Shown: positions 1-64,000 of the stretch, in pieces
How the letters are laid out: the number at the start of each line of letters is the position of its first letter
Position numbering within the stretch: position 1 is the stretch's first letter
Origin: Candidatus Latescibacterota bacterium
GTDB lineage: Bacteria; Latescibacterota; UBA2968; UBA8231
Length of the DNA stretch: 64,000 nt
NCBI GenBank assembly: GCA_965223905.1
Contig: CBDCXV010000010.1
Span: 288,001-352,000 of the forward strand
Direction: 5' to 3'
The notes under the pieces: generated by a model
The model's input: the letters and a program-made list of their open reading frames with translations, nothing else
The model's database searches: none
What the model was told of the DNA's origin: nothing
Translations under genes and position numbers: made by a program

Positions 1-245
1 TCGAACCGGGAAGCCCCAGCCGGCTGGCCACCTCCAACGGCAGCGTCAAGGTGACCCTGGATTCAGAGCCGAGCCTGAAGCTGGCGGCGTCGACGGTAAA
101 CGGCCGGGTCCGCTGCGGGCTGCCCGGCTTCGCCGCCTCGGTCGATACCGGCCGCAAGCTCGAGGGGACGGCGGGAAAGGCGGAGGCCGAGCTGACCCTC
201 GAGACCAGCAACGGCTCCATTGCGATCCAGCCCTACAAGGATTGA
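1..245 (+). CDS. DUF4097-type beta-strand repeat protein, C-terminal part (5' end outside window)
   Basis: Repeated TSNGSV/STVNGRV/TSNGSI motifs; adjacent to a SHOCT-like gene. Confidence 0.7.
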   Translation, partial: EPGSPSRLATSNGSVKVTLDSEPSLKLAASTVNGRVRCGLPGFAASVDTGRKLEGTAGKAEAELTLETSNGSIAIQPYKD

Positions 246-257
246 AAGGAGTACTCA

Positions 258-676
258 TGAACGAGAACAGCAGACGCGTGCTCGAGATGCTGGCGGAGGG
301 CAAGGTTACCGTCGACGAAGCGGAGCGCCTGATCTCCCTGGTCGACGAAGAACCCGTGGCCGCAGCATCGACGCAGCAGATAGCGCACCTGGCCCCGGGA
401 GCGGCGAGATTTCTGAGAGTCACCATCGACTCGGAGGGAGGGGACCACGTCGACGTCCGGGTGCCCCTGGCCCTGATCAAGGCCGGAGTCAAGCTGCACA
501 CCCTGCTGCCGGAGCAGGCGGCGAAAGGAATCAGTCAGACGATGAAGAAAAAGGGTATCGACGTCGACCTTCACGACCTGCGAACCGACGGCCTCGAGCA
601 GTTGATAGATGCACTGAGCGAAATCGAGGTCAACGTCCAGGACGGGGAGGACAAGGTCCGGGTCTATTGCGAGTGA
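258..676 (+). CDS. SHOCT-like domain protein (YvlB/DUF2089-neighbourhood type)
   Basis: RRVLEMLAEGKVTVDEAERLI N-terminus, VDVRVPLAL, DKVRVYCE C-terminus; AAGGAG RBS. Confidence 0.75.
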
Positions 677-790
677 TCCTCCCACCTCCGCGATGGACCT
701 GCAGACCCCCCTGACAGGTCAAGCCGGCTTCAAACAGCCGTTCCCAACCTTGCCGGCGGCACCGGTATTTCTGTTCATACGCCCCACGCA

Positions 791-841
791 TTGACAATGA
801 CCGACACCCCCTGTCCGGAACGGTTCCGGACAGGGGGTGTC
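791..841. promoter_or_regulatory. TTGACA box followed by an 18-bp perfect inverted repeat
   Basis: TTGACA 791-796; GACACCCCCTGTCCGGAA-CGG-TTCCGGACAGGGGGTGTC at 803-841. Confidence 0.5.
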
Positions 842-864
842 CCTGAAACCGTCCGGACGATACC

Positions 865-1644
865 GTGGAAATAGGATACCTGGTCAGCAGTTTCGAGCAG
901 CTGGATTCAGCCCTGGAGTGGGGCTACGACTACGCCGAGTGGAACCCCCCCGGGATCGGCTTCGAGGCGGAGGATGCCGCCGAGACCGCCCGCCGCCTCG
1001 GCGCTTCCCGCCTGCCGGTGGAGACCATCTGCGGCTTCATCGCCGATCCGGAAGAACGCGGTCTCATGGTGGTCGGGCCGTACCGCGACCTGCAGCGCCT
1101 GCGGGAGTACGTCACCGGGCTGTTCGACCGCATGCAGGCCGTCGGGGTGGAGGCGATCGGGTACGGCAGCGGCGGTTCGCGCTGGGTCCCTGCCCGCTTC
1201 GACCGCGGCCGCGCGCGCGGGCAGGTGCGCGAGTTTCTCGAGCTCTGCGGCGAGATCGGGGCGGGCCGCGGCGTCGTCACCGCCCTGGAGCCGTACAACC
1301 GCGACGACGCCAACCTCCTCAACACGGTCCCTGAGGCCTGCGACCTGGTCCGTGAGATCGGCCACCCCAACGTCCGCCTGATGGCCGACTTCTTCCACAT
1401 GAAGCTCAACGGGGAGTCGTTCGAGGAACTCGACGAGGCCGGCCCCTTCCTCGCCCACGCCCACATCGCGGAGCCCGGCCGCGGGCGCCCGCAGACCTAC
1501 CCGTCCGATCACTCGGAGTACCTGCGTGCCCTGCGCCTGGCCGGGTACGACGGCAGGGTGACGGTGACGGGAGAGCTTCCGGCCTACGAGTCGCCCGCCG
1601 AAATCGCGCTGGCCTTGAAAACCGCGGCCTCGGCTCCCCTGTAG
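865..1644 (+). CDS. Sugar phosphate isomerase/epimerase (xylose isomerase-like TIM barrel)
   Basis: ALEPYN, ADFFHM and HAHIAE metal-binding motifs. Confidence 0.85.
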   Translation: MEIGYLVSSFEQLDSALEWGYDYAEWNPPGIGFEAEDAAETARRLGASRLPVETICGFIADPEERGLMVVGPYRDLQRLREYVTGLFDRMQAVGVEAIGYGSGGSRWVPARFDRGRARGQVREFLELCGEIGAGRGVVTALEPYNRDDANLLNTVPEACDLVREIGHPNVRLMADFFHMKLNGESFEELDEAGPFLAHAHIAEPGRGRPQTYPSDHSEYLRALRLAGYDGRVTVTGELPAYESPAEIALALKTAASAPL

Positions 1645-1799
1645 GGCCCTCGGTAAGCGGTTTTGATTCCCGGCAGTTTTCTCAATCCCGCCGGTCGCGG
1701 AGCACGCCCCGGGGCACAGGCAAACGCGATCGTTCCAGGATCTTGCGGTTTCGCCGATGTGATGGGTGAAGGGCTGAAGGCCCCCGGGTTCAGGCAACG

Positions 1800-2485
1800 G
1801 TGAACGCGCCATCCTTCAACTACAGCCGCGTCGTCGACCTGTCGCGGCCCCTCGACACCGGGCCGGACCAGCACCCTGGTTCCGCTACGAAACCGGGATC
1901 GACAGCATCCTCTCCGACCCGGAGTCCGCGCCGCCCGAGGGTCGCTGGTACGTGGTGACCACCCTGCGCATGAGCGGCCACGCCGGCACCCACGTCGAGG
2001 CGCCCCTGCACGCGGTCGAGAACGGGGCCTCGGTCGGCGAAGTGCCGGTGGAGCGTTTCTTCGGGGAGGCGGTGGTGCTCGATCTGACCGCGGTTCCCTG
2101 GGGGAGGCCGCTGGAGCCGGAGGTGGTGCGGGAAGCCGCGGCCAGGGCGGGTGGGATCCGCCGCGGCGACATCCTCTTCCTGCACTTCGACTGGGACCGG
2201 CGGCAGGGGGCGGAACAGGGGCACCCGTTCCCCTCGAACGAGGCCCTCGAGTGGCTGGTGGCGGCGGACGTCAAGCTGGTCGGCATCGATTCCCCCGGCC
2301 TCGAGGTGGCCGGGCGCCGCGACCTGCCGAACCACCGCACCCTGTTCGACAGGGGAATCCCCCTGATCGAGAGCCTCGTCAACCTCGGCGAGCTGCGCTC
2401 GAGCCGGGTCTACGTGATGGCGATGCAGCTGCCGGCCCTGAAGACGGACGCGATTCCCCTGCGGGTGCTCGCCTTCGAGGCCTGA
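1800..2485 (+). CDS. Cyclase family protein (kynurenine formamidase-like); frameshift near 1880
   Basis: HAGTHVEAPLH, VGIDSP and IESLVNL motifs; N-terminal RVVDLSRPL lies in another frame starting at GTG 1800. Confidence 0.8.
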
Positions 2486-2703
2486 AGTTCCCCTTCCCCC
2501 TTGGCGGCGGCGCCGCTCCTTCCCCTTCTCAGTGAGGGGAGGAGGTTCCCCGCCCGTTCAGCTACACCGCCTCGGCCCGGCGCAGCTTCTGTCTCCTTGT
2601 CGGACGACACCTTCCCCAAGCTCGGCCAGGCCCGCATCGGTTCGGCGCAGTCCCTGCGTCTTCTCCTTGCAGCCGGCGACACCCTCGCCATCGGCCCGGC
2701 CCG

Positions 2704-5196
2704 CTACTGGCGGCGGCGCTCCACCTCCTCCTGCGCCTCCCTGAACAGGGCGATCAGCCGCTCCCTGACCGCCTCCTCCCGGAAGACGCCGATGCGCTGC
2801 GCCCAGGTGATCCCGCCTTCCATGTGCGTCATCAGGTACTGGCCGTCCGCCGGCTCGAAGGCCCCCCGGCCGCCGACGCTGACGTAGACGGGCGACGAGT
2901 GCGCCATCACCGGGCCGGCGTCGGTCAGGTGCGGGCCCCAGCAGCGGGCCGCTACCCAGCAGGGCTTCTCCGTCGTCAGCTTGTGGCGCAGGGTGATCTT
3001 CGTCGTCGGCCCGTGCGCGGTCTCGCGCACGTCGGGAACGCCGTTGACGATCAACTCGACCGCGGTCAGCGGCCAGACCGACTCCGCGATGGCCTCGACC
3101 TCGACGGTGCCGCCGTTGCCGGGCAGGTGGATCTCCTCTCCCATCCCCCGCCCCTCGACCTCGAGGTCGATCATCGCCCCGGTGCTGGCGAAGGTGGTGC
3201 CGCGGCGCACCGCCCGGCACCAGTTGTCGAAGGTGAACTCCTCCCCGCCGGCGAGCCGCGCGTAGGTGCGCGAGCCGCCGAGAACGCGGTCGTTGGACAT
3301 CTTGTCGGTGCCGCCGACTATGGGAAGCTTCTGGCCGACGTTGAGCCAGCGGTAGTACCCGCGCTCCCCCTGGCCGATCCGCTCCCCCTGCCATATCCAG
3401 CACATCTCCGCGGCGTCGGCGTGTCCCATGACGATGTTGGCGGCGTTCTCGAAGTCCGGCACCGGCATGTGGGGCATGATCACCAGCCCCCCCTGGCTCC
3501 TGCAGGCCTCGGCCCAGTCCGCCATCAGGACCTCGATGGCGCCGCCGATCCAGTCCTCCTGGGGGCCGCCGCTGCACAGCGGGGCGACCATCTCCTTGAG
3601 CCCCAGCAGGCTGATGTGGCCGAGCACGTGCTGCCTGTTCTCCTGGCTGACGTAGATCAGGTTCTCGTCGCTGCTGGTCGGCGCCAGTCCCCCGGTGAAC
3701 TCCTCCCAGCTGGTGAACAGCCGCCCCCACTGGCTGGCGAGCAGGTGGGTGACGTTGAGGTCTTCGGCCGCGGCCTCGAGGTGGGCGGATTGCGACGACA
3801 GGAAGTGCACGTGGGTGTCGCCCGAGTAGTAGCCGCGCTCCTTCATGTCGAAGGCCCGCTTCAGGGTCAGCGTCAGGTGCCGCTGCCCCGGCTTGATCTC
3901 CAGCTTGCGGCGCAGGGGCAGGTACTCGAACCCCCGCACCGCCTCGACGTAGACCTCCCCGACCGGCAGGTCGATCTGGCAGGTGCCGTCGATGTAGGCG
4001 TACGGGGTGCCGCGCACCTTGCAGTCCCCGCCGAGGTCCTCGAACCAGGCGGTGTTGATGTCGGCCTGGTGGCCGTGGGGAGCGATGTACGCCCCGTGCG
4101 GCGAGCGGAAGTGCACCCGCGTCCCCACCGGCTTCCCGCTCTCCTCGTCGACGACCCGGACGTGCACCCACTGGTTTCCGCGCGGGCTCACCAGCTCCAC
4201 GCGTACCCCGCCCTGCTCCACCGCGCCCGTCTCGAGCACCTCCCCCCAGCGGATCTCCTCCTCCCCCTCGTCTTCGGTGCGGACGCCCAGCCGGCCTTCG
4301 GCGGAGCCGTGGATCTCGGCGTAGCCGCCGGGCCGGACCTCCTGCTCCCCGAGCCCCCAACCGCGTTCCTCCGAGTCGACGTAGCGTTCGCCGGGGACGA
4401 ACAGCGCGTCCTGGCGGGCGATCACGCCCCGCTCCATCGACAGCTCCGGGGCCTCCGCCCCGCTGCCGGCGGAGATGGCGATCTCCTTCCGCGGCGGCCA
4501 GGCCAGGGGATCGCTAACCTCGTCGCACAGGGTGACGGCGCCGAGCGCCACCGCGGCCGGGCCTGAGGCGGTCAGCACGATCTCCTCTATCCTCCTGTCC
4601 GGGTGGGGGTTCTCCCAGTCGAACAGCCACCAGCCCTCGAGGTCGCTGCCGTTCTCCGTGACCGTGCCGACCTGGTTGCGGCCCCAGGGACCGGTCTTGT
4701 CGTGGAGCGGAACCGACAGGAACTCGCGGCAGTTGCGGCAGGCGAACGGGTGGTGCCCCCAGGGCACGTTGACGTCGTGGATCTCGAAGCGGCGGCGCAG
4801 CTCCTGCTCGACCGCGGACCCGTCCTCGAACAGGATGCGGTAAGCCCCGACCTGCTCGCCGGCCCCCTCGATGGTCGCCCACTCCCCGTTGCAGGGGGAG
4901 CAGACATGCGCGAACAGGAGCCGCCTGGCCCTGGCGCCCACGGCCAGGGTCATTGAGTCCGCGATCTCCCTGCCGCCTCCCCCGGCCACCATGGCGAAAC
5001 GCCTGCTGCTGTCTGCCGTCGCCAAGTGGAAGGGAACCCCCCAGAAGCGGTGCTCCCCGGCCGGCATGTCGGCAAGCCCGGTGCGGTCCGGGTCCCCGGG
5101 AGGACAGGGCCACAACCAGTTGCCGTCGATCTCGACGTTGCCGGCTCCTGCGTTGAGGACGCCCTCGATATTCAGTGGAGTGAAAGCAGCGGACAT
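2704..5196 (-). CDS. CehA/McbA-family PHP-like metallohydrolase
   Basis: SGDTHVH, GHISLL, HMP, GGTD..RTY and AHSSPVYV motifs. Confidence 0.8.
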   Translation of the reverse strand: MSAAFTPLNIEGVLNAGAGNVEIDGNWLWPCPPGDPDRTGLADMPAGEHRFWGVPFHLATADSSRRFAMVAGGGGREIADSMTLAVGARARRLLFAHVCSPCNGEWATIEGAGEQVGAYRILFEDGSAVEQELRRRFEIHDVNVPWGHHPFACRNCREFLSVPLHDKTGPWGRNQVGTVTENGSDLEGWWLFDWENPHPDRRIEEIVLTASGPAAVALGAVTLCDEVSDPLAWPPRKEIAISAGSGAEAPELSMERGVIARQDALFVPGERYVDSEERGWGLGEQEVRPGGYAEIHGSAEGRLGVRTEDEGEEEIRWGEVLETGAVEQGGVRVELVSPRGNQWVHVRVVDEESGKPVGTRVHFRSPHGAYIAPHGHQADINTAWFEDLGGDCKVRGTPYAYIDGTCQIDLPVGEVYVEAVRGFEYLPLRRKLEIKPGQRHLTLTLKRAFDMKERGYYSGDTHVHFLSSQSAHLEAAAEDLNVTHLLASQWGRLFTSWEEFTGGLAPTSSDENLIYVSQENRQHVLGHISLLGLKEMVAPLCSGGPQEDWIGGAIEVLMADWAEACRSQGGLVIMPHMPVPDFENAANIVMGHADAAEMCWIWQGERIGQGERGYYRWLNVGQKLPIVGGTDKMSNDRVLGGSRTYARLAGGEEFTFDNWCRAVRRGTTFASTGAMIDLEVEGRGMGEEIHLPGNGGTVEVEAIAESVWPLTAVELIVNGVPDVRETAHGPTTKITLRHKLTTEKPCWVAARCWGPHLTDAGPVMAHSSPVYVSVGGRGAFEPADGQYLMTHMEGGITWAQRIGVFREEAVRERLIALFREAQEEVERRRQ

Positions 5197-5522
5197 GGCG
5201 ATTCTCCGGGAACAGGAAGCTTGGTGAAGGGCTTCTCAGGGGGGTTAAGCTGGGGACGACGATTTTGCCGGAAACAAGCAGGGCGAATCAGGGTGATTGG
5301 GCGGGCCGGCGCAACGCCGGCCCCGACGGGGCCGGACGCGGCCGTTGAAGGCATCGGACTGATGGCTTCCCCTCTGCGCAACAGTCGCCCGGCCGCGGCG
5401 GTAGCCCCCGGGCGCCGAATCGCACTCAGCGATCGGCCGCGCCGGCGCGCACGCCCCCGTGTCTGCGCAGCAGACCCGCGACCCCCTCGTTCCCCTGCTC
5501 GATCGCGATATCGAGCGCTGCC

Positions 5523-6626
5523 TCACACCCGCTCCTTGAAGTACTTCGCCCCTTTCCTGGCGATCTCGAAGGCGGTCCTGCCGCTCTTGTTGAGGACCGT
5601 GGGGTCGGCTCCCATTTCGAGGAGGGCCTCTGCGGCCGCGGCTCTGCCCTCGTAGGTGGCGCGATGGAGGGGAGTACGTCCCTTCCTGTCCTGGGTGTCG
5701 AGGTCGGCCCCGTGACTGGAGAGCAGTCGTATCATCTCTGCCTGATCGGCCTCGGCTGCCAGTTGGAGCGGCGTGCGCCGCGCCTTGTTCAGGGCGTTCA
5801 CCCCGGCCCCCCGGGCCAGCAACATCTCCGCGCAGGCCATCGATCCTGCCCGTGCCGCCCAGTGCAGCGGGGTCATGCCGTAGTCCTCGGCGGCGCCGAC
5901 GGCCTCGGCGTCCTCGTCGATGAGCTCCTGCAGACGGGACGTATCGTTGAGGGCGCAGGCGGTGTAGACGTCGTAGCAGGCCCCGTCTTCGATCAGGAGG
6001 CGCGCAACCGCAAGCCTGCCCTCCAGTCGCGAAGGGTCCCTCCCCCAGTGGCTCGGCGCGGCCGCTTCATGGAGGGATGTCGTCCCCCGCTCACCGTTCC
6101 CCTTGATCGGCAGCTCGTGATGAACGCCGGCGCCGTACCGGATCAGGAGCCTGGCGCACTCGACATAACCGCCGCACGCCGCCCAGTACATGAGCGAGAG
6201 GTTGTCGGGCCAGCCGACGTGCGGCTTCAGGACCGAAACGCAGGTCGCGTCCGCGGCCCCCGACTCGAAAACCGCCCGGAGGGTATCCTCCATGCCTCCC
6301 CACGCCGCCTCGTGGAGCACGTTGTACGCCGATTCGTCGATCTCCAGGGGCACGTCGTGGGCAAGCAGCAACGTCACCGCAGGGCCGCACCCTCTCATGC
6401 CGGCCACGACCTGAAGCAGATGCTCACCGATGCGGTCGAGCACCTGCGGATTTGCGGTCAGTATCTCCTCCATCCGCTCGACATCGGGAGTGCCGTGCCA
6501 TCGCTTCGGGTCCGGCCCCATCGCCGCGGCGACAAGCTGCCGCTCCGCGAAGTTCACGGTCCGCGCCTCCTCCGTTGGTTCTCGTCTCCTCAAGACCCCG
6601 GAGCGACGCATATAGTCCGGCGGCAA
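5523..6626 (-). CDS. Ankyrin repeat protein
   Basis: Several G.TPLH.AA repeats. Confidence 0.9.
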   Translation of the reverse strand: MPPDYMRRSGVLRRREPTEEARTVNFAERQLVAAAMGPDPKRWHGTPDVERMEEILTANPQVLDRIGEHLLQVVAGMRGCGPAVTLLLAHDVPLEIDESAYNVLHEAAWGGMEDTLRAVFESGAADATCVSVLKPHVGWPDNLSLMYWAACGGYVECARLLIRYGAGVHHELPIKGNGERGTTSLHEAAAPSHWGRDPSRLEGRLAVARLLIEDGACYDVYTACALNDTSRLQELIDEDAEAVGAAEDYGMTPLHWAARAGSMACAEMLLARGAGVNALNKARRTPLQLAAEADQAEMIRLLSSHGADLDTQDRKGRTPLHRATYEGRAAAAEALLEMGADPTVLNKSGRTAFEIARKGAKYFKERV

Positions 6627-6645
6627 CTGCTGGGAAGCGCTCAGG

Positions 6646-7164
6646 CTAATCGAAGATTTCGTCTTCCCGGAACCGGGTCCAGGATTTGAAAACCGGAAAG
6701 GGGGAGGGCAGGTTGTTTCCAGGATCTTTCAGCTTGAAGGAGATCCTCTCCGGGTCGGATACATTCCGGATCGAGATCGAGAACCGCGAGGTTGGAATGC
6801 AGTCCACGCACTCTTTAGGGAACTGCCTTCTCGAGCCCGGTTCGTCGGGATGAATGGTGATCACCGATGTTCCTTCCTGCTCGATGCGGTAACCTTCCGC
6901 AGACACCTCCCACTCGGAAACCGCTCGGTCATCTTCGGAATACTGAGCCCAGAGGGTGATCCCATCGAAGAAATCGAGGACGACTGCTTTTCTTCGATCC
7001 GCGTCCCTGGAAGGCTCGAACTGCCGGAAGGAGCGATCCTCCAGCTCGGTCTTTATCTGCTCTTCTTCCGTTCCGCTGACAGGTTGAGCCGGATCCTCTT
7101 TCCCGCACGAAGAGTCGAGAAGGAGAACGGAGGCGAAGGCAAGGGACTTCCACCATCGCCGCAT
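6646..7164 (-). CDS. Hypothetical secreted protein or lipoprotein
   Basis: MRRWWKSLAFASVLLLDSSC signal-like N-terminus inside track ORF 6646..7551. Confidence 0.55.
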   Translation of the reverse strand: MRRWWKSLAFASVLLLDSSCGKEDPAQPVSGTEEEQIKTELEDRSFRQFEPSRDADRRKAVVLDFFDGITLWAQYSEDDRAVSEWEVSAEGYRIEQEGTSVITIHPDEPGSRRQFPKECVDCIPTSRFSISIRNVSDPERISFKLKDPGNNLPSPFPVFKSWTRFREDEIFD

Positions 7165-7492
7165 CCTCGCACTTCGCAACAGGAGGGGTTCATTATTGAA
7201 CTGTTGGATCCCGGTGGATTTCACTCGGAACCTCCTTTTCGGACGCCTTGATCTGTGTGGACCCGGCGGGGAATTGCATTCCCGAACGTCGCCATTTTCG
7301 CGTGGTCCCGAACCGAGAATCGGCTGGGCGAAACCGTGGTAGGTGCGCCGCGTCGGCTGTTTCCGGCGATCGCGCATCCCATCCAGACTGCTACCGATTC
7401 CTGTTCGACTCGACGGACCCGCCCCTGTTCCGGGGACTTCCAAGGCACCTGACAAAACATGCCGGCCCTCTCGCAGCGGCGGCGCTCGTTTT

Positions 7493-8854
7493 TCAGATGT
7501 AGCCGAAAAGCGGCGGGAAGAGAACGGCGACGACTCCCGCCCAGACGGCATAAACCGGCAGGTAGGCGGTCTGCCAGCGCTCCAGGACGGAGAAGGGGCC
7601 GCTGCCGCGCAGGAAGCGCACGTACAGCCAAGCCGACCACCCCAGGTTGACGAGCAGGATGAGATTCTCCCCGAGGGCCGCCACCTTGTTGGCGCTGAAG
7701 CCGAACTCGGAGATGCGCGCCGCGATCGCGGCCAGGGCCGCGGCGTCGGCGGCGAGGGCGGCGATCAGGAGCAGGAGCTGAAGCAGGTCGAAGAGGCCGG
7801 GAGGCGCCCCGGGGTCGCGCGCGGAGACCGCGTACAGCAGCATGCCGAGTACGAGCACCAGCAGCAGGTCGAAGCCGATCAGCACTTCCCGCTCCACCTC
7901 GATTCCGCTGCCGGTCCAGGCCATGGCCCCCAGGAAGGCGAGCAGGACCGCGGCTAACAGCGGCGTGAACAGGCGCGTCAGCATGGGGGCGATGTTCCCG
8001 GCGACCGTCTGCCTGACTTCCGCCAGCCAGGCGGCGACGAGGACCGCCCCCATGGCCCCGCAGGGCAGCAGCAAGGGTCCAAGCGACTCGATGTCGAGAC
8101 CGATGCCGGCGAACATCATCCCCGTAACCCCCGTCAGCACGCCGCCTCCGAGGGCGATGAGCACGTAGTAGATGAACATCTCCCCGGAGAAACGCACGAA
8201 CTCCATGCGCCGGCCCGAGGAGCCCCAGCGGCCCCCGGTGTGGGCGACGCCGACCGCCAGCCAGAGCGCTATCGGCAGGTGCAGCGCCGTGAGCACCTCG
8301 GTGGCGCCCTCCGGCGAGAAGGGGTAGATGTTGGCGAAGAGGGCGGCCGCGGCGAACGGCAGGGCCAGCCGCAGGCAGTGGGCCCTGCCGAGCCGGCGCT
8401 TCCAGGCGAAGTACCCGGTCAGGAGGATCAACGCCAGAAGGCCGAGGTTGCGGGCGTAGAAGCTTTCGCAGCCCTCGAACATCGAGCAGCCGAACAGCTC
8501 GGGTACCTTCATTGCCACGGCGCCCGCGACGGCCAGCCCGAGGACGACCGCGGTCTCCCCGGGAACGGTCCGGGTCGCAGCCGCGACGGGGCCGGCGACG
8601 AGTTGCTTCCACAGGCCGGCGGCATCCGCCGGGGCGAACCTGCCCGACTGCGGGTCGACGCTGCCGGTCCGCTTGACCGCCACCAGGAATGCTTCGTCTG
8701 GGTCCAGTCCGGCCTGCTCGAGTGCCGCGGCTTCCTCGCGCAGGAGGCGCTCTCGCTCCTCCAGCTCGGACTCGGGGATTCCCCGGCGCCCCACGCAGGC
8801 GCGCCACTCGGAAATCCGCGCTTCGATACCGTTGCTGGCTTTCCCTGTCGTCAT
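7493..8854 (-). CDS. Permease prefix domain 1-containing membrane protein
   Basis: GLDPDEAFLVAVKR.G prefix followed by many hydrophobic segments. Confidence 0.85.
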   Translation of the reverse strand: MTTGKASNGIEARISEWRACVGRRGIPESELEERERLLREEAAALEQAGLDPDEAFLVAVKRTGSVDPQSGRFAPADAAGLWKQLVAGPVAAATRTVPGETAVVLGLAVAGAVAMKVPELFGCSMFEGCESFYARNLGLLALILLTGYFAWKRRLGRAHCLRLALPFAAAALFANIYPFSPEGATEVLTALHLPIALWLAVGVAHTGGRWGSSGRRMEFVRFSGEMFIYYVLIALGGGVLTGVTGMMFAGIGLDIESLGPLLLPCGAMGAVLVAAWLAEVRQTVAGNIAPMLTRLFTPLLAAVLLAFLGAMAWTGSGIEVEREVLIGFDLLLVLVLGMLLYAVSARDPGAPPGLFDLLQLLLLIAALAADAAALAAIAARISEFGFSANKVAALGENLILLVNLGWSAWLYVRFLRGSGPFSVLERWQTAYLPVYAVWAGVVAVLFPPLFGYI

Positions 8855-8885
8855 GAATCTGTCTGGCCTGGAGCGCCCTTGATTT

Positions 8886-9314
8886 TCACAGGGGCCAGTC
8901 CCGCAGGATGCGCTCCGTCTCCTCGGAGTGGGTGCTCTCGTCCCGGACGATATCCTCCAGCTGCACGCAGAGCCCCTTGTCGCCGAACTCCTCCGCCTCC
9001 CGGGCGCGCCGGGTGTAGCAGGCGACCGCCTCGTTCTCGGCGGCGAGCACCGCCTCCAACATCTCCCTGTTCGTCCCTCCGGTCGGCACCTCGGCCGGGC
9101 GCGTCGCCGGCTCTCCCCCGAGAGCGACGACCTTGTTGGCCAGGAACTGCGCGTGGGCCTGCTCGTCGGCGACCTCGGCGAGAAAGAACTGCGACAGCTG
9201 GGGACGGTACGGTCCGGTGACCCTGGCAGCGTAGGTGATGTACTGGATGATTGCGCTCAGCTCGCCGGCAAGGTCCTCGTTCAATCGCCGAATCAGCGTC
9301 TCCTTGCTGCGCAT
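8886..9314 (-). CDS. Ferritin-like/bacterioferritin-family protein
   Basis: E..AIIQY, DEQAH and DESTH di-iron ligands. Confidence 0.85.
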   Translation of the reverse strand: MRSKETLIRRLNEDLAGELSAIIQYITYAARVTGPYRPQLSQFFLAEVADEQAHAQFLANKVVALGGEPATRPAEVPTGGTNREMLEAVLAAENEAVACYTRRAREAEEFGDKGLCVQLEDIVRDESTHSEETERILRDWPL

Positions 9315-10761
9315 CTTCCTCGGGACAGGACAGGAATATCGCTTATGCCCGGAACTCCGGGCAGCAACCCTCAGCGTGGGCTAGGCTCTTGGCTCCCGAC
9401 TACCGCCCAATTTCCGTGCTTTAGTTGAAGAACCAATCGAAGAGTACTCCTAAGAGGCCAACAACAAATGCGCTTAGTGCGATTACGCGAACGAAATACC
9501 AGACAGTATTCATGAAATCCCACAGCCTATCTTTCCAATGCTTCTTCAAAGGTGATCTCCCTCCTCCCGACCTAACTAAGATATCGTGACCCTATGCCGG
9601 GATTACCCATGACTGCTGAAAACCGGATAGAACGGATGGAAGCGCGGATCCGGGAGGCAGGCGAGCTGGCTTCCGACTTCGCCCGCGATCCGCACCGGCC
9701 GGCCTGGCACTTCACGCCGCCGGCCGCCTGGATGAACGACATCAACGGCGCCCTCTACTGGAAGGGGCGCTACCACATCTTCTACCAGCTCAACCCGGAC
9801 GGGGCCTACTGGAACCGCATCCAGTGGGGGCACGCCTCGAGCGCCGACCTCGTGCACTGGGTCCACCATCCTGTGGCGCTGACGCCGGAAGCGGACGGAC
9901 CGGACCGCATCGGCTGCTTCAGCGGCGGCGCCCTGGTCGACAAGGAAGGAGTTCCGACGCTCATCTACTACGGCAACCCCGACGGCCTCTGCCTCGCCCG
10001 CAGCAGCGACGACCTGCTGCTCGAGTGGACGAAAGACCCGGGCAATCCCGTGATCCCCCAGCCGGAAGAAGGGAGCGCGGACTTCGGCCGCTACACCATC
10101 CACGACCCCTGCGGCTGGTTGGAGGGCGGCCTCTACTACGCCGCGGTCAACAGGCGTGACCCTCAAGGCCAGGGGGACGGGGCCTACCTGTTCAGATCGC
10201 GGGAACTGCGGAACTGGGAGTTCGCCGGCCTGTTCTACCAGTCCCGCCGGGAGTGGACGGAGGGAGGCGAGGACTGCGCCGTGCCCGACTTCTTCCCGCT
10301 CGGCAACCGGCACCTGCTGCTCTTCTGCAGCCACCTGCAGGGAACCCAGTACTACATCGGCGAGGTCCGGGAGGAACGGTTTTACCCGGACATCCACGGG
10401 CGCATGAGCTGGGAAGGGGGCCATCTCGGCGGGCCGCGGACCCTGCTCGACGCCCAAGGCCGGCGCGTCTTCTTCGACTGGATCCGCGAGCTGCGCGGCG
10501 TCGAGCGGGAGCGCGCTTCCGGATGGTCCGGCGTCATGACCGCCCCGCGGCTGTTGTCGCTGGATTCGGACGGTCACCTGCAGATCGAACCTGCACCGGA
10601 GCTCGAGGTATTGCGGCTGGATCAGGGCGGGCACGGGCCCGTTGACCTGGCCGCCGATTCCGAGGTGCCAGTGGAAGGGGTCGGCGGCGACTGCCTGGAG
10701 CTGGCAGTCGAGATCGATCCGCTGGTAGTCCCTCAGTTTGAAATATTCTATATTGAGAAGA

Positions 10762-10801
10762 GTGAGGTCCCCCCTGCAATACCATCCGGGGGGGACCTCA
10801 C
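10762..10801. other. Strong subterminal hairpin
   Basis: GTGAGGTCCCCCC pairs with GGGGGGACCTCAC (13 bp). Confidence 0.8.
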
Positions 10802-10804
10802 AGT

Positions 10805-10873
10805 GGGGCAGGCTTAGTGCGCCACCGGGCTTCCGATCCTGGCTAGGCGAGGGTTCGATTCCCTCCTGCTCCA
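10805..10873 (+). tRNA. Atypical tRNA-like cloverleaf (nominal anticodon TCC, Gly); not a canonical tRNA
   Basis: Acceptor GGGGCAG/CTGCTCC+A; T arm GAGGG-TTCGATT-CCCTC; anticodon arm CCGGG-CTTCCGAT-CCTGG; reduced D arm without U8 or GG; no encoded CCA. Confidence 0.7.
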
Positions 10874-10898
10874 CTTTCTCTTTTCCAAGAACGCCGTC

Positions 10899-11747
10899 AT
10901 GAACCGCCTGCTTCTAAAAAAGCGCGAGCTCATCCTGAAGTGCCTTGTGGACGGAATGTCCTTGCTGGCCACTTCGCGCATTGCCTGTGTCGCTGAAAAC
11001 ACCGTAGCGCGATTGCAGCTTCTCGCCGGCGAAGTCGCTTGCGACTTTCAGGACGAACATTTACGCAACCTCAAACTGGACAGCATCGAGCTCGACGAAA
11101 TCTGGTCGTTCGTGTACGTCAAACAGAAACGTCTCGAGCAGGCGAAGCGACCACCGGAAAACGCCGGCGACTCGTGGGTCTGGATAGCCATCGACCGAAA
11201 GACCAAGCTGGTCCCCTGCTGGTTAGTGGGCGGACGCTCACAGGAAGATGCCAATCTCTTCATCGAGGACCTCGCGCAACGGTTGTCAGGAGCTCCACAG
11301 CTGACCTCAGACGCCTACGCTCTCTACATCGAAGCTATCTATCGAGCCTTCGGTTCTCAAGTCGATTACGCCATGCTGAAGAAAGAGCACAAGCCCGACT
11401 CGCCTTCCCGCAAGACGCGCATCTCCGGCGATCCGGACGACGATCTCATTTCCACCTCGATTGCGGAACGGCAGAATCTTACCATGCGCATGTCGATGCG
11501 GCGCTTCACCCGGCGTACCAACGCTTTCTCGAAACGATTTCGCAATCACGCCTTTGCCGTCGCGCTCTACTACCTGAACTACAACTTCTGCCGTGTCCAT
11601 CAGACCATCGAAACCACTCCGGCCATCAAAGCCGGGGTGACGAATCGTCGTCTGTCTCTTCTGGAAGTGGCTCAGATGACGTTAGAAGCCGAGCCAAAAC
11701 CGAATCGTCCGAAACGGTATCGGAAACAGAATCGCGATTATCGATAG
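10899..11747 (+). CDS. IS1-family DDE transposase, single ORF with N-terminal HTH
   Basis: LDEIWSFV (D), TSDAYALY (D), AERQNLTMR (E), RFTRRTNAFSK and YNFCRVH motifs. Confidence 0.92.
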   Translation: MNRLLLKKRELILKCLVDGMSLLATSRIACVAENTVARLQLLAGEVACDFQDEHLRNLKLDSIELDEIWSFVYVKQKRLEQAKRPPENAGDSWVWIAIDRKTKLVPCWLVGGRSQEDANLFIEDLAQRLSGAPQLTSDAYALYIEAIYRAFGSQVDYAMLKKEHKPDSPSRKTRISGDPDDDLISTSIAERQNLTMRMSMRRFTRRTNAFSKRFRNHAFAVALYYLNYNFCRVHQTIETTPAIKAGVTNRRLSLLEVAQMTLEAEPKPNRPKRYRKQNRDYR

Positions 11748-11831
11748 CATCTCCGACAGCTTTGGCAAACTGGATCGGGTAATCTTGGCGACCGATGTTA
11801 TGCCGTTTTCCCAGCGAAATTCTTGCTTTCG

Positions 11832-12086
11832 TCATACTTCCTCCATTTGTTCGCGCAACTCCCTGCGAAGCTGAGGAATGGTGATGACCTTGGCGGCCAA
11901 ACTGGCGTTTTGTCCCTGCAAATCATCCAGCTGGGCATGCATCACCTGAAAACCTTCCCGCATTTCCTTTTCCAGCCGATCGAAGCGCTGGTCCATCTGC
12001 TCAAAACGCTTGAGCACCTTCTGATTGAACGCTTCCTGAGCATCGAAGCGCTTGAGCATCTCTTTCTGGAACTCTTCCTGGCTCAT
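11832..12086 (-). CDS. 84-aa coiled-coil microprotein (passenger)
   Basis: GAGGA RBS; paralog of 12115..12381 (KRFEQMDQRFD, LAA.V.T.P.LRRELRE). Confidence 0.75.
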   Translation of the reverse strand: MSQEEFQKEMLKRFDAQEAFNQKVLKRFEQMDQRFDRLEKEMREGFQVMHAQLDDLQGQNASLAAKVITIPQLRRELREQMEEV

Positions 12087-12114
12087 TCCGGCATTCCTCA
12101 CTTGATTCGAGGTT

Positions 12115-12381
12115 TCATGCTTCCTGGAGCTCCCGTTCGCGAAGTTCCCGGCGTAACGCCGGAACAGTCACTATAGTAGCAGCCAACCCGGCTAGCTGGG
12201 ACTGCATGTCATCCAGTTTTTCCTCGACGTGGTCGAAGCGCTTGTCCATTTGCTCGAAGCGCCGAAGAACTTCCTGATTGAACTCTTTCTGATCCTTCTG
12301 GAACTCCAACATCTGATTCTGGAACTCCAACATCTGATTCTGGAACTCCAACATCTGATTCTGGAACTTTTCCTGGTTCAT
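12115..12381 (-). CDS. 88-aa coiled-coil microprotein with FQNQMLE heptad repeats (passenger)
   Basis: GGAGGA RBS; ATG overlaps the peptidase stop (ATGA). Confidence 0.75.
   Translation of the reverse strand: MNQEKFQNQMLEFQNQMLEFQNQMLEFQKDQKEFNQEVLRRFEQMDKRFDHVEEKLDDMQSQLAGLAATIVTVPALRRELRERELQEA
12296..12368. repeat. 21-bp perfect tandem repeat x3.5 (coding)
   Basis: TTCTGGAACTCCAACATCTGA at 12296, 12317, 12338 and partial at 12359. Confidence 0.95.
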
Positions 12382-13634
12382 TCCGGTATTCCTCCACGTA
12401 AAGGATAGCGGCCAACACCGCAGCGCCAGCGAGGTTCGCCGGCCGTCACCTTGGCCGACCGAGGCGGAACCTGATAGGGTTCGGCTCGAGACACGTCCAC
12501 CTCGTATCCCAGATCCGCTAGCGCCTGAATCGTAATCAGGCTGAGAGGACGAATTTCGTCCGAGACGGCTCCGGACGTCATGATCTCGTTCCCCAGAACG
12601 TCTTCTCGCCAATGGGAGAAATAGTTTCCGTTCTCGACCGGCACTCCTTTTCTAGCCGCACGCGCCCTTTCGCGATACCATCCGCCTCCGGCTGACTCAA
12701 ACGCCGCTCTGCTCAAAATTCCCTTGAAGTAGGTGTCGGCATTCAGAGAACGATTGACCAAGCGCTCGTCCCACTCTTCTCCTCCCTGTAGCAGGATGTG
12801 ACCCAATTCATGGATCATCGTACGAAACACGTGAGAATCGGATTCAGAGCGAATAAACTCGGAATCCAGAACCACGAGGCCGTTGATGGCAACTCCGGAA
12901 GAAGATCGAAACCACAAAGTCTGAGCACTGCCGTTTACGCCGTACCCCAAATCAGCGGTAGTTGCATGAACGCGCACGTCGTCGATAAGATCATTTTCTA
13001 CAATCCTTCCAAACCACTGCTCGTGAGCACTGCCGGCCCACCAGGACATGTCGTCGGTATCCAATGTATGCCAGGCGAAATAATACCTGTCCTGGACATC
13101 GTTCGTAACGATCCGCTCCCACGTGACCGCGGCGCGCTCGAACAGCTCCCGATGGCGGTCGGTGAACTCGTTGCCTTCGGCGAACACGAGCTCGATGTCG
13201 AACAGTGAAGGTCTCAGGGGCAAACCGATCCCGTAGGGGTTGGACACACCGGAATCGGCCATCTCCGCCCAGACGTAGGCGCCCAGCAGTCCCAAGTCGA
13301 TCCATCCGGTGACTCCGTCCCGGTCGATGTCGAGCAAGTCCAGATCCAGAGGAACATGGTACCAAGGACTGGAGAGATGAATCCAGAGTCCCTCCACGTC
13401 GAAAATGTTCACCCACCCGTCCACGACCCCGTCTCCCAGAAGGCGTCCATCCACCGTCGCCTTGGGGCTGCCCCGCTCGCTAGACGGCCGCTGGATGGGC
13501 AACTCGATCCCCCGTTCAGCAAACCAGGTTCTCATTTCAGTGTACGCTTGCTCCCTGTCGGGCTCGTGTACCCGTGAGGGCGACTCACAGCCGGCCAGCA
13601 AGACCGACAACAGCAGGAGGATGGTGGCAATCAT
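12378..13634 (-). CDS. Leishmanolysin-like (M8) zinc metallopeptidase lipoprotein with a dockerin/EF-hand-like segment (passenger)
   Basis: LLAGC lipobox; DIDRDGVTGWIDL; HELGH; SHWRE...NEIMT Met-turn; SLITIQALADLGY. Confidence 0.85.
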   Translation of the reverse strand: MIATILLLLSVLLAGCESPSRVHEPDREQAYTEMRTWFAERGIELPIQRPSSERGSPKATVDGRLLGDGVVDGWVNIFDVEGLWIHLSSPWYHVPLDLDLLDIDRDGVTGWIDLGLLGAYVWAEMADSGVSNPYGIGLPLRPSLFDIELVFAEGNEFTDRHRELFERAAVTWERIVTNDVQDRYYFAWHTLDTDDMSWWAGSAHEQWFGRIVENDLIDDVRVHATTADLGYGVNGSAQTLWFRSSSGVAINGLVVLDSEFIRSESDSHVFRTMIHELGHILLQGGEEWDERLVNRSLNADTYFKGILSRAAFESAGGGWYRERARAARKGVPVENGNYFSHWREDVLGNEIMTSGAVSDEIRPLSLITIQALADLGYEVDVSRAEPYQVPPRSAKVTAGEPRWRCGVGRYPLRGGIPE

Positions 13635-13840
13635 CCTTGTCCCCTTCCCGTGTGTGCCCGAGAAGCCGGGCTGTGCCACCGTCCACAGCAGTCCGGGACG
13701 ATCCCGCTTATTTGCGAGACGCCAGGGTAATTACTCCCGGCGCCGGGATTTGATTCGCTGTTGTATTCAGCAGGAAACCCGGCGACACGCAGGGTCCGCT
13801 GTGAAACGGTGGCATCTGAGAACATACGCAAAATACCCAC

Positions 13841-13870
13841 TTGACAATAGTTAGTGTCCTTTCTGTCTTT
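13841..13870 (+). promoter_or_regulatory. Possible sigma70 promoter upstream of the rod-shaped repeats
   Basis: Perfect TTGACA at 13841; -10 match poor. Confidence 0.35.
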
Positions 13871-13881
13871 CTGCGCCTCTT

Positions 13882-14032
13882 GGACCGGTGACCCCCCCAC
13901 CACTGACAGGGCTACTCACCCTGGGCATTTCGAGAATCGACACCCCGTAGCACGAGGTGAGCAACGCAGAGGATGTCGATTTCTCTCCCTTGTGGGCCTT
14001 GTCAATCCCAGGTGTGCGGTGGTCACCGGCCC
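13882..14032. ncRNA. Candidate structured element, rod unit 1 (151 nt)
   Basis: Closing stem GGACCGGTGACC/GGTCACCGGCCC; TGACAGGGCTAC/GTGGGCCTTGTCA; GAGAATCGACA/TGTCGATTTCTC. Confidence 0.6.
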
Positions 14033-14049
14033 TCCTTTGATGAACATTT

Positions 14050-14196
14050 GGGCCGGTGACCCAACCTGCCACCTGCCAAAGCTACTCGTCCGGGAAGAAT
14101 AGAATCGATACTCCGCAGCACGAGACGAGCAACGCAGAGCGTATCGACTTCCCTTCCTGTGAGCCTTGTCAATCCCAGGCAGGCGGTCACCGGCCC
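14050..14196. ncRNA. Candidate structured element, rod unit 2 (147 nt), diverged copy of unit 1
   Basis: GGGCCGGTGACC/GGTCACCGGCCC; CCTGCC/GGCAGG; GGGAAG/CTTCCT; ATCGATAC/GTATCGA. Confidence 0.6.
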
Positions 14197-14199
14197 TCC

Positions 14200-14236
14200 T
14201 TTGCCGAAACCAGTGAGGAGATCGGTTTCGGCAAAA
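14200..14236. terminator. Subterminal hairpin, possible terminator
   Basis: TTTGCCGAAACC/GGTTTCGGCAAA 12-bp stem just inside the right TIR. Confidence 0.5.
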
Positions 14237-14862
14237 GACAGATCCAAATTTCAAACTGAGGCATTACCGATCCGCTGGAAGCGAAGGAGGTGGGACTGAA
14301 GGTGCTGCGCTCTCCTGGAGGCGAGGAGGAAACCGCAGTCTCCTGGGACGCCGAGGCAGCGGTGCTGCGGGTCGACCTCAGCCGGTCGTCCCTCGACCGG
14401 GAGATCCGCTACACCCGCTACCGAAGGCTTCAGCCGCACCTGACGGAGAGCGAGCAATACGTCACCGCCCAGGAGGGGCCGTTCGAGCTGCAACCAGGGG
14501 AGCTGCTGACCCTGCGAATCTTCCTCGACCGCTCGATCCTCGAGGTCTTCGCCAACCGCCGGCAATGCGTGACCCAGCGCATCTACCCGACGCGGCCCGA
14601 CAGCACCGGCGTCAGCCTGTTCGCGCGCGGGGGCGATGCCAGGGTGCGGTCGCTGCAGGCATGGACCCTGGCGCCGGCGCGGATGTGATACCCTTTGGCG
14701 TGAGGCCATTTGTCTCGGGCGAAACACCCCTTCGCCAGCGCAGACCTGACTTTCCTTGCCGTAGGCAGGGCCACCTGGTTCGGCGGAGGCCCCGGCTCCA
14801 AGGGTCCAAGGGGCTCTCGGCCTGATCCCGCAGGACAACCAGATTACTTCAGGACAAACGGA

Positions 14863-17244
14863 TTACTTGAGGTAGAGCAGCCGCTGCGTCCGCACTCCGC
14901 CGGGGTACTGCAGCCGCGACAGGTAGACCCCAGCCGCCACCGGGGCCCCTCGCCGGTCGCGGGCGTCCCAGAAAACCCGGTGCCTGCCGGGAGCCTGGAC
15001 CTCGTCCACCAGCGTGCGCACCGGCTGCCCCAGGGTATTGTAGATCTCCAGCCGCACCGGACCGGGGGAAAGCAGGAACCAGGAGAGGACGGTCCGGCTG
15101 TTGAAGGGGTTGGGCGCGTTGGGGGTAAAGCGGCTGAGATCCGCGGGCTCCGCAGACGCCGTTTCTTTGGCTGCGTCCAGCAGCTCGACAGCCACAACCC
15201 GCGCGCTTTCCCCCGGGACCAGCTCCAGGATCTGGCGCCGGTTGCGGTTTAGGGGAATGCTACGCCAATGGCCCACTATCTCTCCATCCCAGCCGCCGGC
15301 ACGGACCTGGTAGAATCCGCTGACCCCGGCCCGGTCTCCGCTTGAAATAATCCGTTCGAATCGTCTGCTGTCGGTGGAAGGAGTCCAGTTTGTGACAGTA
15401 CTCCAGATGTACCGGGGGCGACGGCCGGAGATCATGCGGGAAAACTCCACAGCCTGTACTCGGTCGGAGATGGTGCCCTCGACTACCGTGCTGCTGATGT
15501 GCCTGTCCCGAACAATCACCGGCCTTCCAGACGCGCTTAACTGCTCGATCCGTTCCGAGGCGGGCGGGGGAAATTCAGAGGCTCCGTAACGGGTAATCGG
15601 AATGTCCCAATGGGTGACTCCAAACCGAAGGATCGTGCCTCCTTCCAGGCCGACGACGGGTATGATATCCGAATCATCGTAGCGTCTCTTTTCGCCTCCG
15701 CTACACTCGAAATTCAGGATGCCAATATTTGGACGATGGTTGACCTGACCCAGGTCCGGATTGAAAACGATAACCGGATCAACCGTCTTCGCGTCACTGA
15801 AAAAGAAGGTTGTGAGTCGCGTCAGGTAGGAACGTTCGGTTATCGCTTGTTTTGCCCTGGCATTCGGCTCCCGGATGTAGGTTACCCAGTCGTCGACAAA
15901 TCCCGAAAAATTGAACCATCCGTTTTCGTAATGATCCTCGAAATCATTTGGAAAGCTATAAAATTGGGACTCCGCATACGAGTAAAACCTTTCCTCGCGG
16001 CCGGTATAATTGCGTTTTATCTCTTCGAGCACGGATTCGGGAATGGGTATATGTTCCCTGAGCAATTGAAGAAATTGCAGATCCATCTTCGAACGGAGAT
16101 TGTCCCAGGAATGCCGGGGTATTATTCCACTATTCCAGAGGTCAAACATGAAAGAATCAAGGTTTTCCGGGTCGCGCAGCGACTCGATATCCACCTCCGG
16201 ATTCCCTAGTTCGGTTGAGGCTACTCCTTCCACCGCGTACTCGGTGCCGAATGCAGGTTGGCCCGCCTCTGCGATCGCGTCGGAAAAAACCTGGTAGTAG
16301 TTCCTGGGACGCTCAGGACGGAATATGCCATATGTGTCCATCCAATTCAGCCGCGCCTTGTTCAGGTGAACATGCAGGTAGTTGTCCGGTATCGCCCTGG
16401 TTTCCGCAGCGATCCAGGCGGTCAGTTTCAGTGTGGTAACTTGTGCACTCCCCGCCGACTTCAGGGGTATGGTGATCCTGTCCCCCGCAAAAGTGAAGGC
16501 CAACGGTTGAATCTGGTTCACCCCTTTCAGGTGACTCAGATATGCCGGTGGCGCCACTTCCACCGCCAGGATGGCATGGCCTTCATCGAGATAGGATTGC
16601 ACTACCTCCGCATCCATCGCTCCCGGCAGGTAACCTCGCTCCAGGGCCCAGTCGGCAATCTCCGCGTGCATCGATGAGGGTGATAGCTTGCGTCTCCCAT
16701 TCTACAGTGGACCCCAGGTCTATGGTCTCGCAGGTACGAATGCCACACGGCCACCTGTCAGCAATCGGGAAAAAAACCCATCAGCGGCGGAGAGACATGT
16801 TTGATTGCGCTCGTTTTCAAAGGTCGGCTCGGGAAAGTCCGGGACATATCCGAACCATTCCCCTCCGAACATTCTCTCCAAAAACCCGGGAGTAATCTCC
16901 TCTTCAGGATACCAGAATTCAGGAAACAAGTAGAAGCTGGGCAGTGTCCTTTCATTCATCCGCTGGAAAATGTCGTTATGACTGAGTTCAAGCTTCGAGC
17001 TGGATGGCACAGGTACTAGCCAGACAAAATCCCGCAATGGCCCGTCGAAATACCCTTTCAGATGAACCGTCGTGCTGTCCTCACCGACGATGAACAAGGC
17101 CTGGATCTCGCTCAGATCCACCGAAGGACCGCCAGCCCCCTTGAGCAAAACAGCAATGGAATGAGCCGGTGAAGCCGGCCAGATAGCAGAAGCGGCCAGG
17201 AGAACCGGCATGACAAGCGCGTTGAGTATCCGGGGCTGTTTCAT
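14863..17244 (-). pseudogene. Secreted DUF2330-like protein with C-terminal FlgD/T9SS-CTD-like domain; disrupted at ~16680-16780
   Basis: Signal peptide; FVWLVPVPS, QPLAFTF..IPL and YLTRLTT motifs; NAPNPFN CTD; two track ORFs separated by stops, probably compensating frameshifts. Confidence 0.7.
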
Positions 17245-17317
17245 CAGGGGATTTCCTTTCCCTTATAGGGAAATCCCTTCCCGAGTGGAGTGAAATGCTG
17301 TAGCGGTAGGTCTTCTG

Positions 17318-20300
17318 TCATTTGAGAAAAAGCAGCCGCTGCGTCCGCACCCCGCCGGGGTACTGCAGCCGCGACAGGTAAACTCCCGCCGCCACCGGGG
17401 CGCCTCGCTGGCCGAGGGCGTCCCAGTAGACCCGGTGCCTGCCGGGAGCCTGGACCTCGTCCACCAGCGTGCGCACCCGCTGCCCCAGGGTATTATAGAT
17501 CTCCAGCCGCACCGGACCGGGGGAAAGCAGGAACCAGGAGATAACAGTCTGGCCGTTGAACGGATTGGGCGCGTTCCGCAGCTGAGGGCCGTCGGGCAGC
17601 CCGATCATCTCCCGGGCCAGCGCCAGCAGCTTTCCCCGCGCCGGCTGGCCGAAGTGGTCGGCCAGGAGGAAGAAGTCGCCGAAGTCGACACTGCCGCTGC
17701 CGTCAAGGTCGAAGCGGGAATCGCTGCCGCCGAAGGCATCGGCAAACAGGAAGAAGTCCCCGAAACCGACTGCACCGTCCCCGTCGAAATCCGCTTCCGA
17801 TGGATCCAAATCGACAGGTTGGCAGACCGGCAGGTCTTCGGCCCACTTGCTCAAGGCTCCGGGTACGCAAGTAAACTTGTTGTCACCGAGGAATAAGTGC
17901 CTCAGTTGAGTCAGTTGTCCCAGCTCGGGCGGAATGGGACCCGTCAATTCGTTGTAGGTGAGTTTCAGCGAAGTGAGTTCTGTCAGGTTGCCCAGCTCAG
18001 GAGGAATGGGACCCGTCAATTCGTTGAAGGCGAGGTCCAGCACGGTGAGATTTTTCAACTTGCCCAGCTCCGGGGGTATCGGACCGGTTAATTGGTTGCC
18101 GTAAAGGCCGGAGAGAAAAAGCCCTGTGAGCTCTGTCAGGTTGCCCAGTTCGGGCGGAATGGGACCGGTCAATTCGTTATTGCGGAGATCCAGCACTGTG
18201 AGATTTGCCAGGTTGCCCAGCTCCGGAGGTATCGGACCGGTCAATTGGTTTCCCCAGAGAACCAGCTCAATGAGATTTGTCAGGTTCCCTACTTCGGGCG
18301 GAATGGGACCGGTTAATCGGTTTTCGCCGAGATCCAGGTCTGTGAGATTTTTCAGATTGCCCAACTCCGGGGGAATAGAACCCGTCAACCAGTTGACGAA
18401 GAGCTCCAACACCCTGAGGTGTGTCAGGTTGCCCAACTCGGGCGGAATCGAGCCATTGAATCTTTGGTGGACGAGATTCAGGCGCTCCAGTTCTGTCAAT
18501 CGGCTCAACGACGGCGAGATCGGTCCCCCGACTTCAGGCAGTTCAAAACTAATGTCCACCTCTTTGACGCGGGAATCCTGAATAACGACACTTCCCCAGT
18601 AGGTGAGGGGCCTGAATGCATTCCAGTTCAAGTCTCCGAAGTCCAGGTTGTCGCGGAATTCAAGAAGGGCTTGGCAGTCTTCCACCAGGCCTCGGTTGAT
18701 CAGCGGATCCGGCACGGCGATGCCGTTGGAACACGGGTCGGGGTTGGGCACGCCCAGCCGTTGGCTGGCCACCATCCGCACCCCGCCTTCCAGAACCAAC
18801 TCCAGGACATGCCGCAACCCGCGGTCGAGGGAAATTCCCTCCCAACGGCCCACCACCTCTCCGGTTGCGGTCAGTGCGCGGGCATGATAGAGGCCGCTGG
18901 CGTCGTCTTCATCCGGGTTGGGGATTGTCAGGGCCAGCCGGCCGGTGTCGTTGGTGACGGCGCTCCAGGCGAAATGGGGCGCCTGGCCGGAGATGGATCG
19001 GGCAAATTCGACGGTCAACCCCTCGGCCGCGTCCCCCAGTACGGTTGCCACTACCTCCGTGCGGGTTCGTTCCGTATCGGGTGGGGTATCCGGAAGCGGG
19101 ACGTCCAAGGCGATCCCCACCGGGCGAACCAGTCCGGTGACCACCTCTTCCACGTTTCCGCCGTCCAGGTCGGCCCGGTGAATGCTGCCGCCCTGCTTGT
19201 CCGTCCAATACAGCTTGCCTTCGACTACGTCCAGGGCGATCTCCTCAGGCCGCTCCAGACCGGTGATGAGGACCTCGGTGTTTGAGCCGTCGAGGTCGAA
19301 CCGCAGTATTCTACCACGCCACCACTCCGGAGAAAATCTGGCCTCAATCCAGTACATTTGGCCCGCGGCCAGGTCCAGGGCGATGTCCTCCGGATCACCC
19401 AATCCCGCCACGAGGGTTTCGACATCTGAACCGTCGAGGTTCGACCGCTTAATAACCCCGCCGTCAGAGAAACGGGAATCCCCCCGGGCAGTCCAGTACA
19501 TCCTTCCCCCGGTGACATCCAGGGCGATACCCATCGGACCTTCTGCTTCCACGAGGGTTTCGCCGTTGGAACCATCGAGGTCGGCACGCCGGATCGCCCC
19601 TGTGCCCTGCTCCGCCCAGTACATCTTTCCCGCAACCAGGTCCAAGGCGATGTCCTCCGGAGTCACTACTTCCGTTACCAAGTCTTCAACCTGGGCTCCG
19701 TCCAGGCCGGATCGGCGAATGGTGTTGGTTCACTTGTCCGCCCAGTACATCCTGTCCCCGGCGAGGTCCAAGGCAATGCTCGTCGGACCCTGTATTCCCA
19801 TGGAGATCGGTTCCGATTGATTTGTTGCCCGTGGCCTCCAGTAATCGTCGGTCCGGTAAATCCTGTTGGTGTCTGTCCAGAATAGTCCTCCGTCGATCTC
19901 AAGGTCTCCTGGCCCATTTATTGTCTCGGAAATGGTATAGGATTCGGCGGTGTAGGATCCGGATTCGTCCCGGATGAAGCGAGATCCGCGAATGGCTCCA
20001 ATCTCCGAATCACCATTCCACTCAATCCATAGCAAATCGCCAGGGAAATCGCCATGGGGGGCGATGGTGATGACATTCTCCGCCCCCGTGACGATGGTTT
20101 CGACATTGGAACCGCCCAGGTCGGCCCACTGAATGGTTCCCGTGTCCCTGTCCGCCCAGAACATGGTGTATCCGTAGGAGACGAAGAGGCCTGCCGGGCT
20201 ACCAATGCCCGTGACAAGGGTTTCGACATTGGTGCCATCCAGGTCGGCCTGCTGAATGGTACCTGCCCGCCGGTCCGTCCAGTACATCCTGGTCGGTGCG

Positions 20301-20833
20301 CATGGACAGGAATCGATGAAATCCAGGTACATGGCCAGAGCGATATCCGCTGGAGCTTCAAGTCCGGTGATCAGGGTTTCGACGTTGTCGCCATCCAGAC
20401 CCGCACGCTGAATGGTTCCCCCCTGCAAGTCTGTCCAGTACAGTTTGTGCTCAAAAAGGTCCAGGGCGAGGTCGAATGGATCCTGCAGTCCCGTGATCAG
20501 GGTTTCGACACCAGATCCATCCAGGTTCGCTCGCCGGATGGCCCCCCCTCCCCGACCGGCTTCGACGCCCACCTCCGTCCAGTAGATTTGGCCCAGGACC
20601 GGGTCCAATGCGATTCGATTCGGCTTCACCTCAAGTTCCGTCGTGAGAAGGCTTTCGATGTTCGAACCGCCAAGGTCGGACCGCTGTATCCACCCGAGAT
20701 CCCTCCCTTCCGTCCAGTATATCCAGCCCCCGTTGGCCTGCTGACCGTGACTGACTCCCGGACCGCTATGGACCAACAATACTGCTGCAAAAATTGCTAC
20801 TGCGATTTTTTGGTGTGCGATCCGGTCTTTCAT
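17318..20833 (-). CDS. Secreted multidomain protein: YWTD/LDL-receptor-like propellers, LRRs, EF-hand/dockerin-like pair, FlgD/CTD; one in-frame TGA at 19730-19732
   Basis: YWTD repeats; LTGPIPPELGNL repeats; DFDGDGAVGFGDF; both track ORFs are in the same frame (YWADK*TNTIRRSGLDG). Confidence 0.85.
17870..18490 (-). repeat. ~72-bp coding repeats (24-aa plant-type LRR, ~8 units)
   Basis: Recurrent L..N.LTGPIPPELGNL. Confidence 0.9.
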
Positions 20834-20994
20834 CAGGCTGCTTCCGTAGTTGGTAGATCCGATTCCGTGCCCGGTTCTCCAGAAAGAGCTACAGGTTAGC
20901 GTACCCGTTCAAGGTTGGAGGATCAATTGATTCAGCACCGGCGAGGTATTTGAGCAACACCAGCCGCTGAGTCCGCACCTGGGGATGCCCGCCG

Positions 20995-21429
20995 CTATTT
21001 TAAGTTCGATATCTGAAAGCGATGGCCTTCGGGGTCCCAACCATCGCACACCACCAGGTCGTCGAAGGTCTCGACCTCTTGCATCGGGGCCCCGCGGCGT
21101 ACGAGCTCTTCCCGCATCGCCGCTACGTCTTCGGCGTAGAACACGAGCTTGTGTGGATTCCCCGGACCACCGGTCGGGGTGTCGATCGGACCCTCGGGTC
21201 CGTACGCCTTGTGGAACCCCAGGCCGCAGCCGCCCGCGTCGAGCTCGAGCCATACGCCGGGGGAATACTCGCTCTGGATCGGCTCGAGATCGAAGAGGTC
21301 TCGAAAAAACCCGGCGCACTTCTCGACATCGCCGACGAAAATGATGACTCGCTTCATCGGGGCGAGCATGATCGATGTCTCCTCATCTGACAGGTGTTTG
21401 GTCAGAACGGCCGCAAATCCGATGTGCAT
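20995..21429 (-). CDS. VOC (glyoxalase/bleomycin resistance) family protein
   Basis: IFVGDVEKCAGFF and DPEGHRFQI motifs; real start may be a downstream Met. Confidence 0.85.
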   Translation of the reverse strand: MHIGFAAVLTKHLSDEETSIMLAPMKRVIIFVGDVEKCAGFFRDLFDLEPIQSEYSPGVWLELDAGGCGLGFHKAYGPEGPIDTPTGGPGNPHKLVFYAEDVAAMREELVRRGAPMQEVETFDDLVVCDGWDPEGHRFQISNLK

Positions 21430-21443
21430 CTCTCATGGGGAAG

Positions 21444-22241
21444 CTACGCCACCTGGAAGACGGCCTGGATTTCAGGGCGACCGTAGATCGCTCCGCCGGT
21501 ACGAACCGACAGGTTCGGCAGGACCCGGCAGGTTCCCGATCCATGAGTATGACCGCACAGAACCGTCAGCTTGCGGTTGGGGTTATCGCGCATCGAGGAC
21601 TTCAGCACCTCGCCAACCACACCACAGCAGAAGAAGGGCAGCCACTCCTCCCCGGAGAGCCTGCCTTCGTGCCATGTGGCCTCGCGGAAGGGGGGGACGT
21701 GGGTAAGCAGGATCACCTCCTCGTGCGCGCAAAGAGCTTCCGGCAGTGTTCGACGAAGATGCTCCGCTGCCTCATCTGCCAGGCCCTGAATCTTCTTTAG
21801 TCGGTCCGACTTTGTGCAGCCCGTAAGCTCTTCGATCAAGCGGAAGTCGTTGAGCTCGACGGAGCTCCCATAAAAGTCCCCGAGCCGTCCATCGGCCCAC
21901 GAATCGTGACCGATGAGGGCAGTTCGGGGAGTCAACGAAACAGGGTGCTCCCTGTTCAGCCAGAACAGGTACGGAGAATCACGGGTCAACGACTCGACCT
22001 CGCATCGGACGGAAGCGATCGAGCCGCCGTAGAAATCGTGATTGCCGAGCACGAAGTAAACGGGTCGCGCGAGCAGGCGCTCCATCTGTCTGAGGAAGGT
22101 GATCACCGAATCCGCCTCTCCGATATCCCCTCCGAGCAGGACGATGTCGGGGGAGGCATCGAGGACCCTGCTCAGGAACCGGGTGCTCAGGTGCCGGTCG
22201 AGGAAGTTGAGATGGATGTCAGTGAGCCAGGCTGCTCGCAT
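21444..22241 (-). CDS. Calcineurin-like metallophosphoesterase
   Basis: TDIH, GGDI, GNHD and GHTH motifs. Confidence 0.92.
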   Translation of the reverse strand: MRAAWLTDIHLNFLDRHLSTRFLSRVLDASPDIVLLGGDIGEADSVITFLRQMERLLARPVYFVLGNHDFYGGSIASVRCEVESLTRDSPYLFWLNREHPVSLTPRTALIGHDSWADGRLGDFYGSSVELNDFRLIEELTGCTKSDRLKKIQGLADEAAEHLRRTLPEALCAHEEVILLTHVPPFREATWHEGRLSGEEWLPFFCCGVVGEVLKSSMRDNPNRKLTVLCGHTHGSGTCRVLPNLSVRTGGAIYGRPEIQAVFQVA

Positions 22242-22569
22242 CTCGCTGCGCCAGTGCGGGGTCGCAATCGAACCAGCAGGTCTCCGCTATCGTACGGGAA
22301 TCGATCAGCAAAAGATTCCTTTCATGGGTGTATCCTCTGACCCTTTTGAGTTATTTGGAGGTATGGTCACTCCCGAGGTAACGCTCTCTTTATTCCTCTT
22401 GGCGGCCGTGACGACGCCGCGAACTTTTGCCTTAACTTACGGCTATCCGGCAATGGAAATGCGACAGGAGATTTTCCGATGAGACTGGCAGTGGCATTCT
22501 GGAACGGGATCGACCCGGCGCAAGTGGACCGCACTCTCGAGCGCCTTGAGGGGATCGGGGTCGGGGGGA

Positions 22570-22672
22570 TCGGCCATACGGGTCGACTGGGACGCCCGCG
22601 ATCAGCGCGGCGCGACCGTGGCCGCAGGGATATATCTGGCGCGCCTGCGCTATCCGGGGGGCGTGCAGACGC
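22570..22672 (+). pseudogene. Orphan remnant of the FlgD/CTD C-terminal module
   Basis: RVDWDARDQRGATVAAGIYLARLRYPGGVQT matches the tails of the 14863 and 17318 genes. Confidence 0.75.
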
Positions 22673-22794
22673 CGCCCGGGGACCGGCCTCCCGGTTTCGT
22701 TGACGGAAGCAGGGGTGGCTCCGAGATTCCAGAAGCACGCGACGAAGAAAAAAACCGGCTACCCGGAATAGGCCACAGCGGCCTGGAGACCGTG

Positions 22795-23520
22795 ATGACC
22801 GTCATCCATACAACCGATGACCTGATTCGCCTGCTGGAAGAAAACGACGAGTTCCGCCAGGCCGTCCGCCGCCATGTACTGTCGGACGAGCTGGTTCAGC
22901 TCCCCGAACGGCTTGCCAGGTTCGCCACGCGCATGGAGACCTTTGTCGACGAGCAGAAGCAGTTCAACAAGGAGCAGCGGCAGTTCAACAAGGAGATACG
23001 GGAGTTCAAAGAGGATCAGCTGCAGTTCAATCAGGAGCAGCGCCAGTTCAACGAGGAGCAGCGGCAGTCAAATCAGCGAATGGAGACCGCCATAGGCGAG
23101 CTTCGCGGCAACGTTGCCCGGCAGGTGGTCGGCGCGCATTCCAAGGAAATCGCCGAGGGTATGGGCTTTCAGGTGAAGCGGCTCCTGGCGAGACCGGATC
23201 TCTTCCGACTGCTCGTCCGGAACGATCCCGGCGACCTGACGCGCGGCGAACGGCAAAGCTTCTTTCGCGCGGACCTGGTCCTGGAAGTCACGGATCCTGA
23301 CGGGTCTCTTCATTACATCGCCATCGAGGCATCCTACACCGCGGACAAACGCGATACCGACCGCGCCCTGCGCAACGCCGAGCTGATGGAAACGTTCACC
23401 GGGCACCGGGCCCACGCCCTCATCGCCAGCGTGCGGAACGTCCGCGAAATTCAGGGACTGATCGACGCCGGCACGGTGTCCTGGTACGCCCTCGAGACCG
23501 ACGACTTCACGCCGGATTAG
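22795..23520 (+). CDS. Hypothetical protein: EQRQFN heptad coiled coil plus PD-(D/E)XK-like C-terminal domain
   Basis: GGAG RBS; imperfect 21-bp repeats ~22950-23072; ADLVL...IAIEAS motif. Confidence 0.7.
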   Translation: MTVIHTTDDLIRLLEENDEFRQAVRRHVLSDELVQLPERLARFATRMETFVDEQKQFNKEQRQFNKEIREFKEDQLQFNQEQRQFNEEQRQSNQRMETAIGELRGNVARQVVGAHSKEIAEGMGFQVKRLLARPDLFRLLVRNDPGDLTRGERQSFFRADLVLEVTDPDGSLHYIAIEASYTADKRDTDRALRNAELMETFTGHRAHALIASVRNVREIQGLIDAGTVSWYALETDDFTPD

Positions 23521-23786
23521 CGCCGTTACCGAAGCTCGGGCATGGCGGGGTAGAACCGATCCGATCTTCCGGGTCCATCGAGGCGCGGCGGCTCCTGCCC
23601 TGACGGACAGGCCGCCCACGCATTGCAGCTACCCCACTACCCGGTCCGCGTGATCGCCCGCCGGTCTTGAGGCCGCGCGATTGCGCGGGCAGTTCCCCGG
23701 CGCGGACCCGGTGTCCCTGCCGGCTCTTCAGCGACCGACCAGGGCACGCGCCTGGCGTCGGGAACCCCTCCTGCCACGGGCCGCTC

Positions 23787-24921
23787 TCACTGCCAGAGCG
23801 GCTCGCCGTCGTCGAACTGGCTCTGCAGGAAGTCCTCGTTGAGCTCCACCCCGAGCCCCGGCTTCTCCGACAGCACCACGTGCCCCTGCTGTATCGCCGG
23901 CTCGTCCGAGAGGATGACGTCGTTCCAGGTCGGGTCGTCGTAGCGGTGGAACTCCAGCGCCAGGAAGTTCGGCACGCTGGCGCAGACGTGGGCGTCGGCG
24001 ACGGTGCTCAGGGCGCTCGAGTTGTTGTGCGGCGCGAAGGGGATGTAGTAGATCTCCGCCATGTTGGCGATCTTGCGGCACTCGGACAAGCCCCCGCACT
24101 TGGAGATGTCCGGCATGATGACGTCGACCGCCTGGCGCTCGAGCATCTCGCGGAAGCCGTAGCGCAGGTAGGCGTTCTCGCCGGCGCAGATCGGCGTGCT
24201 CGTCGACTCGGTGACGCGCTTGAGGGCGTCGATATTCTCCGGCGGCACCGGCTCCTCCAGCCACATCAGGTTCAGGTCTTCCATCTCCTGCGCCACCTTC
24301 GTGCCCGCGGTGGCGTCGTAGCGGCCGTGCAGGTCGATGGCGAGATCGATCTCCGGGCCGACGGCCTCGCGGATCTCGTGGGCCTGGTCGACCATGATGC
24401 CGAGCTCTCCCGGGGTCACCGACCAGTTCCAGGGGTCGAGCTTGTGGGGGTTGGCGGCGTCGTCGAGGTCGAACTTGATCGCCGTGAAGCCGTCGCCGCG
24501 CACCGCCGCCGCCCGCTCCTCGTAGTCGAAGTGGGCGCTGTCGACGTAGAGCCGCACCCGGTCTCGGAACCTGCCGCCGAGCAGGCGGTAGACCGGCACT
24601 TCCTTGGGCCTTGCCGGCCAGGTCCCACAGCGCGATCTCCAGCCCGGTCAGGGCGGAGATCCCCAGGCCGGAGAATCCCCCCCGGAAGATGTAGCTGCGC
24701 CGTATCCCCTCGAAGCAGGCGTCGACGTCGCGCGGGTCCTGGCCCATCAGCTGCTGCGCCATGGTCCGGGTCGAGCCGCGCCAGCCGCCGTCGACGTGGC
24801 TGGCCTCCCCGGTGCCGTAGATCCCGGCGTCGGAGTGAACGCGCACGTAGTGGTAGGTGTAGCGCGGGGCGCCGCCGACCTTGACGGTCACCTCCGCAGT
24901 CCTGATCTCGGTGATTTTCAT
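23787..24921 (-). CDS. Mandelate racemase/muconate lactonizing enzyme family; +1 frameshift at ~24600
   Basis: EIALWDLAGK, KFD, DLHG, WLEEP, GEN and APHN motifs; extra A in GGA-A-GTG. Confidence 0.88.
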
Positions 24922-24967
24922 CTTGACCCTCTCCTTTCGAGCATGGGAATCCCATATAATGACGCCC

Positions 24968-26423
24968 ATGGTAACGACTGCATTCAACCGCTCCCGGCCT
25001 GACTGCATCGACATCGGCACCCAAAAGCAGCTCTTCTGCGACGAGCTGATCATCGAGGAGATGCGCGGCCTCGAGCGCACCCTGAACCAGCCGGTCCGCT
25101 ACGCCGGCAACCCGCTGATGTTCCCCATCCATCCCTGGGAGGGCCGCCTCGAGCTCTACGGCACGGTGCTGCGCGACGCGGACGGCTCCTTCCGCATGTG
25201 GTACACCGGGCTCGGCGGCATGGGGGTCGCCGGCATGGGAGCGACCCCGGGCAAGTGGGCGCATCTCGGTTTCGACCCGGCGAACCTCCTCTACAGCTAC
25301 TGCTACGCCGTCTCGAAGGACGGCATCTTCTGGGAGCGCCCCAACCTCGGACTGGTGGAGTACGGCGGCTCGAAGGAGAACAACCTCCTCATGCTCGACG
25401 CGGCCGGGGGCAACGTCTGCCGCGACGACCGCCTTCCCCGACCCGGAGCGCCGCTACAAGGCCCTCTTCTACGAGGCGCGCGATCCGGGCGGCACGCCGA
25501 ACGAAGGGGACGGGGTCTCCGTCGCCTTCTCCCCCGACGGCCTGAGCTGGACGAAATACCAGGGCAACCCGGTGATCCGCAGGGCGAGCGACTCCCACAG
25601 GCTGCTGGGGTGGGACGACCGCCACCGGGCCTGGGTCGCCTACTGCCGCCCCACGGTGCACGAGGGCAACCCGGTGCGCCGCATCGGACGCTGCACCAGC
25701 GACGACTTCATCCACTGGAACGACCCCGAGGAGGTGCTGGTCCCCGACGAACGGGACCCCCCCGGGACGCAGTTCTACTGCATGGCGGTGTTCCGCTGCG
25801 CCGGTCTCTACATCGGCCAGCTGCACGTCTACCACACCAACCCGGAGGAGCCCCACATCCGCTTCTACGGGACCATCGACATCCAGCTCGCGGTCAGCCG
25901 CGACGGCATCCGCTGGGAGCGGGTGTGCGATCGGGCCGGGTTCATGGAGAACGGGCCTGCCGGCAGCGACGACGCCGGTGAAATCTACATGGCGAACGCC
26001 CCTGTCGAGGTGGGGGACGAGCTCTGGTTCTACTACTCCCCCTGCGGCGTCGAGCACGGGCCAACCGGCCGCAGCGGGCCGATCAACCTCGCCAAGCTGC
26101 GGCTCGACGGCTTCGTATCGGTCGACGCCGGAGCGGAAACGGGCACCCTGGTCACCAGGCCGTTCCGCTGCGAAGGGGGCTCCCTGAGGATCAACGCCGC
26201 GGCGCGAGGGGGCGAGGTGTCGGTCGCGGTCCTAGACGGGGACGGGGTGCAGCAGGACCGGTTCGGCAAGTCGGACAGCGCCCTGTTCGACGGCGACTCG
26301 GTGGGCCACGAGACGACCTGGAGGCGCGCCTGCTTCGACGACCTCAGGGGCCGGGTGATCCGCCTCAAGTTCTACCTGCGCAACGCCCGCCTCTACTCCT
26401 TCCAACAGGGACCCGGCCAATGA
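24968..26423 (+). CDS. Beta-propeller glycoside hydrolase-like protein; frameshift at ~25435
   Basis: Asp-box-like SKDGIFW, SPDGLSW, SDDFIHW and SRDGIRW; LRLDGFVS. Confidence 0.8.
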
Positions 26424-27226
26424 ACGCGACCGAGTTTCAGGTGCAGTCCGGCGGCACCGAGCTGAAATGCACTCTCGCCGTTCCCGAGGACGGGCTCGCC
26501 GGGGAGCACTCGGCGCTGCTGCTCAACATCAGCGCCACCGCCGACCTCGCCCTCCGCGACGAAACCCAGAACCACCCGGTGCAGCCGTTTCTCGACGCCG
26601 GGCACTTCGTCGCCAGCTTCGACCTGCCCTGCCACGGAGAGCGCGTCAGCGCCGAGCACGGCGAGAACCTCCACGGCATGGGCCGGGCCTTCGTGGCCGG
26701 TGAGGATCCGTTCGCGCAGTTCGTCCGCGACGGCCAGGCGGTGGTGGACGCCTGCCTCGAGCGGGGCGCCGGCAACGCCAGGGTCGTCGGCTACGGGGTC
26801 TCGCGCGCCGGGTACTGCCTGCTGCGTCTGGCCGCGGCCGATCCCCGCCTGCGGGCGGTTGCCGCCCTCTCCCCGGTGACCGACTGGGGCATCCCCGAGG
26901 AGTTCACCGAAACCTGCCCCCGCACCCGCACCTGGCCGCTGCGCATCCACCACTGGGCGGGCGACCTCGCCACAACCGCCGTCTACCTCAGCGTCGGCAG
27001 TCAGGACGACGTCGTCGGCGCCCGGGCCTGCGTCGACTTCGCCATGGAGCTGTTCGAGATCCAGCGCCGCGAGCTGCCGCAGGACACCCTCCTCGGCCAG
27101 CTCCACGTCGTCGACTCCCCGGACCACTCGCCGTCGCGGGAGTCGCGGCTCGACGCCACCCGCTTTCTGCTGGAGTTCTGCGAGAAGGGGCATCCGGCGC
27201 CCCCGAGGCGGGAGACCTCGCCGTGA
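26420..27226 (+). CDS. Alpha/beta hydrolase
   Basis: DLPCHGER; GVSRAG nucleophile elbow. Confidence 0.8.
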
Positions 27227-28227
27227 TCCCGCTGTCGATCCTCGACCTCGCCCCGATCCGCCTGGGGAGCGACGCCGCCGCGGCCTTCCGCACCATGCGC
27301 GCCCAGGCGCGGCACGCCGAGAAGCTCGGGTTCCACCGCTACTGGATCGCCGAGCACCACAACATGGCTGGCATCGGCAGCGCCGCCACCTCGGTCCTGA
27401 TCGCCCACGTCGCCGAGGCGACCGAGCGGATGCGGGTCGGCTCCGGCGGCATCATGCTGCCCAACCACGCCCCCCTGGTGATCGCCGAGCAGTTCGGCAC
27501 CCTCGAGTCCCTCTACCCCGGGCGCATCGACCTCGGCCTCGGCAGGGCCCCGGGCACCGACCTGCTGACCGTGCGCGCCCTGCGGCGGGAACGGATCGGC
27601 AGCGACCAGCAGTTCCCGCGCGACGTCCTCGAGCTGCAGGCCTACTTCCGCGACCCGGAGCCGGACCAGGCGGTGCGCGCGGTGCCGGGCGCCGGGCTGC
27701 GGGTGCCGATCTGGCTGCTCGGGTCGAGCCTGTTCAGCGCCCAGCTCGCCGCCCACCTCGGGCTGCCCTACGCCTTCGCCTCCCACTTCGCCCCCGCCCT
27801 GCTGGCCGACGCCCTGCACGTGTACCGGACTACCTTCCGGCCCTCCGGGCAGTTGGCGCAGCCGTACGCGATGGTCGGAGTCAACGTCGCCGCCGCCGAC
27901 AGCGACGAGGAGGCGCGGCGGCTGTTCACCTCGCAGCAGGTGCAGTCGATCGGCATGATGCGTGGCCGGCGCGACCAGCTCGGCCCTCCGGTCGACGACA
28001 TCGAGACCTGCTGGACCGGCCTGGAGAAGCCCGCGGTCGAGGAGAAGCTGAGCTGCTCCGCCGTCGGTTCTCCGGATGCGGTGGAGGCAGGGATCAACGA
28101 ACTTGTCCAACGGACGGGCGCCGACGAGCTGATCACCACCTGCCGCATCTTCGATCCGGCGGCCTGCCACCGCTCGCTCGAGATCCTGGCCGCGGTGCGA
28201 CCGCGGTCCCTTCCATCAGATGATTGA
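27223..28227 (+). CDS. LLM-class flavin-dependent oxidoreductase (YhbW-like)
   Basis: [16 protein letters not shown] and [11 protein letters not shown] motifs. Confidence 0.93.
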
Positions 28228-28237
28228 GGAGAAAGTC

Positions 28238-29187
28238 ATGGACGCTTTGAGAATCAGGGAAATGCTGCACGCCGCTCTTTGCCTCCTCCTGCTGGCAGTG
28301 TCGGCCGGCGCCCACGCCGGCGGCCGGGTGTATCCGATCGCCTATCTCACCGACGGGATGCTGGCCGAAATCCAGCTTGACGACGGATCGGTGGACGAGT
28401 GGTACGCGTTGCTGGGGGAGCCGACGATGACGCTGCTCGACTTCGAGGATGAGAGGGGGTCGGAACCTGATCCGTCCGACCTCGACTTCGGCATCTGGCT
28501 GGCCTGGCACGACCAGCCTGCCCGCCTGTACGTGGCCTTTGCGGCCACCGATGATCTGTACAAGAACACCTATGACCCCGGTTCCGGAGAACTTGAAGGT
28601 TCCATGCTTTTCCAGGACAACATCTTCCTGGGAATCGACGCAGACCACAGCGGGGGGGAGGGAGTAGACCACAGCGCGGAAACTTCGGAGTGGCTGGAAG
28701 TTTATGGGCAGACCCAGGCTTATTTCGCCATTGCCTACGCAAGCAGCGGACCGACCCTGGAACACAACGGACTCACAACCCAGACGGGGACCTTCGCCTG
28801 GACGGTTTTCCCCCCTTACGCGGAGGCAGGCGGCGCGGTAGGCGGAGAAAACCCGATCATCAGCGTGATCGAGTTTTACGTCACCCCGTTCGACCGTTTG
28901 GGGGCCTGGGACAACCCCGAGGGAAGCCTGGCCAGCGACCTGGAGGCGGGAAAGTCATCGGCTTTGCCATTGTCGTGAATGACTTGGATTCTCCGGATCG
29001 CGGGGAGAACTGGGCACCCGAAGCCATGTCCGGGGATTTTCCTCCGCTCTTCCAAGTGTTGAACCACCGGGCGGACGGATTCCTCGACGGCATCCTCCTG
29101 TCTTCCGACCCGGCCGGGCTGGAAAACGGCTCTGCCGTGGAATCGGTTTCCTGGGGCCGGATCAAGGCTTCCCTGGAGATGGAGTAG
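28238..29187 (+). CDS. Secreted CBM9/DOMON-like hypothetical protein with SWGRIK C-terminal motif; frameshift at ~28950
   Basis: Signal peptide; DDGSVDEW, RLYVAF...DD; C-terminal AVESVSWGRIKAS in a shifted frame. Confidence 0.65.
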
Positions 29188-29350
29188 CCGACTATCCTGC
29201 CATCCTTGTAGCCTGCTTTTCCGGGCGCCACCGACTGCGATTCGCGGATCCCGGAGGCGGCCGTTCGGAGGACCCCATTGCCTGCGGCTGCCATCCTTCC
29301 TATTCTTGCACAATTGAGTTTGCAAGAATTTCAAGCATCCGGAGATTCGA

Positions 29351-30455
29351 ATGGCGGAACAGCTCATAGGCGCGCGGATCAAGGCGCTGCGGGAAAAGCG
29401 CGGGCTTTCCCAGGACAGCCTGGCGCAACTTTTCGGCTTCAAGGATCGCCAGACCGTTTCGGCCATCGAGACCGGCCTCCGGCGCGTTACCGCGGAGGAA
29501 CTGGTGCTTGCGGTCGAGAAGCTCGGCGCTCCCCTTGAATACTTCACCGATCCGTTTCTTCTGGTCGGCGAAGGCCGCTTTTCCTGGCGCCAGACCGGCG
29601 TCGATGCAGGGAGGCTCGGAGTACGAACGCCACGCCGGACGCTGGATCGCCTCGTTCCGGTTCCTGGCGCCTCGGGTCGGGCGCCGGACCCCGCTCATGC
29701 GCCGGGCCCTCGCTCTCACCCGTCATTCCCGTTTCGAGGATGCCATGCAGGCAGGAGATCGGTTCGCCGCCGAGTTCGGTCTCGGGGACGAGCCGGCGAC
29801 GCGCCTCGTCGAGGTAATGGAGCAGGATCTCGGCATCATGGTGCTCATGGTCGACGCATGCGACGGCATCTCGGGAGCGGCCTGCCGCCTGCCCGAGCTG
29901 GACGCGGTGCTGATCGCGCGCCGCGAAGTTCCCGGCCGCAGGCATTTCGATCTCGCCCACGAGCTGTTCCACATCCTCACCTGGGATGCGATGCCGCCCG
30001 AGCATTGCGAAGAAGCCCGAGAGACCGGCGGCAATCGGGTCGAGCAGCTGGCCAACAACTTCGCCGGGGCAGTTCTGATGCCGCGCGGCGTCCTGGAGCG
30101 GTTCGCGGATTGGCCGGGGCTGTCCGAAGCGGAACTGATCGCCCGGTTGAACGCGGCTGGCGAACGCGTTGGGCGTGACCGCCACAGCCCTGAAGTGGCG
30201 TTTGGTCGCCCTTGGGGAGCTCAAGCCGGCGACCGCGCGTTCCTTGCCCGAGGAGGCGCTGCGCAACAACGAAAAGAATATCGTCGCCACTGTTCCGCCT
30301 CCCCTTTTCTCGAAGCCCTTCGCCGAGGTGATTGGCCTCGCCATCGACGCGGGTCATGTCTCGGTTCGGCGCATGGCCGACTTGTTGCAACTGGCGGTCG
30401 AAGACCTTGCCGAGCTGTTCATGGCCACGGCGTCGATTGTCCGGTAGACCTGTGA
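29351..30455 (+). pseudogene. XRE HTH plus ImmA/IrrE (M78) metallopeptidase; about three frameshifts
   Basis: GARIKALRE..GLSQ..LA HTH; FDLAHELFH; EQLANNFAGAVLMP. Confidence 0.85.
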
Positions 30456-30459
30456 GGGG

Positions 30460-30865
30460 CACCGCGCCACCGCGGCCCTGTACTGGTCGATACGAACGTC
30501 ATTCTCGAGTCGCACCGGGATGGGGGCTTGGCGGGCGCTCGCCGGAGGCCTCCTGAGACCTCCGAGGATTGCTTGACGGAAACACAGACGGGATTTCAGA
30601 CGGCGTCGCCCGGAGCAGCGGATCGATTCCGAGGAGCGCGCGAATCGCTTGCCGCGGTCCACTCCGTTGCAGCCCGGGACCGCGCCGAGTTGGCGATTCG
30701 CGTGCCCGATATCGCGCTGGAATCGGGGAGGCGTCCCTCTGGGCACACGCCCTGAGCCGCAAAGACGCCTCGGTGCTGTGCGGCCCTGACAAGGCCAGTC
30801 TTCGGGGATGGCACAGGAAAACGCTCGGAGAGATCGTTCTCGCAGAAAAAGGCACGAGTTGGTAG
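30460..30865 (+). pseudogene. Degraded PIN-domain gene partnered with the upstream XRE-ImmA gene
   Basis: GPVLVDTNVILE, ALESGE.SLWAHAL and LCGPDKASLR spread over several frames. Confidence 0.65.
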
Positions 30866-31059
30866 AGGGTTGCCGTATGCCTTCATTTCTCATCTCCAAC
30901 TCCCCCAGCACCCCCAGCAAGGAAACCTGGAAATTGAAGAGCATAACGAGAGCATGCGTTTGACAGCCCTGATTTCACCACGGGAAGCTATTGCTCGCGG
31001 CAATCTTCCGGCCGCTTCGCGCCGTGTGCTGCAACGGATACGAGTGCGGTAGAAGCCCG

Positions 31060-31809
31060 ATGAGCACCCTCGACTTCCGCCCCCGGGTTCCCGTGTTCGA
31101 CGCCAACATCGGCGTCGGCCACCGGCACGACCGGCCCTCCCCCTGCCCGGACGCCGACAGCCTGCTGGAGGAAATGGACCGCCACGGCGTCGGCCGCGGC
31201 CTCGTCTACCACCTGCAGGGGGAGCGGATCAGCGCGATCGCGGGGAACGAGGCCCTGGCGGAATGGGAGCACGAGGCGCTTTTCCCCCAGTGGATGGCCG
31301 GCCCGAGCGGCGATTCCCTGCGCCAGCTGCAGTCGCTGCACGGCGACGGCAGGCTGCGCAGCGTCCGCCTGCACAACACGGAGGAGTGCCGCATCCCGTT
31401 CGCCGACTGGGTCTACGGCGAGCTGCTGGCCTGGCTCGACGCCGAGCGCATCCCGCTCTGGGTGTCGCTGGCCGACACCCCGCCGGTCGAGATCATGGAG
31501 ACCCTGCGCCGCTACCCCGGCCTGCGCGCGGTGCTTCTTGGCGCCCACTACACCCACAGCGCGGTGCTGGTCCCGATGCTGAAACGGTTGCCGAACGCCT
31601 CCCTGGAGCTGAGCCGCTTCGAGAATCTCGGCGGCATCGAGGCGCTGGTGGCCGGGTTCGGGGCCGGGCGCTTCCTCTACGGATCCTTCTTTCCCCGCTA
31701 CGCCATGGGCCCGATGCTCTTCTACCTGCACCACACCGCCCTCGACGACGCCGCCCTGGCGGCGATCTGCTCTGGAAACCTCGAGCGCCTTCTGGGGGAA
31801 ACCCCGTGA
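31060..31809 (+). CDS. Amidohydrolase_2-like protein (degenerate metal motif)
   Basis: VFDANIG, RFLYGS.FP and GNLERLL. Confidence 0.75.
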   Translation: MSTLDFRPRVPVFDANIGVGHRHDRPSPCPDADSLLEEMDRHGVGRGLVYHLQGERISAIAGNEALAEWEHEALFPQWMAGPSGDSLRQLQSLHGDGRLRSVRLHNTEECRIPFADWVYGELLAWLDAERIPLWVSLADTPPVEIMETLRRYPGLRAVLLGAHYTHSAVLVPMLKRLPNASLELSRFENLGGIEALVAGFGAGRFLYGSFFPRYAMGPMLFYLHHTALDDAALAAICSGNLERLLGETP

Positions 31810-32555
31810 TCGACGGCCACCTCGTCATCGACTTCCACGGGCACGTGGGACGCTGGGATGCGCTCGATGCGGTCGACGACCCGGAGAAGATGCTGCGCGC
31901 CATGGACGCCGCCGGGATCGACCGGAGCTGCCTCTTCAACATCTTCCACCCCGACGGCCGCCCCGGAAACGACGCCACCGCCGCCTTCGCCGCCCGCCAC
32001 CCCGACCGCTTCATCGGCTTCGCCTACGTCTCGCCGACGATGCCGCGGACCGTCCGTCCCGAGCTGGAGCGGGCCATCGACGAGCTGGGGCTGCGGGCGA
32101 TCAAGATCTACCCACCCTACACCCCGTACCCTCTCGACGACCCTGCCTGGGACCCGGTGTACGGCTTCGCCGACGAGCGCGGCCTCGCCATCATCGCCCA
32201 CACCGGGGGCGAGCCGACCGCGGCCCCGGAGCAGTTCGGCCGCGCCGCGGCGCGTTTTCCGAACGCCTTGTTCGTCGCCGGGCACAGCGGCAACGTCGAG
32301 CCGTACCGGTCCCAGGCGATCGCCGCGGCCCGCGACAACGCCAACTACTACCTCGAGACCTGCTCGACCTTCCGGCAGCCGGGGGTCGTCGAAAGGCTGG
32401 TCGCCGAGGCCGGGGCGGACCGGGTGATCTTCGGGTCCGACATCCCGTTGATGGACCCGCGGCCGCAGCTCGGCAAGATCGTCACCGCGGCCATCGACGC
32501 CCGGGCCAAGCGCCTGATCCTCGGCGGCAACGCCCGCCGGCTGCTCAAGCTGTAG
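31806..32555 (+). CDS. Amidohydrolase_2 family protein
   Basis: IDFHGH, AHTG, GHSG, FGSD.P and GGNARRLL; GTGA overlap with the upstream gene. Confidence 0.9.
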   Translation: MIDGHLVIDFHGHVGRWDALDAVDDPEKMLRAMDAAGIDRSCLFNIFHPDGRPGNDATAAFAARHPDRFIGFAYVSPTMPRTVRPELERAIDELGLRAIKIYPPYTPYPLDDPAWDPVYGFADERGLAIIAHTGGEPTAAPEQFGRAAARFPNALFVAGHSGNVEPYRSQAIAAARDNANYYLETCSTFRQPGVVERLVAEAGADRVIFGSDIPLMDPRPQLGKIVTAAIDARAKRLILGGNARRLLKL

Positions 32556-32574
32556 CTGCCCTGGAGCGGTTGCG

Positions 32575-35499
32575 ATGCCCGGCCGCCGCAATCCCGTGAG
32601 CCCCGGCAGGGGCGCCCTTTCCCTTGCGATCCTCGTTCCCCTACTGACACTGGAGGTCCCCGACGTGCAGGCGACCGAGCTGTTCGTCGCGCCGGACGGC
32701 AGCGACTCCAACCCCGGCACCCGCGACGCTCCCCTCGCCACCCCGGCCGCGGCCCGCGACGCCCTGCGGGCGCGGCGCGCAGCAGGAGCCTTGCCGGGGC
32801 CTGCCGTCGTCAACCTGAGGGGCGGCGCCTACCGCATCACCGAAACCCTGCTGCTCGGGCCGGAAGACTCCGGCACCGGGGAGGCCCCCGTCATCTGGCA
32901 GGCGGAGCCGGGCACCGGGGAGGTCCGCTTCGTCGGAGGGGTGCGGCTTTCCGAATGGCGACAGGTGGAAGACCGCGGCGTCCTCGAACGCCTGCGGCCG
33001 GAGGCCCGGGCCCGCGTCGTGCAGACCGACCTGCGGGCAGCCGGCGCCGCCGACCTCGGCATGCCGGCCCCTGTCGGCGGCCCCCGCGCCGAGCTGATCT
33101 GCAACGCCCGCTACATGCCGCTGGCCCGCTACCCGAACCGGGAGTGGCTGAAGGTCAGCGCCATCCCCGAGGGCGGGACCCTCGTCGAAACCCAGCGCGA
33201 CAGCCACTACGGCCGCTTCGCCTACGACGACGACCGCCCCGCGGGCTGGGCGGACACCGGCGACCTCTGGGTGCACGGGTACTGGGTCCACGACTGGAGG
33301 GATCAGTACCACCGCGTCGAGGAGCTCGACCTCGACAAGCGGGAAATCCGGCCGCAGCAGCCCTACCACCAGTACGGGTACCGCAAGGGGCAGCGCTTCT
33401 ACTTCCTCAACGTCCTCGAAGAGCTGGACGAGCCCGGGGAGTGGTACCTCGACCGCGGCAGCGGCATCCTCTACTTCTGGCCGCCCGCGGACCTCGCCGG
33501 GGCCGAGATCTTCTTTCCGCAGCTGGCCGAACCGATGCTCGTCATGCAGGAGACCCGCCACGTGCTGGTGCGGCGAATCACCTTCGAGGCGGCCCACGAC
33601 AAGGCGGTCGTCATCGAAAGCGGCAGCGACAACGAGATCGCCGGCTGCACGATCCGCAACTTCGGCGCCCGCATCGCCGTCGTCATCGGCGGCACCCGCA
33701 ACGGCATCCGCAGCAGCGACCTCTACGAGGTAGCCGGGGCCGGAATCCAGCTGGGAGGCGGAGACCGCACAACTCTCACTCCCGGCCGCAACCGGGCGGT
33801 CAACAACGACATCCACCGCACCGGCCGCGTCTACCGCACCTATCACGGCGCCTTCAGGCTCGAGGGGGTCGGCAACCGCATCGCCCACTGCTGGATCCAC
33901 GACCTGCCGCACCAGGGGATCGGCTACAAGGGGAACGACCACGTCATCGAGTACTGCGAGTTCGAGCGCATCGCCCTGGAGACCGGGGACGTCGGGGCGA
34001 CCTACACCGGCGCCGACTGGACCTTCATGGGGCACGAGTTCCGCTACAACTACTTCCACGACATCCACGGCCCGGGCAGGCTCGGCTGCTACACGATCTA
34101 CCCCGACCTGCCCTGCGGCGGCATCCACCTGCACCACAACATCTTCTACGACGTCGACCAGGTGTTCCACACCAACAGCGGCCGCGCCATGGTGATCGAG
34201 AACAACATCTTCCTGCGCGCCGACCGCGCCATGAGCTTCAGCGTCTGGAAGGACTCGGCGATGTTCCTGGAGGAGGGGCCCTGGAGGATGGTGGAGAATC
34301 TCGAGGCGGCCCGCTACGACCAGCCGCCCTACATCACCCGCTACCCGACGCTGCGGCAGCTCGCCGCGGACTTCAGCCTCGGCCCGGGCCAGCTCCTGCA
34401 GCGCCAGCTTCCCAAGGACAACCTGATCCGGCGCAACATCAGCCGCACCGGCCTGTTCCTGCGGCTCGGAGCGGAGGCGAGCCTCGACCACGTCCGGGTG
34501 GAGGGAAACCTGATAGCCGACGCCGAGGTCTTCCACGGCTCCTTCGACGGCAGCGGCGAGAGGGTCCTCTACAGGAACGGGGACGCAGAGGCCGCGGCCC
34601 GGCTCGGGGCGCGGGGGAACGTCATCCTCGACGGCGACCCCGGCTTCGGCGGCCTCGAGAGCCAGGACTTCCGGCTCGCCGCCGATTCCCCGGCGTGGGA
34701 CCTCGGGTTCGAGCCGATCCCCTTCCATGAGATCGGCCTGCGCGTCGACGAGTACCGGGAGTCCCTGCCGCGGCGGGCCGCGGCGCCGCTGATCACCCCC
34801 GGGTCCCGGGTCTTCCCCAACGAGGTGATGGTCAGCCTGACGCCGTCCCCCCTGCCCGGCGGCCCCGAGAGCGTGCTGCGCTACACCCTCGACGGCACCG
34901 ACCCGACCGCGTCCTCGGCGGTCTATTCCGGGCGGCTCCGCATCGATCGCGACGTCACCGTCAAGGCGGCCTCGTTCCGCGGGGGCGTGCAGTCGGAGGT
35001 GATTTCCGAGACCTACGAGCGCATCGATCTCGCGGAAGGGGCGGTGTATCTGAGCGATCTCGCGGAGCGGGAGGTCGAGGCGTATCCCGGCTGCTGGGCG
35101 CGGGACCGGAACTACCTCGGCGGGCCGATCCGCCTCGGGGGCAAGGCCTACCCCAAGGGGCTGCTCGTGCATCCGCGGGAGGCCGACGGCGGCGGCCGCG
35201 CCTGGGTCGTCTACGACCTGGAGGGCGCCCTGGATAAGGCCACGACCTTCACCGCCCTCATCGGCATCGACGACGAGATGGAGAGCTGGGGCCTCGGCTC
35301 CAGCATCTTCATCGTCGAGATCGACCGCGGCGGCGGCTGGGAGCGGGTGTTCGAGAGCGGCAGGCTCGCGGTCGGAGAGGCGCCGCAACGGATCAGCGTC
35401 GACATCTCCGGGGCCGGGAAGCTCAAGCTGATCACCACCGATGCGGGGGACGGCATCTCCTGCGACCACGCGGTCTGGGGGCTGGCGGAGCTGCATTGA
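32575..35499 (+). CDS. Right-handed beta-helix protein with chitobiase-C (Fn3-associated) and NPCBM/NEW2 domains
   Basis: FVAPDGSDSNPGT, ELDEPGEWY, RYTLDGTDPT and DHAVWG motifs. Confidence 0.85.
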   Translation: MPGRRNPVSPGRGALSLAILVPLLTLEVPDVQATELFVAPDGSDSNPGTRDAPLATPAAARDALRARRAAGALPGPAVVNLRGGAYRITETLLLGPEDSGTGEAPVIWQAEPGTGEVRFVGGVRLSEWRQVEDRGVLERLRPEARARVVQTDLRAAGAADLGMPAPVGGPRAELICNARYMPLARYPNREWLKVSAIPEGGTLVETQRDSHYGRFAYDDDRPAGWADTGDLWVHGYWVHDWRDQYHRVEELDLDKREIRPQQPYHQYGYRKGQRFYFLNVLEELDEPGEWYLDRGSGILYFWPPADLAGAEIFFPQLAEPMLVMQETRHVLVRRITFEAAHDKAVVIESGSDNEIAGCTIRNFGARIAVVIGGTRNGIRSSDLYEVAGAGIQLGGGDRTTLTPGRNRAVNNDIHRTGRVYRTYHGAFRLEGVGNRIAHCWIHDLPHQGIGYKGNDHVIEYCEFERIALETGDVGATYTGADWTFMGHEFRYNYFHDIHGPGRLGCYTIYPDLPCGGIHLHHNIFYDVDQVFHTNSGRAMVIENNIFLRADRAMSFSVWKDSAMFLEEGPWRMVENLEAARYDQPPYITRYPTLRQLAADFSLGPGQLLQRQLPKDNLIRRNISRTGLFLRLGAEASLDHVRVEGNLIADAEVFHGSFDGSGERVLYRNGDAEAAARLGARGNVILDGDPGFGGLESQDFRLAADSPAWDLGFEPIPFHEIGLRVDEYRESLPRRAAAPLITPGSRVFPNEVMVSLTPSPLPGGPESVLRYTLDGTDPTASSAVYSGRLRIDRDVTVKAASFRGGVQSEVISETYERIDLAEGAVYLSDLAEREVEAYPGCWARDRNYLGGPIRLGGKAYPKGLLVHPREADGGGRAWVVYDLEGALDKATTFTALIGIDDEMESWGLGSSIFIVEIDRGGGWERVFESGRLAVGEAPQRISVDISGAGKLKLITTDAGDGISCDHAVWGLAELH

Positions 35500-35737
35500 A
35501 CGGAGAAAACCGGACCGGCACGGGGCTCGATCCGTCGATGCCAGCCCCTGATCGTAACAACCCTTCGCGGCCTGCCGCGGTCGGTGAAGCCGTATCGCCG
35601 GCAGGTCCGGGCGGCAGACCGGACCGGTTCCGGCCTCGTCCATTTTTTCGAAGGAGCCACTTCGCAAAAGGTTCGGTCCAGGCACCAGGTCGGAAGGACC
35701 GGCAACCACCACATGGACATTCCCAGGAGATTCTGAA

Positions 35738-36838
35738 ATGAGCGCACCGCTCCGCGCCGCCGTGATCGGCCTAGGGCGCATGGGCAGCACCTTCGACGAC
35801 GAACGCACCGGCGGCGGCGCCGTGTACCTGCCGTACTGCCACACCCCGGCCTACCTCGCCTCGCCGCACACCGAGCTGGTCGGGGGAGCCGACCCGCACG
35901 ACGAGCAGCGCTCGATATACGCGGAGCGCTGGGGCCTGCAGGGGCACGTGTACGCCGACTACCGGGAGCTGCTCGAAAAGGAGAAGCCGGACATCGTCAG
36001 CGTCTGCACCAGCGCCCGGCCGCGGGCCGGGATCGTCGAAACCGCGGCGAACTCAGGAGTGACGGCGATCTGGGCGGAGAAGCCGATCGCCCTGACCCTG
36101 GCCCAGGCGGACCGCATGGTCGAGGTCTGCGCCGCCAACGGCGTCACCCTGGCGGTCAACTGCGCCCGGCGCTGGAACCCCCACTACGCCAGCGCCCGCG
36201 AGCTGATCATGGCCGGGGAGATCGGCGAGCTGCTGCAGGTGACGGCCTACTACCTGTGCGGCCTGTCCCACAACGGCAGCCACGGCATCGACGCCATGCG
36301 CTACCTCGCCGCCGACGCCGAGGTCCGCTGGGTGTTCGGGGAGATCGAGTCGGACGAGGCGGCCTTCGCAGAGGAGGATCCGCAGGGGAACGGGTACCTG
36401 GCGTTCGACAACGGCGTGCGCGGGTTCCTGCGCTCGATGGATTGCGGGCCGGTCACCGGGCGCGAGTTCGACGTCCTCGGGACCGGCGGGAGGATCCGCG
36501 TGGTCGAGAGCAACCTGCAGTTCGAGCTGTGGAAGCCGGTCCCCGGAGGTCCCCGGGGGGGCACGCAGGCGGCCCAGCTGCCTTTCCCCTACCCGACGCG
36601 CATCGAGGGGATGGGGCCGACCATCATCGACGACATCGTCAGGTCGGCCGAGGCCGGGAGCAAGCCGCGCTGCTCAGGCGCGGACGCGCGCGACGCTCTC
36701 GAGGTCGCCCTGGCGCTGCGGGAGTCGCACCGGCGGGGGTTCGTCCGGGTCGACCTGCCGCTGGAGGACCGCTCCCTCGGCATCGTATCGGCGGAAGCGC
36801 TGGAGGACGACCTGCCGGCGCGGGTGAGGCGGCTGTAG
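35738..36838 (+). CDS. Gfo/Idh/MocA oxidoreductase
   Basis: GLGRMG, EKPIA and HGID motifs. Confidence 0.9.
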   Translation: MSAPLRAAVIGLGRMGSTFDDERTGGGAVYLPYCHTPAYLASPHTELVGGADPHDEQRSIYAERWGLQGHVYADYRELLEKEKPDIVSVCTSARPRAGIVETAANSGVTAIWAEKPIALTLAQADRMVEVCAANGVTLAVNCARRWNPHYASARELIMAGEIGELLQVTAYYLCGLSHNGSHGIDAMRYLAADAEVRWVFGEIESDEAAFAEEDPQGNGYLAFDNGVRGFLRSMDCGPVTGREFDVLGTGGRIRVVESNLQFELWKPVPGGPRGGTQAAQLPFPYPTRIEGMGPTIIDDIVRSAEAGSKPRCSGADARDALEVALALRESHRRGFVRVDLPLEDRSLGIVSAEALEDDLPARVRRL

Positions 36839-37079
36839 GCGGGGGGTTGAGGGGGGCGGTCACAATTCTGATGAAAATTGAACACCCCTTGATGTTGGAG
36901 CCGGAGGGCGGTTCCAGCCTCGAGTGTTCAGTTCGGGCGGCTGGCCGAACGGATTCAGCCCGATGAGGTCGGGCAAATCGAAAGCTGGCTACTTAACCAG
37001 ACCGTCGTCTGGCGTCGCCATACCGCGCTGATCCGGGTGACGAGGTCGTCGAGCGCTTAGACATTCTTGGGGGGGAATG

Positions 37080-37601
37080 TTAAGAGCGCACTCTCCAATC
37101 GGTGTGGAAGTCCAACTCTCGAATCAGCTCGAATGTGTTTATGGGCCGAACGTCGAAATCACGACTCACGTCAGGCAACTTTCGGTTAGCCCGGGTTCGG
37201 CTTGGCTTGGAATGCTCGGTGGTTACCACACACCTTCCTTGTATATCAACGAGAGCATAAGCGACCAAGAACGGGTCGCGTCCCATCTTTACAATTTCCT
37301 CGTCGGTCAAGTCACTGGCATACCCCCGCTCGGTGACGCGGGCAACCAAGTCTACGTCAGCCTCTTCATCTAGCACGATCGCATCTTTGTTTGTCTTTGA
37401 CCACTCGACCAATGGATCCGGCCGATCCTCTGGTGGCGGGGGAAGGATAACCTCATCAAAAAACTCCTGAGGAATTTTGATCCGGCCGAGTCTGCCCATC
37501 TCCAACAACCAAGCCCAAAACTCAGGAATCCTCGAAATAGGGTAGTAATCCCGATTCGCGTCAATGAGTACATTGGCGTCCAGAAGGTAAAGCACAGGCA
37601 T
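37080..37601 (-). CDS. DUF4411-family PIN-domain protein
   Basis: YLLDANVLI, FWAWL, DPFLVAYA, VVTTE and KLPDV motifs. Confidence 0.88.
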   Translation of the reverse strand: MPVLYLLDANVLIDANRDYYPISRIPEFWAWLLEMGRLGRIKIPQEFFDEVILPPPPEDRPDPLVEWSKTNKDAIVLDEEADVDLVARVTERGYASDLTDEEIVKMGRDPFLVAYALVDIQGRCVVTTEHSKPSRTRANRKLPDVSRDFDVRPINTFELIRELDFHTDWRVRS

Positions 37602-37604
37602 TGC

Positions 37605-38798
37605 CTATCCTGAACGGCCTGCGCCCAGCAGTGATTGTACCTGCCTCGGCTTGACCCCCAGGATTTGTGCCGCTTTGGAAGTTGACAGAACATCTGCCGC
37701 AATCATGCGCTCCGCCAGCCCGATAATCCGATTGCCCAGTCGATGGCGGCGCACCCTATAGTAGCTTGGTCCGCTTTCCTGCTCGCGTGCCTGCGCACGG
37801 CTCCTTTCCCGTTCCCCATGCCACGCTTGGCGATATATGCCTGCCAACTGGTCATAGGTCTCCCGGGAGATCAGATCAGACCGATATGCCTTGTAGGCAA
37901 CCATGGCGCTGCTCACTTTGAACTCGCTCGCAAACGCTGTGATTCGTTCTGAGATGTGGCGGATATCGCCACGACCGTCGAGAGTGAGTCGCTTCAGTTC
38001 CCGTGCAGGCAGCAGGAACTCCCCTGCAACATCATTGCAGAACCGTTCTACCTCGTTTTCCACATTGCTTCCGCTGATCCCGGTATGACCGAGCAGGAGA
38101 TGAACCGTTTCGTGCAACAGGGTGAACGACCAGGCAGATTGTGCATCCTGATCGTTGATCACAATGAAAGGGGCCACTTCGTCCGCGATAGCGAACCCTC
38201 GAAAGACCGTCGTATCCAAGGCTGTCTTGTAGTTACCCAAGTCCCCCTTTAGCAGGACAAATATCCCCGCATTTTCTGCGTTCCCGCGCAACAGGTTAAA
38301 AGCAGCCGAGGCGTTGGACTGGGCGCGGTAGTCCGCCGAATCGAGGCCCAGCATCCCCTGCAATGATTCCAAAACTGCTGGGCCTCCATCTTCAATGCGG
38401 TGAGAGCCGACGAAAGCCAGCGCCTCCGCTTCCTCTTCATCCTCCAGCATGACGCGAACCATGCTCTGACGCGCCCTTATCTCCCGGATCAACGCGTCCA
38501 ACCGCGCTTCATCAGAGCTCTGATTTCTTTGGGTCAGGGTGCGGAAATCCACCCCCCGCTTACCCATCTGCGGCGGTTTGGAGAGGTAAAACGTGAGCAA
38601 CGGACGGCGGTACTGTCCCGCCATTTTTACCAACTGGGGGCGGGAGGGCTCCTTTAGACCTTGCTCAATCCGGGCAAGTTTCTCTACCGCGGAAGATCTG
38701 GGGGTATTTTGAAAGCCCAGCTGCCTGGCCGCCTCCTCCTGAGTAAGACCGGCCGTCTCGCGGGCCCAAATCATGATGGCCGGGTTGACCCTGGGCAT
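37605..38798 (-). CDS. XRE HTH plus ImmA/IrrE metallopeptidase
   Basis: VNP....WARE..GL, DFRT, FTLLHETVH and ERFCN.VA.EFLLP. Confidence 0.9.
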   Translation of the reverse strand: MPRVNPAIMIWARETAGLTQEEAARQLGFQNTPRSSAVEKLARIEQGLKEPSRPQLVKMAGQYRRPLLTFYLSKPPQMGKRGVDFRTLTQRNQSSDEARLDALIREIRARQSMVRVMLEDEEEAEALAFVGSHRIEDGGPAVLESLQGMLGLDSADYRAQSNASAAFNLLRGNAENAGIFVLLKGDLGNYKTALDTTVFRGFAIADEVAPFIVINDQDAQSAWSFTLLHETVHLLLGHTGISGSNVENEVERFCNDVAGEFLLPARELKRLTLDGRGDIRHISERITAFASEFKVSSAMVAYKAYRSDLISRETYDQLAGIYRQAWHGERERSRAQAREQESGPSYYRVRRHRLGNRIIGLAERMIAADVLSTSKAAQILGVKPRQVQSLLGAGRSG

Positions 38799-38942
38799 CG
38801 TTCTGCAGTCCCTCTTCTATTCGTAATGCGTAGTCAGGTTTTCGTTGACAGGCATCGCCTGTCATTACTCAAAGAAGCTATGCCACCTCGCACACGGGCA
38901 ACCGCCCTGTTTTCCGGCGGCCAAGTCGAATAGTGGCCGCGG

Positions 38943-39920
38943 TCAGTCCAGGACGCGGTCCTGGCCCGCCGAGGCCTCGTCGAGACGGGCCCGGTCCTCC
39001 GGCGTGATCGACCAGCCCACCGCGCCGGCGTTCTCCTCCATGTGGGCAACCGTGTCGCCGCCGGTGATGGCGGCCGTCACCTCCGGGTGGGAGAGCACCC
39101 AGTTGATCGCCGTCTGCGCCACGGTGCGGCCGTGGGCGCCGGCGATCTCCCGCAGGACCTCCAGGGTGCGGCGCGCCGCCTCGTTCAGAGCCTGCTCCAG
39201 GTCGCCGGCACGACCCCTGGCGTAGAGGGTGCCTTCAGGCGCCGGCTCTCCCGGGGTGTACACGCCCGAGAGCAGGCCCACCCCGAGGGGGCTGTAGGTC
39301 ATGACCCCGAACCCCTGGTCGCGCTGCGCCGGCCACATCTCACGCTCCAGCTCGCGGTTGAGGAGGTTGTAGGGGTTCTGGATGCAGATCAGGGAATCGA
39401 GCCCGAGGCGGTCCTGCGTCCACAACGCCTTGAGCACCTGCCAGGCCTGGAAGTTGGAGACGCCCACGTAGCGGGTCTTGCCGGCGCGCACCGCGTCGTC
39501 GAGGGCGCGCAGCGTCTCCTCGAGGGGCGTCCCGTCGTCGTACTCGTGCAGGATGTAGATGTCGATGTGATCGGTTTCGAGGCGGGCCAGGGTGCGGTCG
39601 ATCTCCCGCAGGATGTGATATCGCGACAGCCCCGCGTCGTTCGGCCCGCCGCCAATGCGGGCGGCCACTTTCGAGGTGACCACGAGGTCGTCGCGGTGCC
39701 GCTTGAGGACGCGCGCAAGGAGCTGCTCCGACGTGCCGCGGGTCTCGTAACCGTCCCCGAGGCCGTAGATGTTGGCGCAGTCGATGAAGTTGATCCCGAG
39801 CTCGATGCCCCGCTCGATGGCGCGTTCCGCCACGTCCGCGTCCTTCTGCCCGCGCAGGCCCAGGCCGTAGGCCAGGCGCGACACTTTCAGGCCGGAGCGG
39901 CCGAAATTTACGTATTCCAT
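38943..39920 (-). CDS. Aldo/keto reductase
   Basis: G.SGLKVS, D.AN.Y, GVSNF and YSPLG.GLL motifs. Confidence 0.93.
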   Translation of the reverse strand: MEYVNFGRSGLKVSRLAYGLGLRGQKDADVAERAIERGIELGINFIDCANIYGLGDGYETRGTSEQLLARVLKRHRDDLVVTSKVAARIGGGPNDAGLSRYHILREIDRTLARLETDHIDIYILHEYDDGTPLEETLRALDDAVRAGKTRYVGVSNFQAWQVLKALWTQDRLGLDSLICIQNPYNLLNRELEREMWPAQRDQGFGVMTYSPLGVGLLSGVYTPGEPAPEGTLYARGRAGDLEQALNEAARRTLEVLREIAGAHGRTVAQTAINWVLSHPEVTAAITGGDTVAHMEENAGAVGWSITPEDRARLDEASAGQDRVLD

Positions 39921-39973
39921 ACTCTCCTCCTTGGACTGTGTCTGAATCCGGGTCCCTCCATGCGCTCTATAAA

Positions 39974-40558
39974 CTAGGAGTTTTCCAGCAGACCGCCGGC
40001 GTCCAGCACATGCCAGAAGGCGTAGTCCGCATGATGCACTATCGTGTTCTCCAGGCTGCGGACGACCAGCTCACCCTCACCCGAATGGGCGCCTGCGGCG
40101 TGCGCGACCGCTTCCGGAAGCCCGACGGTCAGGCAGACGTGCACGCCGTAGCCGGGATGCCGGATCGAAGGGAACCCCGCGGCACTCGGCGATTCCCGCC
40201 AACGGGCCTGGTTCTCCGGGTCGAACTCCCACGGCTTGCCCACGTCATGGCACAGCGCGCAGGCAACCAGGAGGTCGCGGTTCACTTCGAGCTCGGGGAA
40301 CATCGCGGTCAGCTCGTCGCCGATGCGCATGGCGAGCAGCGTGACCCCGCGGATATGGTGGGTCTGTGTTCCCCGCTTGAGCGGCGGCGAGTCCGGATTG
40401 CCTGACGCACGGATTTCGTCAATCGATTTGAATGAGCTTTTGCCGAGAGCGTACGCCCACGCATCGATCACCTGGTTCCGCAGCGTTTCGTCGCCGATTT
40501 CGTTCACCTCGGGCAACGAGCGAACAACCGACTGCCGCAGCTCTTCAGAAATTTGCAC
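39974..40558 (-). CDS. HD domain protein
   Basis: H...V, CHDVGK, RH..YG and HHAD motifs. Confidence 0.88.
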   Translation of the reverse strand: MQISEELRQSVVRSLPEVNEIGDETLRNQVIDAWAYALGKSSFKSIDEIRASGNPDSPPLKRGTQTHHIRGVTLLAMRIGDELTAMFPELEVNRDLLVACALCHDVGKPWEFDPENQARWRESPSAAGFPSIRHPGYGVHVCLTVGLPEAVAHAAGAHSGEGELVVRSLENTIVHHADYAFWHVLDAGGLLENS

Positions 40559-40732
40559 GGTCTCCTCCTGTGTAAATCGAAATACTCGAGAGCGTGTTCA
40601 TCGGGTAATCGGCAAGTATGGATGGACCCATGAAGAGGGGCAACCAGCGATTGCCCGCGCTCAACCCCAGGCATCGTCGTCGAGCAAAGACGAGGAAACG
40701 GGCGTCGCCGATGCGTTGGCCGCCTGTGCCCT

Positions 40733-41821
40733 TCAACCGTAGATCTGCCGGAGCCGCCGCGCCGCCTCGGCCTGGTACTGCAGCTTGCGGTAGACCTCGT
40801 CCAGGTCGACCCGCGCCGCCGATCCGGGGGCGAAGCCGCAGTCGGGGTTGAGGACGATGCGCTCGGCGCCGATCACCTCCGCCGCCTGCTGGACGCGCTC
40901 CACGATCCGCGCCGCGTCGTCGATCTCCCCCGGGTGCACCCCGACGCAGCCGAGCCCGATTTCCAGGTATTCGGGGAGCTGCTCCAGAACCTCGACGTCG
41001 CCGGCGCCCGGGTTGGTGAACTCCAGGGTCAGGTGGTCGGTGTCGAGCTCCCGAAGGGCGGGGACGATGGGGCCGTAGCCGCCGCTGTGGTAGGCCTCCC
41101 CGCGCACTCTGGCGCCGGCTCTGCGGCACAGGTGGACCGCCCGCACGGCCTCGCCGGCGATGCCCACGAGGACCTCGTTGTCCATGTCGACGGAGAAGGC
41201 GGCCTCCTCGTCGGCGCCCCAGTCCTCTTCGTCGTAATGGTCGCGGACCTCGGGATCGACGAGCAGGCACAGGTGCGGATCGTCCACCTGCACGATGTCG
41301 GCCCCGGCTTCGACGACCAGCTCCGCCTCGCGCTGCAGGATCGGCGCCACCGCCTCGGCAAAGGCGCGCGGCGTCCCGTAGGCCTCGAGGGAGAGGTCCG
41401 CGTCCCACATGCGCTCGCCCAGCAGGGCCGGCGACGGCAGCGCCACCTTGATCAGGCGGTCCGTCAGCGAGCGCAGGTGCTCGACCTCGGCCGCCGCCAC
41501 CCCCTGGTTCCGGACCGACACCGCTCCGGTGACCACGGTCCATGGACGGCCGTCCTCCGTCCGGCTCACCTCGAACCCGTCGGCCAGCTCGGCGATGACG
41601 CCGATGTAGGAAGCCCGCCGCCACTCGCCGTCGGAGATCACGTCGAGGCCGGCCGCTTCCTGCACCGAGACAGCGTGGGCAACGGCGGCGTCGAGCCGGC
41701 CCTTCCAGCCCTCGTCCCGGCGGCCGTCGACGACGATCTCGCGCACGTACTCGGGCCGCGGCAGGGAGCCGACCACCGACGTCGGGAACAGGGATCCGCA
41801 GCGCTCCACGAGGGTGGGCAT
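40733..41821 (-). CDS. Cobalamin-independent methionine synthase II family (stand-alone catalytic domain)
   Basis: VVGSLPRP, SDGEWRR, HLC and NPDCGF zinc ligands. Confidence 0.9.
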   Translation of the reverse strand: MPTLVERCGSLFPTSVVGSLPRPEYVREIVVDGRRDEGWKGRLDAAVAHAVSVQEAAGLDVISDGEWRRASYIGVIAELADGFEVSRTEDGRPWTVVTGAVSVRNQGVAAAEVEHLRSLTDRLIKVALPSPALLGERMWDADLSLEAYGTPRAFAEAVAPILQREAELVVEAGADIVQVDDPHLCLLVDPEVRDHYDEEDWGADEEAAFSVDMDNEVLVGIAGEAVRAVHLCRRAGARVRGEAYHSGGYGPIVPALRELDTDHLTLEFTNPGAGDVEVLEQLPEYLEIGLGCVGVHPGEIDDAARIVERVQQAAEVIGAERIVLNPDCGFAPGSAARVDLDEVYRKLQYQAEAARRLRQIYG

Positions 41822-42582
41822 CAGGCGTACCTCCGCGGCCAGCTCTCGTTGGCCAGGGCGTAATCCTCCTCGGTGTCGACTTCGGCGTACTCGCCTCCCG
41901 TGGTCACCATGTGGATCCTTTCCTCCTGTTCGAGCATGTGCTGGTAGAGATGGATGAGATAGGCCTGGCGGAAGGGGGTTCCGTCCTGCCAGACCTGGCC
42001 GTCGAATCGCGCCCGCACCCGGTGGTAGTGGCGGCGCAGAGCGCGGGCCCCGGCGGCGGAAAACCGGGCCACGCCGATGTACTCCCCGCTGGCCTCGGAG
42101 GAGGGCAGTTTGCGGCTCACCCGCAGCACCCGGTCCCCCTCGGTGACCACCTTCTCGGCGTCGTCCTCCGGATGCTGGCTGCGGGCCGCGTAGCGCTCCC
42201 GCCAGCGGGTGTCGACGCAGAGCACGGCGTCGCCGGGATGGTCCAGTGCCCGGCGTACCACGGCCGCCCGGTAGAGGATGTCGGCGTAGGTGACGAGAAA
42301 GCCGCCGTCCATGTGGTCCTCGGCGCACATGAGCGAAGCGAGGATGTTCGTGCTCTCCCAGTCCGGATTGTGACAGAAGGTCAGTTGCGGGTAGTCGTGC
42401 CGGACCTGGTCGATGCGGTACCCGCCGATGAAGACGAAATCGCTCACGCCGGCATCGCGCAGGGCTTGCAGCAGCCAGTCGAGGATGCGCCGGCCGCCGA
42501 TGGGGGCGTACGGCTTCGGCTGTTCGTCGGTGAGGGCCTTGAGCCGGCGGCCCCGGCCCGCCCCCAGGATCAGTGCACGCAT
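41821..42582 (-). CDS. Phosphocholine cytidylyltransferase-like NTP transferase
   Basis: ILGAGRGRRL...PKP, GEYIG and EVDT.ED motifs. Confidence 0.88.
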   Translation of the reverse strand: MRALILGAGRGRRLKALTDEQPKPYAPIGGRRILDWLLQALRDAGVSDFVFIGGYRIDQVRHDYPQLTFCHNPDWESTNILASLMCAEDHMDGGFLVTYADILYRAAVVRRALDHPGDAVLCVDTRWRERYAARSQHPEDDAEKVVTEGDRVLRVSRKLPSSEASGEYIGVARFSAAGARALRRHYHRVRARFDGQVWQDGTPFRQAYLIHLYQHMLEQEERIHMVTTGGEYAEVDTEEDYALANESWPRRYA

Positions 42583-42615
42583 GCGGGTAAGGATACTTTC
42601 TGCCCTGGACTCATC

Positions 42616-44895
42616 CTAACCTGCCCCGAGGTCCTGCGGAGATGGTTCGGGCCAGTTCAGATGACGATGGAGGAAACGGAACGTGGCTTCGGCGTTGATC
42701 CGATGTCCGCCGTCGAAAAACTCGATTTCTGTTCTGTCGGCGATACCGAGTTGCACATAAAGCCGCCGGACAACAGCGAACTCATGCGCGACCCATTCAT
42801 CCGGGGCAACGCCGTCCTCGTGTCCGCGCTCCACCATGAACGGCCGCGGCGCGATCAATCCCGCCATCTCCCCGTAGTTGAAGGTGTTGCCCAGATCGAA
42901 CTCCGGCATCTCGTATTCCCCGCCGAACATATAGCTGTAGCGAGAATGGAATGTGGCATTCTTGACGATCCATTCGTTGAAGTCGGCGGAACAGATCGAG
43001 CAGGCGTACCGTTCGAGCACTGCCGGAACCCGCATTGCCGTTTTCCCACCGTAGGACAACCCGTAAAACCCTATCCGTTCCGCATCGACGAATGGTTGTT
43101 CGGCGAGCCAGTCGAGGGTCCGCTCGTGTTGGCGAATGATCAACGAAAAGAGCGACCATTTTATCGGGTTCGCCTTGCGTTGGATGACCCGGAAGGCATC
43201 GCCGCCGATGTAGGGATTCTGTGGCGCGTAAGCGATGAACCCTCTGTCGGCCAGGGACGCAGCGTAGGAGTTATAGACGGTTTCCAACTTCGGGTCGGCG
43301 GTATCCTGCGGTCTCCCTTCAAGGCCGTGCTGACAGACGACGACAGGACGCCGTTCGCCCGATTGAAGATCGTTCGGGAGCAGCAGGATGCCATAGGCGA
43401 AAACGTCCTTCCAGACATCGAGAACGACTTCATACCCCTTCCAGTTGGGTTCGTCATAAAGGAGCCGCGTCCTCGGATCTGCCGGCGCATCGGGGGGAGG
43501 ACACCTGCCGATGACTTCGTCCTGCAAACAGGACTTGAGATCCTCGCATGTCTCCGCCCAGCGTGTGAGCGAACTGGTATCGGTCCTTTCCCAGAAGAAC
43601 TCCTGCCGCCGCGATGCCGCCTCCCGCAGAAAGCGTTGCGTAAGGTTTACCAGTTGCATGAACTGCCTCTTCTGGCGGGCTCCGCAATCGAAATCGCCGA
43701 CGTCTGGTTTCGAAAGAGGACGGTATCCTTCAACCTGCGCATCATGAACGCCGAGCTCGGCAAGCAGCGTACTCAAGGTCTCCCGGGACCCCGGCAATCC
43801 GTCTTCAGGGAAGACGAGGCGGATGGCCTTTTCACAGTCGAGTTGCCGATAAAAACCGCGTGCGCGTTCAAACTCCGCTTTCACCGATTCGCCCGGTGGA
43901 GACACCAGTTGTCCGGGTGCAGCGCCACCCCGTCCTTGCCGAGGCGCAGGTGGGCCGTCGACTTCCGGTCCGCGGCTTGTCTCGACGATCAACGGGCGCG
44001 GCGCGATTAGGCTGGCAATTTCGGCATCGCCGAATTCATGCAGCAGCCCCCATACGTTTCGGTAGATCGGCTCGCGCCAGACCTCCTGCCGCGATTGGAA
44101 ATAGCCGCTGACTGCTGCCGCCTGAATCCGTGTATCCACAGCCGCACTGTAGAGCGCAATCAGTCCCCCTTCGCCATAGCCGACAACACCGACCGGCACC
44201 TCGGAACGGGACATCCAGTCCACCAACGACAGTACCTTCTGAACCTCGTACCCGATGATGTTCCTTCCGAGCTCAAACGCCATCCGGTAGATGAATTCGC
44301 GATGGGGTTGATTCGTCATTGCCCCGAGGGCTGGATTTCCTGAACAGGTATCGTCGCGGTCAATGAGGAGCGGAACCACGACACGGCACCCCGCCTTTGC
44401 CAGATGCTGTGCGAAGCGGGCGTTGGCCGGCAAATCGTCGGTCACGCCGGCAACCATCTCGGGCGTCCAGTCGGCATCCGGCAGGGCGACAACCTGGGCG
44501 GCAACCGGCGCATCGTGCCCAGGCTCCAGCAAAAGCCCTTCACCCTCGACTTCATCGAAAACCTGCCAGCGGACACGGGATACGGTGTAATTCTCCCCTT
44601 CCGCGACCTGCGCGACGGTGCGGGTGGTGGCTATGTAGCTCAGTTCCTCAATCGGCAGACGCTCATCGAGGCAGCCGATCCGTTTTCTCAGACGTTCCCG
44701 ATTCGGTTCGACGGATCGGACATACGCGCCGTGAGAACTGTAATCCCGATGCCACAGCGCTTCCCGTTTTTCAGGAGAACGCGCCACCGCCCCGGTAACA
44801 TACCGGTCAAGGGCCTCAACCATCTGTGCGGCAAGATCTCCTTCCAACGTCAGGGGGGTTGTTCCAGGCAATACTTGCGCGGTTTCGTTTGACAT
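42616..44895 (-). CDS. Tandem alpha/beta hydrolase (dienelactone hydrolase/acetylxylan esterase-like)
   Basis: Two hydrolase domains: GYGEGG (degenerate) and GLSYGG; LIAPRP twice. Confidence 0.8.
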   Translation of the reverse strand: MSNETAQVLPGTTPLTLEGDLAAQMVEALDRYVTGAVARSPEKREALWHRDYSSHGAYVRSVEPNRERLRKRIGCLDERLPIEELSYIATTRTVAQVAEGENYTVSRVRWQVFDEVEGEGLLLEPGHDAPVAAQVVALPDADWTPEMVAGVTDDLPANARFAQHLAKAGCRVVVPLLIDRDDTCSGNPALGAMTNQPHREFIYRMAFELGRNIIGYEVQKVLSLVDWMSRSEVPVGVVGYGEGGLIALYSAAVDTRIQAAAVSGYFQSRQEVWREPIYRNVWGLLHEFGDAEIASLIAPRPLIVETSRGPEVDGPPAPRQGRGGAAPGQLVSPPGESVKAEFERARGFYRQLDCEKAIRLVFPEDGLPGSRETLSTLLAELGVHDAQVEGYRPLSKPDVGDFDCGARQKRQFMQLVNLTQRFLREAASRRQEFFWERTDTSSLTRWAETCEDLKSCLQDEVIGRCPPPDAPADPRTRLLYDEPNWKGYEVVLDVWKDVFAYGILLLPNDLQSGERRPVVVCQHGLEGRPQDTADPKLETVYNSYAASLADRGFIAYAPQNPYIGGDAFRVIQRKANPIKWSLFSLIIRQHERTLDWLAEQPFVDAERIGFYGLSYGGKTAMRVPAVLERYACSICSADFNEWIVKNATFHSRYSYMFGGEYEMPEFDLGNTFNYGEMAGLIAPRPFMVERGHEDGVAPDEWVAHEFAVVRRLYVQLGIADRTEIEFFDGGHRINAEATFRFLHRHLNWPEPSPQDLGAG

Positions 44896-44997
44896 GCGAA
44901 CTCCTTTGCAGCGCGTCACTACCTGGATCGGTACGGCTGCGAAGTGGACGAATCGGGGGCGGTGCCGTACGAGACTTCCGGCCCGGTCCCGCTTTCG

Positions 44998-47900
44998 TCA
45001 CCCGTTGAGATCGTCTGCCTCGGTACCGTCGAACATGGATAGCGGCGGCGCATCGAGCAGGCCCCCGTCATCTATCCGTCGCGGCCTGGGTACCGTCGAA
45101 CTGCCAGCAGGCTCTGGCCAGGTCTGCGGAAGGCGGCGGGACGTACACTCGCCGGTTCGCAGGAACAGCAGCCCCGGGACCGGGGATCCGCCGACTGCCC
45201 TCTCCAGGGCGGAAGCGTACAGGGCGAGCTGAGGCAGGTAGGCTTCGGAAGCGTCGGCCAACGACCTGCCGCGCAGATCGTCGGTCTTGAAGTCGAGAAC
45301 ATGCCAGGCGCCCCCGGTCTCGTAGGCCAGGTCGATGGTTCCGTGCACCGGCACGCCGTCCCAGTCCCACGAAAAGGGCAGCTCGAACCAGGAGCGAGTA
45401 TCCCCGTCGCGCAGGGTGACCGCCAGCGGGCTGTCGTCGAAGATGTCGAGCATACCGTCGACTTCTGCCACAACCCCCCGCACTGCCTGCTCCCCCAGAC
45501 CCTCATCCACCCTGCGCATCAACTCGTCCAGAACAGGTCGCTGTCCGCTCTTGAACCATTCCTCGATGGCACCGTGCGCAAGGCTGCCGCGGACAAGGCC
45601 GAGACCGTCGCCGTGCTGAAAGAATTTGCGGGACGGCTCCTCCAGCCTCAGGGATGTCACGGGGGTGCTCGAGCGCAGGGGAATCACCGGCGGCCGGGCA
45701 ACCAGCGGCGCCATGAAGTCCTCCTCCTCGTTCTCCGGAGGTACCTGCACCGGCTCGGGCGCCGCCCTGTCAGCGATGGCCTCGAGGTCCACGGGAATGG
45801 ATGAACGGACCTCCACTCCTTCCGGGGCCGCACTGAGGGCACTCTGCGCGGCTGCTAGCCATCCGTCATCCCGTGCCGGATCATCGCCGGAGATGTACAG
45901 CGCGTCGGCCGCCCTGGTGGCCGCGACGTAGAAGAGACGCTTGTGCTCCGACGCCTCTTCCGCCTGGTCCTGAACCAGCAGATAGGAGTAGAACCCCGGG
46001 CGGCCGCGATTCTCTTCACCCGACCCTACCTTCTTCGCAAGCGTGAGAGAGATTCCCTCCCCGGTGCGCCATCGGACCGCATCGTAGCTCACACGCGATG
46101 ACAGATGTGCCTCCGGTACGAAGACGATGGGGAACTGGAGACCCTTGGCTCCATGTACGGTCAGCAGGCGCACGGCGTCCGACTGGTCGAGAACAGCCTG
46201 GCCTTCGCGGGCCTGGAGCTCGTCGCGGCGGCGCCGAACGTAGGTCACCAGCTCGTCCAGTGAGTGGCCGGCCAACTGGCGTGCGAGGTCCACGAACTTG
46301 CGGATGTTGGCCAATGCCTGATCCCCTCCCTGCAAAGGGGCCCAGGCCGCCTCGAATCCCGTGAGGGCGAGGGCTTTCTCCAGGAGTGCGTCCGGCGGCA
46401 GGAAAGGGACGCCGTCCCGCAATTCCTCGAGCACCTCGGCGGAGCGCCTGCAGAACAGGCGGACCTCCCCGGGTATGGACTCGGGCGGGTTGCCGAGGGC
46501 TCTCAGAAGGTTGCGGTCATGGGACCGAAGAGCCAGGAGGGATTGGTCATCTATCATGAACAGCGGCGACCGCAGGGCCCCCGCCAGGGCTATGGAGTCG
46601 TCCGGCTCGGCCAGCCACCCCAGGAGGTTGGTGAGGTCGAGAACCTCCTGCCTCGTGAAGAACCCGGCACCGGCTACTGTGCGGTAGGAACCCCGTGGTT
46701 CTCCAGCGCCTGCTCGAAGAGGTGAACGTTCGACAGCCGGCGGAGAAGTATCGCTACGTCCGACGCCCGCGCGGGGCGCGGTTTCTTCTCTTCCCTGTCC
46801 CATACGGTTGCCGGACGACTCAGCAGCGCGGCCGCTTCCGCGGCCACGGCATCCGCTTCCACTCTCCTGCGGTCATCTTCGCCGGCCCTTTCGTCCGCAG
46901 GCGTTCGATTCGAGACCGGCAGCAGCACCAGGTACGGTGATTCGGGCGAGTCGGGCCCTCGTCCGGTCATCGCCTGCATCGGCGCCTCGAACTCCTCCCG
47001 AGGGTCTTCGAACACCTTCTCGAAGAGGATGTTGAATGACTCGACGAGCGGATCGTGAGCGCGGAACGACTGGCTCAGGGCATGGATGGCGCCCCCGGAC
47101 TCGATCTCCTTGTGGAGCCGTGTGAAGTTCCGTACGTCGCTTCCGCGGAAGCGGTAGATCGCCTGCTTCACGTCGCCGACGAAGAAACGCTCAGGTCCCT
47201 TGGAGTCTGCTTGCCCGCCGCCGGTCAGGAGGTTGAGGAAGGCGATCTGGGTGGGGTTGGTGTCCTGAAGCTCGTCCACCATCAGGTGGCGCAGGCGGGA
47301 CCGGTAGGAAGCGGCAATGTCCGGATGTGAACTCAGCAGTTGCGTAGCCCTGATCTCGAGGTCCAGGTAGTCGAGAGCAATCAGCTCCCGTTTGCTGGCC
47401 GAGTAGCGATTGCAGGCGTCTTGAAAGAGGCTCCGCAGCGATGAGAGGGCCTCCAGCGCGATGTGGTCATGCTCGTTCCATCGAGGGAGACCACTGAGCT
47501 CGGCTGGCCCTATCCCGGATCGAGCGCATTGCCGACTTGACATCCTGGATGTCCTCCGCCCAGTTCCTTGCACTTCCGCCTCTCAGGTTGACTTTGCCGC
47601 CTGCGTCCAGCACGCGGGCCAGCAGGTCCGACCAGTCCCCGACATCGGGGTCACCCAATGCCGCCAGACAGTCTCGCATTCTCGAGGACAGGGCGTCGTC
47701 GCCGGGACCTGCATAGGCGGCTTGCAGCCACGCCGCTCGCTCCGCCAGCACCGGTCGCGCCTCTTCTACCGCCGCCCGGACCTTCGCATCCAACAGCTCC
47801 CGGACATGTTCGGCCCAGCCCTCCACAGTGTCTCCCGGAAGCGCCCGGTAAGCGGCCTCGACCTCGTCACGCCTCGCAACCATCTGGGGAAGCTGGGTTG

Positions 47901-48369
47901 TCGCCGCGAACATACCGAGCTCTCGCAGCGCCAGGGCCCGATGGTCGTCCGCGTCCGCGGCTGCTTCCAGCGCGTCGATGCAGGCCCCGGTCAGCTCGAA
48001 CTCGGCCTCGTCATCCGACAGCACCCTCGAGGCGGGATCGACGGCTGCCTCCACGGGATGCTCCCGCAACACCCGCAGGCACAGCGAGTGGATGGTTCCG
48101 ATGATGGCCTCATCGATGTCCGCCCGGTGACGGCTCAGCTCCTCCCTCGTGAGGACCTCCCTCCGCACTCGCTCACGCATCTCGGTGGCGGCGGCGTCGG
48201 TGAAGGTGACCGCAGCCATCTCGGAGATACGGTGTTCCCGGAGCAGGGAGACGTAGCGCTCCACAAGGACACGGGTCTTGCCGCTGCCGGCTCCGGCCGT
48301 GACCAGCATGTCACGACCGCGCTCGACCACGATCCCGGCCTGCTCCGATGTCAGTCCCAGCTCTTCCAT
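44998..48369 (-). CDS. addA: AddA-like UvrD helicase/PD-(D/E)XK nuclease; frameshifts at ~47480 and ~46690
   Basis: AGAGSGKT, DELQDT, VGDVKQAIYRFRG, TVHGAKGLQF, YVAATRA and GTID...DFKT. Confidence 0.85.
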
Positions 48370-51278
48370 CGACTGAACCCGTTCACCCGGCAGATGTGGC
48401 GGAATGAGCAGTAGCTCGGACAGGGCTTCACCTGTGGATTGACTCTGAAGTCGCCCGAGTCGACCGCATCGCGCACATCCCGGGCGACCTCAACAACCTC
48501 CTCCAACAGGAGAACATCTTCCTCGCGCGAGGAGTCGATCTCCCACTCCCGGATCGCGGGATCGAGCCAGGCGTAGCGAGCGATGACCCTCTCCGCCCGG
48601 GTCTCGTCGCGTCCAGCATACCCATAGAGCTGAAGCTGGACACGGCGTCCCTCTTCCAGGTCGGACCGGGGAATCCCTTTCCCTGACTTGTAGTCGACGA
48701 TCACCACCCTGCCCTCCCCCTCCTCCAGTCGATCCATGGTTGCCGTCACGCGCAGGGGCGGGTCCAGCGGGAGCGAGGCCTCGATTTTCTTCTCGGCGCC
48801 GATGATTCGTGTCACGCCCGACCGCGCGCTCCAATCAGCCTCCCTTTCCAACAGTAATTCGATCTTCTGAAGGGTCTCCTCTGCATCCAGTCGCCAGAGG
48901 GCGGCCCGACCGAAGCCCATCCTTGCGGGTGCGCTGTTCCAAATATTCGGGCCGTTGGCCCCAAGACGCGCAAGTACATCGGGGAGGGTCTCGGGGACCA
49001 GTGGGCGTCCCCGCTCGACAAGGGGAGCAATGGCGTCCTGCAGAATCTCGTGAACGACGCTGCCTCGGATTGCGGCGTCAGCGCCTTCCAGTTCCTGCTC
49101 GATCTCCCGCAGACGCAGGGCGTACTGGCCGAAGAACTGGAAGGCGCAGGTCTTGTAGGACTCGATCCGGCTGGCGCTCCAGGTTGCGTCGGCATCCGTA
49201 AGCCGGGGCACCAACCCTTCGGTCATGCGGCCCTCGTACTTGCCTGCATTCGAGAATGAGCGGCGGCGCTGCTCGACCGCGACCGCGGAGCGCACGACGG
49301 GCCAGGCCGACTCTCCACGCGGTCGAAGCCGGCCATGGCTCGGCCACTGCCAGGTGCAGGCGATCGCCAGCTCGCGCGCGGAGCCGGTTTCTTCGGGCAT
49401 GGCCATCCCCGCCTCGATGGACTCGCCGGGCTGCAGCTTGCCGTAGTAGTACGAAGCCGATACAGGACGGCCACGTTCGTTGAGCCTGGTCCTCCACAGG
49501 GACAGGGCGCGGTCCGCACGGGTGGAAACAGACGCCCACAGCTCGTCTTCCGAAAGCCGGGCTTCCGGAGGAACTTCGAGCCCCCATCGATTCAGCTCGT
49601 CTACGGCGTCTCTATCGAGAAGCGTGCGGTAGCTGCGCGGCGCGGGGAACTCTCCCTCCACCAACCCTCCCACCGCAACGAAGTCGAAGCGCAGGCCGTG
49701 GAGGGTGTGCATCGGTGCAAGGAGGACGCCGCCGGGCTCGCGCAGCAACACCGTCGCAGCGTCGAACTTCGCTTCGAGTCGAGCCATGAATACCACTAAT
49801 GTCTCAAGCCCGCCTCCGAGTACCTCGTGTGTATGGATCAGGTCCTGAAGCTGGCCTCGCAGTGCATCGAGCTCCACGTCCACGCCGGGCTGCGCCCTGG
49901 ACCCGGGATCCGCCAGAGCCTGAATGCCGAACAGCGCCTCGTCGAAATGGCGCGCATGCTCTGCGGTCGTCCCTGGTGCCCGCTCCAGCAGGGCGCGCAG
50001 ATCCTCCAGGGCGGCTGACATTCCCGACGCAATCCCGCCCAGTCTCTGGCGGGCACGGTCGCTCTTTTCCGGGTCGTCCCCGCCACTGCGCAGACCCTCC
50101 ACGGCACGGCCAAGAGCGTCGAGTCCCGCCCAGAGGTTGTTCTCGCGTCCTCGCCGGGCAAAGACGGCCACGTCTTCGCGAGACAGCCCCCAGCGGCCAA
50201 GATCGACGAACCCGCTGGACAGCACTGCGACAACGTCACGCAGGTGCCAGCCGTCCCGGGCCAGGTGCATCAGGCGACGGAGCCAGGCCCCCAAGGGACG
50301 GGCGCTCAGCCGCTCTCCGGCGGCCGGGTCGAGCGGCAGGTCATACTCGGAGAAAACCTGCCGGGCAAGGCCCAGATGCGGCGAAACCTGCCGGAATGCG
50401 ACGGCGAAGTCGGACGGGCGAAGCGACGGCTCATCGGTCAGGCGCTGCTTGATCTGGCGCGCTATCGCACGCAGCTGGCCTTCCCTGTCGGCCGCATCGC
50501 CGGCCACCACGTTCGCGGGCGATGCAACATCGCACTCGAGCTCCTGGACTTTCGCATCCGGGAATCGACGGCGCAGCCGCTCGTAGTCGTGCCCGGCACG
50601 AACTCCAGCATTCGGGTCCAGCGTGACGACGACATCGGCCTTCTCAGCGAGGGCTTCGAGCAGGTCCATCTCTGTCTCGCGAAAGAGGTGGAAGCCATCC
50701 AGCATGATCGTCCCCGGCAGATCCGCTCCCGCCTTGACGACATCCGCTGCAGCCGCGCCGATCTGCATCGGATGAGTCCAATTCCCCTGTCTGAGTCCAT
50801 GGCTGTACTCCTTGTAGACGGCACCCAGTGCCTCCAGGCTCCGCGATCCCGATTTCGCGGCGGCTTCCGACAGGGCCTCGGGATCTACGCCTTCCGCCAG
50901 CAGATCACCGATGGCGCCGCCAAGGAGATTCCCCAGTCCCTTGGTCGCCGCAACAGGCCTGAAGTAAGCGGCAGACCCGCTTTCGATCCCGAGGCGTATG
51001 GTTCGTTGCAGGAGTTCCTCAGCCAGCGAGTGGGACGGTACCCTCGCATTGGAGGCCAGCTTCCGGCTGAACTGGGCAATAGTCTCGACACGCAGGCGCA
51101 GAGCCACCCCGCATCGACCGACCAGACGGCGGCGAAACTGGTCTCCGTGGCGTACCGTCGGTACCAGCACGATCGCTTCCGAGAACGGATCGGCCTCGTA
51201 TCGCGCAGCCAGCCTCGAGATGATCCGGTCTGTCTTTCCGCTGCCGGGACCGCCGACCAGGAGCGTCAGCTCAGGCAT
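48351..51278 (-). CDS. addB: AddB-like PD-(D/E)XK nuclease with four Fe-S cysteines
   Basis: GGPGSGKT; SASRIESYKTC; DR...DYKS; QLQLY; CPSYCSFRHIC; overlaps addA. Confidence 0.85.
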   Translation of the reverse strand: MPELTLLVGGPGSGKTDRIISRLAARYEADPFSEAIVLVPTVRHGDQFRRRLVGRCGVALRLRVETIAQFSRKLASNARVPSHSLAEELLQRTIRLGIESGSAAYFRPVAATKGLGNLLGGAIGDLLAEGVDPEALSEAAAKSGSRSLEALGAVYKEYSHGLRQGNWTHPMQIGAAAADVVKAGADLPGTIMLDGFHLFRETEMDLLEALAEKADVVVTLDPNAGVRAGHDYERLRRRFPDAKVQELECDVASPANVVAGDAADREGQLRAIARQIKQRLTDEPSLRPSDFAVAFRQVSPHLGLARQVFSEYDLPLDPAAGERLSARPLGAWLRRLMHLARDGWHLRDVVAVLSSGFVDLGRWGLSREDVAVFARRGRENNLWAGLDALGRAVEGLRSGGDDPEKSDRARQRLGGIASGMSAALEDLRALLERAPGTTAEHARHFDEALFGIQALADPGSRAQPGVDVELDALRGQLQDLIHTHEVLGGGLETLVVFMARLEAKFDAATVLLREPGGVLLAPMHTLHGLRFDFVAVGGLVEGEFPAPRSYRTLLDRDAVDELNRWGLEVPPEARLSEDELWASVSTRADRALSLWRTRLNERGRPVSASYYYGKLQPGESIEAGMAMPEETGSARELAIACTWQWPSHGRLRPRGESAWPVVRSAVAVEQRRRSFSNAGKYEGRMTEGLVPRLTDADATWSASRIESYKTCAFQFFGQYALRLREIEQELEGADAAIRGSVVHEILQDAIAPLVERGRPLVPETLPDVLARLGANGPNIWNSAPARMGFGRAALWRLDAEETLQKIELLLEREADWSARSGVTRIIGAEKKIEASLPLDPPLRVTATMDRLEEGEGRVVIVDYKSGKGIPRSDLEEGRRVQLQLYGYAGRDETRAERVIARYAWLDPAIREWEIDSSREEDVLLLEEVVEVARDVRDAVDSGDFRVNPQVKPCPSYCSFRHICRVNGFSRWKSWD

Positions 51279-51320
51279 GGTAGTCGGCCCATATCAGAGG
51301 AATGCACGAGGCGGCTGGTT

Positions 51321-51557
51321 TCAGCCATGATTGGGGTTCTCCATCCCGTGTCCCGCGGCCCGCCGCTCCTGGACTATGCCCATGGTGGGCTGCAGGCGCT
51401 GGGCCTGGAGGCCGCGCTGCTGGCGGGCGAGGTCACGCGCCTCGTCGCAGAGGCGGCGCAGGTCGGCGATCAGGGAAAGCGGCAGGATCTGGCGGAAGAC
51501 GGTGTAGCCCTGAGTGCGGTACTCGTCGATGTGGCGGTCGCAAAAGGCGAAGGCCAT
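51321..51557 (-). pseudogene. Phytanoyl-CoA dioxygenase family, N-terminal fragment
   Basis: HIDEYRTQGYTVFRQIL; truncated after ~60 aa. Confidence 0.6.
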
Positions 51558-51597
51558 GGCGGAGCCTCGGACGCGCCTCACGTGAAAGCCCCGGGGC

Positions 51598-52287
51598 CTA
51601 CATGACACCGAATTTCTTGTAGGCCTCACCGGCTGTCATGCCGTTGCGCAGAGCGATTCGCACCTTCGATTCCGTCTTCACCTTCTCGTAGGCTTCGAGA
51701 ACCACTTCCTCGATCGAGTCGCCGGGTATCACCACGATGCCGTCCTCCGATCCCAGCAGGAGGTCGCCGGGCCGGACGGCGACATCGCCGCAGTAAACTG
51801 CTTCGTTGATGCCGGTTATCGTTCGGTGGTAGAGCAGGTCGCTCATGTGCGACCCGCGGCAGAAGAGCGGGAAGCCCAGTTTCCGCACGAGTTCCATGTC
51901 CCGGGAGAAGCCGTCGATCACGGCACCGTTTCCGCCGCGGCAGATCGCTGCCTCGGCGCACAGTTCCCCCCACACGCAACAATCCGTCCGGTCGGTGACC
52001 AGAACTTCCCCGGGTTGGAGCCCGTCGATTGCCGCGAAAAGCAGTTCGTACTCCCTGCCGGCCTGCGGGGGACCGACCAGGGGCTGGGACTGCATGGTAC
52101 GGGCAATGCCGGCCAGCCGGGTCGCGGTGTCGATGGGACCGATACCGTGGCGCATGACCTGGTTGTGGAAGCCGCGCGCGTGCAGGACATCGGACACGGC
52201 CGCCGGTTCCAGTTCCGCTGCCATGTCCCACACTTCGGTGCCGAGACGATCGGCCGGCCGGCTCAATTCAAAACTCCTGACGGACAT
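51598..52287 (-). CDS. RraA/HMG aldolase family protein
   Basis: VSDVL, WGEL, IDG..RD and GD....DGIVVIP motifs. Confidence 0.9.
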   Translation of the reverse strand: MSVRSFELSRPADRLGTEVWDMAAELEPAAVSDVLHARGFHNQVMRHGIGPIDTATRLAGIARTMQSQPLVGPPQAGREYELLFAAIDGLQPGEVLVTDRTDCCVWGELCAEAAICRGGNGAVIDGFSRDMELVRKLGFPLFCRGSHMSDLLYHRTITGINEAVYCGDVAVRPGDLLLGSEDGIVVIPGDSIEEVVLEAYEKVKTESKVRIALRNGMTAGEAYKKFGVM

Positions 52288-52295
52288 GGGCGCTC

Positions 52296-52556
52296 CTACC
52301 ATTGGGACTTGACGGGCGGTATGCCGCTTCTGGCCTCGTCTTCAGCGTATATCGAGATATCGCCCTCGCGGCGGTGGGCTTCGGCGTAGAGAGCAAAGCG
52401 GTCCGGGTCCAGCGTTACGCCCAGCCCCGGTCCGAGGAGATCGGTGCCTAGATCGTGCTTTTCGTTAGGTACCGAACCCCAGCCAATCAACTCGAAATGA
52501 GAACATACTGCACTCAATCCAGCATTCCCGGTCTGTTGCTGCCTACTCGCTCGCAT
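52296..52556 (-). pseudogene. Chimeric fragment: DUF4365-like N-terminus joined to an enolase-superfamily C-terminus
   Basis: TGNAG...F..IGW...EKHDLGTDL followed abruptly by GPGLGVTLDPD. Confidence 0.55.
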
Positions 52557-52689
52557 CGGGTAGCCTAGAGGTGAGAATTGGTGGCGTCAGCGGTTCACGA
52601 ATCGCCGCCAGGAGGGCTGGCCGTGGAGGGAATGTTGGCTTCTAAAGAGGGGGACGAGTGCCATTGTCGGCCAGCCGCTTCTCCCACCC

Positions 52690-53460
52690 AGTAACTCCGG
52701 ATATTCTGGCCCCGCAGCACCTCCCCACGCCCTCCGTCTCCACGTTCCCCATCCGCTCGTTCCAGTTGTCCCCTCGGCGTCAGGTGTGGCTGGGCATGAG
52801 GTGCATAATGTAGCTGCGGCGCGGGTTGTCGGTGCGGTTGCCGTAGGAGCCGTGGAAGGTGCGGCAGTGGTGGAAGTGGCAGTGCCCGGCCTCGACCTCG
52901 CAGGAAACGGGGGTGAGGTCGGCGGCGGCGGAGATCCCCTCTTGGCGCAGCAGCCAGTGGGGAGTCGTGGACTACGGCTGTCCTCGCGGGCGTATCGCAT
53001 GGCCACAGGTGGCTGCCGGGTGCATGCAGCAGTTGTCTACGGTGGCGTTGTCGAGGGCGATCCAGCATGTGCCCAGATCAGCTGGCCCACGTGGTCCCAG
53101 GAGGTGTAGTCGGTGCCAAGCCAGGGCCGTCTCCTCGTCGTAGGGAGCTTGTAAACCATCTGGTCCTCCCACATGGGCACCGGGCCGGGCATGAGCTGGT
53201 GCGCCGGGCGCTGATGGCCGCATTGTCGAAGAAGGCCGAAAGAGGGGCTCGCGGCGCAAGATGTTGACCACCTTGACGGAGGGCGGCTGCCCCTTGGCCC
53301 TGGACCGCTCCACGGTCTCCCCCACAGGTGCCGGGGGAAGCTGGAGGATGTCCTCGATGCCCTCCTTGAGCTGGCCGATCTGCTCGTCGGAGAGCACGCG
53401 CAGGCCGGCCACGTAGCCCCGGGTCTTGTAATGCTCGACCTGGGCGTCGGTGCAGGGCAT
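52690..53460 (-). pseudogene. Phytanoyl-CoA dioxygenase family protein with multiple frameshifts
   Basis: QVEHYKTRGY, AWH.D, TCWIALDNATVDN, GHCHFHHCRTFHGSYGN; 3' end approximate. Confidence 0.75.
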
Positions 53461-53465
53461 GCAGA

Positions 53466-64000: not shown

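Follow-up and report, generated by a model that had tools for sequence, protein, structure and literature searches.

Positions 10724-14268 of the window, the 64,000-nucleotide stretch of Candidatus Latescibacterota DNA analysed here, form one 3,545-bp IS1-family element that has inserted into a GH32 (glycoside hydrolase family 32) gene and split it. It is an IS1-family insertion sequence with a single-ORF transposase, enlarged to a 3.5-kb 'transporter IS', a concept stated in PMC3129680. Just upstream of its transposase it carries a hairpin and a tRNA-like RNA, and these are a recurrent cargo type of this IS1 clade. The features are as follows:

9594-10723, plus strand: 5' part of GH32 (Glyco_hydro_32N, E 8.8e-57), collinear with orthologues in genomes G001 and G002.
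10716-10723: left copy of the 8-bp target-site duplication, GATCCGCT, a direct repeat; the orthologue has a single copy of the site.
10724-10744, plus strand: left inverted repeat (IRL), 21 bp, GGTAGTCCCTCAGTTTGAAAT; the same motif terminates related elements.
10762-10801, plus strand: 15-bp hairpin directly before the tRNA-like RNA (-33.2 kcal/mol, z -5.87, with 0 of 200 shuffles folding equally well).
10805-10873, plus strand: tRNA-like RNA, 69 nt, reduced tRNA-Ala(CGC) derivative by folding, Rfam and alignment to the host tRNA-Ala(CGC).
10899-11747, plus strand: intact IS1-family DDE transposase in a single ORF, 282 aa (PF03400, DDE_Tnp_IS1, 30.8 bits, cutoff 24.1).
11626-11835, minus strand: candidate 69-aa ORF, joined to the cc1 stop by an ATGA overlap at its start codon and antisense to the 3' end of the transposase gene in its own 3' part.
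11832-12101, minus strand: coiled-coil protein cc1, 84-89 aa, a cc2 paralogue (~43-46% identity).
12115-12381, minus strand: coiled-coil protein cc2 (88 aa), in which a 7-aa repeat occurs three times (21-nt repeats in the DNA); its ATG overlaps the protease stop (ATGA).
12378-13634, minus strand: lipoprotein of 418 aa with an M8 (leishmanolysin)-like metalloprotease domain; HELGH (HExxH) in the translation, Peptidase_M8 borderline.
13694-13790, minus strand: a short repeat, ~60-150 nt ahead of the protease start, from a family with further copies in the genome and the phylum.
13878-14036, minus strand: rod unit A, a long imperfect hairpin, from folding and unit comparison.
14046-14200, minus strand: rod unit B, likewise folding as a long imperfect hairpin (minus strand: -79.0 kcal/mol, z -5.87).
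14197-14238: 15-16-bp hairpin just inside IRR, from inverted-repeat search and folding.
14248-14268, minus strand: right inverted repeat (IRR), 21 bp, GGTAATGCCTCAGTTTGAAAT on the minus strand.
14269-14276: right copy of the 8-bp duplication, GATCCGCT, a direct repeat with the left copy.
14277-14688, plus strand: 3' part of GH32, in frame with the 5' part after removal of the element.

IRL and IRR are complementary at 19 of 21 positions, and we found no further IR copies within the element. Removing the element and one duplication copy by script restored a stop-free GH32 frame of 513 aa. This frame aligns without gaps over 511 aa (89% identity) to the uninterrupted orthologue L114 of the same genus, and an unbroken GH32 gene was seen in contigs of three other sequencing runs. 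Empty-site contigs, which skip exactly 3,553 bases (10714 to 14268, with 11 ambiguous bases), were present in four of four runs: X1 (n = 2, shorter side 21 nt), X3 (n = 1, 127 nt), X5 (n = 1, 151 nt) and X7 (n = 3, 38 nt). The 7.9-Mb genome holds one full copy of the element, and the G+C content is 0.56 in the element and 0.63 in the flanks. The insertion is recent and strain-specific; the DDE transposase acted on both 21-bp IRs and inserted the whole unit. The initial annotation had proposed exact ends with an 8-bp duplication on both sides, in-frame restoration of GH32 and a recent insertion of IS1-family cargo, and had suggested looking for an empty GH32 site; all of this is borne out by the data above. 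The inner order it gave (hairpin, cloverleaf, transposase, convergent operon, two rods, hairpin) also agrees with the coordinates found.

The transposase scored 54.2 bits against NF033558, under the cutoff of 100. It has at least 7,999 homologues, the best non-self match among those listed having 54% identity, and the source annotation reads "IS1 family transposase". Every residue that is invariant across 45 homologues is retained, D66, D138 and E190 among them. The IR motif GGTAGTG..TCAGTTTGAAA and 8-bp duplications are common to relatives, and the cargo was different in each relative examined. The nearest relative is a decayed copy in the same genome, matching in two pieces at 84% and 65% amino-acid identity. 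In this sister copy the IRL lies 18 nt before the ATG, with neither hairpin nor tRNA-like part.

The acceptor stem of the tRNA-like RNA is 7 bp long and includes G3:U70, and A73 is present. The T arm consists of a 5-bp stem and a TTCGATT loop, the D stem is reduced to 2 bp and the anticodon loop has 8 nt. CCA is not encoded, and the transposase ATG lies 25 nt downstream. ARAGORN made no tRNA call in the window, and its D-arm-less tRNA mode gave none for 10805-10873. The Rfam matches were under the gathering scores; mascRNA-menRNA came top (28.8 bits against 42.5, E 0.0076, full model length), and tRNA-Sec reached 25.7 against 47. The RNA and the host tRNA-Ala(CGC) are ~75% identical overall and agree at the 14 acceptor positions, at A73 and at the seven T-loop positions. 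Deletions of 2 nt and 7 nt affect the D arm, the anticodon arm differs, and in one T-stem pair both partners have changed. The acceptor stem is identical to those of the host tRNA-Ala(CGC) and tRNA-Ala(UGC). On this sequence comparison the RNA derives from a host-type tRNA-Ala(CGC). The cloverleaf noted earlier at the left end is present, yet neither ARAGORN nor Rfam accepts it as a tRNA at its threshold. The uneven conservation, with acceptor, A73 and T loop fixed and D and anticodon arms altered, argues for selection on the minihelix.

Recurrence of the tRNA cargo follows from related elements. Of ~65 homologous elements, from two phyla, 10 have a tRNA or tRNA-like gene ahead of the transposase, 27-352 nt before its start. 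In at least six of the ten, the window element counted, both IRs and an 8-bp duplication enclose it, as they do in L054, L055, L056, L076 and L077. ARAGORN and Rfam gave same-strand tRNAs upstream of the transposase in L022 (64.8 bits), L029 (70.9), L076 (51.3), L077 (53) and L082 (51.4). There are tRNA-like genes upstream of the transposase in L051, L066 and L073, and weakly in L024; those of L051 and L024 are on the strand opposite to the transposase. A strict acceptor and T-arm detector marked nine distinct places in 467 kb of loci, eight of them 27-163 nt upstream of a transposase start. The same detector gave 43 non-tRNA matches on both strands of the whole 7.9-Mb genome, from which ~0.07 would be expected in the upstream windows. 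A hairpin with z <= -2.5 lies upstream of 7 of the 10 IS-borne tRNA(-like) genes.

All five copies of the Ala type retain G1-G4, G3:U70 and A73; where pairs 5-7 and 49-50 differ, both partners have changed. This reduced Ala-type form is also seen in L066 and L073, which come from another phylum; their acceptor and T-stem changes are compensatory, and G3:U70 is preserved. In L022, L029, L076 and L077, visual inspection showed promoter-like hexamers in the interval from the tRNA to the transposase ATG, so the tRNA and the transposase may be separate transcription units there. In a quick tree the tRNA-bearing elements did not form one clade; at least three changes per type were required, no better than with shuffled labels. 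Since the module is missing from the closest relative and from ~55 of the 65 homologues, it is dispensable for transposition.

The tandem rod units are ~155 nt each and ~77-85% alike. Their consensus folds at -54.6 kcal/mol on the minus (operon) strand and at -37.7 kcal/mol on the plus strand. On the minus strand it has 47 pairs, of which 10 vary between the units and none is broken, a count from two copies only. A two-unit profile gave self matches only across 121 loci (575 kb) and the own genome, and BLAST gave no credible match in 168 genomes of the phylum. These searches do not support the rod units as such as a feature of an IS1 subfamily. The initial annotation had suggested an undescribed RNA-carrying IS1 subfamily whose RNA parts would be conserved in homologs. 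The tRNA-like part stands, being carried by 10 of ~65 elements; in the literature searched we found no description of tRNA or tRNA-like cargo in IS1 elements. The rods are element-specific and drop out of the proposal. It should be noted that rod palindromes could also persist through DNA-level processes.

The operon (13634-11626, minus strand) is convergent with the transposase and translationally coupled, with the ATGA overlaps linking protease to cc2 and cc1 to the 69-aa ORF. The protease translation shows a signal peptide, a lipobox (LLAGC) and dockerin-like DxDxDG repeats. Its M8 label, given earlier, just misses the threshold when the protein is scored directly (20.8 bits, cutoff 21) and is backed by its relatives: PF01457 was found in 36 of 50 non-self homologues, and PF00404 in four. 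Matches to the protease family occur in 59 of 168 phylum genomes (G000 counted), with many paralogues per genome; judged from this distribution, the protease domain is a native family of the host phylum. The cc1 protein is 44% identical over 52 aa to an ORF inside an IS1-like element of G001. The earlier list had the lipoprotein and the two coiled-coil paralogues and missed the 69-aa ORF. This ORF has no Pfam or PHROG match; the corresponding place of the decayed sister copy matches it at 50% identity across 28 aa.

ISfinder-based reviews give the size range and the passenger genes of ISMhu11-type IS1 members. The window element resembles these single-ORF, ISMhu11-type members in its IS1 Pfam DDE transposase, ~21-bp IRs starting with GGT, 8-bp target duplication, one long ORF without frameshift and extra genes between the ends. 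It differs in that its cargo has a tRNA-derived RNA gene just upstream of the transposase and structured RNA units. In IS110 and IS200/IS605 a non-coding RNA gene likewise lies within the IS and adjoins the recombinase gene. Those bridge and omega RNAs pair with target and donor DNA and are required for the reaction, whereas the window element bears the inverted repeats and target duplications of a classical IS. There is no indication of a guide role, since the closest relatives of the element are without the tRNA-like RNA. Phages, plasmids and integrative elements are also mobile DNA that bears tRNA genes, often for host-rare codons, and plasmid tRNA arrays are discussed as counter-defence in PMC12803027. 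The carrier here is instead a 2-4-kb DDE insertion sequence with one tRNA each in a fixed place before the transposase, and several copies are reduced to non-decoding forms.

The RNA itself resembles the tRNA-Ala minihelix and the tRNA-like domain of tmRNA (G1-G4, G3:U70, A73, 5-bp T stem, TTCGA loop), the D arm being reduced or absent. In the related copy L066, both ends of the tmRNA model of Rfam are matched at 37.7 bits, under the gathering score of 47. Unlike tmRNA, the window RNA has no tag reading frame, pseudoknots or encoded CCA and retains an anticodon-like hairpin; the real tmRNA of the genome lies elsewhere (C11:1830621-1830975). With mascRNA and MEN-beta elements it would share a tRNA-like fold with a poor D arm inside a longer transcription unit. 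In those elements RNase P and RNase Z set the RNA ends, which we propose as a model of how the window RNA may work. They are eukaryotic and have no common descent with it, and the match is under the gathering score of 42.5.

Several other readings were weighed. That the window holds a ~1 kb IS beside unrelated DNA with a solo inverted repeat, or a chance-fold cloverleaf, is very improbable. The basic element of the clade does measure ~1-1.1 kb, and its IRL precedes the ATG by ~18-30 nt. Against two pieces stand the duplication around the full 3,545 bp, the exact empty-site contigs and the lack of an additional internal IR copy; a chance fold is contradicted by the acceptor stem and T loop, which match the host tRNA-Ala letter for letter. 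It is possible, if rather doubtful, that the tRNA-like piece is a functionless, decaying relic of a host tRNA-Ala captured via a surrogate left end, and that the rods arose when a palindromic stretch, brought in with the protease operon, was neutrally duplicated in tandem. Such decay would fit the missing ARAGORN call in either mode, the low Rfam scores, the D-arm deletion, 8-nt anticodon loop and unencoded CCA, and the sister copy without a tRNA-like part; the acceptor stem shared with both host tRNA-Ala species fits local capture, and the rods are found nowhere else in the genomes and loci searched. It does not fit the uneven changes (none in 22 acceptor, A73 and T-loop positions at ~75% overall identity) or the reduced architecture shared with L066 and L073. 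Furthermore, 10 of 10 variable rod pairs stay paired, and a preference for one strand is not predicted by DNA palindromes.

We consider it unlikely that the IS-borne tRNAs, possibly with the window minihelix, have a trans-acting role in translation or in the transfer of aminoacyl groups. On this reading, rare A/U-ending codons or UGA would be served or given a new meaning by the complete copies, with bodies read by anticodon-ignoring synthetases (Ala, Ser/Leu-like type II), and reduced copies would be alanine-accepting minihelices feeding or titrating AlaRS-dependent processes. AlaRS, SerRS and LeuRS do not read the anticodon. L022, L029 and L077 are complete cloverleaves with encoded CCA, and the ARAGORN anticodons are TAT in L022 and L029 (two different bodies), TCA in L051, AGG in L076, TGC in L077 and TAG in L082. 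The combination of G3:U70 and A73 also occurs in L029 and L051, the nearest G000 tRNAs are Leu for L076 and L077 and Ser for L082, and G3:U70 is invariant in the Ala-type copies. However, the window copy, with no D arm and an 8-nt loop, cannot decode normally. The body types were judged against G000 tRNAs, not those of their own hosts, and are weak (65-75% identity), L029 being overall nearest to Arg and Val. The use of ATA per 1000 codons inside and outside the elements is noisy (16.0 vs 4.9 in L053, 5.4 vs 5.9 in L054). The L024 transposase has an in-frame TGA where homologues have W and that of L051 is broken, which looks like pseudogenes rather than recoded genes.

We lean, with modest confidence, towards an explanation that combines a one-unit element, recurrent tRNA cargo, a tRNA-like processing signal acting in cis and a captured operon. 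The right-hand part is minus-strand cargo, in which two element-specific structured RNA units precede the coupled operon for the secreted metalloprotease, most likely captured via a surrogate right end. A promoter scan of 10500-14500 gave no sigma-70-like sites. The G3:U70 invariance is left unexplained by processing in cis; RNase P and 3' processing are independent of G3:U70, so its invariance points to AlaRS, beyond processing alone. As to the left-hand part, we suggest that the tRNA-like RNA no longer decodes and that its tRNA shape is a signal in cis for processing and insulating the transposase transcript. Together with the hairpin, cleavage by RNase P and at the 3' end of the tRNA-like fold would free the transposase mRNA from GH32 read-through transcripts, and the released minihelix may be alanine-accepting.

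The element is 3,545 bp long and is bounded by inverted repeats of 21 nt each (19/21 matching) at 10724-10744 and 14248-14268, as found by a repeat search and by reading positions 10400-14600. The left repeat starts with GGTAGTC and the right repeat with GGTAATG. Ends of the IS1 family are inverted repeats of about 20-25 bp starting with GGnnnTG, and the target-site duplication of the family is 8-9 bp. An 8-bp direct repeat, GATCCGCT, is found on either side of the inverted repeats, which bears out the ends and the duplication proposed in the initial annotation. The organization of the element, in window positions, is as follows.

10724-10744, left inverted repeat
10762-10801, 15-bp hairpin
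10805-10873 (+), tRNA-like RNA
10899-11747 (+), transposase
11626-11835 (-), 69-aa ORF
cc1 and cc2 (-), two coiled-coil proteins
12378-13634 (-), M8-like protease
13694-13790, short repeat
13878-14036, rod unit A
14046-14200, rod unit B
14248-14268, right inverted repeat

The ORF upstream of the element matches the N-terminal domain of GH32 (E 8.8e-57). When the element and one copy of the duplication were removed by a script, the GH32 frame was open over 513 aa, and its product aligned without gaps to an orthologue from the same genus (locus L114; 89% identity, 511 aa), in which the target site is present once. The in-frame restoration claimed earlier is thus confirmed, and the empty site itself was found: public contigs of all four sequencing runs compared contain joints that skip exactly 3,553 bases, with flanks of 127 nt (X3), 151 nt (X5), 38 nt (X7) and 21 nt (X1). 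Related populations therefore carry an unbroken GH32 allele, which makes this a recent, strain-specific insertion. Across these populations the gene offers a clean, naturally occurring pair of alleles, one filled and one empty. The 7.9-Mb, 11-contig genome contains one full copy of the element, with a G+C content of 0.56 versus 0.63 in the flanks.

The transposase is encoded by a single uninterrupted ORF of 282 aa. It scores 30.8 bits against PF03400, the Pfam IS1 family (cutoff 24.1), and 54.2 bits against the NCBIfam equivalog NF033558, which is below the cutoff of 100 and therefore indicates a distant member of the IS1 family. At least 7,999 homologues were retrieved at E <= 1e-10, named IS1 family transposase where a source name was given; apart from the protein itself, the best of the matches listed shares 54% identity. 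In an alignment with 45 homologues the transposase retains all positions that are at least 93% conserved, including D66, D138 and E190, which are invariant. Its inverted repeats, its target-site duplication and the homology of its DDE transposase to IS1 InsAB' place the element in the IS1 family. The classical two-ORF form of IS1, in which insA and insB' are joined by a programmed -1 frameshift, is ruled out by the one unbroken ORF, which places the element on the single-ORF side of the family, probably with the ISMhu11-type members. With one ORF, passenger genes and a length of 3.5 kb, its architecture would fit the ISMhu11 subgroup. The single-ORF, passenger-carrying kind of element is already known (PMC3129680).

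The exact transposase is on record from its own contig only. Scans of genome contigs and metagenome contigs for close relatives gave only transposases that are 47-51% identical, and the comparison of the same element with other cargo is one of distant relatives only. The end motif GGTAGTG..TCAGTTTGAAA is repeated at the termini of related elements, and 8-bp duplications surround seven of them. Summed contig depth over a conserved part of the transposase gene, 11476-11622, was very high (127-207) in all four runs, indicating many related IS1-like copies in those communities.

The same genome harbors two relatives of the element. The first, on contig C11 (742597-744518; L010 5598-7519), is about 1.9 kb long and encodes a 47% identical transposase, followed downstream by two short ORFs of 98 and 104 aa; it also contains about 370 nt of non-coding DNA that includes a perfect 13-bp hairpin beside the right end. 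The second is a decayed sister copy on the minus strand of contig C10 (1286950-1287598; L011 about 6950-7599), with a DNA identity of about 80%. Approximately residues 72-187 are deleted from the interior of its transposase, leaving two pieces that are 84% and 65% identical, and the small antisense ORF is conserved. This copy lacks both cargo and a tRNA-like part, and its left inverted repeat lies 18 nt ahead of the ATG. These copies put the basic element at about 1 kb, to which the left and right extras of the window element are additions. Two elements from Chloroflexota MAGs (L032 4364-6897 and L034 4913-6897) carry cargo upstream of the transposase; they share a small conserved ORF, about 60 aa long, bearing the motif KGG.ARA..L..E.R..IA..AA..RW, and L032 also has a 407-aa ORF resembling a DNA methyltransferase-HNH protein.

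The right-hand cargo is organized as an operon on the minus strand. The stop codon of the protease gene overlaps the start of cc2 (ATGA); a short gap separates cc2 from cc1, whose stop in turn overlaps the start of the 69-aa ORF (ATGA). Bacterial lipoproteins have a signal peptide and a lipobox, L-[AS]-[GA]-C. The protease, the first cargo protein, has a lipoprotein signal with the lipobox LLAGC (MIATILLLLSVLLAGCESP, read from the translation) and is a predicted lipoprotein. It carries dockerin-like repeats and an HExxH motif (HELGH), and its score against PF01457 (Peptidase_M8) is borderline (20.8 bits, cutoff 21, E 1.7e-4). Among 50 non-self homologues, 36 carry PF01457 and four carry dockerin. 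A search against PDB sequences gave no match at E <= 0.5, and a search against PHROG gave none. The protease domain is found in 59 of the 168 genomes of the phylum, this one included, with up to 11 matches per genome; since the family is so expanded, the gene was probably picked up within the phylum. Many of these matches lie inside ORFs of 1,000-4,000 residues, for example at C2:136595-137464 of the same genome, in an ORF of 4,128 aa.

For the coiled-coil proteins, a word-based search returned the query itself only. A profile search returned 3,523 proteins at E <= 1e-3, mostly via repeated coiled-coil stretches, and two of nine top hits scanned were above a Pfam cutoff, that of DUF7310. In an IS1-like element from the same genus (G001, L058 6338-8483), a coiled-coil homologue containing RFEQID repeats is encoded ahead of the transposase gene, which suggests that small coiled-coil proteins are recurrent accessories in this clade.

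The two rod units are about 77-85% alike, and each folds as a long hairpin. Their consensus fold is more stable on the minus strand (-54.6 kcal/mol) than on the plus strand (-37.7 kcal/mol); all 47 pairs of the minus-strand consensus are kept in both units, although three differ at both positions and seven at one. Judged from these two copies, the units may be transcribed into RNA in the same orientation as the operon. A dispersed repeat of the MITE or REP type is ruled out, as only two tandem copies are present in 7.9 Mb. An Rfam search of 13640-14200 gave no match at E <= 1, and a hit to CcsR1 at 14171-14239 (18.9 bits vs 65.3) is at chance level. The initial annotation suggested that the rods might be a feature of an IS1 subfamily. 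This is not supported: plasmids, the 168 genomes of the phylum, 121 loci of relatives and the rest of the genome gave no match, and viral contigs contained no exact 17-mer. By these comparisons the rods do not characterize the IS1 clade.

The short repeat between the rods and the protease gene is about 90-130 nt long and includes a hairpin and the core CTGCTGAATACAACAGC. Apart from the copy at 13694-13790, it is found in the same genome at C9:438985, C9:859713, C10:74026, C10:865980 and C11:748469. Several further genomes of the phylum contain the 25-nt core at 96% conservation. A group II intron D1-D4 match (161 bits; L120 3678-3901) and a fragment of a reverse transcriptase are situated about 1.1 kb upstream of one copy; the remaining copies gave no intron match.

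The tRNA-like RNA folds as a cloverleaf with an acceptor stem of 7-8 bp, a perfect T arm, a 2-bp remnant of the D stem and an 8-nt anticodon loop. ARAGORN predicted no tRNA gene in the window, also in the metazoan-mitochondrial mode, and lowering the thresholds to 85% gave a flood of calls that still missed this RNA. Rfam matched 10805-10873 below threshold, with 28.8 bits for mascRNA-menRNA and 25.7 bits for tRNA-Sec, the best score in the tRNA clan, against a gathering score of 47. Given these results, the 2-bp D stem and the 8-nt anticodon loop, it is not a canonical bacterial tRNA. A tmRNA, which combines a tRNA-like domain with a tag-peptide reading frame and pseudoknots, is likewise ruled out, as the RNA is only 69 nt long and ARAGORN places the tmRNA of this genome elsewhere.

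The acceptor stem, GGGGCAG/CTGCTCC followed by A, is the same as that of the host tRNA-Ala(CGC). The G3:U70 wobble and A73 are the established identity elements of tRNA-Ala, and both are present. A coordinate-based alignment with this host tRNA-Ala(CGC) showed that the acceptor stem, A73 and the T loop are identical, one T-stem pair is changed on both sides, the D arm has deletions of 2 nt and 7 nt, and the anticodon arm is altered. Judged from this alignment, the RNA is derived from a host-type tRNA-Ala(CGC). There are no changes in 22 acceptor, discriminator and T-loop positions at an overall identity of about 75%, a pattern too uneven for even decay.

We compared related elements from 168 genomes of the same phylum (34 places, counting four identical copies in genome G123) and from a sample of 401 Chloroflexota genomes (31 loci examined). 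The tRNA or tRNA-like module is present in 10 of about 65 elements, roughly 15%, comprising five of the 34 places and five of the 31 loci. The tRNA-like cargo proposed for this IS1 subfamily thus recurs in two phyla, and the majority of relatives, including the sister copy, are without it. In five loci ARAGORN and Rfam identified full tRNAs on the transposase strand, upstream of its start, at a distance of 65-127 nt in L022, L029, L076 and L077 and of 352 nt in L082.

tRNA and tRNA-like genes in related elements (locus; coordinates and strand; features)
L022; 2458-2549 (-); long variable arm, anticodon TAT, encoded CCA, Rfam tRNA 64.8 bits
L029; 2432-2507 (-); G3:U70 and A73, anticodon TAT, encoded CCA, Rfam tRNA 70.9 bits
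L076; 1858-1945 (-); long variable arm, anticodon AGG, encoded CCA not seen, Rfam tRNA 51.3 bits
L077; 1153-1239 (+); long variable arm, anticodon TGC, encoded CCA, Rfam tRNA 53 bits
L082; 817-909 (+); long variable arm, anticodon TAG, encoded CCA not seen, Rfam tRNA 51.4 bits
L051; 1264-1335 (-); reduced Ala-type form, anticodon TCA, strand opposite to transposase
L066; reduced Ala-type form, matched at both ends of the tmRNA model (37.7 bits, below gathering score)
L073; reduced Ala-type form like that of the window
L024; weak, Sec-like tRNA-like gene, strand opposite to transposase

The gene lies inside the ends and an 8-bp duplication in L054 (= L029), L055 (= L051), L056 (= L024), L076 and L077, and L053 (= L022) has repeats matching at 18 of 20 positions and no target duplication. 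In the five Ala-type copies G1-G4, G3:U70 and A73 are constant, and pairs 5, 6, 7 and 50 vary by two-sided changes. A strong hairpin (z <= -2.5) precedes the tRNA or tRNA-like gene in seven of the ten elements. The tRNAs of L022 and L082 are alike despite hosts from different phyla. L051 combines an Ala-type acceptor with an anticodon, TCA, that would read UGA; its transposase (1501-2455, G146) is damaged by frame breaks and an AT-rich insert. The transposase of L024 (1501-2286, G059) is damaged by one in-frame TGA at the position of a tryptophan in homologues.

The position of the module was also assessed with a strict minihelix detector (7-bp acceptor stem, 5-bp T stem and TTCRA loop, with C or T allowed at the first loop base). 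In 467 kb of loci it detected nine distinct places, eight of them ahead of a transposase start by 27-163 nt; the ninth, 496 nt upstream in L038, is doubtful. On both strands of the whole genome there were 43 hits outside tRNA genes, most with CTC loops, and at this rate about 0.07 chance hits are predicted for the upstream windows. In a quick IQ-TREE transposase tree of 49 sequences, built without the stop-bearing pseudogenes L055, L056, L057 and L084, duplicate loci and L074, the carriers are scattered, which implies frequent gains, losses or swaps of the module. On this quick tree L076, of the long-arm type, neighbours L066 and L073, of the Ala type, and L088, which has no tRNA.

We favour a role in cis for the window copy, acting on the transposase mRNA, because the module lies 25 nt before the ATG, because the 15-bp hairpin is directly ahead of it, immediately within the terminus on the GH32 promoter side, and because exactly the part of the tRNA needed by RNase P and the 3'-end enzymes has been kept. 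Cleavage at the tRNA-like fold would free the transposase mRNA from transcripts that read through into the element. None of the runs listed for the region is of RNA, and a promoter scan around the element gave no sites. The window copy may instead be an alanine-accepting minihelix that acts in trans: the invariance of G3:U70 points to AlaRS, whereas RNA processing has no need for this pair, a weak point of the cis-processing model.

The boldest reading is that the complete copies decode or recode. Their bodies look Ala-like or long-armed, and the anticodons (UAU twice, UCA, AGG, UGC and UAG) do not fit these bodies; however, the assignment of IS-borne tRNAs to body types is weak, and a codon-use test for the IS-borne tRNA(UAU) gave inconsistent values and included spurious ORFs. 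In its widest form, an IS1 clade in at least two phyla would keep tRNA genes of its own, as a permanent module before the transposase. Their Ala (G3:U70) and long-arm Ser/Leu-like bodies would be those of synthetases that ignore the anticodon, here combined with the mismatched anticodons, and transposition would spread recoding, suppressor or mistranslating tRNAs. In some lineages, including that of the window, the module would have been reduced to a minihelix that accepts alanine and has taken on a new, non-decoding role. We consider this combined scenario improbable, and the role in cis remains our preferred reading for the window copy.

Insertion sequences are usually viewed as a transposase between two ends, and to our knowledge the passenger genes of IS1-type elements known so far are protein genes. 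A tRNA-derived RNA at a fixed place before the transposase, within the repeats and duplications and in two phyla, is a new kind of cargo; we found no description of it in the literature searched. If the module controls expression of the transposase, it would give insertion sequences a new means of insulation against transcription by the host. Since G3:U70 is invariant in copies that have lost the anticodon domain, alanylation can be tested directly. Should the complete copies be charged and decode, a simple insertion sequence would be a vehicle for tRNAs with mismatched anticodon and identity, which, if true, would bear on the spread of genetic-code deviations and mistranslating tRNAs.

Follow-up and report, generated by a model that had tools for sequence, protein, structure and literature searches.

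An alanine-type tRNA-like sequence in the predicted leader of an IS1-family transposase gene and a recurring tRNA slot in related elements

Introduction

Why does a tRNA-shaped sequence stand immediately upstream of a transposase gene? The question is raised by a locus in the window, i.e. the whole 64,000-nucleotide (nt) stretch of a Candidatus Latescibacterota genome analyzed here. Phages, plasmids, and other mobile elements are well known to carry tRNA genes, among them suppressor tRNAs in phages with a recoded stop codon. Some insertion sequences have passenger genes and are then called "transporter IS"; the IS1 family is represented here by its single-ORF ISMhu11-type subgroup. tRNA-shaped folds are also found next to mRNAs, as in tRNA-mRNA co-transcripts (e.g. 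the Escherichia coli tufB operon) or mascRNA at the 3' end of MALAT1. A preliminary description of the locus took the sequence for a non-canonical tRNA-Gly-like cloverleaf, and proposed that it might be an RNase P/Z processing signal controlling the transposase mRNA, a decoy for anticodon nucleases, a quadruplet frameshift-suppressor-like RNA, or an integrase landing pad.

Results

The carrier is a passenger-bearing IS1-family element

The tRNA-like sequence lies within an IS1-family element of 3.5 kb (10724-14268), which is inserted in a GH32 gene. The element is flanked by a target-site duplication, GATCCGCT, the same 8 letters being found at 10716-10723 and 14269-14276 (9 bp counting the next G), and the GH32 frame resumes in the right copy to reach its stop at 14686-14688. 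The left inverted repeat, GGTAGTCCCTCAGTTTGAAAT (IRL, 10724-10744, plus strand), pairs with the right one (IRR, 14249-14268, minus strand) with two mismatches in 20, where ∼0.01 matches are expected by chance, and the IRL motif is also terminal in relatives L005, L007, L136, L193, L233, and others. An empty site is present in contigs of two sequencing runs (X1 and X2), which fuse 10723/10725 straight to the sequence after 14276. Because this empty site persists in the sample, the element moved recently, and its transposase was thus probably expressed in spite of, or through, the leader described below.

The transposase (10899-11747, plus strand) is a single open frame of 282 amino acids (aa), which matches PF03400 (DDE_Tnp_IS1) with 30.8 bits, above the cut-off of 24.1. 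Thousands of its relatives bear the source name IS1 family transposase, the nearest among 5.8 billion proteins showing 54% identity. The element thus has the terminal inverted repeats and 8-9-bp target duplication of the IS1 family, but not the classical InsA/InsB −1 frameshift, and its one-frame transposase presumably places it in the single-ORF subgroup of that family. 3' of the transposase, the cargo (11748-14248, minus strand) consists of ORFs and direct repeats: two small coiled-coil ORFs (11832-12101 and 12115-12384), a 433-aa HExxH protein (12378-13679) with a weak match to Peptidase_M8, and two direct repeats of ∼110 nt (13933-14044 and 14101-14208).

A tRNA-like fold with an intact upper half and a reduced lower half

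Between IRL and the transposase gene, we found a hairpin followed, 3 nt further on, by the tRNA-like sequence. The hairpin (10762-10801, plus strand) has two arms of 13 nt each (10762-10774 and 10789-10801) with 100% complementarity, in line with the 13-bp hairpin of the preliminary description, and a 14-nt loop; in the minimum-energy fold, its stem extends to 15 bp. The tRNA-like sequence (10805-10876, plus strand) combines canonical and aberrant parts. Its acceptor stem pairs 10805-10811 (GGGGCAG) with 10866-10872 (CTGCTCC), the third pair being G:T (G3:U70 in the RNA), and AGT/ACT pairs add on to give 10 bp. The T arm (10849-10865, GAGGG-TTCGATT-CCCTC) is perfect. The anticodon arm has a 5-bp stem (CCGGG/CCTGG) closing an 8-nt loop, CTTCCGAT, which is exactly what the minimum-energy fold predicts, and this loop contains an NGC anticodon in no register. 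The D region, GCTTAGTGCGCCA, is 13 nt only (10812-10824) and has no GG, whereas position 8 is a G by direct reading, so that U8 is missing. At the 3' end, the discriminator A (A73, at 10873) is followed by CTT in place of CCA. The cloverleaf originally reported, with its perfect T arm, extendable 7-bp acceptor, 8-nt loop, shrunken D arm, A discriminator, and no CCA, is therefore present in every part.

As assessed by folding, a 151-nt region comprising these features is far more stable than expected (z = −5.07; 0 of 200 shuffles fold equally well), the 72-mer folded alone giving z = −1.62 only. Positions 10755-10884 form one closed folded domain, with a U-rich run, TTTCTCTTTT, after the extended acceptor helix.

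By the usual features of a tRNA, the sequence has the 7-bp acceptor stem and the 5-bp T stem with a GTTCRANYC-type loop, but not the D stem of 3-4 bp with G18 and G19, U8, or the 7-nt anticodon loop; from the identity set of tRNA-Ala, it has G3:U70 and A73, but not the NGC anticodon. ARAGORN called no tRNA in the window, and an Rfam scan of 10700-10950 returned no family at gathering score, the 29-bit threshold of the tRNA model (RF00005) being missed. It is thus defective as a tRNA. The Rfam tmRNA model (RF00023) aligns the acceptor and T arm with an E value of 6e-11 (32.5 bits versus a threshold of 47), only 27 nt standing opposite 308 positions of the model and the mRNA-like domain being absent. 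The mascRNA-menRNA model (RF01684) gives 28.8 bits, which is short of the 42.5 that membership takes and is explained by a shape with a reduced D arm.

Could the resemblance be spurious, i.e. a chance look-alike, an assembly artifact, or the leftover attachment site of an integrase-borne island? Taken together, we consider these readings very improbable. The Rfam match is indeed below threshold, and duplication of the 3' portion of a tRNA or tmRNA gene is common among integrative elements. However, the E value for the acceptor and T arm is hard to reconcile with chance, and a scan of the genome (7.9 Mb) for a perfect 7-bp acceptor stem combined with a T arm of 5 bp and TTYRANN loop gave 50 matches, 48 of them in genes called by ARAGORN, one a likely chance match, and the last the tRNA-like sequence itself. 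The sequence is thus more than chance. Logan contigs of runs X1 and X2 span 10600-11000 with zero differing letters and zero indels, so that the suspicion that the odd loop and D arm are assembly indels finds nothing in its favor, although this agreement is weak independent support because X1 and X2 may be the source runs of the assembly. As for an attachment site, both acceptor strands are present, not the 3' part alone, and among the element's ORFs, part of which were covered by the Pfam scan, we noticed none for an integrase.

The closest host tRNA is tRNA-Ala, not tRNA-Gly

When the sequence was compared with the 57 tRNAs of the host, the best match was tRNA-Ala(cgc) (G000:C9:607482). Both acceptor strands and A73 are the same as in host tRNA-Ala(cgc/tgc), the T loop is also identical, and the GAGGG strand of the T stem is common to tRNA-Ala(cgc) in genomes of the same family. 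By our own count, the upper half (32 nt) differs from host tRNA-Ala(cgc) by 3 changes and the lower half (42 nt) by ∼10, a contrast that looks weak. As judged from the sequence matches, the tRNA-like sequence descends from a tRNA-Ala of the lineage to which the host belongs. The tRNA-Gly framing of the preliminary description has to be abandoned: only the UUCC in the loop suggests Gly, whereas the acceptor with G3:U70 and the A73 discriminator belong to host tRNA-Ala(CGC/UGC), and host tRNA-Gly(ccc/tcc) align worse than tRNA-Ala(cgc) and differ in their acceptor stems. The host tmRNA was likewise rejected as the source. It is normal (G000:C11:1830621-1830975), and its acceptor stem (GGGGGCG/CGCCTCC) is unlike that of the tRNA-like sequence.

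The hairpin and tRNA-like fold form the predicted transposase leader

From the A at 10873 to the transposase ATG at 10899, there are 25 nt. The intervening pyrimidine-rich spacer, TCTCTTTTCCAAGAACGCCGTC (10877-10898, plus strand), has no Shine-Dalgarno-like run visible by eye, just as first described, and no sigma-70-like site was found in 10600-11000. Relatives have a promoter-like box, ATGCTTGAC...TATAAT, 5-10 nt before the ATG, for which the spacer leaves no room. Among the listed sequencing runs that contain the stretch, none is recorded as RNA. Because the gap is 25 nt and there is no promoter-like box, the hairpin and tRNA-like fold, which fill the stretch up to the ATG as originally proposed, would be the 5' leader of the transposase mRNA. 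On anatomy, the earlier reading as an RNase P/Z signal is plausible. There is no sign of a need for a quadruplet suppressor, because the transposase is one open frame.

This arrangement raises the possibility of a dedicated cis signal, evolved to control the transposase mRNA, whose level would be set by RNase P/Z cutting or termination. The short same-strand gap with no promoter-like site in it, and the closed domain running into a U-rich run, are what such a signal would look like.

The insert is missing from the closest relative

The closest relative is a dead copy in the same genome (G000:C10:1287164-1287598), with a protein identity of 65-84%. It has only 39 nt from IRL to ATG, without the hairpin and tRNA-like insert of ∼135 nt, which is, on this sequence comparison, a lineage-specific addition. 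Searches for sister copies of the leader gave the same picture. It is present in one copy only in its own genome, 60 relatives yielded T-arm/acceptor matches to ordinary tRNAs only, and blastn against plasmids and phages returned no match. A metagenome pattern scan brought up 84 stretches; the 80 loci inspected were ordinary tRNA-Pro, tRNA-Ser or similar, or unrelated, and in 0 of these 80 did the acceptor strand abut the short D region.

The preliminary description had allowed that the sequence might be absent from sister elements and be a randomly decayed, captured host tRNA-Gly. Part of this stands, since the closest relative does lack the insert and a tRNA of the host lineage was captured, albeit a tRNA-Ala. 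The sequence is not simply random, as ∼10% of related elements bear a tRNA at the same place.

A tRNA slot recurs upstream of the transposase in related elements

The order hairpin, tRNA, transposase was found in 7 of 71 distinct viral-contig elements (10 of 80 loci, these being the best 80 of 247 relatives), where tRNA and transposase lie on the same strand. It also occurs at 2 of 28 bacterial-genome loci and at 1 of 14 further Chloroflexota loci (L309); at most 30 loci were taken per genome search, and L163 and L164 (G126) fall outside the scan. In the viral loci, 7 of the 12 distinct genes called by ARAGORN lie within one 190-nt same-strand slot (binomial P ∼6e-12). The viral-contig slot tRNAs score 49.7-63.5 bits with RF00005 (cut-off 29) and have their 3' end 98-183 nt from the ATG. 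A slot tRNA in the same genus (G002) scores 64.8 bits and ends 78 nt before the ATG, whereas one in the same family (G078) scores 36.7 bits and is on the strand opposite to the transposase; overall, 12 slot-bearing loci or elements were counted, and 11 of them have the tRNA on the transposase strand. Of 10 modules folded, 8 have a strong hairpin no more than 80 nt ahead of the slot tRNA (the window, L180, L193, L233, L240, L242, L243, and G002), the hairpin being weaker in G078 and L228. Because target duplications flank the element in the window and those of G078, L193, and L233, slot-bearing elements have moved as whole units. The L193 element, of 1323 bp, has a tRNA with anticodon UUA as its sole passenger.

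According to textbook identity rules, several of these tRNAs combine a body of one type with the anticodon of another. The anticodons UUA (L193 and L243) and UGC (L309) are joined to type II bodies with A73, UAU (G002) and GUA (L233) to type II bodies with G73, and UCA to the G3:U70 body of G078. The Glu-like bodies of L180 and L228 do not fit an anticodon-blind rule. Slot tRNAs are well formed by their scores, with body and anticodon mismatched on this reading, and some are predicted ochre or opal suppressors.

We also looked for a use of these tRNAs by their carriers. Readthrough of TAA or TGA gives no meaningful lengthening of cargo ORFs. The codons of the slot tRNA fall at no column conserved for the amino acid of the body in three transposases, namely those of the window, G002, and L233, L309 being outside this test. 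The in-frame TGA of the G078 transposase was discarded as a target of the UCA tRNA, that copy having several frameshifts and an insert. As an aside, a tmRNA origin fits the G078 slot tRNA.

A near twin of the RNA in the window was found at L233:2322-2392. It has an identical T arm, an acceptor (GGGGCTG/CAGCTCC) with G3:U70, A73, a 13-nt D region, UUCC in its loop, no CCA, and a partial tmRNA match of 36.6 bits; this sub-threshold tRNA form is common only to the two. Viral contigs contain further short RNAs with an alanine-type acceptor and without a normal anticodon arm. The "CCACT" ending shared with the twin was set aside as a marker of descent, because the same T arm and ending close many full-length tmRNA-like genes in viral contigs.

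The sequence in the window shares with the slot its place inside the repeats, upstream of the transposase and on the same strand, with a hairpin before it. It differs from the other slots in scoring below the 29 bits of RF00005, in its distance to the ATG (25 instead of 78-183 nt), and in having no promoter-like box, and its element is without an upstream cargo gene, unlike other slot-tRNA elements. The strand bias in 11 of 12 cases would suit a dedicated cis signal. Elsewhere, however, the transposase has its own promoter-like box and a nearly leaderless ATG beyond the 78-183-nt gap, which makes the coupling of tRNA and transposase in the window an exception, and neither the closest relative nor a sister of the G078 element has the module (the tRNA module, in the latter case). 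We therefore regard a purpose-evolved cis signal as unlikely.

Discussion

Our preferred explanation, held with moderate confidence, is that the 72-nt sequence is a degenerate tRNA-Ala passenger in a recurring cargo slot that now serves as transposase leader. A tRNA-Ala of the host lineage would have entered the slot just upstream of the transposase in a passenger-carrying clade of IS1-family elements. It would have retained its upper half (acceptor with G3:U70, A73, and T arm) while losing its D arm and encoded CCA, and its anticodon loop would have come to 8 nt. Because of these losses, the RNA is most likely no longer a working decoder, as far as its sequence tells. The transposase would be transcribed through the hairpin and tRNA-like fold, and RNase P, which recognizes the acceptor/T-arm minihelix, might then clip the leader together with 3'-end enzymes, while the long acceptor helix followed by the U-rich run could stop some transcripts. 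Clipping or stopping may keep the transposase low and uncoupled from read-through of the interrupted GH32 gene. In our view, such effects would follow from where the passenger happens to lie and would not explain its presence. Counting against this explanation are the 25 nt to the ATG, where others have 78-183, the missing upstream cargo gene, and the recent move of the element, for which its transposase was probably expressed despite or through the leader. Against decay, the L233 twin and the intact upper half could mean that the reduced architecture was selected.

The latter point leads to a different reading, in which the sequence encodes a working trans-acting RNA, processed, CCA-tailed, charged by AlaRS (which recognizes G3:U70) via G3:U70/A73, and kept as cargo for whatever benefit the other slot tRNAs bring. 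This benefit might be missense or frameshift decoding of GGA/GGG-type codons, a tmRNA-like role as a non-decoding alanine carrier, or that of a decoy for defense nucleases that cut tRNA. Among the other slot tRNAs, good form (36.7-64.8 bits) goes together with a mismatch of body and anticodon, a pattern that speaks for selection rather than decay of the slot as a whole; the reduced architecture and UUCC loop recur in the L233 twin, and viral contigs hold more short RNAs with alanine-type acceptors. The copy in the window, however, has no U8, D-loop GG, D stem, or CCA, has an 8-nt loop, and fails ARAGORN and the Rfam tRNA cut-off. It was found only once and without close relatives, and the readthrough and codon-column checks show no need of slot tRNAs in the elements' own genes. 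To our knowledge, D-armless tRNAs work only in some animal mitochondria. A working RNA is therefore possible but somewhat improbable. Slightly more doubtful still, and offered as a tentative proposal, is a wider version in which this IS1 clade keeps a slot for chimeric tRNA-type genes (Ala/Ser/Leu bodies with foreign or stop anticodons, or reduced, alanine-accepting minihelices such as those of the window and L233) as selected cargo that would alter host decoding or defeat tRNA-directed defenses, the RNA in the window being a working, alanine-charged member.

How does the degenerate passenger compare with known systems? Like bacterial tRNA-Ala and the tRNA-like domain of tmRNA, it has G3:U70, A73, a 7-bp acceptor, a 5-bp T stem, and a TTCGATT loop; unlike them, it is without D stem, U8, D-loop GG, NGC anticodon, CCA, and mRNA-like domain. 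It resembles the tufB and mascRNA processing signals in being a tRNA-shaped fold in one predicted transcript with an mRNA, but mascRNA is a vertebrate family to which the match is one of shape, not membership, and processing in the window is putative.

The slot tRNAs, like phage cargo tRNAs, ride a mobile element, and some would read stop codons (UUA in L193 and L243, UCA in G078). In contrast to phages, their vehicles are small DDE insertion sequences of 1.3-4 kb, in which the tRNA has a fixed place beside the transposase gene. The ORFs of these elements, unlike those of recoded phages, give no sign that recoding is needed, and the copy in the window is degenerate. Slot elements are like transporter IS in their GGT-starting terminal repeats, 8-9-bp duplication, single transposase ORF, and kilobases of unrelated cargo, and unlike those described in carrying tRNA genes as passengers. 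Natural mismatches of body and anticodon are known from nematodes, some of whose V-arm tRNAs have Gly or Ile anticodons, and from bacterial variants of tRNA-Pro in which the anticodon is a different one, and synthetases for Leu, Ser, and Ala bodies ignore the anticodon. Several slot tRNAs similarly join Leu/Ser/Ala-type bodies to foreign anticodons, but they sit on insertion sequences, and their charging and decoding are putative.

In the parts of the literature reached by a full-text search, we found no description of tRNA or tRNA-like genes as passengers of IS1-family elements. As far as these searches show, a tRNA as the fixed, sometimes sole, passenger of a small DDE insertion sequence is unfamiliar. 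A tRNA-like leader that seemed made for its task is most readily understood as a worn occupant of this slot, although its intact alanine-type upper half still leads one to expect cleavage by RNase P at 10805, addition of CCA, and charging with alanine. Slot elements are small enough (1.3 kb for L193) for direct bench tests. Should a full survey bear out the pattern, suppressor and mismatched tRNAs would be spreading between genomes by way of insertion sequences.

The tRNA-shaped sequence upstream of the transposase

On the forward strand, a perfect 13-bp hairpin read from the sequence (10762-10774 with 10789-10801, +) is followed, after a 3-base gap, by a tRNA-shaped sequence of 72 nt (10805-10876, +) and, after a 22-base spacer, by the ATG (10899, +) of a 282-aa open frame encoding a transposase (Pfam DDE_Tnp_IS1, 30.8 bits against a cut-off of 24.1). 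The tRNA-like sequence has a 7-bp acceptor stem (GGGGCAG with CTGCTCC), a D region of 13 nt, a 5-bp stem (CCGGG/CCTGG) enclosing the 8-nt loop CTTCCGAT, a canonical T arm (GAGGG-TTCGATT-CCCTC), and a discriminator A followed by CTT in the CCA position. ViennaRNA folds it into exactly these arms, and the structural elements of the cloverleaf listed in the preliminary description are all borne out by sequence and fold. By the usual criteria, it is not a tRNA. ARAGORN called no tRNA in the whole 64-kb window, and no Rfam family reached its gathering score for the tRNA-like sequence. The best match in permissive mode was tmRNA (32.5 bits, threshold 47, E 6e-11), with an alignment limited to the acceptor and T arm in which 27 nt replace 308 model positions. 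A scan of all 7.9 Mb of the genome for a perfect acceptor together with a T arm ruled out a chance look-alike: 48 of the 50 matches lie within ARAGORN genes, one is a probable accident, and the last is the window sequence.

The host gene set predicted by ARAGORN consists of 57 tRNAs and one tmRNA. The best global match of the tRNA-like sequence in this set is tRNA-Ala(cgc) (G000:C9:607482), with which it shares both acceptor strands, A73, and the T loop. Differences cluster in three places, namely the D arm, which lacks 9 nt, the anticodon loop, and the variable region; in addition, CTT replaces CCA. The third acceptor pair is G:T which, together with the discriminator A, we take to be the alanine identity set common to tRNA-Ala and tmRNA. 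In other genomes of the same family, tRNA-Ala(cgc) has an identical acceptor, and two of these genomes also share the GAGGG T-stem strand. The source was a tRNA-Ala of the host's own lineage, and the earlier assignment to tRNA-Gly, drawn from the letters of the loop only, does not hold. The host list also includes a few other odd calls outside the window (G000:C9:421261-421336, C4:9086-9156, and C11:1963620-1963700), among them a tRNA (anticodon GAG) with a short variable arm and poor pairing in its acceptor stem.

The module lies within a recently inserted mobile element

The 20-mer GGTAGTCCCTCAGTTTGAAA at 10724 returns inverted at 14249-14268 with 2 mismatches (∼0.01 chance matches expected), and the target duplication GATCCGCT is present on both sides of the element. 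The interrupted gene encodes a GH32 glycosidase, the frame of which resumes at 14269 and ends at 14688. In addition, contigs of two runs from one sample correspond to the empty site, linking 10723/10725 directly to the sequence after the right repeat. Considering these end repeats, the flanking duplication, the resumed frame, and the empty-site contigs, the 3.5-kb unit is a recent, still polymorphic insertion, with the tRNA-like sequence inside it. The order within the unit is left repeat, hairpin, tRNA-like sequence, transposase, ∼2.5 kb of opposite-strand cargo, and right repeat. Over 10600-11000, contigs of the same two runs match the sequence in every letter with no indels, though the assembly may have been made from them. 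We give very little credence to an artefact or attachment relic.

Other features of the unit include a small ORF (11626-11835, -) whose start lies ∼90 nt past the transposase stop codon and which overlaps the 3' end of the transposase gene in antisense. It has no Pfam match, and its N-terminal motif GRQD.P..F.KA..DA is common to the window element and a dead paralogue (G000:C10 near 1287000). A coiled-coil small ORF (12115-12384, -), with the heptad MLEFQNQ three times in tandem, is a paralogue of the adjacent ORF 11832-12101. Two direct repeats of ∼110 nt (13933-14044 and 14101-14208), 81-89% alike and spaced by ∼167 nt, lie just inside the right end.

Among 5.8 billion proteins, the nearest to the transposase is 54% identical, which makes it an orphan. 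The host genome itself contains its closest relative, a dead copy with an internal deletion (65-84% protein identity), in which the left repeat lies 39 nt from the ATG, with neither hairpin nor tRNA-like sequence; the ∼135-nt module is therefore a lineage-specific insert. DNA searches of 60 relatives and of plasmids and phages, and a metagenome pattern scan, turned up no further copy of it. Another IS1-family element of the host genome, bounded by end repeats at C11:742597 and 750544, contains one CRISPR-repeat-like unit (G000:C11:744570-744607, -; 2479-2516 in locus L009) ∼115 nt upstream of the transposase ATG. This unit scores 30.2 bits for Rfam CRISPR-DR16 (cut-off 35) and differs by 3-4 letters from the genome's own array repeats (C10:90933-92856).

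A tRNA slot recurs in the IS1 clade

A scan of more distant transposase relatives showed that the clade repeatedly has a tRNA in this position. The alternative named in the preliminary description, a randomly decayed host tRNA absent from sister elements, is thus only half borne out: the closest relative lacks the module, but a slot tRNA recurs in the wider clade. An IS1-family element in a genome of the same genus (G002), with matching end repeats and no target duplication, carries a well-formed tRNA (RF00005, 64.8 bits) that has a long variable arm, a G discriminator, and the anticodon UAU; its gene shares the strand of the transposase and stops 78 nt short of the ATG. In the same family, a 2.5-kb element (G078) with identical 20-nt end repeats and the duplication CATTAATG carries a tRNA of 36.7 bits (G3:U70, A73, CCA, anticodon UCA) on the strand opposite to the transposase; its sister in G085, 84% identical in DNA, lacks the ∼95-nt tRNA module.

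In viral contigs (as labelled by the source collection), a same-strand tRNA ends 98-183 nt upstream of the ATG in 10 loci among the best 80 of 247 relatives, or 7 of 71 distinct elements after near duplicates were merged at 95% transposase DNA identity; here and elsewhere, the relatives are top-scoring subsets rather than censuses. All seven distinct slot genes score 49.7-63.5 bits, with ARAGORN anticodons UUA (two elements), AGU, UGC, GUA, GCU, and CGG. Of 12 distinct ARAGORN tRNA-type genes in the viral loci, 7 sit in one 190-nt same-strand slot (binomial P ∼6e-12). Among a further 14 loci, all from Chloroflexota, one more was found (L309; type II, A73, anticodon UGC), and the slot tRNA is absent from the remaining loci of the first 28 bacterial ones. 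A strong hairpin precedes the slot tRNA in 8 of 10 folded modules, including the window, and a weaker one in G078 and L228. Target duplications flank L193, a ∼1323-bp IS (8 bp, AATCTCCC) with a UUA tRNA as its sole passenger, and the 1906-bp L233 element, which shows that slot-bearing elements were transposed as a whole. The L193 tRNA (2276-2358) is type II with A73 (RF00005, 59 bits), and UUA would read the ochre stop.

The L180 and L228 slot tRNAs have a common body, Glu-like by textbook identity rules (the basis of all slot-tRNA classes here), and a similar downstream spacer (TATAGCACAT...), with anticodons AGU and UGC, respectively, which suggests an anticodon change within one passenger-tRNA lineage. 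tRNA or tmRNA genes also occur 0 to ∼350 nt beyond the right end repeat in L175-L177, L183, L195, and L231, overlapping the repeat in L231, a hint that these elements often land beside tRNA genes. In viral loci L174-L253, the commonest passenger is a divergent gene upstream of the transposase encoding a ∼340-370-aa protein with a P63C domain (PF10546, 48.2 bits; 59 loci); further cargo includes an HTH plus Peptidase_M78 protein and a DUF5343 protein.

A near twin of the reduced form

In L233, a 71-nt twin immediately follows the first tRNA. It has the acceptor GGGGCTG/CAGCTCC, in which the 6:67 pair is altered on both sides relative to the window, G3:U70, A73, the same T arm, a D region of 13 nt, a loop containing UUCC, and no CCA; its partial tmRNA score is 36.6 bits. 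This twin provides the chief reason to think that the reduced form may be a distinct kind rather than random wear. The argument is tempered because the T arm and ending of both RNAs are common at 3' ends of tmRNA-like genes in viral contigs, and because similar short RNAs occur away from IS1 transposases. A working RNA charged with alanine, to which G3:U70 and A73 would be suited and in which CCA is not encoded, is in our view possible but rather unlikely.

Short RNAs with an alanine-type acceptor (GGGGCWG...CWGCTCCA) and T arm were found as 59-nt forms in L275, L278, L283, and L285, as 67-nt forms in L290, L298, L300, L289, L293, and L299, and also in L254 and L272; none of these loci adjoins an IS1 transposase. 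One long helix or a short linker replaces the normal D and anticodon arms, and they resemble the tRNA-like domain of tmRNA minus the message part.

Possible effects on transposase expression

In relatives, a promoter-like box (ATGCTTGAC...TATAAT) ends 5-10 nt ahead of the ATG, which would give the transposase an almost leaderless message of its own, distinct from the tRNA. At this place in the window there are just 25 nt, with neither such a box nor a sigma-70-like site, so its transposase would have to be transcribed through the hairpin and the tRNA-like fold. An acceptor/T-arm minihelix is a substrate of RNase P, the CCA-adding enzyme, and AlaRS, and -1:73 pairing can displace the RNase P cut or make it less efficient. 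The leader would be cut at or near 10805 and past 10873, and the extended acceptor helix followed by TTTCTCTTTT could end some transcripts there; clipping or termination would keep transposase output low. We put at about even the chance that this is a side effect of a worn passenger tRNA now abutting the ATG. A cis signal purpose-built for the transposase would also account for reading through the fold; with separate promoter-like boxes in relatives, we judge it improbable.

The slot tRNAs do not seem to serve the elements' own translation. Transposases of slot elements have open frames with no internal stops, readthrough of TAA or TGA does not meaningfully lengthen cargo ORFs, and none of the codons read by the slot tRNA falls, in the window, G002, or L233 transposase, at a column conserved for the amino acid suggested by the tRNA body. 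These tests indicate that the elements read their own genes without help from the slot tRNAs.

Mobile elements carrying tRNA genes and insertion sequences with passenger genes are both known. Full-text literature searches found no report of a tRNA slot in IS1-family elements, and we know of no description of a fixed tRNA slot beside an IS1-family transposase, or of one filled by tRNAs with mismatched body and anticodon, among them stop-reading tRNAs. The window feature is a degenerate member of this tRNA-slot pattern of the clade.
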